Source of the DNA: a virus
Taxonomy: Duplodnaviria > Caudoviricetes
Length of the DNA: 64,000 nucleotides
Virus record (IMG/VR): IMGVR_UViG_3300017700_000931
Span: 32,001 to 96,000 of that record
Strand: one strand, 5' to 3'
The position numbers and the translations under genes are program-made. Under the pieces are notes generated by a model. It saw only the letters and a list, made by a program, of their open reading frames with translations, ran no database searches and had not been told where the DNA came from. Shown one piece after another: positions 1 through 64,000 of this stretch (the first letter of the stretch is position 1; every line of letters starts with the position of its first letter).

Positions 1-42
1 ATTCTTAACGCTGGTTTCTGTTTTTGTACTTGTGTTTCTCAT
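1..42 (-). CDS. hypothetical protein, N-terminus only (runs off window)
   Basis: ATG at 42 (MRNTSTKTETSVKN) downstream of TAATTTTG box at 72-79. Confidence 0.5.
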   Translation of the reverse strand, partial: MRNTSTKTETSVKN

Positions 43-129
43 GTTACTTTAGTTTTATTTAGATTATACCGCAAAATTATCAAGTAATTTCCAATACCAC
101 AAGGGTTTTAACTAAAATAATTAATTTTG

Positions 130-218
130 TAGGGGTGGTGGGACTCGAACCCACAGGTGTATCTTACGTTTGCCGTGAATTTTAAGCCCACCGCCTTTGC
201 CAATTTGACCACACCCCC
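130..218 (-). tRNA. tRNA-Leu(UAA)
   Basis: Cloverleaf; anticodon arm GTGGG-CTTAAAA-TTCAC; long variable arm; TTCGAGT T-loop; no encoded CCA. Confidence 0.9.
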
Positions 219-227
219 ATTTAATAG

Positions 228-298
228 TAGCCCCAGATGGAATCGAACCATCGCTTTCTCCACGTCAAGGAGATATACTCCCATTATATTATGGGGCC
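228..298 (-). tRNA. tRNA-Val(GAC)
   Basis: TCTCC-TTGACGT-GGAGA anticodon arm; TTCGATT T-loop. Confidence 0.9.
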
Positions 299-303
299 AT
301 TTG

Positions 304-389
304 TAGCGGGAGGTGGATTCGAACCACCGCAAGCCTTCTTAGGGTCTCTAGGTTATGAGCCTAGCGAGTTACCACTTCTCCATCCCGCA
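304..389 (-). tRNA. tRNA-Met(CAU), initiator-like, with long variable region
   Basis: CTAGG-CTCATAA-CCTAG; U1:U72 mismatch; 17-nt variable region. Confidence 0.8.
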
Positions 390-394
390 ATTTG

Positions 395-478
395 TACCGA
401 AGGTGGGATTCGAACCCACACGCCCTTTCGGACACTGGTTTCTAAAACCAGCACGTCTAACCGTTCCATCACTTCGGC
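395..478 (-). tRNA. tRNA-Leu(UAG)
   Basis: CTGGT-TTTAGAA-ACCAG; long variable arm. Confidence 0.9.
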
Positions 479-484
479 ATATTG

Positions 485-572
485 TACCCCTACTCAGACT
501 CGAACTGAGAACGTTTCTTATGTTTTCCACGGCTTCTTAGACCGTAAGCTTTACCAGTTTGCTCATAAGGGC
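485..572 (-). tRNA. tRNA-Leu(AAG)
   Basis: ACGGT-CTAAGAA-GCCGT; long variable arm; A34. Confidence 0.85.
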
Positions 573-628
573 ATGTTCGGGCTACTATTCATTCGTCAAT
601 ACCGCCCGACCGTATTGATTCCAAATTG

Positions 629-714
629 TTGCAAAGGTAGGACTCGAACCTACAATTGGGTTTGCGACCCTCTCCCTCTCCGGGAGATGCGTATACCGAT
701 TCCGCCACATTGCA
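629..714 (-). tRNA. tRNA-Leu(GAG), non-canonical G33
   Basis: TCTCC-CGGAGAG-GGAGA; long variable arm GGGT-CGCAA-ACCC. Confidence 0.8.
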
Positions 715-741
715 AGGATACTTGTACTTCGTATCCCTTTG

Positions 742-827
742 TAGCCGAGGCGGGACTCGAACCCGCACGGGCATTTCTGCCCACCGGATTTTAAGTCCGG
801 CGTGTCTACCAATTCCACCACTCGGCC
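742..827 (-). tRNA. tRNA-Leu(UAA)
   Basis: CCGGA-CTTAAAA-TCCGG; canonical Leu D-arm. Confidence 0.95.
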
Positions 828-835
828 ATCAGTTG

Positions 836-916
836 TAGGGGCGGTGGGATTCGAACCCACATGCTCTAGGCGGTAGCTTTTGAAACTACTGCGTCTGCCA
901 ATTCCGCCACGCCCCC
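836..916 (-). tRNA. tRNA-Leu(CAA)
   Basis: GTAGT-TTCAAAA-GCTAC; long variable arm. Confidence 0.9.
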
Positions 917-923
917 ATTTATG

Positions 924-995
924 TACCCTCGACTGGAATCGAACCAGTGCTTTCTGCATGTAAAACAAACGTGACTACCATTACACCACGAAGGC
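924..995 (-). tRNA. tRNA-Val(UAC)
   Basis: TTTGT-TTTACAT-GCAGA; TTCGATT T-loop. Confidence 0.85.
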
Positions 996-997
996 AA

Positions 998-1204
998 TTA
1001 TATTCTATCAAAGTATTTAATCCAAACATCTAAATCCTCAAGTTCTATTTTAGTCAATTTACCAACACTACCTCTAATCGTATGTGATATTTTCAAATCA
1101 CCATTTTCAATCGTAATGAATGTAAATCCCCTAGTCCACCCTTTTGCATCAGTGACGAAGTTTCTCATTTTAAACATCAACTCCAATTCATTAGTGCGTT
1201 CCAT
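998..1204 (-). CDS. hypothetical protein inside tRNA cluster
   Basis: ATG at 1204 (MERTNELE...), fills gap between two tRNA-Val genes. Confidence 0.55.
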   Translation of the reverse strand: MERTNELELMFKMRNFVTDAKGWTRGFTFITIENGDLKISHTIRGSVGKLTKIELEDLDVWIKYFDRI

Positions 1205-1223
1205 AACCGGATTAATTACTATG

Positions 1224-1295
1224 TTGGAGCAGAGGGATTCGAACCCCCGACCTAGTGCATGTAACACACCAACTCTACCGCTGAGCTATACTCCA
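1224..1295 (-). tRNA. tRNA-Val(UAC)
   Basis: GGTGT-GTTACAT-GCACT; canonical D and T arms. Confidence 0.85.
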
Positions 1296-1330
1296 ATTTG
1301 ATAGGAATTACAACCTATCGTATTATTTTG

Positions 1331-1416
1331 AGCATGTGATAGGATTCGAACCTATGATGAGGGTTGCCCCATACGGTTTTGCAGACCGTTGCCTTCGACC
1401 ACTCGACCACACATGC
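1331..1416 (-). tRNA. tRNA-Cys(GCA) with long variable arm
   Basis: ACGGT-CTGCAAA-ACCGT; U73; variable hairpin GGG-GCAA-CCC. Confidence 0.85.
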
Positions 1417-1430
1417 ATTTTATTTTGGTC

Positions 1431-1464
1431 AAAAAAAAAGCTCGAACTTTTTGAGTTCGAGCTT
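1431..1464 (-). terminator. intrinsic terminator of attenuator 1
   Basis: AAGCTCGAAC-TCAAAAA-GTTCGAGCTT followed by a U-run. Confidence 0.85.
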
Positions 1465-1488
1465 GAATATCTTTGGTATTAATCTTTA

Positions 1489-1581
1489 TTAACTTCCAAT
1501 CACATAGACATAGCTCGAACACTCTAACACCAATAGGCATAAGACTGAGTTAAGGAGCACTATGTTTACAAAATTGTTCAT
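1489..1581 (-). CDS. leader peptide 1 (MNNFVNIVLLNSVLCLLVLECSSYVYVIGS), Leu/Val/Cys-rich
   Basis: 30 codons between promoter and terminator; contains GTTCGAGCT (1512-1520), complementary to the terminator 5' strand. Confidence 0.8.
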   Translation of the reverse strand: MNNFVNIVLLNSVLCLLVLECSSYVYVIGS

Positions 1582-1596
1582 TGAAGATTTCTACGT

Positions 1597-1653
1597 TTTA
1601 TTATTAAATATATCACAAAGATACTAATGTTATTTGAATTAGCAATGATTTTT
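1597..1653 (-). promoter_or_regulatory. tRNA-cluster promoter, copy 1 of a 57-bp identical repeat
   Basis: Identical to 26496-26552; contains TATCTTTG (Bacteroidota -7 box) at 1616-1623 and an upstream TTG. Confidence 0.85.
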
Positions 1654-1704
1654 ATAAATTATTTTTAAAATATTTTTTAATCGATTGATTTTGTGATATT
1701 TAAC

Positions 1705-1929
1705 TCATGATAAATTAACTGATAATTCTCCATTATTAAACCAACTTTCGGTATAAGTGATACTATAGTCGGTTAATGTTTTACCTACAATTCTTTTCAT
1801 TTCATCACTATTACCTGTGATAATGATTACCGATTTGGAGCCACCCATCAGGTGGTATCCAATGAATTTATCTACCTCTCTGGATACATCCGCATGTTTT
1901 ATACCATGTAAATCTAAACTATTTTTCAT
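1705..1929 (-). CDS. stand-alone Smr-domain protein
   Basis: LDLHG ... IITGNS motifs. Confidence 0.75.
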   Translation of the reverse strand: MKNSLDLHGIKHADVSREVDKFIGYHLMGGSKSVIIITGNSDEMKRIVGKTLTDYSITYTESWFNNGELSVNLS

Positions 1930-2386
1930 TATTAATTTTTTTCAATATGTTAAGTACATTTATTACTGTTGCTTCATTATTGGTTTTGGAACCTAGCCAT
2001 AATAAATATCTTTTCATCTCATCTAATTCTAATAATGTAAGTTTACTAAGCCACTTACCTTTAAATTTACCAGTTATAAATGTGTAATCATCAGATACTT
2101 TCCTAATGACACCACATCTAGGATTTTTATTTGTATTTCTTATTGAGACCGGATGGATTAATTTACTACCTTCCAATTTTTTACACTCAATAACATACCT
2201 GTTACCCTTTCTTAGGGTTATTGTATCAAAAATTTTAGCACGGTTGGAGTGATATTCACCTGACATGTCTTCTCCGGCATCATTTCTCACACCGGACCAC
2301 ATCATTTGTAAATCACCAACAAAGTTATCTGATTTTTTTGGTTCTAAGTCTTTTAAACCATTAAATGTTGCATACAATCTAATCAT
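1919..2386 (-). CDS. hypothetical protein
   Basis: 155-aa ORF overlapping neighbours in an operon. Confidence 0.65.
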   Translation of the reverse strand: MIRLYATFNGLKDLEPKKSDNFVGDLQMMWSGVRNDAGEDMSGEYHSNRAKIFDTITLRKGNRYVIECKKLEGSKLIHPVSIRNTNKNPRCGVIRKVSDDYTFITGKFKGKWLSKLTLLELDEMKRYLLWLGSKTNNEATVINVLNILKKINNEK

Positions 2387-2906
2387 TTATTGGTCCCTCA
2401 TATTTTTCATCAGAATATTTAGATGATGTCACACAATCATAATCCATATCCCATGATGTTATTACAAAATTAAGTGATAAACACACAACACCATCGATAA
2501 TTTCTCTCCTTGCATGAAAATGACCTCGTCTATAATCAGAATGGCCATAATCATTTTCTTCCCACGTAGAAATTTCATTTAATAAATCACTAGCCGTTTC
2601 TTTTAAACGTTCTATAGATGTGATATCAATAATTCTGTTATGGTATCTATTAGAAAATGCCTCATAGTATTTTTTTATTAAATCAAAATCCATGTCTTCT
2701 AAAATCCAATGAATTTGTTCTTTAGTTGACATTTGTGGTAAAGTCAATAATGGCCTGTTTTTTAATTCAGTTGTTATCCGGCTTATTAATTCCTTATCTA
2801 GATTGGGTTTAGTAAGTTCTGAATGTAACTTAGTTTGTAAACCTTTATATGTGTACGTTGGGAATTCCATTGAGGCAAAATTACGTAATTTTTTATTAGT
2901 CTGCAA
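2379..2906 (-). CDS. hypothetical protein (start uncertain)
   Basis: ORF track; operon context. Confidence 0.55.
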   Translation of the reverse strand: MQTNKKLRNFASMEFPTYTYKGLQTKLHSELTKPNLDKELISRITTELKNRPLLTLPQMSTKEQIHWILEDMDFDLIKKYYEAFSNRYHNRIIDITSIERLKETASDLLNEISTWEENDYGHSDYRRGHFHARREIIDGVVCLSLNFVITSWDMDYDCVTSSKYSDEKYEGPIND

Positions 2907-2907
2907 T

Positions 2908-2937
2908 AAAAAAAGCCATACTTTTGGTATGGCTTTT
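2908..2937 (-). terminator. intrinsic terminator
   Basis: AAAAGCCATAC-loop-GTATGGCTTTT inverted repeat with U-run. Confidence 0.7.
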
Positions 2938-2959
2938 ACTTGTAAAAAATTTTTGAAAA

Positions 2960-3586
2960 TTATCTTTTACCATCTGCTTGTACTGTGATGCTTTGACCAC
3001 CTCTAGCTTGAGCTTCTTGAACTCTTGCTTCTCTATCAGCAGTGATTTGAGATTTGTAATCGTTAATTTGATTAACGTAAGAATCAATTTTATCTTTAGC
3101 TGTTGACAATTCTGCCTTCATTGTTGCAGAAGCAGCAGCAAATTCCAATTCTTTTGCTCTGATTTCTCCATTATGTCTTGCTGTGATAATAGCGATAGCT
3201 TTTTCAGTTTCAGCTTTAACATTTTTATCAAATGATGTTTTAGTAGATTCCAATTCACTCTTTAGTGAAGCTAGTTCACTAGCATCAATTGATACTTTAC
3301 CTTCTGATTTTAAGATTTCGTTTACCAATGAAGAAGCAGATTCTTTTGCTCTCAATTTAAGGTCTGCTTGCATTTCTCTTTCCTTTTCAGTGAAATTAAC
3401 ACTCAATTTCTCAAGTTCCGCTTGTTTTAATTCAATGTTTGTCACTAAATCTTCATATGATTCATTAGTTGCTTGTAAATCTGAAACGATTTTTGCTAAT
3501 GCTTCTGTTGCTTTGTTAATTTTTTGTGTACTAGCTTGTGCGATGCTGGTTACTTTGTTTATTTCATTACTTCCTTTTGTTGCCAT
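2960..3586 (-). CDS. coiled-coil hypothetical protein
   Basis: 208-aa heptad-rich ORF; TATCTTTG box at 3629-3636. Confidence 0.7.
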   Translation of the reverse strand: MATKGSNEINKVTSIAQASTQKINKATEALAKIVSDLQATNESYEDLVTNIELKQAELEKLSVNFTEKEREMQADLKLRAKESASSLVNEILKSEGKVSIDASELASLKSELESTKTSFDKNVKAETEKAIAIITARHNGEIRAKELEFAAASATMKAELSTAKDKIDSYVNQINDYKSQITADREARVQEAQARGGQSITVQADGKR

Positions 3587-3810
3587 TTTAATTTTTTTAA
3601 GGCTTTGTTATGGTTTTTATTTCTAGTACAAAGATACGAAGAAACCTAGATATAGGCAAGGGTTTTTCGAACTTTTTTTTATTTTTTTTAAAGTATTTCA
3701 GTACTGATTATCAGTACTTTATGTATTTTTAATGAAAATATTTTTAATATATTAAAATAGGTCGACATTAGTCCTAAATGTTATAGTGGTGATTGAGATA
3801 TTTATAACAT

Positions 3811-4551
3811 ATGAAGCTAGTGAAATTATATGAAAGTGTTATAAAAGAAGGTCAAGTTGAGTCTTGTATTTCACAATTTGGTATGGAATTATTTTCGCCG
3901 GAATTCGGTGGTGATGAACCTAACACCGAATTAGAAAATGATTATATTGAATTAATTCATAAATTCTCTGGCAAACCACAAGGTACTAGAATCGATACTA
4001 ATATGTATAATATGGCCAACAAATTAAAAACGTGTGTTTCATATTATCCTGATATTCTTCAATCGAGAGGTTACGCTTTTAGAGGTATTAAGATTTCTAT
4101 TGCTGACTTCTTAAAATCATTCCCAGAAATAAAAGAAAGAATTAGAATGGGGCAACCATTTCAAATGGTTTATAATGCTAAAACACCGATACAAAGTTGG
4201 GGTGATGATGAGGATTCAGCTAATGATGATTTTGGGTATCGTGGGACTAGTATTGCTTCAGTATTAGATAAATTTGATGCTGCTAGAAAATCTGGAACAC
4301 TAAATGAATTCATTCAACATATAATTCACCATAATTTGGATACTGAGATTCCAATCATGATTAAATACAGAATCCAAGCTGATGATTTTATTTTCAAAGG
4401 TAAGTATTTTAATTACCTATCCAATAATGATAATAACGAAATTCTAAGAATTGATAATCGCCCAATAGAAGTATTGGCTAAGGTTAGTCCGATGGAATTT
4501 TCAACAAAATTATTTGATTTATTACAAATACTTTCTAGTTCAAAGTATTAA
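3811..4551 (+). CDS. hypothetical protein, possibly virion-associated; weak ADP-ribosyltransferase-like motifs
   Basis: ATATTTATA at 3798; N-terminal LYE/IKE; AFRG..QSW..NEI spacing. Confidence 0.55.
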   Translation: MKLVKLYESVIKEGQVESCISQFGMELFSPEFGGDEPNTELENDYIELIHKFSGKPQGTRIDTNMYNMANKLKTCVSYYPDILQSRGYAFRGIKISIADFLKSFPEIKERIRMGQPFQMVYNAKTPIQSWGDDEDSANDDFGYRGTSIASVLDKFDAARKSGTLNEFIQHIIHHNLDTEIPIMIKYRIQADDFIFKGKYFNYLSNNDNNEILRIDNRPIEVLAKVSPMEFSTKLFDLLQILSSSKY

Positions 4552-4786
4552 CTTCTATTAGAATACCTAGAATTCCACCCATATCGGTGGCATGAAACAT
4601 TAGTTTCTCTCCAAAATGTTTATGCAACGATTCTTTGATTTTTGTACCATCACAATTTGGTTTTAATTGAAATTTTATTTCTTTATCAGTCACATTTTCA
4701 TCATCATCGAAAGTTATTTCGTCAATCCCATATTTACTTTTCAAGTAAGCAGCAATTTCTATATGCAATTCTTGTATCTCTGTCAT
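4535..4786 (-). CDS. hypothetical protein
   Basis: ATG at 4786; ATATTTAT motif upstream. Confidence 0.55.
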   Translation of the reverse strand: MTEIQELHIEIAAYLKSKYGIDEITFDDDENVTDKEIKFQLKPNCDGTKIKESLHKHFGEKLMFHATDMGGILGILIEVNTLN

Positions 4787-4844
4787 ATCAATAAAGTTAT
4801 ATATAAATATTGACAAACACAACCAAAAGAACTATAATTATCAA

Positions 4845-5156
4845 ATGGGAACAGTATACTTACTAAATGCTTGGGGGACCAATAAATACAAGATTGGGTT
4901 CACAAAAAGGGATATCAATTTAAGAATTAAACAATTACAAACTGGTTGCCCGGATGAAATTGTTTTAGCTAGAAAATATGAATGTGAAAATTATCAAAAA
5001 GTAGAAAAATGGCTCCATAAACAACATAGCTCCAAACGTGTTGAAGGTGAGTGGTTTTTACTGGAGGATGCTGATGTTTATAGTTTTATAAACGATTGTG
5101 ATAAGATTCATACCACAATAAAGTTATTAATCGAAGACAATCCTTTTTATAAATAA
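4845..5156 (+). CDS. GIY-YIG/T5orf172-family nuclease
   Basis: VYLL...YKIGFT...RIKQLQTG...GEWF pattern. Confidence 0.8.
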   Translation: MGTVYLLNAWGTNKYKIGFTKRDINLRIKQLQTGCPDEIVLARKYECENYQKVEKWLHKQHSSKRVEGEWFLLEDADVYSFINDCDKIHTTIKLLIEDNPFYK

Positions 5157-5183
5157 AAATGGGACCCACTGGGTCCCATTTTA

Positions 5184-6185
5184 TTATGTTAGAAATTCTT
5201 TATAAAAAAATTCAAACTTTTCATAAATTTTATCAGTGGTTTCATCCAAAAGAAATTTATCATATTCTTCTGAGGAACCAAAGTAATCTTTAAACGAAGT
5301 TAGAGCTCTACCCAATTCTTTACCCTTAATACCATAACGTCTCATGATAACATCACCACTAAACTTTGACTTAATGTAAAGTTTTTTACATTCCAAGTAT
5401 TCTAATTCACGCATTTTCTCAGTCATTCTGGCTTCTGGGAAAAATTTATTTGCCCTAGCTACTGAAATTGCTTTGTCTTCGAATTCATAAGACTTGTCCG
5501 AATAGTGTTCAGCAATGTATGTCAAAAATGACATGTATGATTTTCTTTTAATATTTCGCTCACGATTTATTTTATTCAAATTTTTCAATTCAAACATTTC
5601 GGCATCGAAATATTGATTTTTAATTACGTATTCGAATATATCTTCAAGTGTAGAAAAACCTTTTTGCCACTCTGAATAATCAAATCCTAAGAATTCAAAT
5701 ATCTTAGGATAATCCTTAGAAATCATTACTGAACCAATTTTTTGGTCTTTAAAGTAATGGTTATACCATAAACCTTCTTGACCATATTTTAATCCAAGCT
5801 TCTGAGCAATTCTACCAATAAAATTACCTAGGTCATTAAACGCCAAGTAATGATAATTGGAATCAAAGTCTGCTGCGGAACAAGTAATTAAATCAACTTG
5901 AATTTCTTTATAATCAAATGACCAAGCATTACCATTATGAAAAATTTCATTAGGCATGAATGTCTGGGTAATATATGAATGCATATTCCCAAAAACATTT
6001 GAATTATCATCCATAGAGATGATGATATCAATATCACCAAAACTTTCCTTTGTTGAATAAAATAAAGGTACTTCAACTCTTTTGAAAGTTTGTCTAAGAA
6101 TGTTAACTAGCTTATCTGAAGCCACATCAAATTCTTCTCTAGAATAACGTCTAGTATATGTTGACTTTAATGCTAATCCACCCAT
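5184..6185 (-). CDS. Pol-beta-superfamily nucleotidyltransferase-like protein
   Basis: KESFGDIDII motif and downstream QVDLI; GLKYGQEGL. Confidence 0.65.
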   Translation of the reverse strand: MGGLALKSTYTRRYSREEFDVASDKLVNILRQTFKRVEVPLFYSTKESFGDIDIIISMDDNSNVFGNMHSYITQTFMPNEIFHNGNAWSFDYKEIQVDLITCSAADFDSNYHYLAFNDLGNFIGRIAQKLGLKYGQEGLWYNHYFKDQKIGSVMISKDYPKIFEFLGFDYSEWQKGFSTLEDIFEYVIKNQYFDAEMFELKNLNKINRERNIKRKSYMSFLTYIAEHYSDKSYEFEDKAISVARANKFFPEARMTEKMRELEYLECKKLYIKSKFSGDVIMRRYGIKGKELGRALTSFKDYFGSSEEYDKFLLDETTDKIYEKFEFFYKEFLT

Positions 6186-6186
6186 T

Positions 6187-7755
6187 TTATTTTCTGTTAG
6201 TTTCCATATAACGGAATACATCCGCAACTTTTTGCATTACTGCTCGGTGTTCTTCATTACCACCTTTAGTAGAGAACAATTCTTTACCCAAAATTTGTAA
6301 TGCATCACTAACACTATCGTGTTGTTTGATTGCTCTACATTCAGCAAATTTAATTTGTTTTTTATACGAATCCGCAGCTGAAACAATATCTTCATTACTG
6401 ATTTGATTCCCTTGTCTGTGAATCATGTATGCTTTTGCTTTATCGATTACCTCAGAAGCGAAAGCCGGAACAATACCACACAATGAGTTAATTGCAGCAG
6501 TATGGTCACCTTCAACCATTAATGACTTACCTTCTTTATCAACAACCAATTTATCGATAAATTGTTTTGCTGTTTCTTCATCCAAAACACCAAAGTTAAT
6601 TAATGAACCAATACGTTTACCTCTTAAGAATGTTGGCTCAATTACTTCAATGTGATTTGTCGTAAAGATTGAGATGATTGGGAGATTTTTAGTGTCTCCG
6701 CCATCAAGAGTATTTACAATTTCTTGAATTTTTTCACCACGCTCTCCTCGAAGAACTTGGTCAATATCTTCAGTAAACAAAATAACTCCATTACCATTTC
6801 TGGCATAGTTTTCAGCAATTTTCAAAGCCTTAGCTGAATGTTTACATTCTTTAACATAAATGAAGGTCCAACCAAACTCTCTGGCAATTTTACCAAGCCA
6901 AAAAGCGGTTAAGGTTTTACCAGTACCATAGATACCTTCCATTAGTACTCCCAATTTTATATCAAGACCTTCTTTGCGGCATTTTTCAGTTTCCTTGATT
7001 CTGGCTAGAATCGGAATAAGACCATCAAGGATGTCTTTTGAAAATAAAATTTTATTTTCATCGATAGTTGATAAATCCATGAAACTTGGTTCATTAGCAT
7101 AGTCATCGTCATCAAACTCAAGTTCAATTGCTTGAGCTAAATACAATGCTTCTTTCGCTAATATCTCGTTAGTCATATCAATGACTTTTCTGATGTCTGG
7201 TTCGAATTTTTTTCTGATTCGAGCATGAACTGTTATAGTAGTATCCTCATAATCATAATCAAGGTCGATATAACACTCATCATCAAAACCCGGAAGTTGA
7301 ATTCGTCCCCACGGAACTTTTACTTCTTCTCCATTTGGTAATGAAACACTGATTAATTCAGGAATTTTATCACCAGACATACCACCAGTACTAGTTTGGT
7401 TAAAAACACCCAAAACCTTTTCAACTGCTTTTGAAATAGCATATGCTCCTTCATGTTGAAAACATTTTAATTCATAATGAATTTCAACTAGTTGTTTTGT
7501 TGCATGAATTTTATCATTCATGAACTTTAAAGCATATTCAAAACCTTTTTCTTGGGCTAGACCAACCATTTCGGTTAACTCTGCTTCATTCATTTCCGTT
7601 TGAGTTGGTTTGAACATGTCTGTATTGACAGTAGATTCCTCTGTTTCATTTTCTACAGATGTTTCAGAACCCAATTTTTTAATCGGATTTGATTTTTCAG
7701 AAATGCTAGTTTCACCAGCGTTTTTTTCTTTTGTAAGTTCGTTCGTGTTAGCCAT
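6187..7755 (-). CDS. AAA+ ATPase
   Basis: Walker A GIYGTGKT, Walker B-like LFTEDID, TTN sensor, RGKR finger. Confidence 0.85.
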   Translation of the reverse strand: MANTNELTKEKNAGETSISEKSNPIKKLGSETSVENETEESTVNTDMFKPTQTEMNEAELTEMVGLAQEKGFEYALKFMNDKIHATKQLVEIHYELKCFQHEGAYAISKAVEKVLGVFNQTSTGGMSGDKIPELISVSLPNGEEVKVPWGRIQLPGFDDECYIDLDYDYEDTTITVHARIRKKFEPDIRKVIDMTNEILAKEALYLAQAIELEFDDDDYANEPSFMDLSTIDENKILFSKDILDGLIPILARIKETEKCRKEGLDIKLGVLMEGIYGTGKTLTAFWLGKIAREFGWTFIYVKECKHSAKALKIAENYARNGNGVILFTEDIDQVLRGERGEKIQEIVNTLDGGDTKNLPIISIFTTNHIEVIEPTFLRGKRIGSLINFGVLDEETAKQFIDKLVVDKEGKSLMVEGDHTAAINSLCGIVPAFASEVIDKAKAYMIHRQGNQISNEDIVSAADSYKKQIKFAECRAIKQHDSVSDALQILGKELFSTKGGNEEHRAVMQKVADVFRYMETNRK

Positions 7756-8014
7756 TTTTTAGTTCTTGAGCTTGTTTGTATAAAAATTCCATTTGTTTTT
7801 TCGTGTCAGTTAAACAATCAATTCTAACTTTTTTATCAGGACACGTTCTGATATTAGAATCACCAAATTTATATCTAGTTATTGTTTTTTTCTTTAAAAA
7901 ATTATCAATCTGAGTAAGTGTTCCGGTTAAGCCTTTACAAGTGATAAGGATTTCACCATCTACTTTAGTAAAAGTGATTGGGTAACCACCAAAAGTTAAT
8001 TCTTGATTATCCAT
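7748..8014 (-). CDS. hypothetical protein
   Basis: ORF with TACATTTG box at 8019-8026. Confidence 0.6.
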   Translation of the reverse strand: MDNQELTFGGYPITFTKVDGEILITCKGLTGTLTQIDNFLKKKTITRYKFGDSNIRTCPDKKVRIDCLTDTKKQMEFLYKQAQELKNG

Positions 8015-8067
8015 AGTGCAAATGTATAAATAATATTTCGATAATCCAAATTATTTTCGAAAATAAT

Positions 8068-8673
8068 TTAAAATTTAATTAAACCACCATTAATTAAACC
8101 AATAATATATTGAGAGTGTTGCAGATTCATTTTTTTTGCTGTAGTGGCTCCGGCATCATTTTTTACTTCTGGTTTTCTATCTACTGCACTACCAATAGTC
8201 ATGTGCATACCAAAATGTGGTTTGCCTAATCCTAATTCGCTTCTTATTGCTTGTAGTTCACCCCTTTCATTATGAGGAATTATTAACCACCAATGAAGTC
8301 CGTTATCGGAAAATCGTGGCTTAATATCTAAAACAATTTTTATTTCTTTTTTGTGCCACTTAGCTTTAACCTTATCCCAATTACCATTCATATCACTAAC
8401 ATGGTCATTAATGAATGAAATATGTGTACCTCTAAGTGGTTTAGTCAATTCTAGTCCAAATCTTTTTTTTATGAACCAAGCATAATACTCAGTAGTATCA
8501 TCCTTAATAATAACCATAGCTAATCTTTTCCAAGATGATTGGGATTTGTGTTTGTTTGTTTTATCATCTGGGTCAAAATAAATTTTGCCTGTTAATGTTA
8601 TTGTATCCATATCCTTCATAATTTGGAGGGGCAATTGGTGGTTGAATGTTGTGTCTATTTTCTTCTTTTTCAA
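8068..8673 (-). CDS. 2H phosphoesterase-like protein
   Basis: Two HxS/T motifs: HISF and HMTI. Confidence 0.6.
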   Translation of the reverse strand: MKKKKIDTTFNHQLPLQIMKDMDTITLTGKIYFDPDDKTNKHKSQSSWKRLAMVIIKDDTTEYYAWFIKKRFGLELTKPLRGTHISFINDHVSDMNGNWDKVKAKWHKKEIKIVLDIKPRFSDNGLHWWLIIPHNERGELQAIRSELGLGKPHFGMHMTIGSAVDRKPEVKNDAGATTAKKMNLQHSQYIIGLINGGLIKF

Positions 8674-9205
8674 TAAATCGTATTCTAGTTCTAAATGTTG
8701 CTGGGTCTACTAATCTAATCGTTTGATAACCCAACATATCCATTGTGCCAATAACATCATCTAGGTTTGAACAATTAGATAATGAAAATCTTGCTGTTTC
8801 ATTATCCAAATGATTAGATAATTGCATTATCATAACCCTAACTAATTCATCTAAACCATATGGTCCTAGTGAATCAAAATCACTGGCGAATTCAACATTA
8901 ATTGTTTTACCACGAGGATACTTATCCCAAGCACCATCATGCTTAGTGTAACCATATAATTTTAACCATTCAGCAATAACTAAATTAATAAGACTTGCAC
9001 CAAAAGGATAAAATAATTTTAATTCTTCTTCGATTTGAATACCTAAAACTAATTCATCAGACCATTTATCTTTTATAATAAAATCTTTAGGGATTACAAC
9101 TCGGCTATTATTGTAATCATCCTTTTGGCTTACAACATAATTTTTAACTAGATAATCAAAAACTAATGTTTGCTTGTGAAATAAATCATCTAAATTATTT
9201 TTCAT
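8573..9205 (-). CDS. hypothetical protein
   Basis: ORF, ATG at 9205. Confidence 0.6.
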   Translation of the reverse strand: MKNNLDDLFHKQTLVFDYLVKNYVVSQKDDYNNSRVVIPKDFIIKDKWSDELVLGIQIEEELKLFYPFGASLINLVIAEWLKLYGYTKHDGAWDKYPRGKTINVEFASDFDSLGPYGLDELVRVMIMQLSNHLDNETARFSLSNCSNLDDVIGTMDMLGYQTIRLVDPATFRTRIRFIEKEENRHNIQPPIAPPNYEGYGYNNINRQNLF

Positions 9206-9241
9206 ACACAACCCTATGAAAAATAATTTATTAAGTCAAGA

Positions 9242-9988
9242 TTAACCTTTAGCCAAAGCAAAATTTTTCAAAAAATCTCGTAAAAAAACATTTTTCTCAC
9301 CACCCATTTTTATAACCCAGCTAGCATAATTTTTTTTATTATCTTCTTCCCAACGAATAATATCATCAGTAGAAATTACTTCTGGGTTAAATGGTGTTTC
9401 CACATAATCTTTATACAGTTTCTTATTGAAAACACGTTCATCAACAATAAATGAAATACCTGTTAACATAGAATTTAGGTCCGGCTCATAAAATGTCGAT
9501 ACCTTAACATTCGCTTCTTTTAATTTAGCTAAATGTTGTTGCATCGAACCAATATACATTATCTCTCTAAATCCTTGTCTAACTTTATGACCTTCATTAG
9601 AAGTACCGCCATTTAAAAGAATACTTGTTTTCCATTCTTTAGCCCATCGAACGTATTGTTCATCCATTTCATCTGGGTCAATAACATATTTCACCACAAA
9701 ATCAGTATTTGAGTGTTCATGTTGAATACCCATTTGAATCCCCAACAAATTATATGGGACCAATGAATACATTCGTAATTCTAAGTATTTTTCAGACTTC
9801 AAATGAAGCTTACCATAAGTAACCTTAACACCTTTCAGATTAACTTTCAATAATGAACGAAATGTTTCCTCGTTACATTCTTGAGTGTAGAACATTTCTT
9901 CATCATCGGGATGGTTTTCCAATCCAGAAACTCTTATTTCAGATTCTATCGCCCACTCATAGGGTGTTTTTCTAATTTGTTTGTCCAT
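9242..9988 (-). CDS. phage Pth2-like (peptidyl-tRNA hydrolase fold) protein
   Basis: RMYSLV..GIQMGIQHEH, W..KTSILLNGG, FYEPDLNSMLTGISF recalled as Pth2-like pattern. Confidence 0.55.
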   Translation of the reverse strand: MDKQIRKTPYEWAIESEIRVSGLENHPDDEEMFYTQECNEETFRSLLKVNLKGVKVTYGKLHLKSEKYLELRMYSLVPYNLLGIQMGIQHEHSNTDFVVKYVIDPDEMDEQYVRWAKEWKTSILLNGGTSNEGHKVRQGFREIMYIGSMQQHLAKLKEANVKVSTFYEPDLNSMLTGISFIVDERVFNKKLYKDYVETPFNPEVISTDDIIRWEEDNKKNYASWVIKMGGEKNVFLRDFLKNFALAKG

Positions 9989-10202
9989 TATCTGGTTTTT
10001 GTTTATCGAAATCATAATTCGGCTTTAAGGGTTTGTATCTAAACTCAGTATCAGTTGTTTCAGCTTTAACCTCTTTGGTGGTGCTCTTTAACATCTCAGG
10101 TCTATTCTCTTCAATCCAGACAATATAGCTTGGGTCATTTTCGGTAACCCAACTTAATGTTTTACCTTTATGTTTACCACTTCTGAATATTAGTTCACCC
10201 AT
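9972..10202 (-). CDS. small protein with FRSGKHKGK motif (DUF3820/ExoX C-terminal-like)
   Basis: GKHKGKTL...SYIVW. Confidence 0.55.
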   Translation of the reverse strand: MGELIFRSGKHKGKTLSWVTENDPSYIVWIEENRPEMLKSTTKEVKAETTDTEFRYKPLKPNYDFDKQKPDNGQTN

Positions 10203-10273
10203 TTGACCACAAATATAAATAAAAAAAGGGAGACTACCAAATAATCTCCCTTTTTTATTATAATTTTTTATTT

Positions 10274-10684
10274 TTATACGATAACACCCTCTATTTCATA
10301 TTCCACAACATCTATTGGTTTAGATGAAGCTTTTTTAGTGTAATATGATACATCATCAACATAAAAGGTGTAATCACCATACCAATCTTCATTTACAAAT
10401 GAAGAATAGATTAAATTGATTAAGATTTCATTATCAATAATATCCCCGGATTCATTGTAATAAACCCAATCATCTATATTGTTACCACTTCTATCATTTT
10501 TTCGCTTGGCTAAGTATGATTCATCACGACCTAATGATAACGAATATTTTGATTTAATTGTGATTATTGTTTCGTTATCTGAATTTGATAACACAAACAT
10601 TAGTGTGGTGATAAATGCACCAAATGCGAATAATAAAACCATATTATCTGAATATTTCTTTAAATAGTGTTGGATTGGATACAA
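10274..10684 (-). CDS. membrane-anchored hypothetical protein
   Basis: N-terminal hydrophobic segment. Confidence 0.5.
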   Translation of the reverse strand: MYPIQHYLKKYSDNMVLLFAFGAFITTLMFVLSNSDNETIITIKSKYSLSLGRDESYLAKRKNDRSGNNIDDWVYYNESGDIIDNEILINLIYSSFVNEDWYGDYTFYVDDVSYYTKKASSKPIDVVEYEIEGVIV

Positions 10685-10841
10685 TCCAATTATAAATCAA
10701 ACTTTGAAGGTTTGGTGGTAATGGGAATCCTTGCATATACACCACATCCATAACAATATGGAATTCTGTGTTACTTGGAAACTCTAGGCCGTGTTGTAAA
10801 CTTGCAGCCTTTTTTAATAAATGAATTTTATTTGCTATCAT
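10644..10841 (-). CDS. hypothetical protein
   Basis: ATG at 10841. Confidence 0.5.
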   Translation of the reverse strand: MIANKIHLLKKAASLQHGLEFPSNTEFHIVMDVVYMQGFPLPPNLQSLIYNWIVSNPTLFKEIFR

Positions 10842-10907
10842 AACTTTTTTGATAATGATAACTATAAATATCAACAAATAAAGGATAAAGACCAAAAAAG
10901 GGTTGGC

Positions 10908-11960
10908 TTATAAGCCAACCCCCTCATCAAGTTTTTGAAAAAACCACTTCCTAGCTTTATCTGCAACAGATTTTGTTATCTCTTTAACCTCAAATCCATT
11001 ACCGACAATAGTATCTAATTCTTCCTTCACAACGTCTCCACTAACCCAACTTAAATAAACACCAGTACTTTTTCTTGAAAATTCATGGTGATTTTCTTTT
11101 AAGTATGTGAATCCTTGAAGTAATCTTGATTCAGTTAAAAATGAATCGACTAATTCATTGATAGAATTCATTCTTTCAATATCCACTGGAATTTTTTCCT
11201 TGGTGCCAGATGATTTATGCTCATCACCTTTGGTTTTAAACCAATATCTAGATTGATACCAACCTTCAGTGGTACAAACCCAAACAATTCCCTCACCAAC
11301 ACCTTCTTTACCGAAAGCTTTACCAACCGGACATTCTTTTTCAACCATTTCTACCAATTTAGTCATCTCATCGGCAGCTAATTTTGGTTCATTAAAATCA
11401 ATGGTCATTGAATATGTTGGGAAGTCTAGGATGTTGTAAATTCGTTCTTCAGGACTTTTAACCAATGATAATTGTTCATCCTTCAACCAAATATTATCAA
11501 TTTTGATGGCAAAAATGACAAACATTTTATCTAGGCCATTAATAGCAACACCTTTTTGAATACTTTTACCACACCACTCACCATATAACCTTACTACTTC
11601 AGGTGTATAACCTAAATCATCCCCAAAAACCTTCATTATTTTTGAAAGTAGGGCATTATTATCAATAGTGTTAGCGAATGAAGAGAATCCAGCATTATCA
11701 TTCAATGGAGTAATAATACTTTCTTTAGACTGTGTTTGCATTTCATATTCAAAAGCAAGGGGATTCCATACCCAAACAATTCCAGCATTGGTTCCATGTA
11801 ATTTAACCGAACCCCTGAACGTTAAAACAGGTAACGATGCAGATTCATCATACATTGGCTCACCTTGTTCATCATTTCCGATATACCTAGCTCTATGTGC
11901 TACTTGATAAATAACATTTCTGAAGAGCTCAATGCTAGGGAATTTATAAACTTTTTCCAT
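10908..11960 (-). CDS. RNA ligase, Rnl2-like
   Basis: Motif I KLHGTN, YGEWCG, GEGIVW, FKTK. Confidence 0.85.
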   Translation of the reverse strand: MEKVYKFPSIELFRNVIYQVAHRARYIGNDEQGEPMYDESASLPVLTFRGSVKLHGTNAGIVWVWNPLAFEYEMQTQSKESIITPLNDNAGFSSFANTIDNNALLSKIMKVFGDDLGYTPEVVRLYGEWCGKSIQKGVAINGLDKMFVIFAIKIDNIWLKDEQLSLVKSPEERIYNILDFPTYSMTIDFNEPKLAADEMTKLVEMVEKECPVGKAFGKEGVGEGIVWVCTTEGWYQSRYWFKTKGDEHKSSGTKEKIPVDIERMNSINELVDSFLTESRLLQGFTYLKENHHEFSRKSTGVYLSWVSGDVVKEELDTIVGNGFEVKEITKSVADKARKWFFQKLDEGVGL

Positions 11961-12496
11961 TACTCATTATCTAATTTAATTTCTTTTATTATCGAACCAG
12001 TTGGTAAATAAAGGTGATATTTTTGATAACCTGCATTACCAGATATTGGCAACCACCATGAATCATTTAATTCTTTTACAATGTAAACTTCAAGTCTTGG
12101 TGTATCAAGCGAATCCACTTCATAGATTGTTGTCAGATTCGCACTAATAGAACGTCTAACGATTCCACCACTATCATCTTTACGATAATAATTATAAACC
12201 TGTTTCTCACCTATGTGGCCGGAACCCAAAATGAAATTGCCATCAGTGTTATTTCCATCATTAATCGAAACTAATTCATGAACCACTTTTTCAGTGTATG
12301 GCATATCCTTCATGAAGAGTTGACCACCTAGACCCCATATCATAGGGGTAAGTAAACCAGTAATAAAAATAGCCATCACAATACCACAAAAATAATTAAT
12401 TATTTTTTTAATTATAGTCTGCCCGTATGATAAATCCCTAACGATTGCGATTGAACAGATTATACTAATAACGAAAATTATACAAAATATTATCAT
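11960..12496 (-). CDS. membrane protein
   Basis: Two N-terminal TM segments; ATGA overlap with ligase stop. Confidence 0.65.
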   Translation of the reverse strand: MIIFCIIFVISIICSIAIVRDLSYGQTIIKKIINYFCGIVMAIFITGLLTPMIWGLGGQLFMKDMPYTEKVVHELVSINDGNNTDGNFILGSGHIGEKQVYNYYRKDDSGGIVRRSISANLTTIYEVDSLDTPRLEVYIVKELNDSWWLPISGNAGYQKYHLYLPTGSIIKEIKLDNE

Positions 12497-13887
12497 ACTA
12501 ATGTTTTTACCATGTGTTCGATTTCCTTAGCTGATTCTAATGAATCACAAGTGTTTTTATCCGTCCTTAATTCCACTACGGATGGATGTAAAGTAGACCA
12601 ATTACCATCTGAATCTTGGGATAATCCGCAACATCTTATTTCTACAACGCTACCCATTAATTTTTCTTGATTTTCGGTAACGTACTTCATCATTTCTTCG
12701 TTCATACCTGATGGATTTGTTTTTAACAAACCACAAGATGACTCAGTTCTAATTGTTGAAATAACATTTTCATTCTTGGTGCCCTTAGTTCCATAATTAA
12801 AACCAACGATTTTTAAATCAATAGACATTTCAAGTTTCATTTTTACTTGCCAGTTGGGTTTGCCATCTTTCCAAGCTCCATCATGCGCCTTAAGAATAGT
12901 TCCTTCGAGACCTTTAGCTAATGCTGTTTGAAAATGGGCCATCGCATCTGAATAAGATTCACATAGAACATTTTCTACCACACATACCTTGTTGTTTTCA
13001 TTTTGATTACCAAATAAAACACCCTCTAAATTTTTAAGTCTTTCATGATATGGTACTGATGTTTTTTTATTAAAATACTCATCAGTTGTAATCATATCCC
13101 AAACTGTAAACCGGATACCATTTATTGCATCAATATAAGGACCATGTTTTTTATCGAACGCACTTATTTTTTTAAGTGTTTCTACTTCACCTCTTTCTTC
13201 ACGCTTACCTTCGATATCTACGATTGATGCAACCATACCATTCGCAGTATATCTGTCGTATCCATCAATAGTTAATTCACCATTCAAAACAACGTCATTC
13301 AATAATTCCAATTCTTTTAAAAATGGTGCATTACCAACGAATGTTGTTTCACTTTGTCTTGAAACCAATTCAACTTCACCACCACGAATAATCGCATTAC
13401 AATAACGACCATCCATTTTTATTTGTGAAAAGGCTTTTTTACTTTTGTTGAAAATATCTTTAGCCAATTTTTCTGAAAATGATTTAGCTCCCATGTATGG
13501 TGTTTCTTCAATCAAATTAGGGATGACTTTATTTATCCCAGAGTCCATACCAATTTTCAAGTCTTTTTGAATGATACGTTCAATAACATAAGCATCATCT
13601 GATAATACTGATGAAAGAATATCTCTTAAATATTCAATAGCATCATTACCAGTGACTTCTCGATTGATTAATTTATCAAGTTTTTTCAATGCTTCATCAA
13701 GAGTTAAAGATGAATTACCATCCTTTGTGTATTCTGGAATTTGCTTAATATAAAACTTAATGCGTTTTGAATCGGCCAGATAAAGAACTCGTTTTAATAA
13801 TTCATTATCCTTGTATTTACCAAGAATCGCTAATTTAGCAAGCTTACCATTATCAGCCGCAATTTCATCTAAAATTTGTTTAATCAT
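12493..13887 (-). CDS. ATP-dependent DNA ligase
   Basis: KMDGRY, LNGEL, EGTILK, KMK motifs; C-terminal OB fold. Confidence 0.9.
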   Translation of the reverse strand: MIKQILDEIAADNGKLAKLAILGKYKDNELLKRVLYLADSKRIKFYIKQIPEYTKDGNSSLTLDEALKKLDKLINREVTGNDAIEYLRDILSSVLSDDAYVIERIIQKDLKIGMDSGINKVIPNLIEETPYMGAKSFSEKLAKDIFNKSKKAFSQIKMDGRYCNAIIRGGEVELVSRQSETTFVGNAPFLKELELLNDVVLNGELTIDGYDRYTANGMVASIVDIEGKREERGEVETLKKISAFDKKHGPYIDAINGIRFTVWDMITTDEYFNKKTSVPYHERLKNLEGVLFGNQNENNKVCVVENVLCESYSDAMAHFQTALAKGLEGTILKAHDGAWKDGKPNWQVKMKLEMSIDLKIVGFNYGTKGTKNENVISTIRTESSCGLLKTNPSGMNEEMMKYVTENQEKLMGSVVEIRCCGLSQDSDGNWSTLHPSVVELRTDKNTCDSLESAKEIEHMVKTLV

Positions 13888-14117
13888 TTTTTTTGTTTTG
13901 GTAATTCATATTTTTCACTAAGCATTTCGATAACCCAATCGATGTTTTTATCGTCTTCACTATCACCAATGTGTAAGTTGGCCTTAATTTCATCCCATGC
14001 TTTATCTTCAAGAGCTTTTTTTTCTTCGGCTTCTTTAAGAGCGGCGGCTTCCATTATTTTTTTATCGGACTCACGCATTTCATGCTCTGCCCGTTCATTT
14101 TTCCAAGTTTCTGACAT
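13884..14117 (-). CDS. hypothetical protein
   Basis: ORF coupled to ligase start. Confidence 0.6.
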   Translation of the reverse strand: MSETWKNERAEHEMRESDKKIMEAAALKEAEEKKALEDKAWDEIKANLHIGDSEDDKNIDWVIEMLSEKYELPKQKK

Positions 14118-14118
14118 A

Positions 14119-14625
14119 TTAAGCTGCTTGTTTTTCTAATTTTAATAATTTTTCAAGGTGGGCCCACATTGGCTTACCTTGTTCTGGTGTGTTTGCAAAT
14201 AAAAACCCACGGAATTGTTCGTATTCTGAAGCATACATATCAACTTTACCACCATGTTCAATGTTTGCAATTCTATCAGCCAATTTAAGAATAATTGAAT
14301 CTGGGTTGGAGGCTGTTTTAGGTAATGTTTTTGCTTTTTTCTCAGCTCTATCTCTACCTAATTCATCAGTCACACAATAAACCATTTCAGCCACAACAAA
14401 TCCAAAATGTCTTTTAACTTTGTTATAAGACAATGGTGTATCCTCAATAATATCGTGCAAGTATCCGGCTACAATGAATTTACCAGAGAAACCAAAACGT
14501 TTCAATACATCAACAACATCATCTAAGTGTTTTTTATAAGGAAAAATTCCATCATAATCTTGGTTTCCATGGGCTTTAATGGAAACCATTCTAGCCTCTC
14601 GGTATATTTTATCAGAGTATTCCAT
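14119..14625 (-). CDS. HD-domain small alarmone hydrolase (Mesh1/SpoT-HD-like)
   Basis: HGNQ..PY..HL, LHDIIEDT, KLADRIANI. Confidence 0.85.
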   Translation of the reverse strand: MEYSDKIYREARMVSIKAHGNQDYDGIFPYKKHLDDVVDVLKRFGFSGKFIVAGYLHDIIEDTPLSYNKVKRHFGFVVAEMVYCVTDELGRDRAEKKAKTLPKTASNPDSIILKLADRIANIEHGGKVDMYASEYEQFRGFLFANTPEQGKPMWAHLEKLLKLEKQAA

Positions 14626-14684
14626 AAAAATTTGTTTAATGCAAATTTACACATAATATTCCAGTAAAACAAATTTTTATAAGA

Positions 14685-15209
14685 TTATTTAGTACGCTTT
14701 GATTTTTTACCATTCCACTCATCCTTTATTGCTAACCAAGGGAATAATTTATAAAATTTTGACCAGACTCTTTTAGACCTTTTTTTACTTGGATATCGAA
14801 TAGAATTACCACTACTTCCGCCACTGCCAACTTTAACATCTTTGTTATCCCGACCCTCTTTTATTGGAGTCTTTGACATTTCAATTTCTTGTAAATTTTT
14901 TTTCCTTCTTATTTCATACCATTTAGAAAGTACGTCATCACGCTTTAAGCCTAATTCTATTGATATGATTATTATTTGAATTGGTGCCCTAAGCCATCCA
15001 TTTTTTAAGTACTGAGTGGGTTCATAAGGGGCTGTTAAACAATCATAAGCAGAGATACCCATAGCAATTGCTATTTGGGCCTCTTGAAGTGTTTTATCAT
15101 AATCAAACATTAGTTCTAATCCATGAGCTTCATGCATTAAAAATTCCATTCTACGATGCATTTGTCTTCTATCTCTAGCCATGATTATTCCACATCCGGT
15201 TTTAACCAA
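14685..15209 (-). CDS. hypothetical protein
   Basis: 174-aa ORF. Confidence 0.5.
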   Translation of the reverse strand: MVKTGCGIIMARDRRQMHRRMEFLMHEAHGLELMFDYDKTLQEAQIAIAMGISAYDCLTAPYEPTQYLKNGWLRAPIQIIIISIELGLKRDDVLSKWYEIRRKKNLQEIEMSKTPIKEGRDNKDVKVGSGGSSGNSIRYPSKKRSKRVWSKFYKLFPWLAIKDEWNGKKSKRTK

Positions 15210-15379
15210 TGTGTTACGATTTGATTAGTGCAACCCCAATGAGGTTTACCATTGGTTAAATGAAAATTAACGTGTATGATTCCAATATCACCCATCATTC
15301 TTTTAGTAAAGACAATATACTTACCATCTTTTTTTGGTAACTCACTAACGGGTGTTTTTGTAAAGTTTTCTCCTAACAT
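15185..15379 (-). CDS. hypothetical protein
   Basis: 64-aa ORF. Confidence 0.5.
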   Translation of the reverse strand: MLGENFTKTPVSELPKKDGKYIVFTKRMMGDIGIIHVNFHLTNGKPHWGCTNQIVTHWLKPDVE

Positions 15380-15390
15380 AATTCAAATGT

Positions 15391-15421
15391 AAAAATGCTC
15401 TAGGTTAACCTAGAGCATTTT
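15391..15421 (-). terminator. intrinsic terminator overlapping Rnl1 stop
   Basis: AAATGCTCTAGG-TTAA-CCTAGAGCATTTTT. Confidence 0.7.
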
Positions 15422-16537
15422 GTATAATAATTTATTATCATAACCGGACATGAATTCTCTTACTGTAGAAACCTTATTATCCTTAAGAGAAAAATACATA
15501 CCAGTGAAAGGTTTTAAGTCTAATTTATTAGCGACCTCGAAAACTGCCATGGCATATTTTTTTTGTTCTGCTGGTGTAATATTTTTAGGTTTTCTAAGTT
15601 TTAATTCTTCCCACCCAGCTTCCAATCTTGAAAGTAGAGCAACATAATTAGTGCTCAATTTTTCAATCTCTTCTTTTCGTTCTGGAAAAGTAGCAACGAA
15701 CTCTTCAATTTCATTTGTCTTAACAACATCCATAATTGCATGCTCAGATGTTTTAGATTTCAAATGGTGCACAGCTACATATGCTGGGTTCTTAACCTTA
15801 ATTCGGTTAAAATTACCATCAACAACAACATAACCCTCTTCGTGCCAAATCATGTTTTCAAATGTTCGCAACAAAGCACCAACATTACCATGGTTAAGGT
15901 CGTATGACTTAACTACTGGCACATTCAGGAATTCTTCAGCTTTATTTTTTAAAACACCGTATGGTAATTCTTGCAATGAAAGTCTATTTCTCATCGCCAA
16001 TAAAGTAGCTGAAGACTCACCATGTGGTTTTACCACAATGTTGTATGGTGTTGTTAATTCAAAAACATAAATGAAGTCTTTTTCTAAAAACTTTGAATCT
16101 GGAGTTAATGAATATTTATCCTTAAGCGTACCCCAAAATAATTCGCTAAAAGTAGTACCCATTTTATTGTTTACTTCACCTTCACCTTCGGCAGTACCAG
16201 TAGTACCAGCGAACCATTTGTTGTTATTCCAATCCCAATAAACTTGAATCATGGAACCATCCATTTTTTCTAAAACATGAGCAGTATCCCAGTCAATTTT
16301 TGCTGCGTGACCTTCTCCGCTATTGAAGAATTTGAAAAACGGTAAGGACATAACTTTCCAAGTACCTTTTTCTAGAATTAATCCTCTAGCTTCTTGAACA
16401 ATAGGCTCACCCATTGAAGACTCAATTTGGTCATATTTAATAAGGACCTTATTTTCATAATCTCTAGACTTAAGGGCAAAATCCTTAAGTGTTTTTTCAA
16501 GACCATGTAATTTTATATATTCAACAATTTTTAACAT
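15410..16537 (-). CDS. RNA ligase 1 (T4 Rnl1-like, tRNA repair)
   Basis: EARGLIL, FFKFFN, EKMDGS, EEGYVV, KVKNPAY. Confidence 0.9.
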   Translation of the reverse strand: MLKIVEYIKLHGLEKTLKDFALKSRDYENKVLIKYDQIESSMGEPIVQEARGLILEKGTWKVMSLPFFKFFNSGEGHAAKIDWDTAHVLEKMDGSMIQVYWDWNNNKWFAGTTGTAEGEGEVNNKMGTTFSELFWGTLKDKYSLTPDSKFLEKDFIYVFELTTPYNIVVKPHGESSATLLAMRNRLSLQELPYGVLKNKAEEFLNVPVVKSYDLNHGNVGALLRTFENMIWHEEGYVVVDGNFNRIKVKNPAYVAVHHLKSKTSEHAIMDVVKTNEIEEFVATFPERKEEIEKLSTNYVALLSRLEAGWEELKLRKPKNITPAEQKKYAMAVFEVANKLDLKPFTGMYFSLKDNKVSTVREFMSGYDNKLLYKML

Positions 16538-16541
16538 TTTA

Positions 16542-17108
16542 TCAATTTTTTAATTCTTTAATACGAATTTTAATATCATGAGGAGCTGTTTCATCACCAC
16601 CAAAATAAGGGTACAGAATATAATTCATACCTCTATCATATTTGTTGGTTCTATCCATTGAAATAACCACATTATCGACTGTGAAAACGTATGAATCCGG
16701 TTCAACTAGAATAGAATATGTATGCGTTTCATTAAAACCAACTGAAGTAATGTATTCATTCGACATTACCTCGTTATTATAAACGTAAGCATAAATTTCA
16801 ATAATATTATCGGTTGTGGACCATCTCCAGCCAAATCTGGCTGAATTCTTTTGGTGGTGTTGGTTATTGTCAGCAAAACCATACAATTTATTAATCGCAT
16901 ACTGGTTTTCTGGCAAAACACTTTCGTATTTAGCAGACTCATCAAATATTGCCTCAAATACCAATTCATTTGAAGACATCGTATTGAAGCTATTTGTAGA
17001 CTTATGGTTCCCTTCTTTTATTGTGTAAATTTTAAAACCATTCGCATCCTCTTTCTTACAACTATTGAGTGTAAGAATAACAATAATAAAATAGATTAAA
17101 TTTTTCAT
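16542..17108 (-). CDS. lipoprotein
   Basis: Signal MKNLIYFIIVILTLNSC followed by KKED; TATCTTTG at 17129-17136. Confidence 0.75.
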   Translation of the reverse strand: MKNLIYFIIVILTLNSCKKEDANGFKIYTIKEGNHKSTNSFNTMSSNELVFEAIFDESAKYESVLPENQYAINKLYGFADNNQHHQKNSARFGWRWSTTDNIIEIYAYVYNNEVMSNEYITSVGFNETHTYSILVEPDSYVFTVDNVVISMDRTNKYDRGMNYILYPYFGGDETAPHDIKIRIKELKN

Positions 17109-17177
17109 AACACAATCTTTTAATTGCTCAAAGATAAGCATTATTTTTTAATCTACCAAATTTAAAGTTGATTTTAA

Positions 17178-17576
17178 TTACAGGTCATCGTCGTCATCAT
17201 CGTTATCCCCCATTAATCCAAGGATACCATTGATGTCATCAAGATTTTCACTAGTCATACCATTCATACCACTCAAGCCATCGAATTTAGCCATCATGTT
17301 ACTACGTATGAGTCCACCGATTGGGGATTTCATCAAATCGTCCAGAATGTTTTTAGCTGTTAACATCGAACAGACATTATTGAATTCACCCATATCCTTA
17401 GAATTGAGTATTAAACCACCCAATAGGATTAATGTATTACCAACGGATAAAACGCAATAATCATCATTATTTTTACCCTCAATGAGTAAGCTCTTCCCCA
17501 TTTTAATTAGTTTAGCACTAATAACCATTCTACGTGCTTGATTTTCTGGGGATTCTATGAAGTCTTTTTTATCCAT
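17178..17576 (-). CDS. hypothetical protein
   Basis: 132-aa ORF with acidic tail. Confidence 0.6.
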   Translation of the reverse strand: MDKKDFIESPENQARRMVISAKLIKMGKSLLIEGKNNDDYCVLSVGNTLILLGGLILNSKDMGEFNNVCSMLTAKNILDDLMKSPIGGLIRSNMMAKFDGLSGMNGMTSENLDDINGILGLMGDNDDDDDDL

Positions 17577-17638
17577 GATAATTTTTTTATTTTAAGTATT
17601 CTACGAAGTTATCGAAAATTTTTTTAATTTATTGGTTT

Positions 17639-18034
17639 TTATGCAAACATTTTGAATTTAATTCCTAAATCATTTAGAGATTCACCAACAAGGGAATTAT
17701 ATCTACCAAAAGACCCAGACATAATTTCAGCAAAATGTGTCCATTTAACAACATGTGGCTCATCTGTTTGTATAGTGCCAGCCCAATCCTTAACCAAGTA
17801 TGTATAACCCATATAACCATCTTTATGAATGGCAAAAACCAATTCCATAGTCTTAGTATCAATACTTAATCCGGTTTCTTCATAAACTTCTCTACTCAAA
17901 GCATTTTCCATCGAATCATCCTCTGGGTCCACTTTGCCACCAGCAAGGCCGAAATCATTGTGGTCAGTTTTTCTAGAAACTGCTAAAACTTCACCCTTAT
18001 CATTTAAGATGATTGCTTGTACGGTATATTTCAT
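17639..18034 (-). CDS. Nudix hydrolase
   Basis: GGKVDPEDDSMENALSREVYEETG Nudix box. Confidence 0.9.
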   Translation of the reverse strand: MKYTVQAIILNDKGEVLAVSRKTDHNDFGLAGGKVDPEDDSMENALSREVYEETGLSIDTKTMELVFAIHKDGYMGYTYLVKDWAGTIQTDEPHVVKWTHFAEIMSGSFGRYNSLVGESLNDLGIKFKMFA

Positions 18035-19029
18035 TCTGCTAAATTTGAATTACTGAATTGGTTCATACCTGTTACTTCCATGATTAGAACTTCTTTTAAC
18101 CAATCAGGAAGATTTAATTCATAGGTTTCGGATGGAAGCTCAATTTCCGCAATTACAAGTCTTAAACCATGACCAACAATGTCAGACCTAGTTCCCATCA
18201 AATCAACTTCCCATTTTAGTCCACCATCAATGTTTTTAATGAATCTACTTTTTCGAAGAGAACGTTTTTCTTTCACTGATAATGTAACATAGTCCTCCCT
18301 AGTTATTTCAATCTCATCTTCTTCGTTAGACATATGAGATATTCTATTTTTAGTTGTTTGAGTATATTCAATATCTGTAGGTAAATCTCTTTGAGTTTTT
18401 CTTATTCTTTCAACCACTGGAGCACCCTTTTCCGATAAATAAATTTGATGAATTGATAATTCATCATCCCACTTAACATTTGGTAATCGTTTAAGTAAAA
18501 ATCTCCTTTCGATTTCAATATTTATTGGTTTTTTCGGTTCCGGCTGGCTTTTCAATTCAGTCCTTAATTCCATCCACATATTACCTAATATGTTAGCTCC
18601 TTCCCAAGTACCATCTGGTAGCTTCATTGCACCCCAAAAAAGATTACTGTTTTTTGCTCCACGAGCAGTAACATCTTCGTAAATTGGTATCTCTCCAGAA
18701 CCAAGTAATATTTCTTTAAGTTCAGAATGTTGTTCAATTTTAAGCTTAATACAAAGCCTCATATTGGCTAAATCTTCTTCAGAAGTTGGGACTACTGACA
18801 TCCAATCACGATTTGCTTTTGCAACTAACTTAGCAGTAAAACCATTACTTGCTAATCTAATTTCTTCACGTATTGGGGAATTCTCAGGGAATCGCATTGC
18901 TTGAAATAATGCTTCAGTACTTTTCCACTCTATTCCATCATGAATGATTCTAAAATTTGACATATTACCCATCCAACCGAATGGTAAATTTGATTTTGTA
19001 AAGGCGATTTCTGTTATCTGATTATTCAT
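18031..19029 (-). CDS. NADAR (YbiA-like)-CYTH fusion
   Basis: N: LSNM/STEALFQAM..FWG..GANILG; C: EIERRFLL, EVDL, IAEIEL. Confidence 0.8.
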   Translation of the reverse strand: MNNQITEIAFTKSNLPFGWMGNMSNFRIIHDGIEWKSTEALFQAMRFPENSPIREEIRLASNGFTAKLVAKANRDWMSVVPTSEEDLANMRLCIKLKIEQHSELKEILLGSGEIPIYEDVTARGAKNSNLFWGAMKLPDGTWEGANILGNMWMELRTELKSQPEPKKPINIEIERRFLLKRLPNVKWDDELSIHQIYLSEKGAPVVERIRKTQRDLPTDIEYTQTTKNRISHMSNEEDEIEITREDYVTLSVKEKRSLRKSRFIKNIDGGLKWEVDLMGTRSDIVGHGLRLVIAEIELPSETYELNLPDWLKEVLIMEVTGMNQFSNSNLAE

Positions 19030-19340
19030 GATTCAATTATTTTTCGATATTTGGCAGTCATTACATTTAATAAATGAGTTTCAACACTCAAAGGAAATTT
19101 TTTATTCTTAACTAATCTTTTTGATTCAGTAATAAATAAATTACCAAAATATTTTAAATGAACACTTGATTTCATTAATCTCAAAGCATTCAATTTTTGG
19201 TCATACTTACAGAATATTGTATTAACTTCATGTATGTGTGCCGGATATTCTTTATTCAATATTTCAGCCAATTTTATTCCAGCTACCATATCGGTACCAC
19301 ACCAAGTAGTATGGTCAGCTATGTAAATTCTGTTTTTCAT
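19026..19340 (-). CDS. hypothetical protein
   Basis: ORF in operon. Confidence 0.55.
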   Translation of the reverse strand: MKNRIYIADHTTWCGTDMVAGIKLAEILNKEYPAHIHEVNTIFCKYDQKLNALRLMKSSVHLKYFGNLFITESKRLVKNKKFPLSVETHLLNVMTAKYRKIIES

Positions 19341-19343
19341 ATT

Positions 19344-19790
19344 TTATTTTGCTAAGCTCCTTACCGCAACTAACAATTCAGTCATTGAATGTACTTGTCT
19401 GACACCATACCTTGTAGCTACAATATCTACATTACCTTTTCTCCAAAAACCCTCTGGACAATACAATATCATCTTACCGCTGGCAGCATAAAGACCAAGC
19501 TCTAATAATGAAATAGGACTTTTTGTGTTCTCATCAAAATACATGAGAATAATATCAGATTTATCAAGATGGTCCAATTCCCATTCTACTTGTTCTCTGA
19601 ATTGTGGGTTATGAATAGATTGTTCCCAAGAACTATCCCAATTGTCTCTACGTGGATTAAAAATTATAACATTATAATCCTTTAGTTCTTCTTCAATTTT
19701 AGATTGCCAGTCTTCAGCAACACCCATTTCAATTGACCCAGCTAAAAATATGGATATTTTTCTAAACGGTGGTTTAATTACTTCTGCCAT
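19344..19790 (-). CDS. nucleoside 2-deoxyribosyltransferase-like protein
   Basis: IFLAGSI..WQ..FNPRR..QVEWE..SPISLLELG. Confidence 0.8.
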   Translation of the reverse strand: MAEVIKPPFRKISIFLAGSIEMGVAEDWQSKIEEELKDYNVIIFNPRRDNWDSSWEQSIHNPQFREQVEWELDHLDKSDIILMYFDENTKSPISLLELGLYAASGKMILYCPEGFWRKGNVDIVATRYGVRQVHSMTELLVAVRSLAK

Positions 19791-20227
19791 TATTTTAATT
19801 TATTTGAATCAAATTCATCATAAACTAACTTAGTTTTACTTTCTTGAATTTTACCATTCTGAACATAATAACGAGAAGGTGGGTCACCAAATCCTTGGTC
19901 CCAAGTAATATCTAATTGAAATAAAGCCGTTGGGTGTGATTTCGAAAAAATAATTAAATCTTCTTTTATATTACCACTTCCGGTTTCATTAACCCCACCT
20001 GAATTATTTATTAAATAATCTGCTGATGCACTCTCTGCTCTAAATAATTTAATAATATCTTTGACTTCAACTTCTTGCGATGATTTTCCTAACATATTAC
20101 CACACTTAGAACAATAAACTGCGTCTAATGGATAATGTGTCATGCAATTTCTACACTGCATGGATGGTTCGCTAGATAAAATTGATGGTTTTAAAACCAT
20201 CAATTTATGTTTATTATGGTAACTCAT
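19790..20227 (-). CDS. zinc-ribbon hypothetical protein
   Basis: CxxC..CxxC. Confidence 0.55.
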   Translation of the reverse strand: MSYHNKHKLMVLKPSILSSEPSMQCRNCMTHYPLDAVYCSKCGNMLGKSSQEVEVKDIIKLFRAESASADYLINNSGGVNETGSGNIKEDLIIFSKSHPTALFQLDITWDQGFGDPPSRYYVQNGKIQESKTKLVYDEFDSNKLK

Positions 20228-21147
20228 TATTTCGTTTTTATTTCTGTAACAATTCCACTTAAATTAATATGAGAATTTAGTTTTACCCAATTAACAATGT
20301 CATTTGACATGACTGGTTTACCACCATCAGCAACATTTACTGCTAATGTAATGTGTGGTATTGCATTAGTACTTGGGTATCCAATCACTTTAACAGCAAT
20401 TACCTTATCAGTCATACCAATTTCAGTAGCCATTAAATTAACTTTCTTACCATTATCTTCCTTCATTTCGTCTGGAAGACCCTTTCCAAATATAATTGTC
20501 ATGTGGTGAGCAATTGGCTCCCAATCTTTAGGTATTTTATTAGCTAAAGCAGTGAATAATTTGCTTCTGGAAGCATCATCTAAAACAACCGCAGAAAATA
20601 AAATCTTAGGTTTATTTTTGAACATAGGTTTTGCTTTAATCACCTTTTCAAGTGTTAAAGGACCAATAGAATTCATTGACTCAATCATCATTTCAATCTT
20701 ATCTAATGGAACACCATGGGTATTTCTTTCAGCTAATTCCTCAGCCAATAATCCGGCAGTACCGACCTCAACAAATTCAATGTTTTCATCAGCATAACCA
20801 AGCTTTAAAGCAAACTCAACCAAATCTTTTGGCTCATTGGCTTTAATATTTGTGTTATCAATAATAACTGGGGAAATATCAGCTACCATAGAAGCCTTAG
20901 CGTTTTTATTGTTTTCGCTATGTACTTTATGTAGTGGTGAAAAATCTTTGGCTTCAATCATATCAGCAAAAAACTTATTGTAGTCATGTTTTGACTCAAT
21001 AATATCATCCGCTGAATGAATCACACCATTTTTAACAAGCCTTTTAGCTGCGGTAGATTTTCCAGAACCCGGAATACCACGCATAATAACCAACACATTG
21101 TTTGGTTTAGTAACTTCTATACCTAATGAATTTTTCATGATTAACAA
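20227..21147 (-). CDS. polynucleotide kinase-like (AAA_33) fused to 2H phosphoesterase
   Basis: GIPGSGKS, IIDNTN, RNTHGVP; HHMTI and HITL. Confidence 0.8.
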   Translation of the reverse strand: MLIMKNSLGIEVTKPNNVLVIMRGIPGSGKSTAAKRLVKNGVIHSADDIIESKHDYNKFFADMIEAKDFSPLHKVHSENNKNAKASMVADISPVIIDNTNIKANEPKDLVEFALKLGYADENIEFVEVGTAGLLAEELAERNTHGVPLDKIEMMIESMNSIGPLTLEKVIKAKPMFKNKPKILFSAVVLDDASRSKLFTALANKIPKDWEPIAHHMTIIFGKGLPDEMKEDNGKKVNLMATEIGMTDKVIAVKVIGYPSTNAIPHITLAVNVADGGKPVMSNDIVNWVKLNSHINLSGIVTEIKTK

Positions 21148-21350
21148 GAACCAAATTTATAAGACATGAACATACCATCACTATCACTCCAATTGAAGCC
21201 CAAATCATCCAGTCTTTTTATATCTTCTGGAGAAATACCATCCTTCGTGATTTCTTGATTGATATACATTACTTCATGTTCGCAATGTGTTGGGCAGTCA
21301 ATGTCTTTATATTTTTGAAATATTTGTAACGCTTCAATTAATTCTTTCAT
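21141..21350 (-). CDS. hypothetical protein
   Basis: ORF; TATCTTTG at 21355-21362. Confidence 0.6.
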   Translation of the reverse strand: MKELIEALQIFQKYKDIDCPTHCEHEVMYINQEITKDGISPEDIKRLDDLGFNWSDSDGMFMSYKFGSC

Positions 21351-21390
21351 GAAGCAAAGATAGGAATAATTATTTAATTCACCAAATTTT

Positions 21391-22014
21391 TTAGTAAGTA
21401 AATTCGTCTAACATGATATATGGTTTATCCATAGCATTTAAAGCAATCTCAACTTCTTTAAGACACTCATGGATATGTCCCCCACATAATACTATATTTG
21501 AATAATTTGACATTTCATCCATTAAATCTGGAATGTGTAATGCATCGTCAGAAAATTCAACTAACGCTCTAATATCTTCATCACCATACTTATCAATGAA
21601 ACCATCCCAAAATTCTTCACCGAGGTCCCTAGAATCATTAACACCCTCAGCAATCATATATTTCACCAAATTAACGATTTTATCTTCGTCAATACCTTGG
21701 TCCATACAATACCTGAAGAAAGCATAACCCTTATCGTAATAGTGTGCATTAAAAGCTATATCTTCATCTAACCCTTGTTCGTACCACCAATTTTTATAAT
21801 CGTTCTCAGATATCATTCCTAATGTATCCGCACCATTATAAAGAAATGTTACCCTAGAAAGGAGTGGCATATTTTCATTGATAACATCAGCTAATTGAGA
21901 AGCCATTCTACCAAAACCACTTTGATATTCTGGTTGGATGTCAACGACTACTAAGTGCTTACCCGTAAGGTCCTCATTTAATACTTGTTCTAATATTGGT
22001 AATAATTTAATCAT
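21391..22014 (-). CDS. isochorismatase-like hypothetical protein
   Basis: LVVVDIQ near N-terminus; CGG..ECL. Confidence 0.5.
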   Translation of the reverse strand: MIKLLPILEQVLNEDLTGKHLVVVDIQPEYQSGFGRMASQLADVINENMPLLSRVTFLYNGADTLGMISENDYKNWWYEQGLDEDIAFNAHYYDKGYAFFRYCMDQGIDEDKIVNLVKYMIAEGVNDSRDLGEEFWDGFIDKYGDEDIRALVEFSDDALHIPDLMDEMSNYSNIVLCGGHIHECLKEVEIALNAMDKPYIMLDEFTY

Positions 22015-22889
22015 GAATAATAAGATTGATATACATCACTAGTTAAACCATAATCTATAATGATGATTCTATCTTGACCATCTCTTTTAACTAATCCAAA
22101 AGTACTAAGTTTTTTTAAATCACCAGCCGGAATGCCATAATTACCAATGTATTGAAATATACCATACATGAATTCATTTTCCCACATATCAGCATAAACT
22201 TCTTTATCAATATGCATTTTAAATGGTTGTTGGCCACGTCTACTATTGACATCTTCACCGTAATTATGTACCGCTGCAACAAATTGTTCAAATGAATAAC
22301 CAGTAACTCTTTTGAAATCACCCTTATTAACTTTTCTAGCTAATTCCATTTCAATCCACAAATCATTTTGGTCATATTCAAATACACGAGCAACAATATC
22401 TTCCAAATCGGAATAATTGCTATAACTAGCTTCAACTTCATTTTGGGCTAACCCTTTTTTATTCTTGGCTAATTTAAGTACCTTTTCATCATCTACTTTA
22501 AAAACAATTCTGGAACTACCGGATGAGATTCTTTGTAAATTTTGTTGACAATACTTGATTCTTTGGTTGAATGATTTTAATGTTTTGAATTCATCAATAT
22601 TAAAATTTGATGGGTACTCTTCATCAACCATCATATTTTCTATGATATTAAAGGTTAATGACTCAGTATTTTGTGTTTCTTCGAGTTTTTTAATGATTCT
22701 CATTTTTAGAGCTGGTTTACCATTAATATGTAAGTCACCCTTATCTTCATCCCAATCAATATCCTTAACAACAACTTTTTTGTTTTTGAATTTACCCATT
22801 AGAATTGTATCACCAACTTCAATTGGTAACTCAATTACTTCCGATAACTTTTGTTTTAGTATTTTTTTTATGATGTCCTTCATAATCAT
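22011..22889 (-). CDS. hypothetical protein with kinase-like C-terminal region
   Basis: GSSRIVF..VLKLAK..EME..IIDYGL. Confidence 0.55.
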   Translation of the reverse strand: MIMKDIIKKILKQKLSEVIELPIEVGDTILMGKFKNKKVVVKDIDWDEDKGDLHINGKPALKMRIIKKLEETQNTESLTFNIIENMMVDEEYPSNFNIDEFKTLKSFNQRIKYCQQNLQRISSGSSRIVFKVDDEKVLKLAKNKKGLAQNEVEASYSNYSDLEDIVARVFEYDQNDLWIEMELARKVNKGDFKRVTGYSFEQFVAAVHNYGEDVNSRRGQQPFKMHIDKEVYADMWENEFMYGIFQYIGNYGIPAGDLKKLSTFGLVKRDGQDRIIIIDYGLTSDVYQSYYS

Positions 22890-22932
22890 AAATATTTGCT
22901 AGTTATGAAAAGACGTATTGGTAATTTTATTG

Positions 22933-23019
22933 CGGAAGAAGTAGGTCTCGAACCCAATGCGATTTTCACGCACCAATGGATTAGCAATCCACGCTCACAC
23001 CCCGATGAGTCCATCTTCC
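22933..23019 (-). tRNA. tRNA-Ser(GCU)
   Basis: GTGGA-TTGCTAA-TCCAT; long variable arm; G73. Confidence 0.85.
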
Positions 23020-23081
23020 ATTTATAACCACTATTATAATAGGTGGTTAGTCTTTTTATGACTAACCGAATATTTATTAGT

Positions 23082-23489
23082 ATGGAAACTAAAATATGCC
23101 CTACTTGTAATATCGATAAATCAATCGATGAATACTATTCACAAAATGATAGACCAAATGGTCAATCGTCTTGTAAAAAATGTTTTAATATTTATTGTAG
23201 TGAACGATGGATAAAGACTAAAATTAAAGCGATAGAATATAAAGGTTCTAAATGTCTTGATTGTACCCATTCATATCCTAATCAACCTTATGTTATTTTT
23301 GATTTTCACCATAGAGACCCATCAAAAAAAGATGCTGATTGGAACAAATTAAAAAAACGTTCTTGGAATAAGATTACTCAAGAACTTGATAAATGTGATT
23401 TACTTTGTTCAAATTGCCACCGTATTAGGCATCACAATATTAAATTAACAGTACCCCTATCAGGACTCGAACCTGAACTAAATGCTTAG
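23082..23489 (+). mobile_element. HNH homing endonuclease inserted in the tRNA array
   Basis: Zn CxxC pairs, FDFHHRDP..CDLLCSNCHRIRH; opposite strand; 3' end overlaps tRNA-Arg antisense. Confidence 0.85.
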
Positions 23490-23523
23490 AAGGCATTTGT
23501 GCTATCCATTACACCATAGAGGC
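23452..23523 (-). tRNA. tRNA-Arg(UCU)
   Basis: AATGC-CTTCTAA-GCATT. Confidence 0.9.
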
Positions 23524-23530
23524 AAATTTG

Positions 23531-23602
23531 TGACCCCGACAGGATTCGAACCTGTGACCGTCGGTTTAGAAAACCGATGTTCTTCCGCTGAACTACGGGG
23601 CC
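23531..23602 (-). tRNA. tRNA-Arg(UCU)
   Basis: TCGGT-TTTCTAA-ACCGA. Confidence 0.85.
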
Positions 23603-23612
23603 AATAATTTTG

Positions 23613-23685
23613 TAGTTCCCAAGAGATTCGAACTCTTACTTCAACGTTCGTAGCGTTGGGTGCTATCCAGTTACACCAAGGAACC
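23613..23685 (-). tRNA. tRNA-Arg(ACG)
   Basis: CAACG-CTACGAA-CGTTG. Confidence 0.9.
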
Positions 23686-23695
23686 ATTTATTTGG

Positions 23696-23772
23696 TACAG
23701 ATGATAGGATTCGAACCTACATTGCGCTCCGTTACAGCTTCTAGTTTCGAAGACTAGGCTGGCTACATCTGT
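23696..23772 (-). tRNA. D-armless tRNA-Arg(UCG)-like
   Basis: Acceptor ACAGATG/CATCTGT, CTAGT-CTTCGAA-ACTAG, canonical T arm, no D arm. Confidence 0.65.
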
Positions 23773-23773
23773 A

Positions 23774-24007
23774 TTAAAATATCATTCTTTTCCTCACAAT
23801 TAAATCATGGTCATTATATGATTTAAAATCCCATCTAATTTTATCCACTTTTTGACCTTTTTCTAACCTCATTCCTTTTATTTTATTATTCTCACAAACA
23901 CTACCAATAAAATAACCAAACTTTCTAAGTATTGGATTGATGAGGACCTTTAACAAAGACCTATGATTAACAATTTTGTTATCTTTATAAAGTATTCCCA
24001 ATTTCAT
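23774..24007 (-). CDS. hypothetical protein inside tRNA cluster
   Basis: 77-aa ORF filling gap. Confidence 0.6.
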   Translation of the reverse strand: MKLGILYKDNKIVNHRSLLKVLINPILRKFGYFIGSVCENNKIKGMRLEKGQKVDKIRWDFKSYNDHDLIVRKRMIF

Positions 24008-24008
24008 G

Positions 24009-24080
24009 TGACTCCGACAGGAATCGAACCTGTATCAAAAGTTTAGGAAACTTCTATTCTATCCGTTGAACTACGGAGCC
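24009..24080 (-). tRNA. tRNA-Arg(CCU)
   Basis: GAAGT-TTCCTAA-ACTTT. Confidence 0.9.
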
Positions 24081-24118
24081 ATTATCATTAATAATAAATA
24101 CTCTATAAAAATCAAGAG

Positions 24119-24190
24119 TAGCGATATACAGAATCGAACTGTAATTTCAAGGATATGAGCCGAGTGTAATAACCACTATACGATATCGCC
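24119..24190 (-). tRNA. tRNA-Met(CAU), elongator-type (weak anticodon stem)
   Basis: CTCGG-CTCATAT-CCTTG. Confidence 0.7.
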
Positions 24191-24292
24191 ATGTAAAAGT
24201 AATTTAATTATTGGGAGGTGCCCGACTTCTCCTTTTTGTATGGGTCTTTGTCAAATGAGCCAAATTTCAAACTCAACAATAAATTACTTTTG

Positions 24293-24380
24293 CTACTGGG
24301 GTGGGATTCGAACCCACGGTGGAGAATTAACTCGTCAGATTAACAGTCTGATGCATTCGGCCAACTATGCGAACCCAGTA
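24293..24380 (-). tRNA. tRNA-Asn(GUU) with long variable arm
   Basis: TCAGA-CTGTTAA-TCTGA; G73; variable hairpin GAG-TTAATT-CTC. Confidence 0.85.
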
Positions 24381-24390
24381 ATAAATATTG

Positions 24391-24463
24391 CTCTCCTACT
24401 TGGATTCGAACCAAGGACCCTTCGCTTAACAGGCGAACGCTCTAACCGCTGAGCTATAGAAGA
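24391..24463 (-). tRNA. tRNA-Asn(GUU)
   Basis: TTCGC-CTGTTAA-GCGAA; G73. Confidence 0.95.
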
Positions 24464-24544
24464 ATGTAAAATGGAGCTGAGATATTGGATTAATCGGTTT
24501 AATCCTACACCCACTTATTCAAAATATTCGTGGACTCCATTTTG

Positions 24545-24618
24545 TGGGCCTTGTTGGATTCGAACCAACCACCTACTGATTATGAGTCAGTTGCTCTAAC
24601 CGAATGAGCTAAAGGCCC
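24545..24618 (-). tRNA. tRNA-Ile2(CAU), lysidine type
   Basis: ACTGA-CTCATAA-TCAGT; GGGCCTT acceptor and D arm like ileX. Confidence 0.8.
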
Positions 24619-24623
24619 AATTT

Positions 24624-24710
24624 AAGAGTGGAGGATTCGAACCTCCGCAGGGTGCTACCCGTCCCACGACCTTCCTTTGGAATCGAACCAAACTTCAACC
24701 ATTGACTCTT
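24624..24710 (-). ncRNA. tRNA-like RNA with two T-arms
   Basis: TTTGG-TTCGATT-CCAAA and GGAGG-TTCGAAT-CCTCC within AAGAGT/ACTCTT closing stem. Confidence 0.55.
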
Positions 24711-24712
24711 AG

Positions 24713-24789
24713 TACTGACGATGGGATTCGAACCCACTTGTAACCTATTACCCTTTCAACAAGATATAAGCTTGAGGGGATACATCAGC
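24713..24789 (-). tRNA. D-armless tRNA-Ile(UAU)-like
   Basis: Acceptor GCTGATG/CGTCAGT, CAAG-CTTATAT-CTTG, canonical T arm, no D arm. Confidence 0.6.
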
Positions 24790-24919
24790 ATTTGTAGTTT
24801 TATGCCCTAGAGAAACTACAACTCCGTCTCATTTCCGGCTAACGTCTGGTACCATCTTTTAGCCTTATAATCGATACCACATAGTGTGCATGCAAGCAGA
24901 GGCATATGGTGACTTCGAG

Positions 24920-25003
24920 TTGTGTCGGTGGGAGTTGAACCCACTTTGAGGATATACCTCCCAGCTTATCAGGCTGGTGCCTAAACCGTCCGACCCCGAC
25001 ACA
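24920..25003 (-). tRNA. tRNA-Ile(GAU) with long variable arm
   Basis: CCAGC-CTGATAA-GCTGG; variable hairpin GAGG-TATAT-CCTC. Confidence 0.85.
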
Positions 25004-25064
25004 ATAATCTAATTCTAAGCTTCCGTTACCTGAACGGTCTATGAATTAGTAACAGTCTAGCTCG

Positions 25065-25136
25065 TTGTCTCGCCCAGACTCGAACTGGGAATACATCGGT
25101 ATCAGCGATGCGTGATAACCATTTCACCACGAGACA
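25065..25136 (-). tRNA. tRNA-Ile(GAU)
   Basis: CATCG-CTGATAC-CGATG. Confidence 0.85.
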
Positions 25137-25147
25137 ATTTAAATTAG

Positions 25148-25218
25148 ACGAAATGATGAGAGTCGAACTCATACCAACCCCTTCGCTGGGGCCGTTCTAG
25201 CCATTAAACTACATTTCT
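25148..25218 (-). tRNA. degenerate tRNA (anticodon ambiguous, CGA or GCG)
   Basis: Good D and T arms; irregular anticodon arm GGCCCCAGCGAAGGGGTT; A1:G72 mismatch. Confidence 0.5.
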
Positions 25219-25256
25219 ACTCTCCTTTACTAGTATTTCAGAGAGACTTGCAAGTG

Positions 25257-25328
25257 CGGACAGGGTCAGACTCGAACTGACATCCCCTCGCTTAACAGGC
25301 GAGTGTTTTACATTAGTACTACCTGTCC
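25257..25328 (-). tRNA. tRNA-Asn(GUU)
   Basis: CTCGC-CTGTTAA-GCGAG; G73. Confidence 0.85.
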
Positions 25329-25385
25329 ATAGGTAAAAGAGCCTTGCACTCTATTTGGAAGTCACATCTATGCTTCTAAGTCAAG

Positions 25386-25459
25386 GGTGACTGACGGGAA
25401 TCGAACCCGCATTAACAGGACCACAACCTGTCGTGTTAGACCATTACACTACAGTCACC
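25386..25459 (-). tRNA. tRNA-His(GUG)
   Basis: ACAGG-TTGTGGT-CCTGT; G-1:C73. Confidence 0.9.
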
Positions 25460-25469
25460 ATATATTTTG

Positions 25470-25557
25470 CGGATAGAAAGAGATTCGAACTCTTGCAACG
25501 ATTCAACGTTCTACTGCCTTTCCAAGACAGCCTCTTTAGCCACTTGAGTACCTATCC
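25470..25557 (-). tRNA. tRNA-Ser(GGA)
   Basis: CTGTC-TTGGAAA-GGCAG; long variable arm. Confidence 0.9.
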
Positions 25558-25563
25558 ATTTTG

Positions 25564-25645
25564 CGGAAGACAAAGTAATCGAAACCTGTACGATGTACGT
25601 ACCCCACGGGTTCAAGCCGTGTTTGCCACCTTGACGGTGCCTTCC
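25564..25645 (-). tRNA. tRNA-Ser(UGA), weak T stem
   Basis: CACGG-CTTGAAC-CCGTG; G73. Confidence 0.75.
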
Positions 25646-25652
25646 ATTTTTG

Positions 25653-25739
25653 CGGAGAGGGTGGGACTCGAACCCACACACCTCTAGGGCCTACGGTTTT
25701 CAAGACCGTTGCAGTTAGGCCAACTCTGCTTACCTCTCC
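25653..25739 (-). tRNA. tRNA-Ser(UGA)
   Basis: ACGGT-CTTGAAA-ACCGT; long variable arm. Confidence 0.9.
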
Positions 25740-25741
25740 AG

Positions 25742-25829
25742 TAGACATGTATGAGATTCGAACTCATGGTCCCTACACGGGACACCTGTTTCACACAGGC
25801 CGCTTTAAACCACTCAGCCAACATTATCT
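25742..25829 (-). tRNA. atypical tRNA-Ser(UGA)-like, G33, distorted 8-bp acceptor stem
   Basis: GCCTG-TGTGAAA-CAGGT; variable arm GTCCC-GTGTA-GGGAC; A73. Confidence 0.55.
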
Positions 25830-25830
25830 G

Positions 25831-25920
25831 CACACCCGTAGGGATTCGAACCCTCAGCCAATCGTAAGACTTCCGTAGAAACTGATTTGGAGCCAGCTGG
25901 TCACGCCAATGAGCGGGTGT
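25831..25920 (-). tRNA. tRNA-Trp(CCA) with 25-nt variable region
   Basis: GCTGG-CTCCAAA-TCAGT; G73; short D arm. Confidence 0.7.
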
Positions 25921-25930
25921 GTATAAATTG

Positions 25931-26009
25931 CACGGATGGAAGGAATCGAACCCTCTAGACTTTCGTCACGGTTTTGGAGACCGCTGTCCCACCATAGGAC
26001 ATCACCCGT
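25931..26009 (-). tRNA. tRNA-Trp(CCA) with variable-arm hairpin
   Basis: GCGGT-CTCCAAA-ACCGT; GAC-GAAA-GTC; G73. Confidence 0.85.
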
Positions 26010-26065
26010 GTATTACCAATACGTCAAAGAACTATTGAATCTACATTTAGATTCACATTTTGTTG

Positions 26066-26137
26066 GGTGTAAGGACGGTACCGACCCGTCTTCTCTAGGT
26101 TCACAGCCTAGCACTTCACCTTAAAGCTTCAAACACC
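26066..26137 (-). tRNA. tRNA-His(GUG), atypical T-loop
   Basis: CTAGG-CTGTGAA-CCTAG; G-1:C73; T-loop GTCGGTA. Confidence 0.7.
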
Positions 26138-26308
26138 ATTTATCTTAACAAATATAATCATGTTTCCATGTTCCTTTTTAAAAACCAGCTCACCATGATA
26201 TCCGGTGGCAATAGCTATTATTGTATATTTGTCAATTATCTTATCGAAATTTTTTTTAAAGTATTCCAACTTTTCACTCCCTAACTTTCTCACTAAATCC
26301 TCTTCCAT
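26129..26308 (-). CDS. hypothetical protein, first gene after attenuator 2
   Basis: ATG at 26308 (MEEDLVRK...). Confidence 0.55.
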   Translation of the reverse strand: MEEDLVRKLGSEKLEYFKKNFDKIIDKYTIIAIATGYHGELVFKKEHGNMIIFVKINGV

Positions 26309-26327
26309 AACCAAAAATTTTAAGCAC

Positions 26328-26356
26328 AAAAAAAGCTCGACCTTGTGAGTCGAGCT
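26328..26356 (-). terminator. intrinsic terminator of attenuator 2
   Basis: AGCTCGAC-TCACAAG-GTCGAGCT followed by U-run. Confidence 0.85.
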
Positions 26357-26384
26357 AAATCCTTATTACCTATATCTTGTTACA

Positions 26385-26477
26385 TTATGATACTTTGGTT
26401 ATGGACATACCCGACTCGGTTGAAGAATTACGTCTCCAATTACTAATCGAAATCATATGTATGTGCATTGTCATCAT
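26385..26477 (-). CDS. leader peptide 2 (MMTMHIHMISISNWRRNSSTESGMSITKVS)
   Basis: 30 codons; 18 of first 19 are Met/His/Ile/Ser/Asn/Trp/Arg; GAGTCGGGT (26409-26417) pairs with terminator 5' strand. Confidence 0.85.
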   Translation of the reverse strand: MMTMHIHMISISNWRRNSSTESGMSITKVS

Positions 26478-26495
26478 TTTGTAAAAATTGTTTTG

Positions 26496-26552
26496 TTTAT
26501 TATTAAATATATCACAAAGATACTAATGTTATTTGAATTAGCAATGATTTTT
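26496..26552 (-). promoter_or_regulatory. tRNA-cluster promoter, copy 2 of a 57-bp identical repeat
   Basis: Identical to 1597-1653; TATCTTTG at 26515-26522. Confidence 0.85.
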
Positions 26553-26557
26553 GTGAA

Positions 26558-27175
26558 TTATTTTTTCTTTTTTTTAGTTTTCCTTGATTTTACTGGTGTT
26601 TTGACAGATGCGGCGATAGAATCTTTTTTTGTCATTTCAACATAATTGAATGGTTTTTCCACTCCTCCGCTAAAATGTGCTGCCGCAGATAATGCAATTT
26701 CTAACTTTTCGTATGGCTTCATTTTAACATTTTGAAGAGCATACATGGCACCATCTGCTATTTCTTCACCACACCCAACTGATATAAAATTATCTTTAGT
26801 CATTGCTACTTGATAATCTTCATCAATCATATAAAGTTCACCTTTATATCCGACTAAGAAGGTCCCACCTTTATCATCACCATCTTTAAATCTTTGACTA
26901 TACCCACCTTTTCTAAAACACTCCTTGACTGAGTCAATAAATGTTGTTATCATGAAATCAAAATCAGATTGACCTTTCTTTTGTTTTGGTGCTTTATAAT
27001 GTGAAGACATTAATAATTGTCCCATCCTAAAACTTGATGTAAAACCCATTATAAATGGTCCTGTTTTGAAAACCTTAGTATCTCGTCTAATATGGATAGA
27101 TAATCCGCCAACACCAGCACTATCACCACCAATTATAACTTTATCCTGTTGAATTAATCCTACTATACATGTCAT
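26558..27175 (-). CDS. HslV/proteasome-like Ntn peptidase
   Basis: MTCIVG..GGDS N-terminal Thr nucleophile; K in TKVF; SVGCG. Confidence 0.75.
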   Translation of the reverse strand: MTCIVGLIQQDKVIIGGDSAGVGGLSIHIRRDTKVFKTGPFIMGFTSSFRMGQLLMSSHYKAPKQKKGQSDFDFMITTFIDSVKECFRKGGYSQRFKDGDDKGGTFLVGYKGELYMIDEDYQVAMTKDNFISVGCGEEIADGAMYALQNVKMKPYEKLEIALSAAAHFSGGVEKPFNYVEMTKKDSIAASVKTPVKSRKTKKKKK

Positions 27176-27225
27176 AGAGCGAAATTACACAAAAAAAGAC
27201 TCACTTACAAGGGTGAGTCTTTAAA

Positions 27226-28377
27226 TTATTTGAGTAATTCTTTGAAATTATCAATTTCCTTAGCATTTATGAATCGACCCATCGCTGGGCCATCTTCTAT
27301 TCCAGCATCAGTAGCATCTTTACCAGTAACACTTAAATTAAACTCTAAAAATGCTGCTAACATATTATCATCAAAAGAAATTAGCTTACCAAATTTCTTA
27401 ATTGAATCAGAATTAACGCCGGAACGCACTTGAAGCTTTTTATAGCCAACAATTGAATTAATTGCAAAATCCTTCAATGAAATTAAAAATGTAATAGCTT
27501 TGACTTCATTAGCTGAATATGTCAATTTGTTTAAATCTTTAGCCAATTGTGTTGGGTCATTATTTACTAATAACCAAGCAATTAATATGGCTGGGTCTCT
27601 TTCTTCAATAAAATCTTTGTTAACATCCAACCCAGTGAAAATCCAATCAAACAAATTGTATTTATTAATCAATTGTAAAAAATGAATTACCGATTTACTA
27701 GTTTTTAATCCCTTCAAGAATTCATCTCTGATTCTTTCTGGAGAAATATCTTTAAGACTTGCATCCTTTTGTAATGCTTTATCAACCGCTGGGTCTAATT
27801 CGGAACCAAACCTTCCCGCAAATCTAATTGCTCTCAGAATTCTAAGTCTATCTTCACCAAATCTATCTTCAGCAGAACCAACTGTTTTGACAACACCATT
27901 TTTTAAATCATCAATACCACCAACAAGGTCAACGACTTCGCCAGTATCGATATCATAAAATAATGCGTTAATTGTAAGGTCACGTCTTTTTACATCTGTT
28001 TCAATATTGGTGAATTCAACCTCATCCGGTCTTCTACCTGAACCAATATCTTTTCTGAATGTCGCTATTTCATATTCACCTGAATCGGAAAATACATTAA
28101 TAACACCAAATTGTTTTCCAGTTGGGAGTGTTTTGAGTCCAGCTTCTTTCATCATGGATTCAACCTTGTCTGGAACTGCATCAGTAGCTAAGTCCCAATC
28201 TTTTGGTATTTTACCAAGTAACGCATCTCTAACAGCACCACCAACCACAAATAATTTGTGCCCATTAGCAACAAATATGTTTTTTATTGCAATAATGTCT
28301 TGTGGAACCGGAATGTTCATTTTTACTCGACTTTCCATAATAAGACTTCTGATTTTATTTTTAATAAATTCTTTCAC
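27226..28377 (-). CDS. cca: CCA-adding tRNA nucleotidyltransferase
   Basis: VGGAVRDALLG, DWDLAT, RRDLTINAL, EDRLRILRAIRF; likely GTG start at 28377. Confidence 0.9.
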   Translation of the reverse strand: MKEFIKNKIRSLIMESRVKMNIPVPQDIIAIKNIFVANGHKLFVVGGAVRDALLGKIPKDWDLATDAVPDKVESMMKEAGLKTLPTGKQFGVINVFSDSGEYEIATFRKDIGSGRRPDEVEFTNIETDVKRRDLTINALFYDIDTGEVVDLVGGIDDLKNGVVKTVGSAEDRFGEDRLRILRAIRFAGRFGSELDPAVDKALQKDASLKDISPERIRDEFLKGLKTSKSVIHFLQLINKYNLFDWIFTGLDVNKDFIEERDPAILIAWLLVNNDPTQLAKDLNKLTYSANEVKAITFLISLKDFAINSIVGYKKLQVRSGVNSDSIKKFGKLISFDDNMLAAFLEFNLSVTGKDATDAGIEDGPAMGRFINAKEIDNFKELLK

Positions 28378-28412
28378 TTGCAAATATAAGTATTAATTTT
28401 TGGATGACCTAA

Positions 28413-30491
28413 TTATTTGATTGTTTTCTTAATGATTTTAACACCCTCATCAAATAATTGGCCTTGGTGAATAAGATTCAATAATGTATTTAAATTGATA
28501 TTACCAGAATTTTTACCAATAGTAACATTGTACCTACCATTTAAAGTACTATCAATATTCACATGATTAATTCTAAGTTGTTTTCCTTTATCAATTTCAT
28601 ATGTTTTATTAAGTTCTAATTTATGTTCACCCAATGCTTCCTTAGCTTCAATATATTGTCCTAATGCCTCATTGTCACCTCTAAATTCATAATCAATACT
28701 AACCAAATGCTCTAATATACCATTCAAATCATCTCCTTCAATATATTCGTTATCTAATAAAGCACTAACTTCCCAATGTGATATCTTATCAGGGTCTTTT
28801 TCATAAACAAAGCCAGCATATATTGCATCTGATTCACCACCACTTCTTAATCTAGATAATGTATCTGTTAGTACATTAGGATTAACATCATCAGCACTTA
28901 ATGCTTCATAAAATATTTCACTATAACCACCATCAGCCATATCTTCCGTACTAGTTTCTAAGACGAAATCCCAAAACTTATCAGATGCACCTTGGAAAAA
29001 ATCACGTAATTCATCAGCATTTTCAATATGGTCGAAAAAATATGTTGCTGGTATCGGTCTATCGTTTTCATCCATCAATGAATCAGTCTCAAAATGTAAT
29101 TGATACTTTTTACTACCATCAGCATTAGTATCTTTGTTAACAATTACGTATAATGGACCATCTTTACTATATCTTTCAAAATAATTGTCTGATTCTTCAG
29201 CGGCAGTACACCATTGAGTTCCTTTACCTATTAAGCAAGAAGCCCTTTCGGTTTTAGGTATCATTACCAACCAGTTTTCGTTTTCAAAAACCTTATCAAT
29301 TTCTTCTTTTTTTATCTTTCTAAGTTCGTCTGATTTACTGGTTGCTTGTGTTGGTTCGCCCTCAGCAAATGGCTTAACTACTAGATATAAATCACCAAGT
29401 GTTTTAAATTTATTTATATCTCTATTTTCTTTAGGAATCTTATTAATGAATTTACCAAATAGATTTAAGTACTCTTTCGCTTTATAAAAATCTTCTTCTT
29501 TTAAATTACCAGTTTTAAGTAAATTATATAACCAAGTGAAATATCCTTTATTAAAATTATCACCTTTTTTTGGATACAGGTCATTCAATTTATTGAATAA
29601 TTCGACATCACCTTTTAGTGCTGGAAATTTTTCTTTATTAGAATAGAATTGAGTCCATGCATCACCAACATTTATTTCGGTAACTAAAGCTTCCCTTAGT
29701 AGTTTTTTAATGACAGTATTTTTAAAATGATGCGCTAATTCTAATTCAGGTTTATTTGGTTCAGATTTTTTTACTGGTTCCATTTGTTTTTGATTTGATT
29801 CTGGTTCTTCAGTTGATTTTATTTCTGATTTTTTAACTAATTTTTTGTCAACAATTTCATAATTAGTATCATCAATCATACCGACATTATTATAATCAAA
29901 TCCATCTAATATTGCTATTTTTTGTTTTGGGAAACTACCCTTAACGATTGCAAAACATGCTTGACCAACTACTTCAGTAAAGATAGCCGGAATAGCTTCT
30001 TTTGGTGCTAATTTAGCATGCCTATTATATGAGGCGATTTCACCTTTAGCTGAAAAATCATGATTACCTAATATGTGCACAATATAATCATGAACTGTTC
30101 TAAAAACAATATTATCAGCAACGCTAAAAATTGGGTGATTAGAATGGTCAATACTAACCTTTAGGGTACCAGTTGCTTCAAAATCAGATTTCATCTCCTG
30201 TTGAGATTGATATTCTTCTCCATCTGCTTGATAAATAATTTTATAATCCTTACCTAAGATGTTGATAGTACCAACTTTACTTTTATCAGTAGAATAAAAC
30301 ACCACATTAACCTTAGATAACAATCTTTTAAATAAAGTATAATTAGATTGGTTTAAAGTATTCCAATGTTTAACTACCGATGAATCATAATCCGGTGCTT
30401 CCATATATGCTTGTGTGACTAGTTCACTGTATAGTGTCCAATCCTTTAGCATCAATTTTTCATTTAGTCTATTTTTGAGAAAAGTGTTCAT
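28413..30491 (-). CDS. large hypothetical protein (multi-domain, probably virion-associated)
   Basis: 692 aa; ATATTTAT upstream; LNE/LRE motifs; LIGKGTQWC..GPLYVI repeat-like domain. Confidence 0.7.
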   Translation of the reverse strand: MNTFLKNRLNEKLMLKDWTLYSELVTQAYMEAPDYDSSVVKHWNTLNQSNYTLFKRLLSKVNVVFYSTDKSKVGTINILGKDYKIIYQADGEEYQSQQEMKSDFEATGTLKVSIDHSNHPIFSVADNIVFRTVHDYIVHILGNHDFSAKGEIASYNRHAKLAPKEAIPAIFTEVVGQACFAIVKGSFPKQKIAILDGFDYNNVGMIDDTNYEIVDKKLVKKSEIKSTEEPESNQKQMEPVKKSEPNKPELELAHHFKNTVIKKLLREALVTEINVGDAWTQFYSNKEKFPALKGDVELFNKLNDLYPKKGDNFNKGYFTWLYNLLKTGNLKEEDFYKAKEYLNLFGKFINKIPKENRDINKFKTLGDLYLVVKPFAEGEPTQATSKSDELRKIKKEEIDKVFENENWLVMIPKTERASCLIGKGTQWCTAAEESDNYFERYSKDGPLYVIVNKDTNADGSKKYQLHFETDSLMDENDRPIPATYFFDHIENADELRDFFQGASDKFWDFVLETSTEDMADGGYSEIFYEALSADDVNPNVLTDTLSRLRSGGESDAIYAGFVYEKDPDKISHWEVSALLDNEYIEGDDLNGILEHLVSIDYEFRGDNEALGQYIEAKEALGEHKLELNKTYEIDKGKQLRINHVNIDSTLNGRYNVTIGKNSGNINLNTLLNLIHQGQLFDEGVKIIKKTIK

Positions 30492-30516
30492 GATTATAAA
30501 TATTCCCCAATAAACT

Positions 30517-30549
30517 AAAAAAACCCACCAATTAATTGGTGGGTTTTAA
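30517..30549 (-). terminator. intrinsic terminator after nadR-like gene
   Basis: AAAACCCACCA-ATTAAT-TGGTGGGTTTTTT. Confidence 0.75.
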
Positions 30550-30559
30550 GTTCTAATGA

Positions 30560-31690
30560 TTATCTTTCAAAGGATATTTTCTCCCAAGGTTTTTCTCTTA
30601 ATTCTCTTTGTTTTTCTTTAATGATGCTGATAGCATTCTGTAGACGTTGGTCACCTTTGCCCATCACAATCTTAAAATTAGCGTTATTAGCTTCTAATTG
30701 AGCCTTAATACGTAGAAAATGAAGAAGTCTATCTTTCTGTTCTGAGAAATCTCTTGTTCCATCATCTTTCCAAGCGATATCTGGGTAAGTTAATAAATAA
30801 AGGTCAATTTTACCAACATTTTGGTAAAATCCATTACCAAAAATTTGTAGTTTGATTAATCCATCGATTTTATCGGAATAATAGGTAACATCATCAGATT
30901 TATCAGAATTGTACCAATCATTCATATCGGTATACATTGATAAAAATGTTTTAGTAACAATTGCCTCAGTATCTACAAATATATATCGGCAATCCTTACG
31001 GTCCCTTTCACATATTCGCTCCGCTCTTAACATTGATTGATAATGTTCGCCAGCAATATGATAAAAATCTTCCGGTTTTAGGTCCTTGGTTTTAACTTTA
31101 TTTTCTGTATACCAACGTCCATATTCATCAACAACCATACCATCATATATTTCACCTAATTGGGTGGTCAGTGTTGATTTACCAGTAGATTCAGGACCAA
31201 TGATTGCAATTTTCATCCTGAAATAAGATTTTACTTCATCTGGAATATAGGCCCAATTATCAAAAGGATTTCTTCTAATGTCTGTCCCGGATATTGGAAA
31301 GGCTACTCGGTTCTTATCCACTAATACTGGCTCAACATTAAGACATTTAGCGAAAGCAAATACATAATCTTCCGAGGCGAATACTGCATCCAATTCTGGA
31401 ATATATGAATAAACTGAATCGTGCCAAATTTGCCAAAAATTTTCATTATCCTCTGGATATTGTGGGTTCTCATCTGGGCAATGGATAACGTTGATATTTT
31501 TTTCATTAATAAAAATATCCTTGGCCATCTTAAACCGGATTTCACCATCAATTGGCTCACAAAGACGTGAGCAAACCATAACATGAACTACTTCACATTG
31601 TTTAGCAGCCTCTCTTATCATATGGACATGCCCATTATGTATGGGCATAAATTTACCTAAGCAAAGTCCGTTTTTAAATCTTTTTTCCAT
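30560..31690 (-). CDS. nadR: NadR-like NMN adenylyltransferase / ribosylnicotinamide kinase
   Basis: GKFMPIHNGH (HxGH), ISGTDIR, GPESTGKST Walker A, DTEAIVT, W..DGTR. Confidence 0.85.
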   Translation of the reverse strand: MEKRFKNGLCLGKFMPIHNGHVHMIREAAKQCEVVHVMVCSRLCEPIDGEIRFKMAKDIFINEKNINVIHCPDENPQYPEDNENFWQIWHDSVYSYIPELDAVFASEDYVFAFAKCLNVEPVLVDKNRVAFPISGTDIRRNPFDNWAYIPDEVKSYFRMKIAIIGPESTGKSTLTTQLGEIYDGMVVDEYGRWYTENKVKTKDLKPEDFYHIAGEHYQSMLRAERICERDRKDCRYIFVDTEAIVTKTFLSMYTDMNDWYNSDKSDDVTYYSDKIDGLIKLQIFGNGFYQNVGKIDLYLLTYPDIAWKDDGTRDFSEQKDRLLHFLRIKAQLEANNANFKIVMGKGDQRLQNAISIIKEKQRELREKPWEKISFER

Positions 31691-32220
31691 AAAAAATATG
31701 CTTTAATCGACATTAAAAATAATACCACTTCTAGTATGGCAATAATATATAACCCTTGGTATAGCATCATACCACAAACTAATGTATTAACCACCATCCA
31801 TAATATCCACCCCTCTAGGTATTTATTACCCATATAATGGGTTGCCAATATAGCTATACCACTACTCATAGCATCTATATAGGGGGAGGGAGAATCAGTA
31901 TAGGTATCCATTATCCTACCCATAGGGATAGAAATAAGGGTGAAAATGATGATATGTGTTAAAAAATTAACATTTTGTGTTATTTTAAGCTCTAAATACT
32001 CTTCATGGGCACCTTTTCCCCATTTATACCATCCAAAAATGTTTGCAATGAAGAAAATTATCTGCAAAATTGCTTGTAAATAAATTTTTTCATTAAAATA
32101 AATGACGAAAAAGAGAATTATTGCAACAATTCCGAAAAACCAACACCAAATATTTTGTTTTGCTGTCAAATAAACACAAATCAATGTGAAAATCATTGCA
32201 GATATCTCCAAAAATTTCAT
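31657..32220 (-). CDS. pnuC: PnuC nicotinamide riboside transporter
   Basis: Multi-TM; AKQNIWCW, GWYKW, DA..S, KYLEGWILW. Confidence 0.85.
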   Translation of the reverse strand: MKFLEISAMIFTLICVYLTAKQNIWCWFFGIVAIILFFVIYFNEKIYLQAILQIIFFIANIFGWYKWGKGAHEEYLELKITQNVNFLTHIIIFTLISIPMGRIMDTYTDSPSPYIDAMSSGIAILATHYMGNKYLEGWILWMVVNTLVCGMMLYQGLYIIAILEVVLFLMSIKAYFLWKKDLKTDFA

Positions 32221-34193
32221 TATAAAGACATTTTGATTGTGATATAACCACTTAATGGTGCATTTACATAGAAATACCTAAGATTATCTACAACATACCC
32301 ATTAGTATAGTACCGTACACTGGTAATATTGTTAACCCTACCACTAATAGTATAGTCTTTATAGGTATACCCTATACTACCCCCATATATGATAAAAGAG
32401 GGGGTGGTGTAATTATTACTAAAATCTAAATACGAACTACTATGGTATTTGGCTGTAAAGGCTAAATTAAATGGTCCATACTTATAATTCAATTCAGCAT
32501 TGCTAACTACCGGAGGTGTATACAATGGTTGGAATTTCATTCCATTATCGTTTATTCGATTATAAGATAGGTTCGTATTATTATTCAGGGTCAATCTACC
32601 ATTTTCATTATCCAATAAAATAATTGATGTCTCGATTTCAATTCCACTTCTAAATGATTTATCAACATTCATCATTAATGGTAAACCGTTAGAGCCTAAA
32701 GCACCTATCAGGGTTATTTCATTTTTGAAATCCATGAAGTATAGATTACTTTTAAATTTGAATCTTTCACTCAAATAACTAAAACCAACCTCATAATCCG
32801 TAACCATTTCTGGATTTACTGCTGAATATGAAATTAGATTATCTTCGCCCATGAACATATCATTACGAGTAGGTTCTCGGTGAGATACTCCAACTGAAGC
32901 ATATGCTCTAAAATGTCTACAATAATTAAATACTACACCAGCTTTAGGATTAAAGAATAACCAATTTAAGTCCGGCATGACTACATCACCATTATATTCA
33001 AATGTAACATATCTTAATTGGGCATCCCCGAACAATGTGTACTTTCCGATGTCATAACCACCTTTCATGAATCCACTCAATTCATTCTTAAAACCTTTAT
33101 TAGTGTATAACCTATTTTCAACGTGAGGTAAAAGAGCCATACCATGTTCTCTATTGTACATATTACCATGGATTCCAATATTAGCATTTAATTTATCACC
33201 AGAATATTTGTAGTTGGACATCAGGCCATAAAAATTAGAGGCTAATTGGTAATTCAAAACATCGGTACCAGCACCTAATGGATTTAAATCCAAATCCCAC
33301 TCACCATCAAGACGATTATAATAAATTGTTGTATTAATTAATGATTTATTACCCAATCTTTGAGTATGTTGTACTTGAATAAAATTTTGAATGAAATTAT
33401 CATCCTCAACTGGTGTGTTATAATTAGTTCTTGGGTCTGCATTAATATCCAATTCGGAAACTGCATTCCAAGACATTTGATTTAATGACCGACCAGTGAA
33501 TCCTGAAAATTTGATTACACTATTTTTTAAATGGTAACCACCGCTCATGAAGAACGAATAACCCTTACTTCCAGAATTATATTTGTAACCATCAGTATCA
33601 AATGTAGAAAAATTAGTATAGATTGCTAACCCTTTATCATTAATCCCAGTGCTGTGCGAAACATTAAATCGTTTTGTATTAAAAGAGCCATAACCTAATT
33701 CTACTTCGGTGAATTCTTTCACACCACTTGGACTCTCAAAATTGATTGAACCAGCATAAGAGGAAACACCATTCGTAGATGTTCCAACACCACGTTGAAT
33801 TTGCATTGATTGAATATTATTTGAAAATCCGGGGTAGTTAGAGAAATAAACACCTTGGTCTTCTGGTTCATTAAGGGGAACACCATTAAGTGTCATATTA
33901 ATTCTAGTTTGGTCAATCCCTCTAATTCTAAAATAAGTATAACCTTGTGGATGACCACCATCCGTTGATGATGTGATTGAAGGGGTTTTATCCAAAACTT
34001 GTGAAACTTCTTCACCTTGATATCCGGTTTTAATATCATCTCGACCAAGTGTTGTTTCAGTGACTGGAGTTTTGTTATCAGCTCTAACGCCAGTAACACT
34101 TACACCCTCAAGTGTAATCATCTTAGTTGTATCTTCCTGAGCATGAACAAAAACAAGACTCAACAGAGTAATACAAAATAATAATTGTTTCAT
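32220..34193 (-). CDS. TonB-dependent receptor
   Basis: Signal peptide; plug YFRIRGID..RINMTLNGVPLND, GVGTS..GSINF; beta-barrel ending in hydrophobic C-terminus; TATCTTTG at 34212-34219. Confidence 0.9.
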   Translation of the reverse strand: MKQLLFCITLLSLVFVHAQEDTTKMITLEGVSVTGVRADNKTPVTETTLGRDDIKTGYQGEEVSQVLDKTPSITSSTDGGHPQGYTYFRIRGIDQTRINMTLNGVPLNEPEDQGVYFSNYPGFSNNIQSMQIQRGVGTSTNGVSSYAGSINFESPSGVKEFTEVELGYGSFNTKRFNVSHSTGINDKGLAIYTNFSTFDTDGYKYNSGSKGYSFFMSGGYHLKNSVIKFSGFTGRSLNQMSWNAVSELDINADPRTNYNTPVEDDNFIQNFIQVQHTQRLGNKSLINTTIYYNRLDGEWDLDLNPLGAGTDVLNYQLASNFYGLMSNYKYSGDKLNANIGIHGNMYNREHGMALLPHVENRLYTNKGFKNELSGFMKGGYDIGKYTLFGDAQLRYVTFEYNGDVVMPDLNWLFFNPKAGVVFNYCRHFRAYASVGVSHREPTRNDMFMGEDNLISYSAVNPEMVTDYEVGFSYLSERFKFKSNLYFMDFKNEITLIGALGSNGLPLMMNVDKSFRSGIEIETSIILLDNENGRLTLNNNTNLSYNRINDNGMKFQPLYTPPVVSNAELNYKYGPFNLAFTAKYHSSSYLDFSNNYTTPSFIIYGGSIGYTYKDYTISGRVNNITSVRYYTNGYVVDNLRYFYVNAPLSGYITIKMSL

Positions 34194-34251
34194 AATGGTT
34201 TATTTAGTTGACAAAGATAATAAATTTTTTTTGATTGACCAAATTTAATGA

Positions 34252-34281
34252 AAAAAAAATGGAACCCTAGGGTTCCATTTG
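34252..34281 (-). terminator. intrinsic terminator
   Basis: AAATGGAACC-CTAG-GGTTCCATTTTTTT. Confidence 0.75.
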
Positions 34282-34283
34282 AT

Positions 34284-34688
34284 TTATTTCTTAGGTTCTA
34301 AACCAAGAAGGTGTATTACTATTTCACCAATTGTTTTTCCATCATTAAGGTCTTTATAAACCTTATCCATTCTTATTCGCATTTCTTTGAAATTAGGAAT
34401 AGATGTTGTTTTAACTTCTGATGAAAATAATTTATCAGATAAAACCTTTTTAGCATTATTCCCATGGTGTTCAACATAGTGATTGATATTACCTGAGAAT
34501 ACTGTTGTATCTTTACCATTAGATACAATACTAATAAAATAATCTTCACCATTTACATTATAGGTGAAAACCTTTTGAAAGTAATTGTTGTCAGTGATAA
34601 ATAAATGCTTAGCTGTTTGTTTAAGATAAGCAATAATATTTGATTTAATTTGTACCTTTTTTTCTTGTGCGTTTTCAATTGTTTCCAT
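34284..34688 (-). CDS. hypothetical protein
   Basis: 134-aa ORF. Confidence 0.65.
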   Translation of the reverse strand: METIENAQEKKVQIKSNIIAYLKQTAKHLFITDNNYFQKVFTYNVNGEDYFISIVSNGKDTTVFSGNINHYVEHHGNNAKKVLSDKLFSSEVKTTSIPNFKEMRIRMDKVYKDLNDGKTIGEIVIHLLGLEPKK

Positions 34689-34701
34689 TTGTTTTGTTTT
34701 T

Positions 34702-34797
34702 TTAATTAAACTTTATTACTTTTGGGACAATCCGAACCATATTCGTTCATCCATTCTTACTCGAAGAATTTTAAGGTGGCTTTACTTTCTATTTCAT
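34702..34797 (-). other. mini-ORF with TAG, TAA and TGA in one frame (MK*KVKPP*NSSSKNG*TNMVRIVPKVIKFN*)
   Basis: ATG at 34797 with A-rich upstream; stops at codons 3, 9, 17, 32. Confidence 0.35.
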
Positions 34798-34817
34798 AAT
34801 TTATAACATTTATGTTG

Positions 34818-34888
34818 AGGTAGGGGGCAGAATCGAACTACCATATCACGACTTGCGGTCGTGCACTTAACCAATCAGTCACCCCACC
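34818..34888 (-). tRNA. tRNA-Cys(GCA), C33
   Basis: CACGA-CCGCAAG-TCGTG; U73. Confidence 0.8.
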
Positions 34889-34893
34889 TTTTA

Positions 34894-35154
34894 TTACCAA
34901 ATATTGGCTATAATTTCAGTATTTATTATTTCAATTTTTAATTTGGCTCTAAATTTAATACTACCCTTGGTGTGTGGATTTTCTGGTGTTTCTTTAGTAG
35001 AGAATCCAACTCCGGGAGACACATCAATATGATTAACATAATGCGTCAGACCCATATGTTTAATCACCCACATTGGTATCGTATTATCTTCGAGATTTTT
35101 CTTATTAAAGTGAAAAATTATTTCTCGTCTTTTTGTGTCATCAATGATTAACAT
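34894..35154 (-). CDS. hypothetical protein
   Basis: 86-aa ORF whose start overlaps the Pth2-like stop. Confidence 0.65.
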   Translation of the reverse strand: MLIIDDTKRREIIFHFNKKNLEDNTIPMWVIKHMGLTHYVNHIDVSPGVGFSTKETPENPHTKGSIKFRAKLKIEIINTEIIANIW

Positions 35155-35501
35155 GATAATACCCCTTTCCCCATTAATGGTAATGAACTAGTTAATTTAC
35201 GACTAGCCTCAGATGGGGCCAATGCAATTGCTGTTAATTCATTATTGATATCCGGTTCCCTAAATGGTGTTATCTTAATATAACGTTCAGCTGCTTTTAG
35301 AATGAATTGTTTTAACTCATCTTCATTAGCTACGGTTAGGAAAATTAAATAATTGGAATTTGTGTGCCAGTCTTTGGCCTCCGTTGGATGTCCATGTTGG
35401 AAATCGATTGCAGCATGAGCTGCTTGTACTGCTTGATAAGCAAGTGGTAAATCACGTCTAGTGATGACAATTAATTTGTTATTTTCAATCTAATTTTTCA
35501 T
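35148..35501 (-). CDS. Pth2-like peptidyl-tRNA hydrolase with in-frame UAG at codon 4
   Basis: ATG AAA AAT TAG ATT..., then 113 open codons: KLIVITRRDL..QAVQAAHAA..FREPDINNELTAIAL; missed by ORF track. Confidence 0.8.
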
Positions 35502-35522
35502 ACTTCTACTTTTTATTTTTAG

Positions 35523-44382: not shown

Positions 44383-45051
44383 TTGATTATGGCTTACAGA
44401 GTTGTCTTAACAAAAAATGGTGAATATAAAAAAACCTTGTATAAATCAATAGGTAAAGAAGCGTCATTCATAAATTATCGTGTTTATAAAAAAATGAATG
44501 AAGCGGTATTATTTCCTCGTAAATACATTAATTATAATGGAATCAAAGATGTTCATTATCAAATTCTATTAGTTAAAGATATTGAGGAAGGTGATACCAA
44601 TAGATTTGTTAGGGATTACATGGGTAAAATATACCAAGAACAACCATTAGGTGGGATATGGACCATTTTAGATTCTAGTGAATACAACTTCGAAGAAACA
44701 TTTTGGGTGTTCGGACATGATGCAAAGAATAATAGACTTACAATCCATGATATCATTAAAAAATTGATGGTAGGTGTTAACAAACATAAAATGGTGAAAC
44801 AAATACTAGTTGTTCATAACAAATTAATTATTCACTCCGAAGAGGAATTCGAAATGATTATTTGTAAGAACAACATTGATGCAAAACGACTACATGATGC
44901 ACTATTTATGGCAGCTAGAAATGGTAGAATTAAAAGCCTCTTATTTTTAGGTAATGCGAGTCCGGCAACAATTAGTTCGATGTATGAAATCATACACGAA
45001 AAAACAAAATGGCCTTTAACCAAAATTAGACGAACATCTACACGCCCTTAA
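44383..45051 (+). CDS. hypothetical protein
   Basis: 222-aa ORF. Confidence 0.7.
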   Translation: MIMAYRVVLTKNGEYKKTLYKSIGKEASFINYRVYKKMNEAVLFPRKYINYNGIKDVHYQILLVKDIEEGDTNRFVRDYMGKIYQEQPLGGIWTILDSSEYNFEETFWVFGHDAKNNRLTIHDIIKKLMVGVNKHKMVKQILVVHNKLIIHSEEEFEMIICKNNIDAKRLHDALFMAARNGRIKSLLFLGNASPATISSMYEIIHEKTKWPLTKIRRTSTRP

Positions 45052-45280
45052 TCAATAATAATTTTTTCTTGCGTGATAATTTCTTTATTTGATATTCAAC
45101 TTTGGATGCTTCGGACCTATTGGGTTGTTCCCAATATGCCTTAAGGACAACCGGACATCTACTTCGTGTATATTTAGCTCCAGTACCATTATTGTGGGCC
45201 CCAATACGCTTTTTTAAATCATTGGTTATACCAGTGTATAGTGTTCCATCAGAGCATTCTACAATATAAACAAACCACAT
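45038..45280 (-). CDS. GIY-YIG nuclease (YhbQ-like)
   Basis: VYIVEC.DGTLYTGIT..RI..HN.G.GAKYTR..E..IKKL. Confidence 0.9.
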   Translation of the reverse strand: MWFVYIVECSDGTLYTGITNDLKKRIGAHNNGTGAKYTRSRCPVVLKAYWEQPNRSEASKVEYQIKKLSRKKKLLLIKGV

Positions 45281-45282
45281 AT

Positions 45283-45909
45283 TTATTCCTCCTCTAAGGT
45301 TGATTCAATTGTATCGATAATTTCTTTAGATACTCGATTATATTCTTCAACATCAGGATAATTTAAAATATTGATTACCCCAGTATATTTTCTTAATTTC
45401 TGATTAATATAATCAGCATTTTCAATCATATCATAAATTTTAATAACTACTTCATCCATCTGTCCTTCTATTTGTGTAAACTCTGGTAATAGAATTCTAT
45501 TACCATAAAATTCTCTAGATTCCATTTCATGTGTGACAATTATTTCACCAAGTTTTAGATAATCATCAAATTCTATTCTATATCTACCAGCTATAACTTG
45601 ATGGCCAGAACCATCAGTTTGTATGTATTCTAAAGTATCTATTAACGGACCCAATTTAGAATGCATAAATAATTTATTAGCACCACCTTTTAACGTATTT
45701 CTATGAATATATGCAGAAAGTTGGTTTATTTTAGTGATTAGAGTTTGATTCCAATCACTTTGAGAAATACTATGAGGGTCATATTTATCTCCACCATTAT
45801 AGTCCCAATCAAGAATTAAATTATCTTCAAATTGTGTTAAATCTTCTGGATAAACATATGTAATACAACCAGTATTATCTACAAGTCTTAATTTAGGCAT
45901 CTTTTTCAC
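45283..45909 (-). CDS. protein containing a major-capsid-protein-like fragment
   Basis: WDYNG..Q.DWNQTLITKINQLSA.IHRNTLKGGAN..LEY..GRY. Confidence 0.6.
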   Translation of the reverse strand: MKKMPKLRLVDNTGCITYVYPEDLTQFEDNLILDWDYNGGDKYDPHSISQSDWNQTLITKINQLSAYIHRNTLKGGANKLFMHSKLGPLIDTLEYIQTDGSGHQVIAGRYRIEFDDYLKLGEIIVTHEMESREFYGNRILLPEFTQIEGQMDEVVIKIYDMIENADYINQKLRKYTGVINILNYPDVEEYNRVSKEIIDTIESTLEEE

Positions 45910-46225
45910 CTATTTCAATTTCGTTATCAGGATTATCCTTTCCTTCATCAGCACCTTGACCAATGTCTAAGAAATTTTCAGCAATATTATCAACCATTCT
46001 CATGATTTTAGCCATTTTAGTTGGTTCTATTTGAACCGGATTGATGCATTCGACTCTTTCTTCACCATCAGTAGGTAAGAAGAAAGCCATGGCGTTTGCT
46101 TCTCTCATTGCAATCATTCTATCAACATGCTCCGCAAAACCAGTTGCAATAGCTCTATTGGAGAGTAATTCTCTATCCAAATAAAAAACTAAAATTAGTG
46201 GATATGATTTATTAATTTCTGACAT
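45893..46225 (-). CDS. hypothetical protein
   Basis: ATG at 46225. Confidence 0.6.
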   Translation of the reverse strand: MSEINKSYPLILVFYLDRELLSNRAIATGFAEHVDRMIAMREANAMAFFLPTDGEERVECINPVQIEPTKMAKIMRMVDNIAENFLDIGQGADEGKDNPDNEIEIGEKDA

Positions 46226-46472
46226 AATTTTCTTCGATTTGTTTAATGTTATTTTGATGTTCCTCATAAGAAATTATGTGAACAGGTAAATCATTACCAT
46301 ATTTAGCTTGGGAGTCTTTGACTGCTGCATTCATGAAGATATCTCCACACGTATTTATACATGATACGGCAATATCATCATTGGTCATTACATAGACCAA
46401 ATATTCTGGAATGGTGTCTTTATTATTGATTGAGCTTCTAAGATTATCAATGTGCTTTATTACGATTTTCAT
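46212..46472 (-). CDS. hypothetical protein
   Basis: 86-aa ORF. Confidence 0.55.
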   Translation of the reverse strand: MKIVIKHIDNLRSSINNKDTIPEYLVYVMTNDDIAVSCINTCGDIFMNAAVKDSQAKYGNDLPVHIISYEEHQNNIKQIEENYVRN

Positions 46473-46581
46473 TCTGTTTTTTTATTTTAGAATTTGTTAT
46501 GATTCAAATCTATTTAAAACAAATGAAATAGTAAACAACAAAAAAGGTCTAACTTTAAAGTTAGACCTTATATTGTTGCAA

Positions 46582-46737
46582 TCTCAGAATACGGGGGCTT
46601 TTTAATTCCAAACCCAGTTAGGAACGATGGTTTTTTTGTTGAGCTAGATGCCCGATTTTGTAGGTACCAATCAAAACCTACTTTCTGTAGAATGTATCAA
46701 TTTGTTTTTTTACAGTTGCAGAAAGTATTCTTCTAGA
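46582..46737 (-). ncRNA. candidate ncRNA (AGAAGAAT..CTGCAA / ATTCTG stem family)
   Basis: TCT-AGAA-GAATAC-TTT-CTGCAA ... GTATTC-TG-AGA, between a hairpin and a terminator (46540-46569). Confidence 0.55.
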
Positions 46738-46789
46738 TAGCGTAAAAACCGAATGGGTATCAACCTAAATCAATACCCATTCATTATTT

Positions 46790-48220
46790 TTAAATTGAAA
46801 CTGCCGAGTAACGGTCAGCACCAATAATATTCATCATCATTGAATAAGGGTTTAAATCCTTACCAGACAATAGACTTGTCAATAATGCCGGACTGAATCC
46901 AGATACTAACGCAGTTCCATTTTTATCGTGTTGAACTGGTTTATTTTTATCACCATGTGATTTAATATTCCAGAATACGATTTTTGGTAAAACGTAACCA
47001 GCTTCAGTATACATGTTTTCAATCATTTTAATGGCTGTTGCATTATAACGAGTACATGAATCAAATTCCATATCACTAAGGATTAGAATCATTGTTGGCA
47101 TTTCTTCAGCCGGAACTGAATGTTTAACCGCTTGGGTTAGAACTGTCTTAAATGCAGCTTCCAAATTAGTATTCATATCCCATTGTGCTCTGGATAATTG
47201 ATTACATCTTTCGGACAATTTACCTTTAAGAATTTGCAATTCTGGACGAGCCGAGAATGTCAAGAACGCATCTTTGAACAAACCAACGTTTCTCTCAGAG
47301 ATATACAATCCAAGTGATAATGCAACATCCATTGCACTAACATTTGGGTTATTACCTGCCGCAGTACACATTGAACCAGATACATCCACCATTGGTAGAA
47401 CTCTTTCTTCATTTCCAGACATATAGTTTGGAAGTGCGTTCCATTGTGCATCAGCTCCCCTAGCATTACCATTTCTAAGGTTCTTAATAATATCATAAGG
47501 GTAGACAGCACCAGCATTAATCTTTGTTTCACCTTTTTCAAGTGAATTCAAATACTCAGTGAATCTAGCATGGTCATTCTTACCAAATGCTTTCATGTAA
47601 TCAGACATCGCTTTAGATGGAACGTGAGCATAATTAATAGCTTGCCATTCTTTAGCACACATTAATTGTTCTACGGTTTTTGACAACCCGACAATCAATT
47701 TTCTATAGTCCTTTGGAGCTAACTTAAGATAAGTTCTAATTGCATTAGCTTGTTTTTTGTTAGCACGATTTTTTCCATTACCTCTTGGGCACCATTTAGC
47801 GCACAATTGATTTCCGGCTGACAAACCTTTAGAGATTAATTCTAGTGCATCCTTTTCCAATTCTGTACCAATTAATTCTACAACATCTGACCATCTTCCA
47901 TATTCTGGAATTAGGTGAATGTTTTTTCTCATGACTTCAGTATGGTTATTAGCCAAGTGTGTCATGATATCAATTGCTGTTTGTCTTTCACCAGCACCAC
48001 CTCTAACATCTCTTACCCAGAATAAGATTTTCATTGCAGTCAATGCATCTTCTGAATAAGCTTTTATGAAGGCGTTAATTTTTCTTTGTTTTTCAGCACC
48101 CCTTACGGCACCAATCATTGAAAATAAATCCACACAGTGGTTAAGGGTTGAGGAATTTGTAGACATTCCATTTTGAGTCACTGAATCCTCAGTTCTCATA
48201 GCATTTAATAATTTGCTCAT
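46790..48220 (-). CDS. DUF2828-type TROVE/Ro60-like protein with vWA domain
   Basis: NGM..STL..CVDLF, RDVRGGAGER, YGRWSD, AKWCPR, VDVSGSM, FLTFS, LSDMEFD, VFWN, SGFS. Confidence 0.8.
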   Translation of the reverse strand: MSKLLNAMRTEDSVTQNGMSTNSSTLNHCVDLFSMIGAVRGAEKQRKINAFIKAYSEDALTAMKILFWVRDVRGGAGERQTAIDIMTHLANNHTEVMRKNIHLIPEYGRWSDVVELIGTELEKDALELISKGLSAGNQLCAKWCPRGNGKNRANKKQANAIRTYLKLAPKDYRKLIVGLSKTVEQLMCAKEWQAINYAHVPSKAMSDYMKAFGKNDHARFTEYLNSLEKGETKINAGAVYPYDIIKNLRNGNARGADAQWNALPNYMSGNEERVLPMVDVSGSMCTAAGNNPNVSAMDVALSLGLYISERNVGLFKDAFLTFSARPELQILKGKLSERCNQLSRAQWDMNTNLEAAFKTVLTQAVKHSVPAEEMPTMILILSDMEFDSCTRYNATAIKMIENMYTEAGYVLPKIVFWNIKSHGDKNKPVQHDKNGTALVSGFSPALLTSLLSGKDLNPYSMMMNIIGADRYSAVSI

Positions 48221-48319
48221 TGCGTTAAAGTTTTAAAATAAATTCGTTATATTGAATTTCAGCGTGGTACAAAATTACTATTTATTTTTTAAATGGCAAG
48301 TCTTTTTGAAAAAAAATTT

Positions 48320-48883
48320 TTAATATTCTTGACCTCCAAACATTTCACCATTAATGTCTGAATCATAAGTTGTTGTTGTAAATGTAAAATAGTGATTAAT
48401 GGCATCATAAGTTGTTGTTCCGAATTCAAATCTAAATAAAACACTCCCAATATTATAAGGTCCATATAATGTTTCTGGACATCCTTGTGAATCAGTAGTG
48501 TTTAAATGAATTATCATGGTATAATAACCATCTTCTTCCATATTATTACCATTTATTAAGTCATCACTAGTAAATTTCAATGTTGGTTCTGAAAAATTAA
48601 TATCATTAGGGTGTAAAACTAATGTATTAATTTTAATCCCACTAATATATTGGTCTATGACAATGCTATCTAAATCTTCAACAAACGCATTCGTTTTGAC
48701 AGCGAATTTAATTCCACCAGTTGTTTCAGTAGTATCAACTGGTGGCACAGTGGTTGTGTCAACCGGAGGTGGAGTATCAGTAGTATCAACCGGAGGTGGG
48801 GGTGGTGGAGGACCAGCATCTTTTTCACAAGAGGTAAATCCAAGACCAACAATCATCACAAACAAAAAGATTAAATTTTTCAT
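48320..48883 (-). CDS. lipoprotein with poly-Pro/VDTT repeats
   Basis: LGFTSC-EKD; PPPPPPVDTTDTPPPVDTTTVPPVDTT. Confidence 0.75.
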   Translation of the reverse strand: MKNLIFLFVMIVGLGFTSCEKDAGPPPPPPPVDTTDTPPPVDTTTVPPVDTTETTGGIKFAVKTNAFVEDLDSIVIDQYISGIKINTLVLHPNDINFSEPTLKFTSDDLINGNNMEEDGYYTMIIHLNTTDSQGCPETLYGPYNIGSVLFRFEFGTTTYDAINHYFTFTTTTYDSDINGEMFGGQEY

Positions 48884-48941
48884 AATTTTTATTATTAATT
48901 TATACAAATATAAGTATTAATTTTCAATCCACCAAATTTTT

Positions 48942-49133
48942 TTAAGAATTTATTAGTTCAATCAATTTAACATTTAATAAATCAATCTTTCTTTGGTTCT
49001 CATCAATTTGTTTTTGAATGTTTGGTGGAATATTACCAGCATACTCACTTTTAAGTTTGGAGTTATTCTTTTCTAGTAAGCTACCTTGATTTACATAATC
49101 ATCGTATAATGCTGCTTTTTGGTCATTTTTCAT
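48942..49133 (-). CDS. hypothetical protein
   Basis: 63-aa ORF. Confidence 0.55.
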   Translation of the reverse strand: MKNDQKAALYDDYVNQGSLLEKNNSKLKSEYAGNIPPNIQKQIDENQRKIDLLNVKLIELINS

Positions 49134-49625
49134 TTAATTAATTTTTATAAACCATGCATTTATGGTTGTCGCCGAGTTTTGTATATCTTCAAACTCAATG
49201 TTATTTATTACCTCATCCTCGAAAAAATACATTCCAAGTTGGCCAGAATAGTGACTACCACCAAATGGGGCAAAGAAGTATAGGCTCAAATCCTTATTAG
49301 TTGAACCAGTAATATTACTCAATTGGTAATTTCTAACACCCCCATTATTAAGTGTATAATGAGTATTGTCTACGAATTTTATTGTATCATTTGGGAACTC
49401 AATATTGAGTGGTGAAAAAACCACCTTTGTTAGAACCCATTCAGTACCAATTAATTCATTAACTGAACCACCGGACCCATTGGGTAACGTACCTCCGTTT
49501 GTATAGTCATCAGACCATAGTGTTGAGTCTATTTCCTCTTCAGGGACATCAATATATGGGGGTAATTCTTTTTCACACGAAATGAAAATAAGGCTTAAAA
49601 CTGTAAATAAAAGTAAATTTTTCAT
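49134..49625 (-). CDS. lipoprotein
   Basis: LIFISC-EKE. Confidence 0.75.
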   Translation of the reverse strand: MKNLLLFTVLSLIFISCEKELPPYIDVPEEEIDSTLWSDDYTNGGTLPNGSGGSVNELIGTEWVLTKVVFSPLNIEFPNDTIKFVDNTHYTLNNGGVRNYQLSNITGSTNKDLSLYFFAPFGGSHYSGQLGMYFFEDEVINNIEFEDIQNSATTINAWFIKIN

Positions 49626-49697
49626 AATTAGTTGGTTTTAATGTACTACAAATATAATACAAATAAACCAATAATCCTAATTATTATAATAATATTT

Positions 49698-49922
49698 TTA
49701 CTGACCTTCTAAAATCTCCTCAATCATGCCGATGATTTCTTTAGACATTCTGTAGTATTCATCATCTTCTCTGGCCTCTATAAACATTTCTGCTGCTCGT
49801 TCACAATAACAACCCTCACACATGAAATGGTAAGACATCCTTGGTCCACCAATTATATGTGTTTCACAGAAATTGCAAAGTTCATCTTGGTCAATTTCTT
49901 CCTCGATTTCTTCATCCATCAA
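49698..49922 (-). CDS. hypothetical Cys-rich acidic protein
   Basis: CxxC..CxxxxC. Confidence 0.5.
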   Translation of the reverse strand: MMDEEIEEEIDQDELCNFCETHIIGGPRMSYHFMCEGCYCERAAEMFIEAREDDEYYRMSKEIIGMIEEILEGQ

Positions 49923-50320
49923 TTATTTTTATTTAAATTGGCTTGGATTATGAATTCCTTATGGACGGCATCTCGATACATATCTCGGTCTCCGGTGACA
50001 TTATTTCTTTCATAACATCTGGTACAAGTGAGTTCTCCTTTATTAATGACGAATGGCCAATCTGTTACAAATTCATTTTTACAACTCGGACATGTTTTCG
50101 TTTCTGGCTTTTCAGCTAGAACTTGAAATGGGAATTTGTTTGGGATTGCATCGATTCGTTCATCAACCCAAACAAAACCCTCTTTACAGGTTCTTACTTT
50201 GTGTATTGAACCATGGTTATATAAATCACAATGTTTATTGTGCTCACTGGATATCATTTGAATTAAAAATGGTGGACTCAATGTTCTACCAACACGTTTT
50301 TCGTTCTCTTCTTGATTCAT
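49919..50320 (-). CDS. hypothetical zinc-finger protein
   Basis: CPSC..CTRC. Confidence 0.5.
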   Translation of the reverse strand: MNQEENEKRVGRTLSPPFLIQMISSEHNKHCDLYNHGSIHKVRTCKEGFVWVDERIDAIPNKFPFQVLAEKPETKTCPSCKNEFVTDWPFVINKGELTCTRCYERNNVTGDRDMYRDAVHKEFIIQANLNKNN

Positions 50321-50925
50321 AATTTTTTCTTTTGATTTTCTAACCACGTTTTAACATACTGGGTTCGGTGGTATGAACAAATACCATGTTTTAAAATACC
50401 CTCACCATGTTTTTTGCAGTAATAACCCTTACTACCATTGAAATTATATTGTGGGTGTATCTTATGGACCTTAGTCATGTAATCATCACGACTAACCTTA
50501 GCTAAAATAGATGCGGCAGCGATTGATAAAAATGTATTATCACCCTTCACCACACAAGTATAAGGAACGTTGTTCCAATCAAGCCATTGGTCGCCATCAA
50601 TCAATAAATGTGTTGGTTTAACCGATAAGTTATCCAAACACTTATGCATTGTTAAAAAAGTAGTGGCATTAATACCCTCTGCATTAATAAGCTTAGCTGA
50701 ACCAGCCTGTATTGAATATGTAATGGCATTTTCAATGATAATTTCATATGCTTTTCTACGTTTAGTTTCTGTTAATTGTTTTGAATCAATTATTAATTTA
50801 TGTTCAAAGTCTGGCGGAAAAATCACAGCAGCAGTCACTACTGGTCCAGCAAAACAGCCTCTACCTACTTCATCCAAACCAGCAACATATCTGATGCCAC
50901 TTTCTCTGGAATAATTTCTAAGCAT
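50317..50925 (-). CDS. rnhB: ribonuclease HII
   Basis: AGLDEVGRGCFAGPVV, DSKQL, LLIDG, KGD..IAAASILAKV.RD. Confidence 0.95.
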   Translation of the reverse strand: MLRNYSRESGIRYVAGLDEVGRGCFAGPVVTAAVIFPPDFEHKLIIDSKQLTETKRRKAYEIIIENAITYSIQAGSAKLINAEGINATTFLTMHKCLDNLSVKPTHLLIDGDQWLDWNNVPYTCVVKGDNTFLSIAAASILAKVSRDDYMTKVHKIHPQYNFNGSKGYYCKKHGEGILKHGICSYHRTQYVKTWLENQKKKL

Positions 50926-51124
50926 AAAATTTTTTAAGTTTTGGTTTTATAGAATCATTACCCAATGACTCCAAATCCGGTTTCTCAACAATAGGTAATG
51001 TATTTCTGATAAATTCTCTAAAATCAGCATCAGATAGCTTATCATTGTCAACATTAGCCATTACAGTTCCAATAAAATTTTTTGCTGGAACTTTCCAATT
51101 ATTTGGTGTTTTATTATCACTCAT
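50918..51124 (-). CDS. hypothetical protein
   Basis: ORF; TATCTTTG at 51130-51137. Confidence 0.6.
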   Translation of the reverse strand: MSDNKTPNNWKVPAKNFIGTVMANVDNDKLSDADFREFIRNTLPIVEKPDLESLGNDSIKPKLKKFYA

Positions 51125-51148
51125 AATCGCAAAGATATGAATAATTAT

Positions 51149-51400
51149 TTAACTTTCCAAATCATATGTGAATTTGGCTCCCTTTTTAATAAATTTAACC
51201 AATATCCCACCTAGTTCTATTTCAAAGACTTCTTGATGCTCAAAACCTACTAAACCACCAGTTAATTTGATGCATAATTCTTCATCCAATTGTCTGTGTC
51301 TAATTTCATCTAATTCATAGATAAGTGTAAGACCAACTTTATCAATTTGGTCGTTATCCACGATATTGCTTATTGTTTGTATGATTTTTTCGTATGTCAT
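51149..51400 (-). CDS. hypothetical protein
   Basis: 83-aa ORF. Confidence 0.6.
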   Translation of the reverse strand: MTYEKIIQTISNIVDNDQIDKVGLTLIYELDEIRHRQLDEELCIKLTGGLVGFEHQEVFEIELGGILVKFIKKGAKFTYDLES

Positions 51401-51401
51401 T

Positions 51402-51728
51402 TTAAAATTTTGTAAATATGCTTTTAAACCAAGTAAAAAATCGTTTTATTAAGGATGGTTTAATGATTTTAACCCTATTTGGGTTTTCTTTGATTTTAGT
51501 CCCCAGACCAGTTTTTAATTCATTAATAAATCGCTCTTTGGCTAAATCAGTTTTTATTTTAGTGGATTTAATATCTGATTCAATCATATCATAACTTTCA
51601 CGACTAGCAATTTCTTCTTCTTTCTCAATTTCATTAATCAATTTTCGTTGTTTAACACCATTGACAGCTAATATCTCATGAATGCTCATATAACCATTTT
51701 CAATACTATAATCCTTTTTGTTCGCCAT
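51402..51728 (-). CDS. hypothetical protein
   Basis: 108-aa ORF. Confidence 0.6.
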   Translation of the reverse strand: MANKKDYSIENGYMSIHEILAVNGVKQRKLINEIEKEEEIASRESYDMIESDIKSTKIKTDLAKERFINELKTGLGTKIKENPNRVKIIKPSLIKRFFTWFKSIFTKF

Positions 51729-51729
51729 T

Positions 51730-52128
51730 TTATTTCAACAATTTATCAATCTTATCAATGATATTCGGATATAAAGGTTCTGGTAGATTGCTTAAATCAC
51801 ACCAGATATAATCCAAATTTTCATAGTCCAATGTAGGTATAAATTCATTATCAGTCAAGCCTTCATAATAATAAAACTTACCATTTCGCTCATTTTCGTC
51901 ATGAATTCTAGTAAATTCAATAATATTTGGGTCTATTTGACACTCTTCATAAATTTCTCGTTTAAGACCTTCTAAAACATCTTCACCATCATTTATTCCA
52001 CCACTAATTAATCCCCAAGTTAGTGGATGAATCGCATTTGGATTTCTTAACATCAAAAACACCCTATTAGTATCTTTAGCTTTCACTAAAACACCAGCAA
52101 ATTTATCTTCAGTCCTTTTTTCCATCAT
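51730..52128 (-). CDS. Nudix hydrolase
   Basis: WGLISGGINDGEDVLEGLKREIYEE. Confidence 0.85.
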   Translation of the reverse strand: MMEKRTEDKFAGVLVKAKDTNRVFLMLRNPNAIHPLTWGLISGGINDGEDVLEGLKREIYEECQIDPNIIEFTRIHDENERNGKFYYYEGLTDNEFIPTLDYENLDYIWCDLSNLPEPLYPNIIDKIDKLLK

Positions 52129-52193
52129 TACTTTATCTATAAATATTTACTTATTATCACCAAATCTGTAAGTTTAAAATAAAACATTTACTT

Positions 52194-52538
52194 ATGGTAT
52201 CTTTATTAATTTTTATTCTAGTTGCTTACGGAGCAAGCAATATTATGGTTTTTAGTTCAATTTTCAGTAGATTTAGGGAACTAGTTGGGGTGAACCGAGA
52301 TAATCCACCGTTTTTTGGTAAATTATTTGGTTGTATGATGTGTCTACCTTTTTGGTGGGGAATCATTTTATCACTATTTTTATTTTCACCAACGCTTAGT
52401 ACAAATTTAATGAAAAATATCGATATTTTCGAACTATTTACCATTAATAAAATTATTTTAAGCACATTTTTTGATGGATGTTTAGCATCCGGGGCAGTAT
52501 GGTTAATTCATACAATTCAAGAGAAATTAGAAAAATAA
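52194..52538 (+). CDS. membrane protein (DUF1360-like)
   Basis: TM segments; LFGCMMCLPFW. Confidence 0.65.
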   Translation: MVSLLIFILVAYGASNIMVFSSIFSRFRELVGVNRDNPPFFGKLFGCMMCLPFWWGIILSLFLFSPTLSTNLMKNIDIFELFTINKIILSTFFDGCLASGAVWLIHTIQEKLEK

Positions 52539-52564
52539 TAAAGGCCCCATTGGGGCCTTTATTA

Positions 52565-53215
52565 TTAAATAGCTAGTTTTTCGTCAACACATACTGGGCA
52601 TACTTCATCACCAATACATTTACATACTAATTCTGGTTCCGTATAATCTTCCAATTCTATAGAGCCCTTTGGTGGTAATTCTATTTTTTGATTCCCTACC
52701 TTAGCTCTATTAGGAATTTTTTTTTGTGATACTTCTTCAGTTGGTTTTTTGACTTCAATTGGTTTGTCCTCAACAATATTTTCGATTGGGGCTGGGTCAA
52801 CATCAGAAATTGTTATTTCGTTATCAAAGTCATTCGGCATAATATCAGGAATTAATTTTTCCCCACCAAGGACAAACTTCATACCCAATAATTTGTTTAA
52901 TGAATTTTTTTTGAAAACTTCTTTCAATTCTTCGGTTTTAACCTTTAGTAATTCATACTTTTTTTCTCTTTCGATGTTGATATTAATTACTTGTTCGATA
53001 AAGTCTAATACATCGTCTAAACCTAGGTCTTCTTTTTCAGTATAAAACATATAATAATTTAAGTCCTTATCTTCGCCCTTTACTGCACTAACAAGTTTAG
53101 ATTGTGGAACCCCCCAACCATCCTTAAATACAACATCAACTACCGCTGTTCCATTTGCAAATCGCATTTGCAAAACATATGGTTGTAATGATTTTATTCT
53201 TTGTTCAAAATTCAT
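52565..53215 (-). CDS. hypothetical protein
   Basis: ATG at 53215; C-terminal C.C..C..C. Confidence 0.65.
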   Translation of the reverse strand: MNFEQRIKSLQPYVLQMRFANGTAVVDVVFKDGWGVPQSKLVSAVKGEDKDLNYYMFYTEKEDLGLDDVLDFIEQVININIEREKKYELLKVKTEELKEVFKKNSLNKLLGMKFVLGGEKLIPDIMPNDFDNEITISDVDPAPIENIVEDKPIEVKKPTEEVSQKKIPNRAKVGNQKIELPPKGSIELEDYTEPELVCKCIGDEVCPVCVDEKLAI

Positions 53216-53225
53216 AATTAAATTT

Positions 53226-53396
53226 TTATTCGCCTGATTGTGGCTGAGTAGGTTTTTTTGGCTCAATAGCAATTCGTAAAGTTTGTAAAGCAACACTTAC
53301 GCTAGCAGCCTCATCAATAGATGTTAATATACCACCATTTGCGATGCAAAGATTTGATACATTTTTTAAAATCTGTAATGCTTGTTCTGGATTCAT
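53226..53396 (-). CDS. small hypothetical protein (not in ORF track)
   Basis: MNPEQALQILKNVSNLCIANGG..., 56 aa. Confidence 0.55.
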   Translation of the reverse strand: MNPEQALQILKNVSNLCIANGGILTSIDEAASVSVALQTLRIAIEPKKPTQPQSGE

Positions 53397-53411
53397 TTTT
53401 TTTAGTAATTT

Positions 53412-53618
53412 TTATATTGTTATTCCTGTGAATATACTAGATATCATATAGGCTAAAGATAAGCCCAAAAATATTAAAGATGTTGTACCCATTCGATATT
53501 TAATTGGTGTTTCTTCATCCGATTTAACCCATGCTTGAATAAAATAATACGCATGTCTAATAACGTTAAGGGTACTTAACACAAATACCATCACTAATAT
53601 TTTGTTTATAATTTCCAT
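53412..53618 (-). CDS. small membrane protein
   Basis: Two TM segments. Confidence 0.55.
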   Translation of the reverse strand: MEIINKILVMVFVLSTLNVIRHAYYFIQAWVKSDEETPIKYRMGTTSLIFLGLSLAYMISSIFTGITI

Positions 53619-53622
53619 AGTA

Positions 53623-53796
53623 TTAATTCTTATTCGCTTGTGAGATTTCGATTCTCATTTCTTGTGCTACTCGTTTAATTTCTTGTAAACCTTTTCTAAC
53701 TCGCACTCCGGCTATTTTAGTTCCTTTTTCAAAAAATTTTTCTGAATCTGCCTCAATTGAAGCAATTAATTGTTTTAATTCATTAAGCTTTTCCAT
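53623..53796 (-). CDS. histone H1-like (Hc1-family) protein
   Basis: EKFFEKGTKIAGVRVRKGLQEIK, typical Bacteroidota Hc1-like pattern. Confidence 0.75.
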   Translation of the reverse strand: MEKLNELKQLIASIEADSEKFFEKGTKIAGVRVRKGLQEIKRVAQEMRIEISQANKN

Positions 53797-54016
53797 CTTG
53801 TTCTATGTTTTTTTCATTTGTTATAGGCAAATATGTTTTCCATTTATTCACCATTAGGTCATTTTTTACGAGATTATCTAAGGCAACCTTAATTTGATTA
53901 ACTTTATCTGGTATATTACCATTTAGATTGATTACTCGCTCTAACTCTTCTTCTAACTGTAATCTGTCATTGACTAAGTCAGTTAATACAATATTGAATA
54001 TGTTAAATGCATCCAT
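53783..54016 (-). CDS. hypothetical protein
   Basis: 77-aa ORF. Confidence 0.55.
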   Translation of the reverse strand: MDAFNIFNIVLTDLVNDRLQLEEELERVINLNGNIPDKVNQIKVALDNLVKNDLMVNKWKTYLPITNEKNIEQDGKA

Positions 54017-54055
54017 GATAGGGTAATAATACTAGAAGTATTTTAAAAATAAAGT

Positions 54056-54547
54056 CTAAAAATCAAGTTTTTTACCATTTTTCATGGATTTTTCGAACAT
54101 TTGATAGACATCAATGAACGTATCGACATCAGAACGTGTCTTAACTATCTTGTAATTGAAGATGTATTTCCACAATTTAATTATATTGTGATTTATGTTT
54201 GTATCGGAATTTTTTTCATCAACAGAATAATATACTTCAACCATAAAGTTTGAGAAATAATCAAATAATTCTTGATTATTGCCAATATGTATTCCCTCCA
54301 GTTCAAAATTTTTAATAGTCCTATTCCAACACCACTTAAAATGATTCAATCTTTGTTCATCGTTAGTAATGGAATCACCCATATAGGTATCAAAAATTAA
54401 ATCAGATAATGACACCACAAAATCACAAAACAAATCACATTTTTCAAACATTATATAGTTAGAGCTATATAATAACTCAATGCTTGTTTTGCTTAATGGG
54501 TTGGTAATATAGCTCAAAAATTCCTTTGTATTTTTTAACTTACTCAT
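54056..54547 (-). CDS. hypothetical protein
   Basis: 163-aa ORF. Confidence 0.65.
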   Translation of the reverse strand: MSKLKNTKEFLSYITNPLSKTSIELLYSSNYIMFEKCDLFCDFVVSLSDLIFDTYMGDSITNDEQRLNHFKWCWNRTIKNFELEGIHIGNNQELFDYFSNFMVEVYYSVDEKNSDTNINHNIIKLWKYIFNYKIVKTRSDVDTFIDVYQMFEKSMKNGKKLDF

Positions 54548-54582
54548 ATCCTAATATATGATATGTTTAAAGAAATTAAATA

Positions 54583-55581
54583 TTATTTCAAGCTTTTTAT
54601 CATTTTTATCAAGTTCGGTTGTGGAGACATATCAAATTTGTCTTTTCTAACATTGGTGTGTGTCCATAAACCATATTTTTTTGCATTATAAGCATCGGTA
54701 TTGAATTCAAATGCTTCTGCTGGTGTCTTACTTTCTAATTCTTCTAATAACCCCTTAGTGATGTCAATAGTTGGGTAGATTTCTTTGATGTGTAGAATTA
54801 ACAATCTAAGACTTTCTATTTGTGCATCAGAATATTTATGCCAATATTGATAACCTCTGAATTTGTAACCCAAATCAATAACTTGGTCCAATGGTACCTC
54901 AGTATTTACGTAAGTAAAAAATTTATCATCCTTTTTAGTTACATAACCAAAGTTATTCACCTCAATACCTACTGATAATTTAGATGCATTAAAATTACCG
55001 ACTTCACCTAAATGCCAACCAATATAATTGTTAGGTATACATTCTACTACCACACCATCATATACCACTGTACCTTTAATACTTGGTCCACCAATAACAT
55101 ATTGTGTTCCAACACGACCTCTATCATCACCATTCCATGAATTAATACAATTATATGGGTTATCCCATCCGGCAGTATGGTGGATAAATAAATTCTTTGG
55201 CAATATCTTTCCGTAGTCCTTAACGTATTCATCAGTATCCAAGTATGCTTTATCAATCTTAAGACCTAATGTGGTATTATATGAACCCAAATATGCTAAT
55301 TTACCATCAGTATCATTAGCGGGTGGTGATTTCACAACATCATCCTTTGGTGCTACTGTGTCTTGTCTATCAGTATCGATACCTTCTAAAAGATATTTCA
55401 ATGTAGTTGGACCCACTTTACCATCATCCTTAATTTTTTTTGATAATTGGAAGGCTTTCACTGATGCCTCAGTCTTAGGACCAAAGTCCCCATCAATCTT
55501 CCCATCATAAAAACCTTTGTTTTTTAATAATTGTTGAATTTCCTTAACAGCTCTGCCGTTATCCCCTAATTTTACTACCAT
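54583..55581 (-). CDS. endolysin: peptidoglycan-binding domain plus amidase_2
   Basis: GKIDGDFGPKT..FQ..DGKVG; IHHTAG, VGIEVNN, WTHTNVR.DK.D. Confidence 0.85.
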   Translation of the reverse strand: MVVKLGDNGRAVKEIQQLLKNKGFYDGKIDGDFGPKTEASVKAFQLSKKIKDDGKVGPTTLKYLLEGIDTDRQDTVAPKDDVVKSPPANDTDGKLAYLGSYNTTLGLKIDKAYLDTDEYVKDYGKILPKNLFIHHTAGWDNPYNCINSWNGDDRGRVGTQYVIGGPSIKGTVVYDGVVVECIPNNYIGWHLGEVGNFNASKLSVGIEVNNFGYVTKKDDKFFTYVNTEVPLDQVIDLGYKFRGYQYWHKYSDAQIESLRLLILHIKEIYPTIDITKGLLEELESKTPAEAFEFNTDAYNAKKYGLWTHTNVRKDKFDMSPQPNLIKMIKSLK

Positions 55582-55654
55582 AATAACATTTTATTAATAA
55601 ATAGTTTGGTGGATTGGAAAATTCTACTTATCTTTGTGACAAGCATCTAACATT

Positions 55655-56035
55655 ATGAAGAAGATTTATAACATAGTTTGCATACCGAGTTTACTTTTAC
55701 ATGAGTTATTACACATAGTAATGACCATTGTGGTTTTCTCAAGCTGGATGGGCATTAAAATTAAAAAACATGCTGATTTCAATAAAACATTTGGATTCAC
55801 ATTCATTGTTTTTAGTGTTTCCAAATATCGGTTTCAAAACACCTTAATACATTTAGCTCCGTTTTTTGCATTTTCATTACCACTAGTATTTTTCTTTATG
55901 GACCCATACATAGGTATTCTTGTTTGGTTATACCAATTGATTACAATACCAGTCGCCATGCCTAGTAAAGAAGATTATTTGGCTATTGCGAACTATAAAA
56001 CTAATGCTGAATTAATTCACGAATTATACGAATAA
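55655..56035 (+). CDS. membrane zincin-like metalloprotease
   Basis: LLHELLH, LAP, S..D; TATCTTTG at 55629-55636. Confidence 0.65.
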   Translation: MKKIYNIVCIPSLLLHELLHIVMTIVVFSSWMGIKIKKHADFNKTFGFTFIVFSVSKYRFQNTLIHLAPFFAFSLPLVFFFMDPYIGILVWLYQLITIPVAMPSKEDYLAIANYKTNAELIHELYE

Positions 56036-56080
56036 AAAAAGCCACCCATGGGTGGCTTTTGTTTTTTTATATTTTTTTGG

Positions 56081-57340
56081 TTATGCACCAACTGTTCCAG
56101 AACTTGAACCAGCAGCCATTTTACCTAAACCGGATGCACCAGCTTTGTAAATCAACATACCTTTAATTGGCATCAATTTTCCTCTAAATTTATTTGCAGT
56201 ACCTTGTCTGATAAGTGATTCTTTATCAACTTTCATTCCTTTTTCAATTGCCTTATCGATAATTGCTAGAAATTCTTGTTCTCTTTGTTGAACAACATCA
56301 CCCTTTTCCATACCCAAGAAATCTCTCCAACCTTCATCGATTAATGATTCCATCACTTCTTCTCCTTCAGTTTCTTCAACTTCTGTCAATTCAGCTTCTT
56401 CTTCTGATTCAGTCAATAATGATTTAGTCTTATCCATGATTTGTCTGAATGTAGCATTTTCAGTCAATCTTTCATCACCTTTAAGTAAACCAAGAGTATC
56501 TTTTGATTTATACCCCATAAGGTGTTTCATTTTTTGAATGTCCTCGTTAACCATGTTAGCGTCGCAAGCTGTTTCAACAATAGCTCTACCTTCAGTAGCT
56601 GAACCTTCCCATCTAATGTTATAAGTTTCATTACCATCAGTCATTTCGAATTCTTTCAAATCTACTCTATATGTTTCAGGTATTAATCTCAATGCATTTC
56701 CTACGCCATCGAATGGTTTTTTAAACCTTAGTCTTTTTTTCATTTTTGTTTCGTTTAACTGTTTATTGTTATTTGCTTTATTTTCAACAGCGACTTTTCT
56801 AGCTTTACCTCTGGTTTTTTCATTACCAGAATTTTCAATATCATCACCGAATTGAATTAATTTATATTCAGCATCATTTCTTTTTTTAGTTGACGCTTTA
56901 ACTGCTTTTACTATTTCTTCACCAGTATGTTTACCACCAGATGAACCCCACACTTCTTCAGTGTTTCCGTTATCTTTACCAGTGTAGGTTTTATTCCCCA
57001 TTTTAGAATCACCTTTTAGAGCCATTTCAGCTCTTTCTTTGAAATTCTCAGTTGGTTCATTATCATATTTCAACATTTCTTGTCCATTAAGAATTTCCAT
57101 CTCATCATGGTATTCTTTTTCTTCTGAACTCAGTTCACGTTTTACTGGAACAATGGCATCTTTATCCTCTTGTTTTGCAGCTTTATCGTAATCTTTCATT
57201 TTTTTGTTAACATCAGTATAGTATTCACTATTTACCTTTTTTTCGGCTTTTTGAACCTTTTCAGCAGTAGCAAGACCATTAGGTTTATCTTCATTAATGA
57301 GATTACCGGATAAGTGTTTATTTATTAAATTTTTATACAT
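56081..57340 (-). CDS. hypothetical protein (probably virion/head-associated)
   Basis: 419 aa; INE/LNE/LTE motifs. Confidence 0.65.
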   Translation of the reverse strand: MYKNLINKHLSGNLINEDKPNGLATAEKVQKAEKKVNSEYYTDVNKKMKDYDKAAKQEDKDAIVPVKRELSSEEKEYHDEMEILNGQEMLKYDNEPTENFKERAEMALKGDSKMGNKTYTGKDNGNTEEVWGSSGGKHTGEEIVKAVKASTKKRNDAEYKLIQFGDDIENSGNEKTRGKARKVAVENKANNNKQLNETKMKKRLRFKKPFDGVGNALRLIPETYRVDLKEFEMTDGNETYNIRWEGSATEGRAIVETACDANMVNEDIQKMKHLMGYKSKDTLGLLKGDERLTENATFRQIMDKTKSLLTESEEEAELTEVEETEGEEVMESLIDEGWRDFLGMEKGDVVQQREQEFLAIIDKAIEKGMKVDKESLIRQGTANKFRGKLMPIKGMLIYKAGASGLGKMAAGSSSGTVGA

Positions 57341-57432
57341 CTTAAAATAGTTTTATAGTCATACCTGTAATCCAAATCTAAACTTCAGAATGTTTTGACA
57401 TTTTATTATAAATATATGAAATAAGAGTAAAA

Positions 57433-59772
57433 TCACCCTTTTTTTCTTTGAATTATCTTTTTAACTTCATCAATGGTTCTACCAGTTTTTTTGGCTACCT
57501 CGTAATATACTGCATCATCAGAAATAACAGAATCTTTCGTTTGTTTCAATTTAACCACCTTATCAACGGCACCAGTACTGCAACCACCATTTTGGGCCTT
57601 TTTATTGTTGTTTAATTTAGTACAATCGTCCAATTTGACAAAACCACCTTCTGGATAAGCGGTTGATGTAGTATTCACCGATTCCTTTATAGTCTTATCA
57701 ACAATCTTTCCCTTTGGATACATCGTTTTTTTACCAAATCTCATATTTGCTTTATCTTTGGCCCAGATTTTTGGTTGAACAAAAGACCCACTTGAAGCAG
57801 CTGTTGTTGTTTCCTCCACTTCATTTGGTTTAAGAGCTTCTTTAAGACCATCAAATACAATTGAATATAATTCGTCAAATACAGAATAGGCATCACGAAT
57901 TTTTTCAGATTCTTGATTGAAAATCAATTTATCTTTTTTTGTTTCTTTATTAAAAATATACAATAATTCACTATTGGAAATTTTACCATCTTCTCTTAAT
58001 AATGAAATAGAATACTCTAGTGTTTTTTCATTATCATTTTTATTAATGACTTTATCAATAATAAAAACACCTAACGCCGGGTGTTGAAAATTTTTGTATT
58101 TTAAATTACTCAATTTTTCATTTTCAGAATCATTACCTTCAACCTCACCAACAATTTTTTTCATTTCAGACGCTGGGTCATTCTTATTGATTGTTGTTGA
58201 TGAACCCATCGGTGCAACAAATGCTCCACTGGATGATGCTGTTGTTTCACTCAAGGATAAATTACTAAGTGTTGATATCAATTCTTGTTTTTTTGCTGGG
58301 TCACTAATATGTTTAACTAACGCCATCAATTCATCAATCATTTCTTGGTCAATTTCAACTAATTGTTTACCATTTTCATAATCAGAATAGCCTTTACCTA
58401 GCGATAAATTAGCATAGTTATCATTAACATAGGAATCTATGATATTACTATCCATTTCCCAATCCCCATATTCAACATCCATCATACCGTCTTCATCTCG
58501 ACCTATTGGTGTTTCATCACGACTAGCATAATTAGCGAATTCATTTTTATCAACTGTTTCAACATTAAAAACATAGTACTTACCATCCTTTTCAAAGATT
58601 GCATTTTCTTGATGCCACCATAGTAAATCTAATGGTCTATTTTGTGGGGTTATTCCCGGATTAGGTTCTTTTTGATTCCAAGGCGCACTAGGGTCTTCAT
58701 TAGCACCCATTGGATAGTTATCCTCCTCAATTGGTTTATCAGTTTCTGATTTTCTTCTTTTTAGTTCTTCAGCTCTTTTTTGTTTAATTTTAGAAGCGAT
58801 TGATTCAGGTGATGGTTTTGGACCTTCCTTCCTTTTCAATTGTTGTTGAAGATTTGTTTTGATTTTATCAGATGATTCCGCAATTTCTGGAACATACTCT
58901 TTGTATAATGCTTTTACATTATCGTAGAAATTTGGTTTTAATATTTTAATCAATTTTTTACCATTAATTAAATTATGACCAATCATCCCAATTTCAAACA
59001 TTTTTTTGGTTAAATCGTTTTTACTAACACCACGGTCTCTCCAAAATTTATTTATATGCTCATCAGTTGGGTCCGTTAAAAGTTCTTTAAGGAATTTTAT
59101 TACCTGTTGACCAAATTCAATGATATCTACTTGCGAAGCCGGATTACCCTTATTTTCATTAAAGGATTTAGTTGTTTTAATATTTTCTTTTTCAGTTTGA
59201 GGCTTAAAATCACCCCTAAGTGTATCTTCAAATTTTATATTGGCTTTAGGTATTGACCTACCAGCAGATTTAAAATTATTAGTTACCTTTGTTGATGGCC
59301 TCATTGGTTTTGGTGGCATTTTAAATTCATGTTCGTTGGATTCACCGACTGAATTAGTTGGGCATAGTTCTTTTGGGTTACCAATTAATTGAACTCCCAA
59401 TCCTTCACCTTCTTCTTTTACAATTTCTTCTTGAAGTTCTTTATTATAGAATCCTTTCGCATAAGCGGCACACATTTCTTTACCATTATTAAAATCACTA
59501 CTATCCTTTGAATATGGTTGCCAAGTTTTAGCCCTATCACTATAGAAACTTCTACCTAGATAAAAACCTTTTGGTGTTTTATACATCATGATATCACTCA
59601 CTGGCTCATTATCACGGCTCTTAGCGACCACTTCGAATTTCTCATCAATTCTATTTTCAAACAATCGATTATATTGTTCACTAGTAATTTTTACCAACTT
59701 TTTTTTTGGTAATTGTTCTTCTAGACTTTGTAACATCACAATTTGTGATTCAGTTAATTTAATTTTTCCCAT
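57433..59772 (-). CDS. large hypothetical protein (probably virion/head-associated)
   Basis: TAATG coupling with upstream gene; ETT..SSG.F repeats. Confidence 0.65.
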   Translation of the reverse strand: MGKIKLTESQIVMLQSLEEQLPKKKLVKITSEQYNRLFENRIDEKFEVVAKSRDNEPVSDIMMYKTPKGFYLGRSFYSDRAKTWQPYSKDSSDFNNGKEMCAAYAKGFYNKELQEEIVKEEGEGLGVQLIGNPKELCPTNSVGESNEHEFKMPPKPMRPSTKVTNNFKSAGRSIPKANIKFEDTLRGDFKPQTEKENIKTTKSFNENKGNPASQVDIIEFGQQVIKFLKELLTDPTDEHINKFWRDRGVSKNDLTKKMFEIGMIGHNLINGKKLIKILKPNFYDNVKALYKEYVPEIAESSDKIKTNLQQQLKRKEGPKPSPESIASKIKQKRAEELKRRKSETDKPIEEDNYPMGANEDPSAPWNQKEPNPGITPQNRPLDLLWWHQENAIFEKDGKYYVFNVETVDKNEFANYASRDETPIGRDEDGMMDVEYGDWEMDSNIIDSYVNDNYANLSLGKGYSDYENGKQLVEIDQEMIDELMALVKHISDPAKKQELISTLSNLSLSETTASSSGAFVAPMGSSTTINKNDPASEMKKIVGEVEGNDSENEKLSNLKYKNFQHPALGVFIIDKVINKNDNEKTLEYSISLLREDGKISNSELLYIFNKETKKDKLIFNQESEKIRDAYSVFDELYSIVFDGLKEALKPNEVEETTTAASSGSFVQPKIWAKDKANMRFGKKTMYPKGKIVDKTIKESVNTTSTAYPEGGFVKLDDCTKLNNNKKAQNGGCSTGAVDKVVKLKQTKDSVISDDAVYYEVAKKTGRTIDEVKKIIQRKKG

Positions 59773-60026
59773 TACGATTCTTTGTTTTTCAAGCTGGACT
59801 GCCAAAAATTCCTTTTAGTCCACAATGTTTTATATAATTGAGCAAGCACATTTTTACTGATATCTACCATGAATTTCTCCAAATCTGGGTCATTCTTGAT
59901 TTTATCCTTAACAATTTTCGCCACTTTATCAGATAGTGCATTAGAATCTAATACCTTATCGATTTCACGATTTACATCTGATTTAGTCAATTCTTCGTTA
60001 AGCCTATTTTTGATGAACTCTTTCAT
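59772..60026 (-). CDS. hypothetical protein
   Basis: MKEFIKNRLNE; ATATTTAT at 60040-60047. Confidence 0.65.
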   Translation of the reverse strand: MKEFIKNRLNEELTKSDVNREIDKVLDSNALSDKVAKIVKDKIKNDPDLEKFMVDISKNVLAQLYKTLWTKRNFWQSSLKNKES

Positions 60027-60104
60027 TTCATGTTTATTAATAAATATTGAGCTTAAAGCAAAAAAGCCCACCATTATGGTGGGCTTTTTATTGTGAATGT
60101 GTCT

Positions 60105-60911
60105 TTAAAATCTAATCAGTGAGTATTGTATGGAGATACCGAAACTAAACCCGATACCAAGGTTTGCTGTTGGCATCGTATTAATGTTAACCCCAAAACC
60201 AGCATATGGTCCAATACCCCATCTTTTTGGTTCGGTGAATTTTTTCATTACTGGATGATTTTTTGGGTCAATAATAGCACCATCTAATTGTATGTTTTCA
60301 AATCCGGGGAAACCAGACCTCACAAATATTTCGATATTACCATCTTTCTCTCTTAATCCCGTAACTAAATCAAATTTAAAATAATCCTTAGTTATAATTG
60401 TTTCCAGCGGTATAATATTTCCACTGGAATCTATAGTAAATTTACTAATACCGGATAGGTGCCTCTCATTATTTTGATTATAGATAGTATCATTTGACCA
60501 AGATAAGCCATTTTCTCCATTTGGGTAGCTGATTAATGTATTGGTCAAGTATGTTGTATCTCTTTCAATCTTAGATACCAATTTGATGATTTCATTAACC
60601 TTACCTTTTTCTTTTTTGACTTCTTCAGCTAAATCTGCATTCAAATCTTCTAAATCTCGCTTCTCAGCAATTAAAATGTTTTTTGAATACTCAAGTTCGC
60701 CAACTTTATTTTCAGACACTCTGACTGAATCATTTAACGCTTTGATATTTTGCTCTGAGAACATCAATTTGGTTTTTAAATTAGAGTATCTATTGAATCC
60801 AATACCAAATGCTAATGTTAAAAGCAATAGAACTATAACTAAGATGTTTCTTTGTCTTTTGGTAGAAACAATACTAGTTAATTTTGTTGAAATATTTTCT
60901 TCTTCACTCAT
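60105..60911 (-). CDS. membrane-anchored coiled-coil protein (spanin-like)
   Basis: N-terminal TM, coiled coil, C-terminal KRWGIGPYAGFG beta segment. Confidence 0.5.
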   Translation of the reverse strand: MSEEENISTKLTSIVSTKRQRNILVIVLLLLTLAFGIGFNRYSNLKTKLMFSEQNIKALNDSVRVSENKVGELEYSKNILIAEKRDLEDLNADLAEEVKKEKGKVNEIIKLVSKIERDTTYLTNTLISYPNGENGLSWSNDTIYNQNNERHLSGISKFTIDSSGNIIPLETIITKDYFKFDLVTGLREKDGNIEIFVRSGFPGFENIQLDGAIIDPKNHPVMKKFTEPKRWGIGPYAGFGVNINTMPTANLGIGFSFGISIQYSLIRF

Positions 60912-60913
60912 AA

Positions 60914-61333
60914 TTATGATTTTTGTGATGGTTTATATTCGGAAGCTAGTTTTTGAAACCATTCTGACTTCCAATTGTCATAAAACCCCTTAAGTTTTTT
61001 GATTTTATCTGATACTTCATCAGTAATTTGTATATTACTACCAGTGATGTATAAACCATTAGAATCTTCTAGTGTCATTTGAAATTCGATACCACCCATA
61101 CCTTGGATTACACCACCAAAAACGACGTTATTAGCCTCTGGGTACACATTAAACACAGTAAATTGTGTGGAACCATCAATAATTTCTCTAAATTTTTGTT
61201 CTTCAGCTTTCCTCTCTTCACCACTCAATTGTATTACACCATTGTTTGGTGTTGAATTTTGATTAACACCGGAGTTTTCTCTAATAATATTCAACATCTT
61301 CATTGTGATGTCGTGTTCATTAAGGTTTTTCAT
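60914..61333 (-). CDS. hypothetical protein
   Basis: 139-aa ORF. Confidence 0.6.
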   Translation of the reverse strand: MKNLNEHDITMKMLNIIRENSGVNQNSTPNNGVIQLSGEERKAEEQKFREIIDGSTQFTVFNVYPEANNVVFGGVIQGMGGIEFQMTLEDSNGLYITGSNIQITDEVSDKIKKLKGFYDNWKSEWFQKLASEYKPSQKS

Positions 61334-61338
61334 TTCAA

Positions 61339-61959
61339 TTATTTTAATTCTAAATTATTTTTAAACTCATCAAATTTAAATGCCGGACTAATATCAGAAA
61401 AATACTTAGTAAAATTGGCTCTATAAAGAATCCCTTCGAAATCACCAGCACTTTCAATATTAGTGTTATGAGATAAAGCGACCAATGGTATATTAAATCT
61501 CTCACAAATATATTTACATAAATTAATCAAGGAATTCATTTGTTCTTCAGTGTATGGACACCAGTATGAATGGTTTCTCCATCTTTTTTCAACAACTTCA
61601 TCCTCTTGATTATAAATATCACCAAGCCAAGTAAGGTATCTGTTATTTTGTAAATCCTTATATAACCAACCTTGATTTTCAAGAATAATTGGGATTGCGT
61701 GTTTATCGATTTCTTCGATTCCAACAAAATCTGAATGATATTTTGGGTCGTAATGGATGTGTATAGTTCCATCTCTGAGGATTGTGAATGGGGCCGTAGC
61801 TTTATACTTACCATTCAATCGTGTTTGCCATTTATTCAAATGGTCCAAATTATTAGACATTGAATGACCAATAATGATTTGTGTTTTTTTATATTCAGTT
61901 TGATAAAATTGATTCGACCCTAATAAGTGGGTGTTTTTCATTAAAACATGATTAATCAT
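61339..61959 (-). CDS. amidase_2-like protein (possibly degenerate)
   Basis: IIIGHS..FTI.RDG.I..IILEN..SHN..DISP. Confidence 0.6.
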   Translation of the reverse strand: MINHVLMKNTHLLGSNQFYQTEYKKTQIIIGHSMSNNLDHLNKWQTRLNGKYKATAPFTILRDGTIHIHYDPKYHSDFVGIEEIDKHAIPIILENQGWLYKDLQNNRYLTWLGDIYNQEDEVVEKRWRNHSYWCPYTEEQMNSLINLCKYICERFNIPLVALSHNTNIESAGDFEGILYRANFTKYFSDISPAFKFDEFKNNLELK

Positions 61960-61961
61960 AT

Positions 61962-63275
61962 TTAATCAATTCTTGGTCTTTTAAAATAAAACTTCTTTGG
62001 TTCATTAGTTCTAATTTCTTTGTTAGAACCAACTTTTTTAGGTTGGGGAACATTAACTGAATAACCCCTACTACCTTGTTTTATCTCCTTTATTTCTTCA
62101 CGTTTAACAGTACCAGTAGGTATAACAGGTTCTTGTTTGGCTTCTACAATATCTTCTGGTTTCAATACTTCTTCTTGTTCATCAATAATTTTGACTTCTT
62201 CCACTACATCAATAACCTCTGGAATATTGATTACCTCTGGCATAACGGTTTCCTCATTGATGCTATCCTCAATATTTTCATTAGTACTACCAGATGGTTC
62301 CGGCTCATCAATTATTTCATCCACCACTTCAGTATCTATAATATCAACTGTATTAATATTTTTCGGTGTAATTAAAATTGGTTTATCTGCATCAGGTAAT
62401 TTTACTGGGTCGTCACCATCTGGTTTTTTTTTGTTTAATTCAAAAACCTTATTAGCGGCTAATAATAATGAAATGGCCATTGGGTCGAAGATAAAGATGA
62501 TTAACAAAACTATCCAATTGATAATTGAATCCATAGGTCTACCAGTTAATGTTGAAATGTATTTTAACGGACCTATTTCAGCAGCTACATCTGATGTTGA
62601 TTTTAATTCTAAAATTTGAACCTGATATGAACTAACTGAATCTTGTAATGCTGAATTTGATTTAACTATGGTATCAATATCAGAAGTTAATTTTTGAATC
62701 TCGGTATTCGCAATATCAATTTCACCCCTAGTTCTTTTAGCGTTGGTGCTTTGCCCCTTTGAGACATATTCATCCAACCTAGCTTCTTGTTGTGCTCTTA
62801 AATTAGATAACATACCGACCCTATCACGTTTGGTGCCGATTACTTTATTATTATCATCAATTTTTATTTGAAAGATATCTCTTTTACCCTCAAGGATTAA
62901 AACTTCACCCTCATGAACTTCCATTTTATTGGCAGTATCTTGATAGGCATTTGTTAAAAAACCATAAATACCAACTGATGTTAAAAACATTGTTGCAATC
63001 ACACCAATACCCAAATATGTTCGTAATGAAACTAATCGTTTAAAAAAATAACTAATCTTAGTGTGCCCCTCACGAGACGGCATCGTTTTCTTACCATATC
63101 TATGAAGATATAATGTAGTAACAACCTTAGCTGATTCTATAATGGCCATAACAACCATAACAATCATAGCCTCACCAGCAAATAACTTTCCCCATCCAGC
63201 AACTGATATGTATGCGGCTGAACCTGCTAATGTGATAGCAAATAATCCTAAAATATATCCTAAGTGTAATTTCAT
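61962..63275 (-). CDS. membrane coiled-coil protein
   Basis: N-terminal TMs, coiled coil, GPLKYI..IFIFDPMAI. Confidence 0.65.
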   Translation of the reverse strand: MKLHLGYILGLFAITLAGSAAYISVAGWGKLFAGEAMIVMVVMAIIESAKVVTTLYLHRYGKKTMPSREGHTKISYFFKRLVSLRTYLGIGVIATMFLTSVGIYGFLTNAYQDTANKMEVHEGEVLILEGKRDIFQIKIDDNNKVIGTKRDRVGMLSNLRAQQEARLDEYVSKGQSTNAKRTRGEIDIANTEIQKLTSDIDTIVKSNSALQDSVSSYQVQILELKSTSDVAAEIGPLKYISTLTGRPMDSIINWIVLLIIFIFDPMAISLLLAANKVFELNKKKPDGDDPVKLPDADKPILITPKNINTVDIIDTEVVDEIIDEPEPSGSTNENIEDSINEETVMPEVINIPEVIDVVEEVKIIDEQEEVLKPEDIVEAKQEPVIPTGTVKREEIKEIKQGSRGYSVNVPQPKKVGSNKEIRTNEPKKFYFKRPRID

Positions 63276-63327
63276 ATAATCCTTTTATTATAAATATTCA
63301 ATACCTAAAAAAGGGCTTAAGCCCTTT

Positions 63328-64000
63328 TTATTCATTCATTAATTCATAAAGATTATGAACATTATGTCTGAGTTTTCTGATAGCCTTTTCTTTAATTTGA
63401 CGAATTCTTTCTTTAGTTAAATCATATCTATCACCAATAGCTTCTAGGGTCATTGGCTCACAATCCGTATTTAATCCAAAATAACATTCAATGATACTTC
63501 TTTCTCTTTCATCAAGAATATCAAGTGTTTTATACAATTCATTCTTAACCCTATCATTATCGGTATCAAAAATACTAATGTCTTCCTGTGTTTCATCTGG
63601 AATTACTTCCAATAATTCATCACCATCTTCATTTATTTTTTGATTCAAAGAACCACATGATGGAATATTAGTTACCTCTTCGAAAGATTCTTGTTCACCA
63701 TTTCTAGTTAAAACTTCGTCACCATCGATTGGGGTTCTACCGTTTTCGGTTTCAAATCTTTCGATTTGTTTTCTAATTTTATAAAGTTTGTTGATTACAT
63801 TAGCCGGAAGTCTAATTGACCTAGAATGGTCATTTAAACTTTGCATAATTGATTGTTTAATCCAATAAACAGCGTAAGAAATAAATCGAAACCCTCTTGT
63901 GTGGTCAAATCTCATTGCGGCTTTAATTAAGCCGTAATTACCTTCACTAATCAAGTCAGCCAGTGTTAATCCCTGACCTTGATATTCTTTTGCTATTGAA
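63328..64000 (-). CDS. RNA polymerase sigma factor (RpoD/sigma70 family), 5' end off window
   Basis: DLISEGNYGLIKAA.RFD..RGFRFISYAVYWIKQSI; TLEAIG..LTKERIRQIKEKAIRKLR. Confidence 0.9.
   Translation of the reverse strand, partial: SIAKEYQGQGLTLADLISEGNYGLIKAAMRFDHTRGFRFISYAVYWIKQSIMQSLNDHSRSIRLPANVINKLYKIRKQIERFETENGRTPIDGDEVLTRNGEQESFEEVTNIPSCGSLNQKINEDGDELLEVIPDETQEDISIFDTDNDRVKNELYKTLDILDERERSIIECYFGLNTDCEPMTLEAIGDRYDLTKERIRQIKEKAIRKLRHNVHNLYELMNE

What the first reader, a model, noticed from the sequence alone, without database searches (positions are those of the whole stretch)
35148..35501. Peptidyl-tRNA hydrolase-like gene gated by an amber codon at position 4
ATG AAA AAT TAG is followed by 113 intact codons with Pth2-like motifs, and there is no downstream ATG before the last few codons. 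The gene starts 22 nt after a CUA-anticodon tRNA-like gene. UAG remains a normal stop elsewhere in the window (15410, 39539), so this is local recoding. Product would appear only when RF1 is limiting or the suppressor is active.
Basis: partly seen in the sequence, partly recalled or inferred. Interest (0 to 1): 0.88.

Follow-up and report, generated by a model that had tools for sequence, protein, structure and literature searches.

The report
Stop-codon-gated phage tRNA-hydrolase-like gene
A small Pth2-type (peptidyl-tRNA-hydrolase-like) gene of a 362-kb phage carries a deliberate UAG stop at codon 4, a feature kept in about 140 related phage genes that almost always sit beside a tRNA reading that very stop, so the enzyme is probably made only when that suppressor tRNA works; in this phage the tRNA copy looks shrunken.

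Summary
Window 35501-35148 reads ATG AAA AAT TAG, then 113 open codons of a Pth2-fold protein. A 66-nt tRNA-like element with a CUCUAAA loop ends 21-22 nt upstream.

The TAG is not damage. About 140 distinct homologues from two collections nearly all begin with ATG, 0-8 further sense codons, then a stop. Their leader peptides differ in length and sequence.

- Most homologues have a cloverleaf tRNA(CUA) within 0.1-3 kb.
- The TAA homologue has a tRNA(UUA), and the TGA homologue has a tRNA(UCA).
- Two homologues with a plain ATG start carry one internal TAG instead.

This genome and the relatives otherwise use TAG as an ordinary stop, so the recoding is gene-specific.

Peculiar to this phage:
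- The only CUA element lacks a D arm and has a poor anticodon stem, so whether it still decodes is open.
- The gene keeps every conserved residue.

This scan has found the same cassette before on other DNA, in at least 25 genomes. I found no publication describing it. What the enzyme does, and the purpose of the gate, remain inferred.

The parts
35148..35501 (-). Pth2-like gene: ATG AAA AAT TAG + 113 codons + TAA
   Evidence: sequence. (Pfam PTH2 29.9 bits). (AF2 pLDDT 93.9; Pth2 structures 2zv3, 3erj, 1q7s, 1xty at TM 0.72-0.81; profile E 1e-9).
35490..35492 (-). In-frame TAG (codon 4), the gate; followed by A (ATT)
   Evidence: Conserved as an early stop in 68 of 76 distinct IMG/VR homologues (three more carry one that the script's rule missed) and in 67 of 67 from metagenome contigs. 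The base after the stop is A 107, G 27, C 1, T 0.
35493..35501 (-). Three-codon leader ATG AAA AAT
   Evidence: In homologues the leader is always ATG-started, 1-9 codons long and not conserved in sequence (MK, MT, MS, MKN, MTH, MKDT, MKKPFYY, MNTNHEA).
35523..35588 (-). 66-nt tRNA-like element with CUCUAAA loop; positional orthologue of the relatives' suppressor tRNA(CUA); D arm missing, anticodon stem poor
   Evidence: Rfam tRNA 23.7 bits, below 29. (fold no better than shuffles, z -0.99). (ARAGORN only at -ps80, 4-base anticodon 'ctaa'). (alignment). (suppressor-specific model R1: 48 bits, E 2e-12). (nearest sequence is the L006 suppressor). (only CUA-loop tRNA-like element in the 362-kb genome).
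34894..35154 (-). orf86, a conserved small all-beta protein; its ATG overlaps the end of the Pth2-like gene (ATGTTAA)
   Evidence: tblastn hits in 24 related loci, 53-75% identity. (24 invariant columns). (AF2 pLDDT 88.5). (no informative fold match).
34817..34888 (-). tRNA-Cys(GCA), syntenic end of the cassette in this clade
   Evidence: The same position relative to the gene in L005, L009, L019-L024 and L030.
37055..37733 (-). Context: RF1-like release-factor gene (PPT and GGQ motifs) with in-frame TGA at codon 39 and a CTT TAG C +1 shift site at codon 54
   Evidence: Pfam RF-1 78 bits, PCRF 37 bits. (sequence; syntenic in 14 related loci; relatives carry TGA at codons 39 and 52, or Cys plus CTT TAG C).
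34257..34280 (-). Terminator-like hairpin closing the unit. The previous minus-strand terminator is at 37052-37028, so orf194, orf213, the tRNA-like element, the Pth2-like gene, orf86, tRNA-Cys and orf134 lie between two terminators

Best explanation
This is one member of a widespread phage cassette. In it, a Pth2-fold gene is kept closed by a selected in-frame stop codon just after its start codon, and a suppressor tRNA encoded next to it has the anticodon that matches that stop. Translation starts at the ATG. At codon 4 the ribosome meets UAG. RF1 then releases a tripeptide, or a UAG-reading tRNA inserts an amino acid and the 113-residue enzyme is made. The stop lies in a non-conserved leader, so the identity of the inserted amino acid does not matter. 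The gate therefore reports suppressor activity relative to RF1. Shown by comparison: the stop is conserved, the leader varies, the tRNA is adjacent, stop and anticodon covary, and the rest of the genome uses the standard code. Inferred: that the tRNA is made, charged and actually decodes the stop, and what the enzyme does. My preferred purpose, by analogy with prfB and infC, is a feedback or clean-up loop. Production of the hydrolase would be tied to the level of stop-codon suppression, either to hydrolyse esters on the suppressor tRNA or to recycle the peptidyl-tRNAs that read-through creates. In this particular phage the tRNA partner has lost its D arm and has a weak anticodon stem. The gate may therefore open only weakly, through a still-working minimal tRNA or near-cognate read-through. 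I put the odds at roughly even that the 66-nt element still decodes.
For: - **Stop conserved:** 56 of 59 first-pass sequences (this gene and 58 related loci) have ATG + 1-6 sense codons + TAG in frame. After de-duplication, 68 of 76 IMG/VR genes (plus L141, L100 and L062) and 67 of 67 metagenome genes have the early stop.
- **Other TAG positions:** L058 and L059 start normally but hold one internal TAG. L053, L100 and L105 hold a second TAG.
- **tRNA adjacency:** ARAGORN at default settings finds a tRNA(CUA) in 57 of 67 and 52 of 66 TAG loci, despite short flanks. Three more are non-canonical CUA elements that ARAGORN misses. There are 39 distinct tRNA sequences.
- **Covariation:** L060 has TAA with tRNA(UUA). 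L141 has TGA with a cloverleaf tRNA(UCA). No mismatched pair was seen.
- **Gene-specific:** under code 11 long ORFs cover 82% of the genome, and reading TAG as sense adds 2%. This gene is the only ATG-leader-TAG-long-ORF case in 362 kb. In the relatives' flanks TAG ends 37 of 352 long ORFs, and TAG-joined ORFs (27/411) are no more common than the TGA control (42/443).
- **Protein under constraint:** this gene keeps all 9 invariant and 16 near-invariant residues, and the model has pLDDT 93.9.
- **Termination context:** the base after the gate stop is never T (0/135). Natural TAG stops of this genome are followed by T in 17 of 39 cases.
- **The element here is the orthologue:** same position in the same gene order, 48 bits on the suppressor model, and nearest to the L006 suppressor.
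- **Cultured example:** Tenacibaculum phage pT24 has an annotated tRNA-Sup(CUA), and ATG AAA TAG in front of its Pth2-like gene. The GenBank CDS for that gene is started 30 codons too late.
Against: This phage's own CUA element fails the tRNA gathering score, has no D stem and at best 2-3 Watson-Crick pairs next to the loop, and folds no better than shuffled sequence. No second copy of this shrunken form exists from which to test covariation. About 10% of this phage's genes end in TAG, and they show no shorter read-through tails than other genes, so a strong suppressor would be costly. The TAA example (L060) also has a frameshift in the gene. The TGA example's tRNA is 2.6 kb away on the other strand. 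The never-T context is confounded by conservation of Ile/Val after the stop. The canonical Pth2 catalytic lysine loop (GKGK) is absent, so hydrolase activity is not assured.
Confidence: 0.75

Rival explanations
1. The cassette is decaying in this phage. A deletion removed the D arm of the suppressor tRNA, the tRNA no longer decodes, and the Pth2-like gene is now silent or only leaky, though too recently for the ORF to have degraded. The family-level gate would still be real.
For: The element scores 23.7 bits on Rfam tRNA, below the gathering score of 29. ARAGORN calls it only at relaxed settings and with a 4-base anticodon. Its fold has z = -0.99. No other CUA tRNA exists in the genome. The phage has a second, canonical and ungated PTH2 gene at 110.8 bits.
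Against: The acceptor stem (7 pairs), the T arm (5 pairs) and the CUCUAAA loop are intact. The gene keeps every conserved residue on a branch at least 31% diverged from its nearest relative. Reduced-D-arm CUA tRNAs are the only suppressor found near the gene in L037/L114 and occur again in L052, and several relatives have odd CUA tRNAs that ARAGORN misses.
Confidence: 0.25
2. No suppression is needed. The ATG-AAA-AAT-TAG is a bar-like mini-ORF, and ribosomes terminate and then restart at the adjacent AUU (a weak start codon), so the tRNA's proximity is incidental.
For: ATT, ATA or ATC follows the stop in most homologues. AUU is a known weak bacterial start (infC; my own knowledge). One homologue (L135) has ATG right after the TAG.
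Against: GTA, GTT, CTT, AGC, ACA, AAC, GGC or GGT follow the stop in a quarter to a third of homologues. L058 and L059 have the TAG at codon 46 or 34, where a restart would delete the conserved N-terminal half. This idea does not explain why the stop type tracks the neighbouring tRNA's anticodon.
Confidence: 0.07
3. It is a plain pseudogene or a sequencing error.
For: There is one in-frame stop near the start, and the phage has another, intact PTH2 gene.
Against: The stop is conserved at the same place in about 140 distinct homologues at 36-69% identity. The 113 open codons have a chance probability of 1.2e-4. All conserved residues are kept.
Confidence: 0.02
4. The phage, or its clade, reads TAG as an amino acid genome-wide (code 15), and this gene is just one of many recoded genes.
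For: Phage-encoded CUA tRNAs are typical of TAG-recoded phages (bioRxiv 10.1101/2021.08.26.457843).
Against: TAG ends 43 of 439 long ORFs in this genome, and reading it as sense gains almost nothing. Only this gene needs it. The relatives' flanks give the same picture.
Confidence: 0.01

Closest known systems
Stop-codon recoding by phage-encoded suppressor tRNAs (TAG read as Gln, 'code 15', in crAss-like, Lak and other gut phages; Borges et al., bioRxiv 10.1101/2021.08.26.457843)
   Same: A phage-encoded tRNA(CUA) opens in-frame TAGs in phage genes. The idea that this delays or conditions the expression of certain genes.
   Different: There, dozens to hundreds of genes (structural, lysis) carry many TAGs and TAG is lost as a stop. 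Here the genome is standard-code and a single small gene next to the tRNA carries the stop. The stop sits in a short leader, and its type changes together with the anticodon.
Orphan suppressor tRNAs of standard-code jumbo phages (for example Xanthomonas phage XacN1, PMC5852040)
   Same: Standard-code jumbo phages with large tRNA sets that include tRNA(CUA).
   Different: Those authors read through the 18 amber stops of XacN1 and found no target. Here a concrete, conserved target is seen. It is hidden because the stop lies at the 5' end of the gene, so gene callers truncate or drop the gene (the pT24 CDS and phrog_14850 both start inside the domain).
prfB (RF2) autoregulation through an early in-frame UGA, and infC (IF3) through an AUU start
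   Same: A translation-factor gene carries, near its 5' end, the very signal whose decoding reflects the state of the translation apparatus.
   Different: prfB needs a +1 frameshift and its product acts on the stop. Here the frame continues unchanged, a dedicated tRNA is the opener, and it is unknown whether the product acts on that tRNA or on the stop. A true prfB-like CTT TAG C site does sit in the RF1-like gene 1.6 kb upstream.
Archaeal/eukaryotic peptidyl-tRNA hydrolase 2 (Pth2, PF01981; PDB 2zv3, 3erj, 1wn2, 1xty, human Bit1 1q7s)
   Same: The fold and the R-x-D-L ... Q..HA sequence motifs.
   Different: 18-26% identity. The GKGK loop is deleted and the D-A-G-x-T motif is replaced by an invariant F-R-E-P-D-I-N-N..T-A. 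This phage also has a canonical Pth2 paralogue at 29% identity that is not gated.
Lambda bar minigenes (AUG AUA stop), which poison Pth-deficient cells
   Same: A two- or three-codon ORF ending in a stop. The functional link to peptidyl-tRNA hydrolase (my own knowledge).
   Different: bar minigenes are free-standing. Here the frame continues into a conserved enzyme, and some homologues place the stop in mid-gene.

Membership tests
Pth2 (PF01981) | Sequence match above Pfam's gathering score | tested here: met
   29.9 bits against a cut-off of 23, covering profile positions 2-114 of 115. The family profile hits PDB Pth2 chains, best 2zv3 at E 1.1e-9.
Pth2 (PF01981) | Pth2 alpha/beta fold | tested here: met
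   AF2 model with pLDDT 93.9 and pTM 0.87. The top 13 Foldseek PDB hits are all Pth2/Bit1, TM mostly 0.7-0.8 (3erj_A 0.81), probability 1.00.
Pth2 (PF01981) | Catalytic Lys and Asp (Lys18/Asp86 of Sulfolobus Pth2; numbering recalled from memory, Fromant et al. 2005, not checked here) | tested here: inconclusive
   In the profile alignment to 2zv3 and 1rzw, the GKGK loop falls in a 2-residue gap of the phage family. The Asp of the R-D-A-G motif aligns with the invariant Glu78 of F-R-E-P-D.
Pth2 (PF01981) | Hydrolysis of N-blocked aminoacyl-tRNA | not testable with these tools
   Needs an enzyme assay.
Amber suppressor tRNA (the element at 35523-35588) | Cloverleaf with D, anticodon and T arms; scores as a tRNA | tested here: not met
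   Rfam tRNA 23.7 bits, below 29. Only 7 nt where the model expects about 13 for the D arm. Non-canonical pairs in the anticodon stem. ARAGORN at default settings is silent.
Amber suppressor tRNA (the element at 35523-35588) | 7-nt anticodon loop with U33 and CUA at positions 34-36 | tested here: inconclusive
   CUCUAAA is present and identical to the relatives' consensus loop. The closing stem has a C-A mismatch (also seen in L005, L020 and L021) and only two G-C pairs above it. ARAGORN prefers an 8-nt loop.
Amber suppressor tRNA (the element at 35523-35588) | Homology and synteny with the cassette's bona fide tRNA(CUA) | tested here: met
   Model R1, built from 33 relatives without this sequence, gives 48.0 bits and E 2e-12 over the full length. 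The best pairwise match is the L006 suppressor. Same place in the gene order.
Stop-gated Pth2-like / suppressor tRNA cassette (as defined by this scan) | In-frame stop in the Pth2-like gene, with ATG leader, conserved among homologues | tested here: met
Stop-gated Pth2-like / suppressor tRNA cassette (as defined by this scan) | Neighbouring tRNA whose anticodon matches the stop | tested here: met
   Relatives. This phage: only the shrunken element, so it is met in position and loop sequence, while function is unknown.
TAG-recoded (code 15) phage | Many genes with in-frame TAG; TAG not used as a terminator | tested here: not met
prfB-type programmed frameshift | A +1 shift is required to continue past the early stop | tested here: not met
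   The conserved protein continues in frame 0 directly after TAG. The +1 and -1 frames close within a few codons (sequence).

The most novel reading that the evidence does not exclude
The cassette is a self-referential governor of stop-codon suppression. The Pth2-like enzyme would specifically strip the amino acid or peptide from the suppressor tRNA encoded next to it. Its synthesis requires that tRNA, so the result is negative feedback that holds suppression at a low set level in a phage whose own genes still end in that stop codon. In this clade it would work together with a phage RF1-like gene that is itself gated by UAG (CTT TAG C) and UGA, forming a small homeostat for UAG decoding during infection.
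Probability: 0.15. Interest if true: 0.9.

Novelty: new variant of a known kind. Interest (0 to 1): 0.74.

Why it matters
Suppressor tRNAs in phages that otherwise use the standard code have had no known client. The XacN1 authors looked for one and found none (PMC5852040). This cassette supplies a conserved client and explains why it was missed: the stop sits at the 5' end, so gene callers cut off or drop the gene. It would be a natural single-gene, tRNA-operated translational switch whose lock (the stop codon) and key (the anticodon) co-evolve. That bears on three things: how phages manage the host's termination machinery, the proposed first steps toward stop-codon reassignment, and orthogonal switches in synthetic biology. 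A cultured member (Tenacibaculum phage pT24) makes it testable. This instance adds a case in which the key looks broken while the lock and the enzyme are intact. It sits next to an RF1-like gene with its own stop-codon gates, a tmRNA and ClpP.

Tried and rejected
- **Genome-wide recoding:** rejected.
- **Another suppressor in the genome:** none was found. ARAGORN at default, with introns and at relaxed settings, Rfam tRNA over the whole genome (69 matches) and a loop/T-arm motif scan all give only 67523-67588.
- **Closer relatives carrying the shrunken tRNA:** none. There was no megablast hit in phage records, no exact match to its core in IMG/VR, and the best protein identity is 69% in both IMG/VR and metagenome contigs.
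- **Amino-acid identity of the suppressors:** no consistent resemblance to one isoacceptor, and the discriminator base varies (A 24, G 6, U 3).
- **Back-up stops after natural TAG terminators:** no signal (Mann-Whitney p = 0.8).
- **Enrichment of ATG-AAR-TAG in the window:** 9 observed against 2.6 expected. Most copies lie inside coding regions in other frames. Only 34797-34789, downstream of tRNA-Cys, is intergenic, and I did not pursue it.
- **orf86 fold:** no informative match in PDB or AFDB clusters.
- **Cellular genomes:** the genome-contig scan gave 7 loci, all MAG contigs that look like mis-binned phage.
- **Literature:** five full-text searches found no paper linking Pth2 and suppressor tRNAs in phages.

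Full report
**1. What is there.**
The feature lies on the minus strand. From window 35501 downward the sequence reads ATG AAA AAT TAG ATT GAA AAT AAC AAA TTA ..., 113 sense codons after the TAG, ending in TAA at 35150-35148.
- The post-TAG protein matches Pfam PTH2 at 29.9 bits against a cut-off of 23, over almost the whole profile. It also matches phage family phrog_1866.
- After the TAG, the first in-frame ATG, GTG or TTG is 89 codons away.
- At this strand's stop-triplet frequency, 113 open codons have a chance probability of about 1e-4.
- At 35588-35523, ending 21-22 nt before the ATG, lies a 66-nt tRNA-like element. It has a 7-bp acceptor stem, a perfect T arm and the loop CUCUAAA. It has no D stem and a poor anticodon stem.
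- That element scores 23.7 bits on Rfam tRNA (gathering 29), is missed by ARAGORN at default settings, is called only at relaxed settings with a four-base anticodon, and folds no better than shuffled sequence.

**2. The genome.**
The window is bases 32001-96000 of a 362,532-bp virus record with direct terminal repeats and 32.7% G+C.
- ARAGORN finds 57 tRNAs and the Rfam tRNA model finds 69 matches.
- The genome uses the standard code. ORFs of 100 aa or more cover 82% of it. TAG ends 43 of 439 of them, and reading TAG as sense adds only 2%.
- I scanned for 'ATG, up to 10 codons, stop, then at least 80 open codons'. This gene is the only TAG case without a nearby canonical start.
- The genome holds a second, canonical and uninterrupted PTH2 gene (110.8 bits), 29% identical to this one.

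**3. The stop is conserved.**
A first scan of IMG/VR gave 59 related loci.
- Among the 59 sequences examined (this gene and 58 of those loci), 56 begin with ATG, 1-6 sense codons, then TAG, and continue in frame into the conserved body.
- The leaders differ in length and sequence: MK, MT, MS, MG, MKN, MTH, MKDT, MKQH, MEHT, MKKPFYY.
- A profile scan found 242 relatives, of which I fetched 80 with 5-kb flanks. A scan of metagenome contigs found 130, of which I fetched 80.
- After removing duplicates, 68 of 76 IMG/VR genes have the early stop. L141, L100 and pT24, which my script's rule missed, also have it.
- All 67 metagenome genes have it: 66 with TAG, and one short contig with TAA that I did not examine.
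- L058 and L059 start with a plain ATG but contain one internal TAG, at codon 46 and codon 34, with homology continuing in frame. L053, L100 and L105 have a second TAG.
- What is conserved is therefore 'at least one matching stop codon inside this gene', not a particular leader peptide.

**4. The tRNA partner.**
- ARAGORN at default settings finds a tRNA with anticodon CUA near the gene in 57 of 67 and 52 of 66 TAG-type loci.
- In nearly all first-pass loci the tRNA lies on the gene's strand. It sits either 100-270 nt upstream or 0.3-3 kb downstream.
- Most loci without one are truncated contigs. Three of them have odd CUA-loop tRNA-like elements that ARAGORN misses.
- There are 39 distinct tRNA sequences with the consensus loop CUCUAAA.
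- L060, whose early stop is TAA, has a tRNA(UUA). L141, from a 189-kb contig of 49% G+C, has ATG, 6 codons, then TGA, and a cloverleaf tRNA(UCA) 2.6 kb away.
- No mismatched stop-anticodon pair was seen.
- Two weaknesses: L060's gene also has a frameshift, and L141's tRNA is on the other strand.

**5. Relatives are standard-code too.**
In 49 ten-kilobase loci TAG ends 37 of 352 long ORFs. ORFs that would be joined by reading TAG (27/411) are no more frequent than the TGA control (42/443). The recoding is specific to this gene.

**6. Context of the stop.**
The base after the gate stop is A in 107 cases, G in 27, C in 1 and T in 0. Natural TAG terminators of this genome are followed by T in 17 of 39 cases. 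From my own knowledge, a T after the stop gives strong termination, and a purine, especially A, favours amber suppression (Bossi 1983; Poole et al. 1995). The pattern fits this, but it is confounded by the conserved Ile/Val after the stop.

**7. The protein.**
An alignment of 30 family members has nine invariant residues (R11, D13, H25, L59, F76, E78, P79, N83, T86). This gene keeps all of them and all 16 near-invariant ones.
- The AlphaFold model is confident, at pLDDT 93.9.
- Its top 13 PDB matches are all archaeal Pth2 and human Bit1, at TM mostly 0.7-0.8, the best being 3erj_A at 0.81. The family profile finds the same structures by sequence.
- The GKGK loop of Pth2 is deleted, and the DAG motif is replaced by F-R-E-P-D.
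- It is therefore a diverged Pth2-fold protein whose activity is not assured.
- In pT24 and L056 it is fused to a C-terminal part with a weak, sub-threshold HD-domain match.

**8. Is this phage's tRNA-like element the partner?**
- In this clade the gene order is: RF1-like gene, kinase-like orf194, tRNA(CUA), Pth2-like gene, orf86, tRNA-Cys. The window has the same order, with the 66-nt element where the tRNA(CUA) belongs.
- A covariance model built from 33 relatives' suppressors, without this sequence, scores the element at 48 bits (E 2e-12) over its full length.
- Its closest sequence is the L006 suppressor, not any of this genome's own tRNAs.
- It is the only element in the genome that combines a CUA-type loop with a T arm.
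- It is thus the orthologue, but it has lost about 8-10 nt of the D arm and has an extra base in the anticodon stem.
- Reduced-D-arm CUA tRNAs also occur in L037/L114 and L052, so reduction need not mean death.
- No second copy of this form exists from which to test covariation. I leave its function at about even odds.

**9. Surroundings.**
- Terminator-like hairpins on the minus strand at 37052-37028 and 34280-34257 bracket orf194, orf213, the tRNA-like element, the Pth2-like gene, orf86, tRNA-Cys and orf134.
- orf86 starts inside the last codons of the Pth2-like gene and is strongly conserved, but its fold is uninformative.
- Upstream lies an RF1-like gene (Pfam RF-1 and PCRF; GGQ and P-P-T motifs). 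It has an in-frame TGA at codon 39 and a CTT TAG C site at codon 54 that needs a +1 shift.
- Relatives of that gene carry either two in-frame TGAs or Cys plus the same CTT TAG C.
- A tmRNA (41434-41052) and ClpP follow.
- The gated gene therefore sits in a neighbourhood devoted to termination and ribosome rescue.

**10. Known or new.**
- Full-text searches found no paper linking Pth2 and suppressor tRNAs in phages.
- The XacN1 paper states that read-through of its 18 amber stops revealed no target for its two CUA tRNAs.
- Borges et al. describe genome-wide recoding and note suppressor tRNAs in standard-code relatives.
- The cultured Tenacibaculum phage pT24 has an annotated tRNA-Sup, and ATG AAA TAG ATA in front of its Pth2-like gene. 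The GenBank CDS for that gene starts 30 codons too late.
- Mycobacterium cluster-C phages have an ungated pth next to a tRNA(CUA).
- This scan has already reported the same cassette in at least 25 other genomes. My tests here were made independently and agree with those reports.

**11. Verdict.**
The mechanism, translation that depends on a suppressor tRNA, is inferred. The purpose is unknown: feedback on suppression, clean-up of peptidyl-tRNA, or a timer. The special point of this instance is the shrunken tRNA beside an intact gate and enzyme.

Noticed in passing
window 37055-37733 (-): RF1-like release-factor gene (GGQ and P-P-T motifs) with an in-frame TGA at codon 39 and a prfB-like CTT TAG C +1 shift site at codon 54. 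In 10 related loci the same gene has two in-frame TGAs (codons 39 and 52) and no shift. In L005 and L025 codon 39 is Cys and the CTT TAG C site is present.
   Followed up: partly
window 34894-35154 (-): orf86: an 86-aa all-beta protein whose start overlaps the end of the Pth2-like gene. It is conserved in 24 related loci with 24 invariant columns. It has no Pfam or PHROG family and no informative fold match.
   Followed up: partly
window 41052-41434 (-) and 41508-42236 (-): A phage tmRNA (Rfam 89.7 bits) next to a ClpP protease gene, 5.5 kb upstream of the gated gene.
   Followed up: no
G000 15044-15110, 25354-25409, 13142-13198, 311813-311870 (outside the window): Several short tRNA-like elements (56-67 nt) with good acceptor and T arms but missing or tiny D arms. 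Two of them have a CUGUAAA (Tyr-type GUA) loop. This phage seems to hold a family of shrunken tRNA-like genes, not just the CUA one.
   Followed up: no
window 34789-34797 (-): Intergenic ATG AAA TAG mini-ORF just downstream of tRNA-Cys and upstream of orf134. Read through, it would give MK?KVKPP. ATGAARTAG occurs 9 times in the window against 2.6 expected, but most copies lie inside genes in other frames.
   Followed up: partly
L062 / L234 (Tenacibaculum phage pT24, LC168164.1 194083-195036): GenBank CDS BPT24_235 is started 30 codons inside the Pth2 domain because of the ATG AAA TAG leader. PHROG family phrog_14850 matches this truncated CDS end to end (positions 1-270 of 270), so the family profile appears to carry the same late start. 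The C-terminal half has a weak HD-domain match.
   Followed up: partly
L003-L030 and L150-L158, 25-40 nt upstream of the ATG: A recurring TATATTTAT / TATATTTG motif between the tRNA(CUA) and the gene. It resembles the Bacteroidota -7 promoter element TAnnTTTG (my own knowledge). It is absent from this window, where only 21-22 nt separate the tRNA-like element and the ATG.
   Followed up: no
L063 (Mycobacterium phage ScoobyDoobyDoo, MZ820085.1): An ungated, annotated pth gene sits in a tRNA cluster with a tRNA(CUA) 180 nt downstream. The pairing of a Pth2-like gene with tRNA(CUA) thus extends to actinophages even without the in-frame stop.
   Followed up: no
window 30560-34193 (-): A TonB-dependent receptor gene (Plug plus beta-barrel domains) encoded by the phage just downstream of the cassette.
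   Followed up: no
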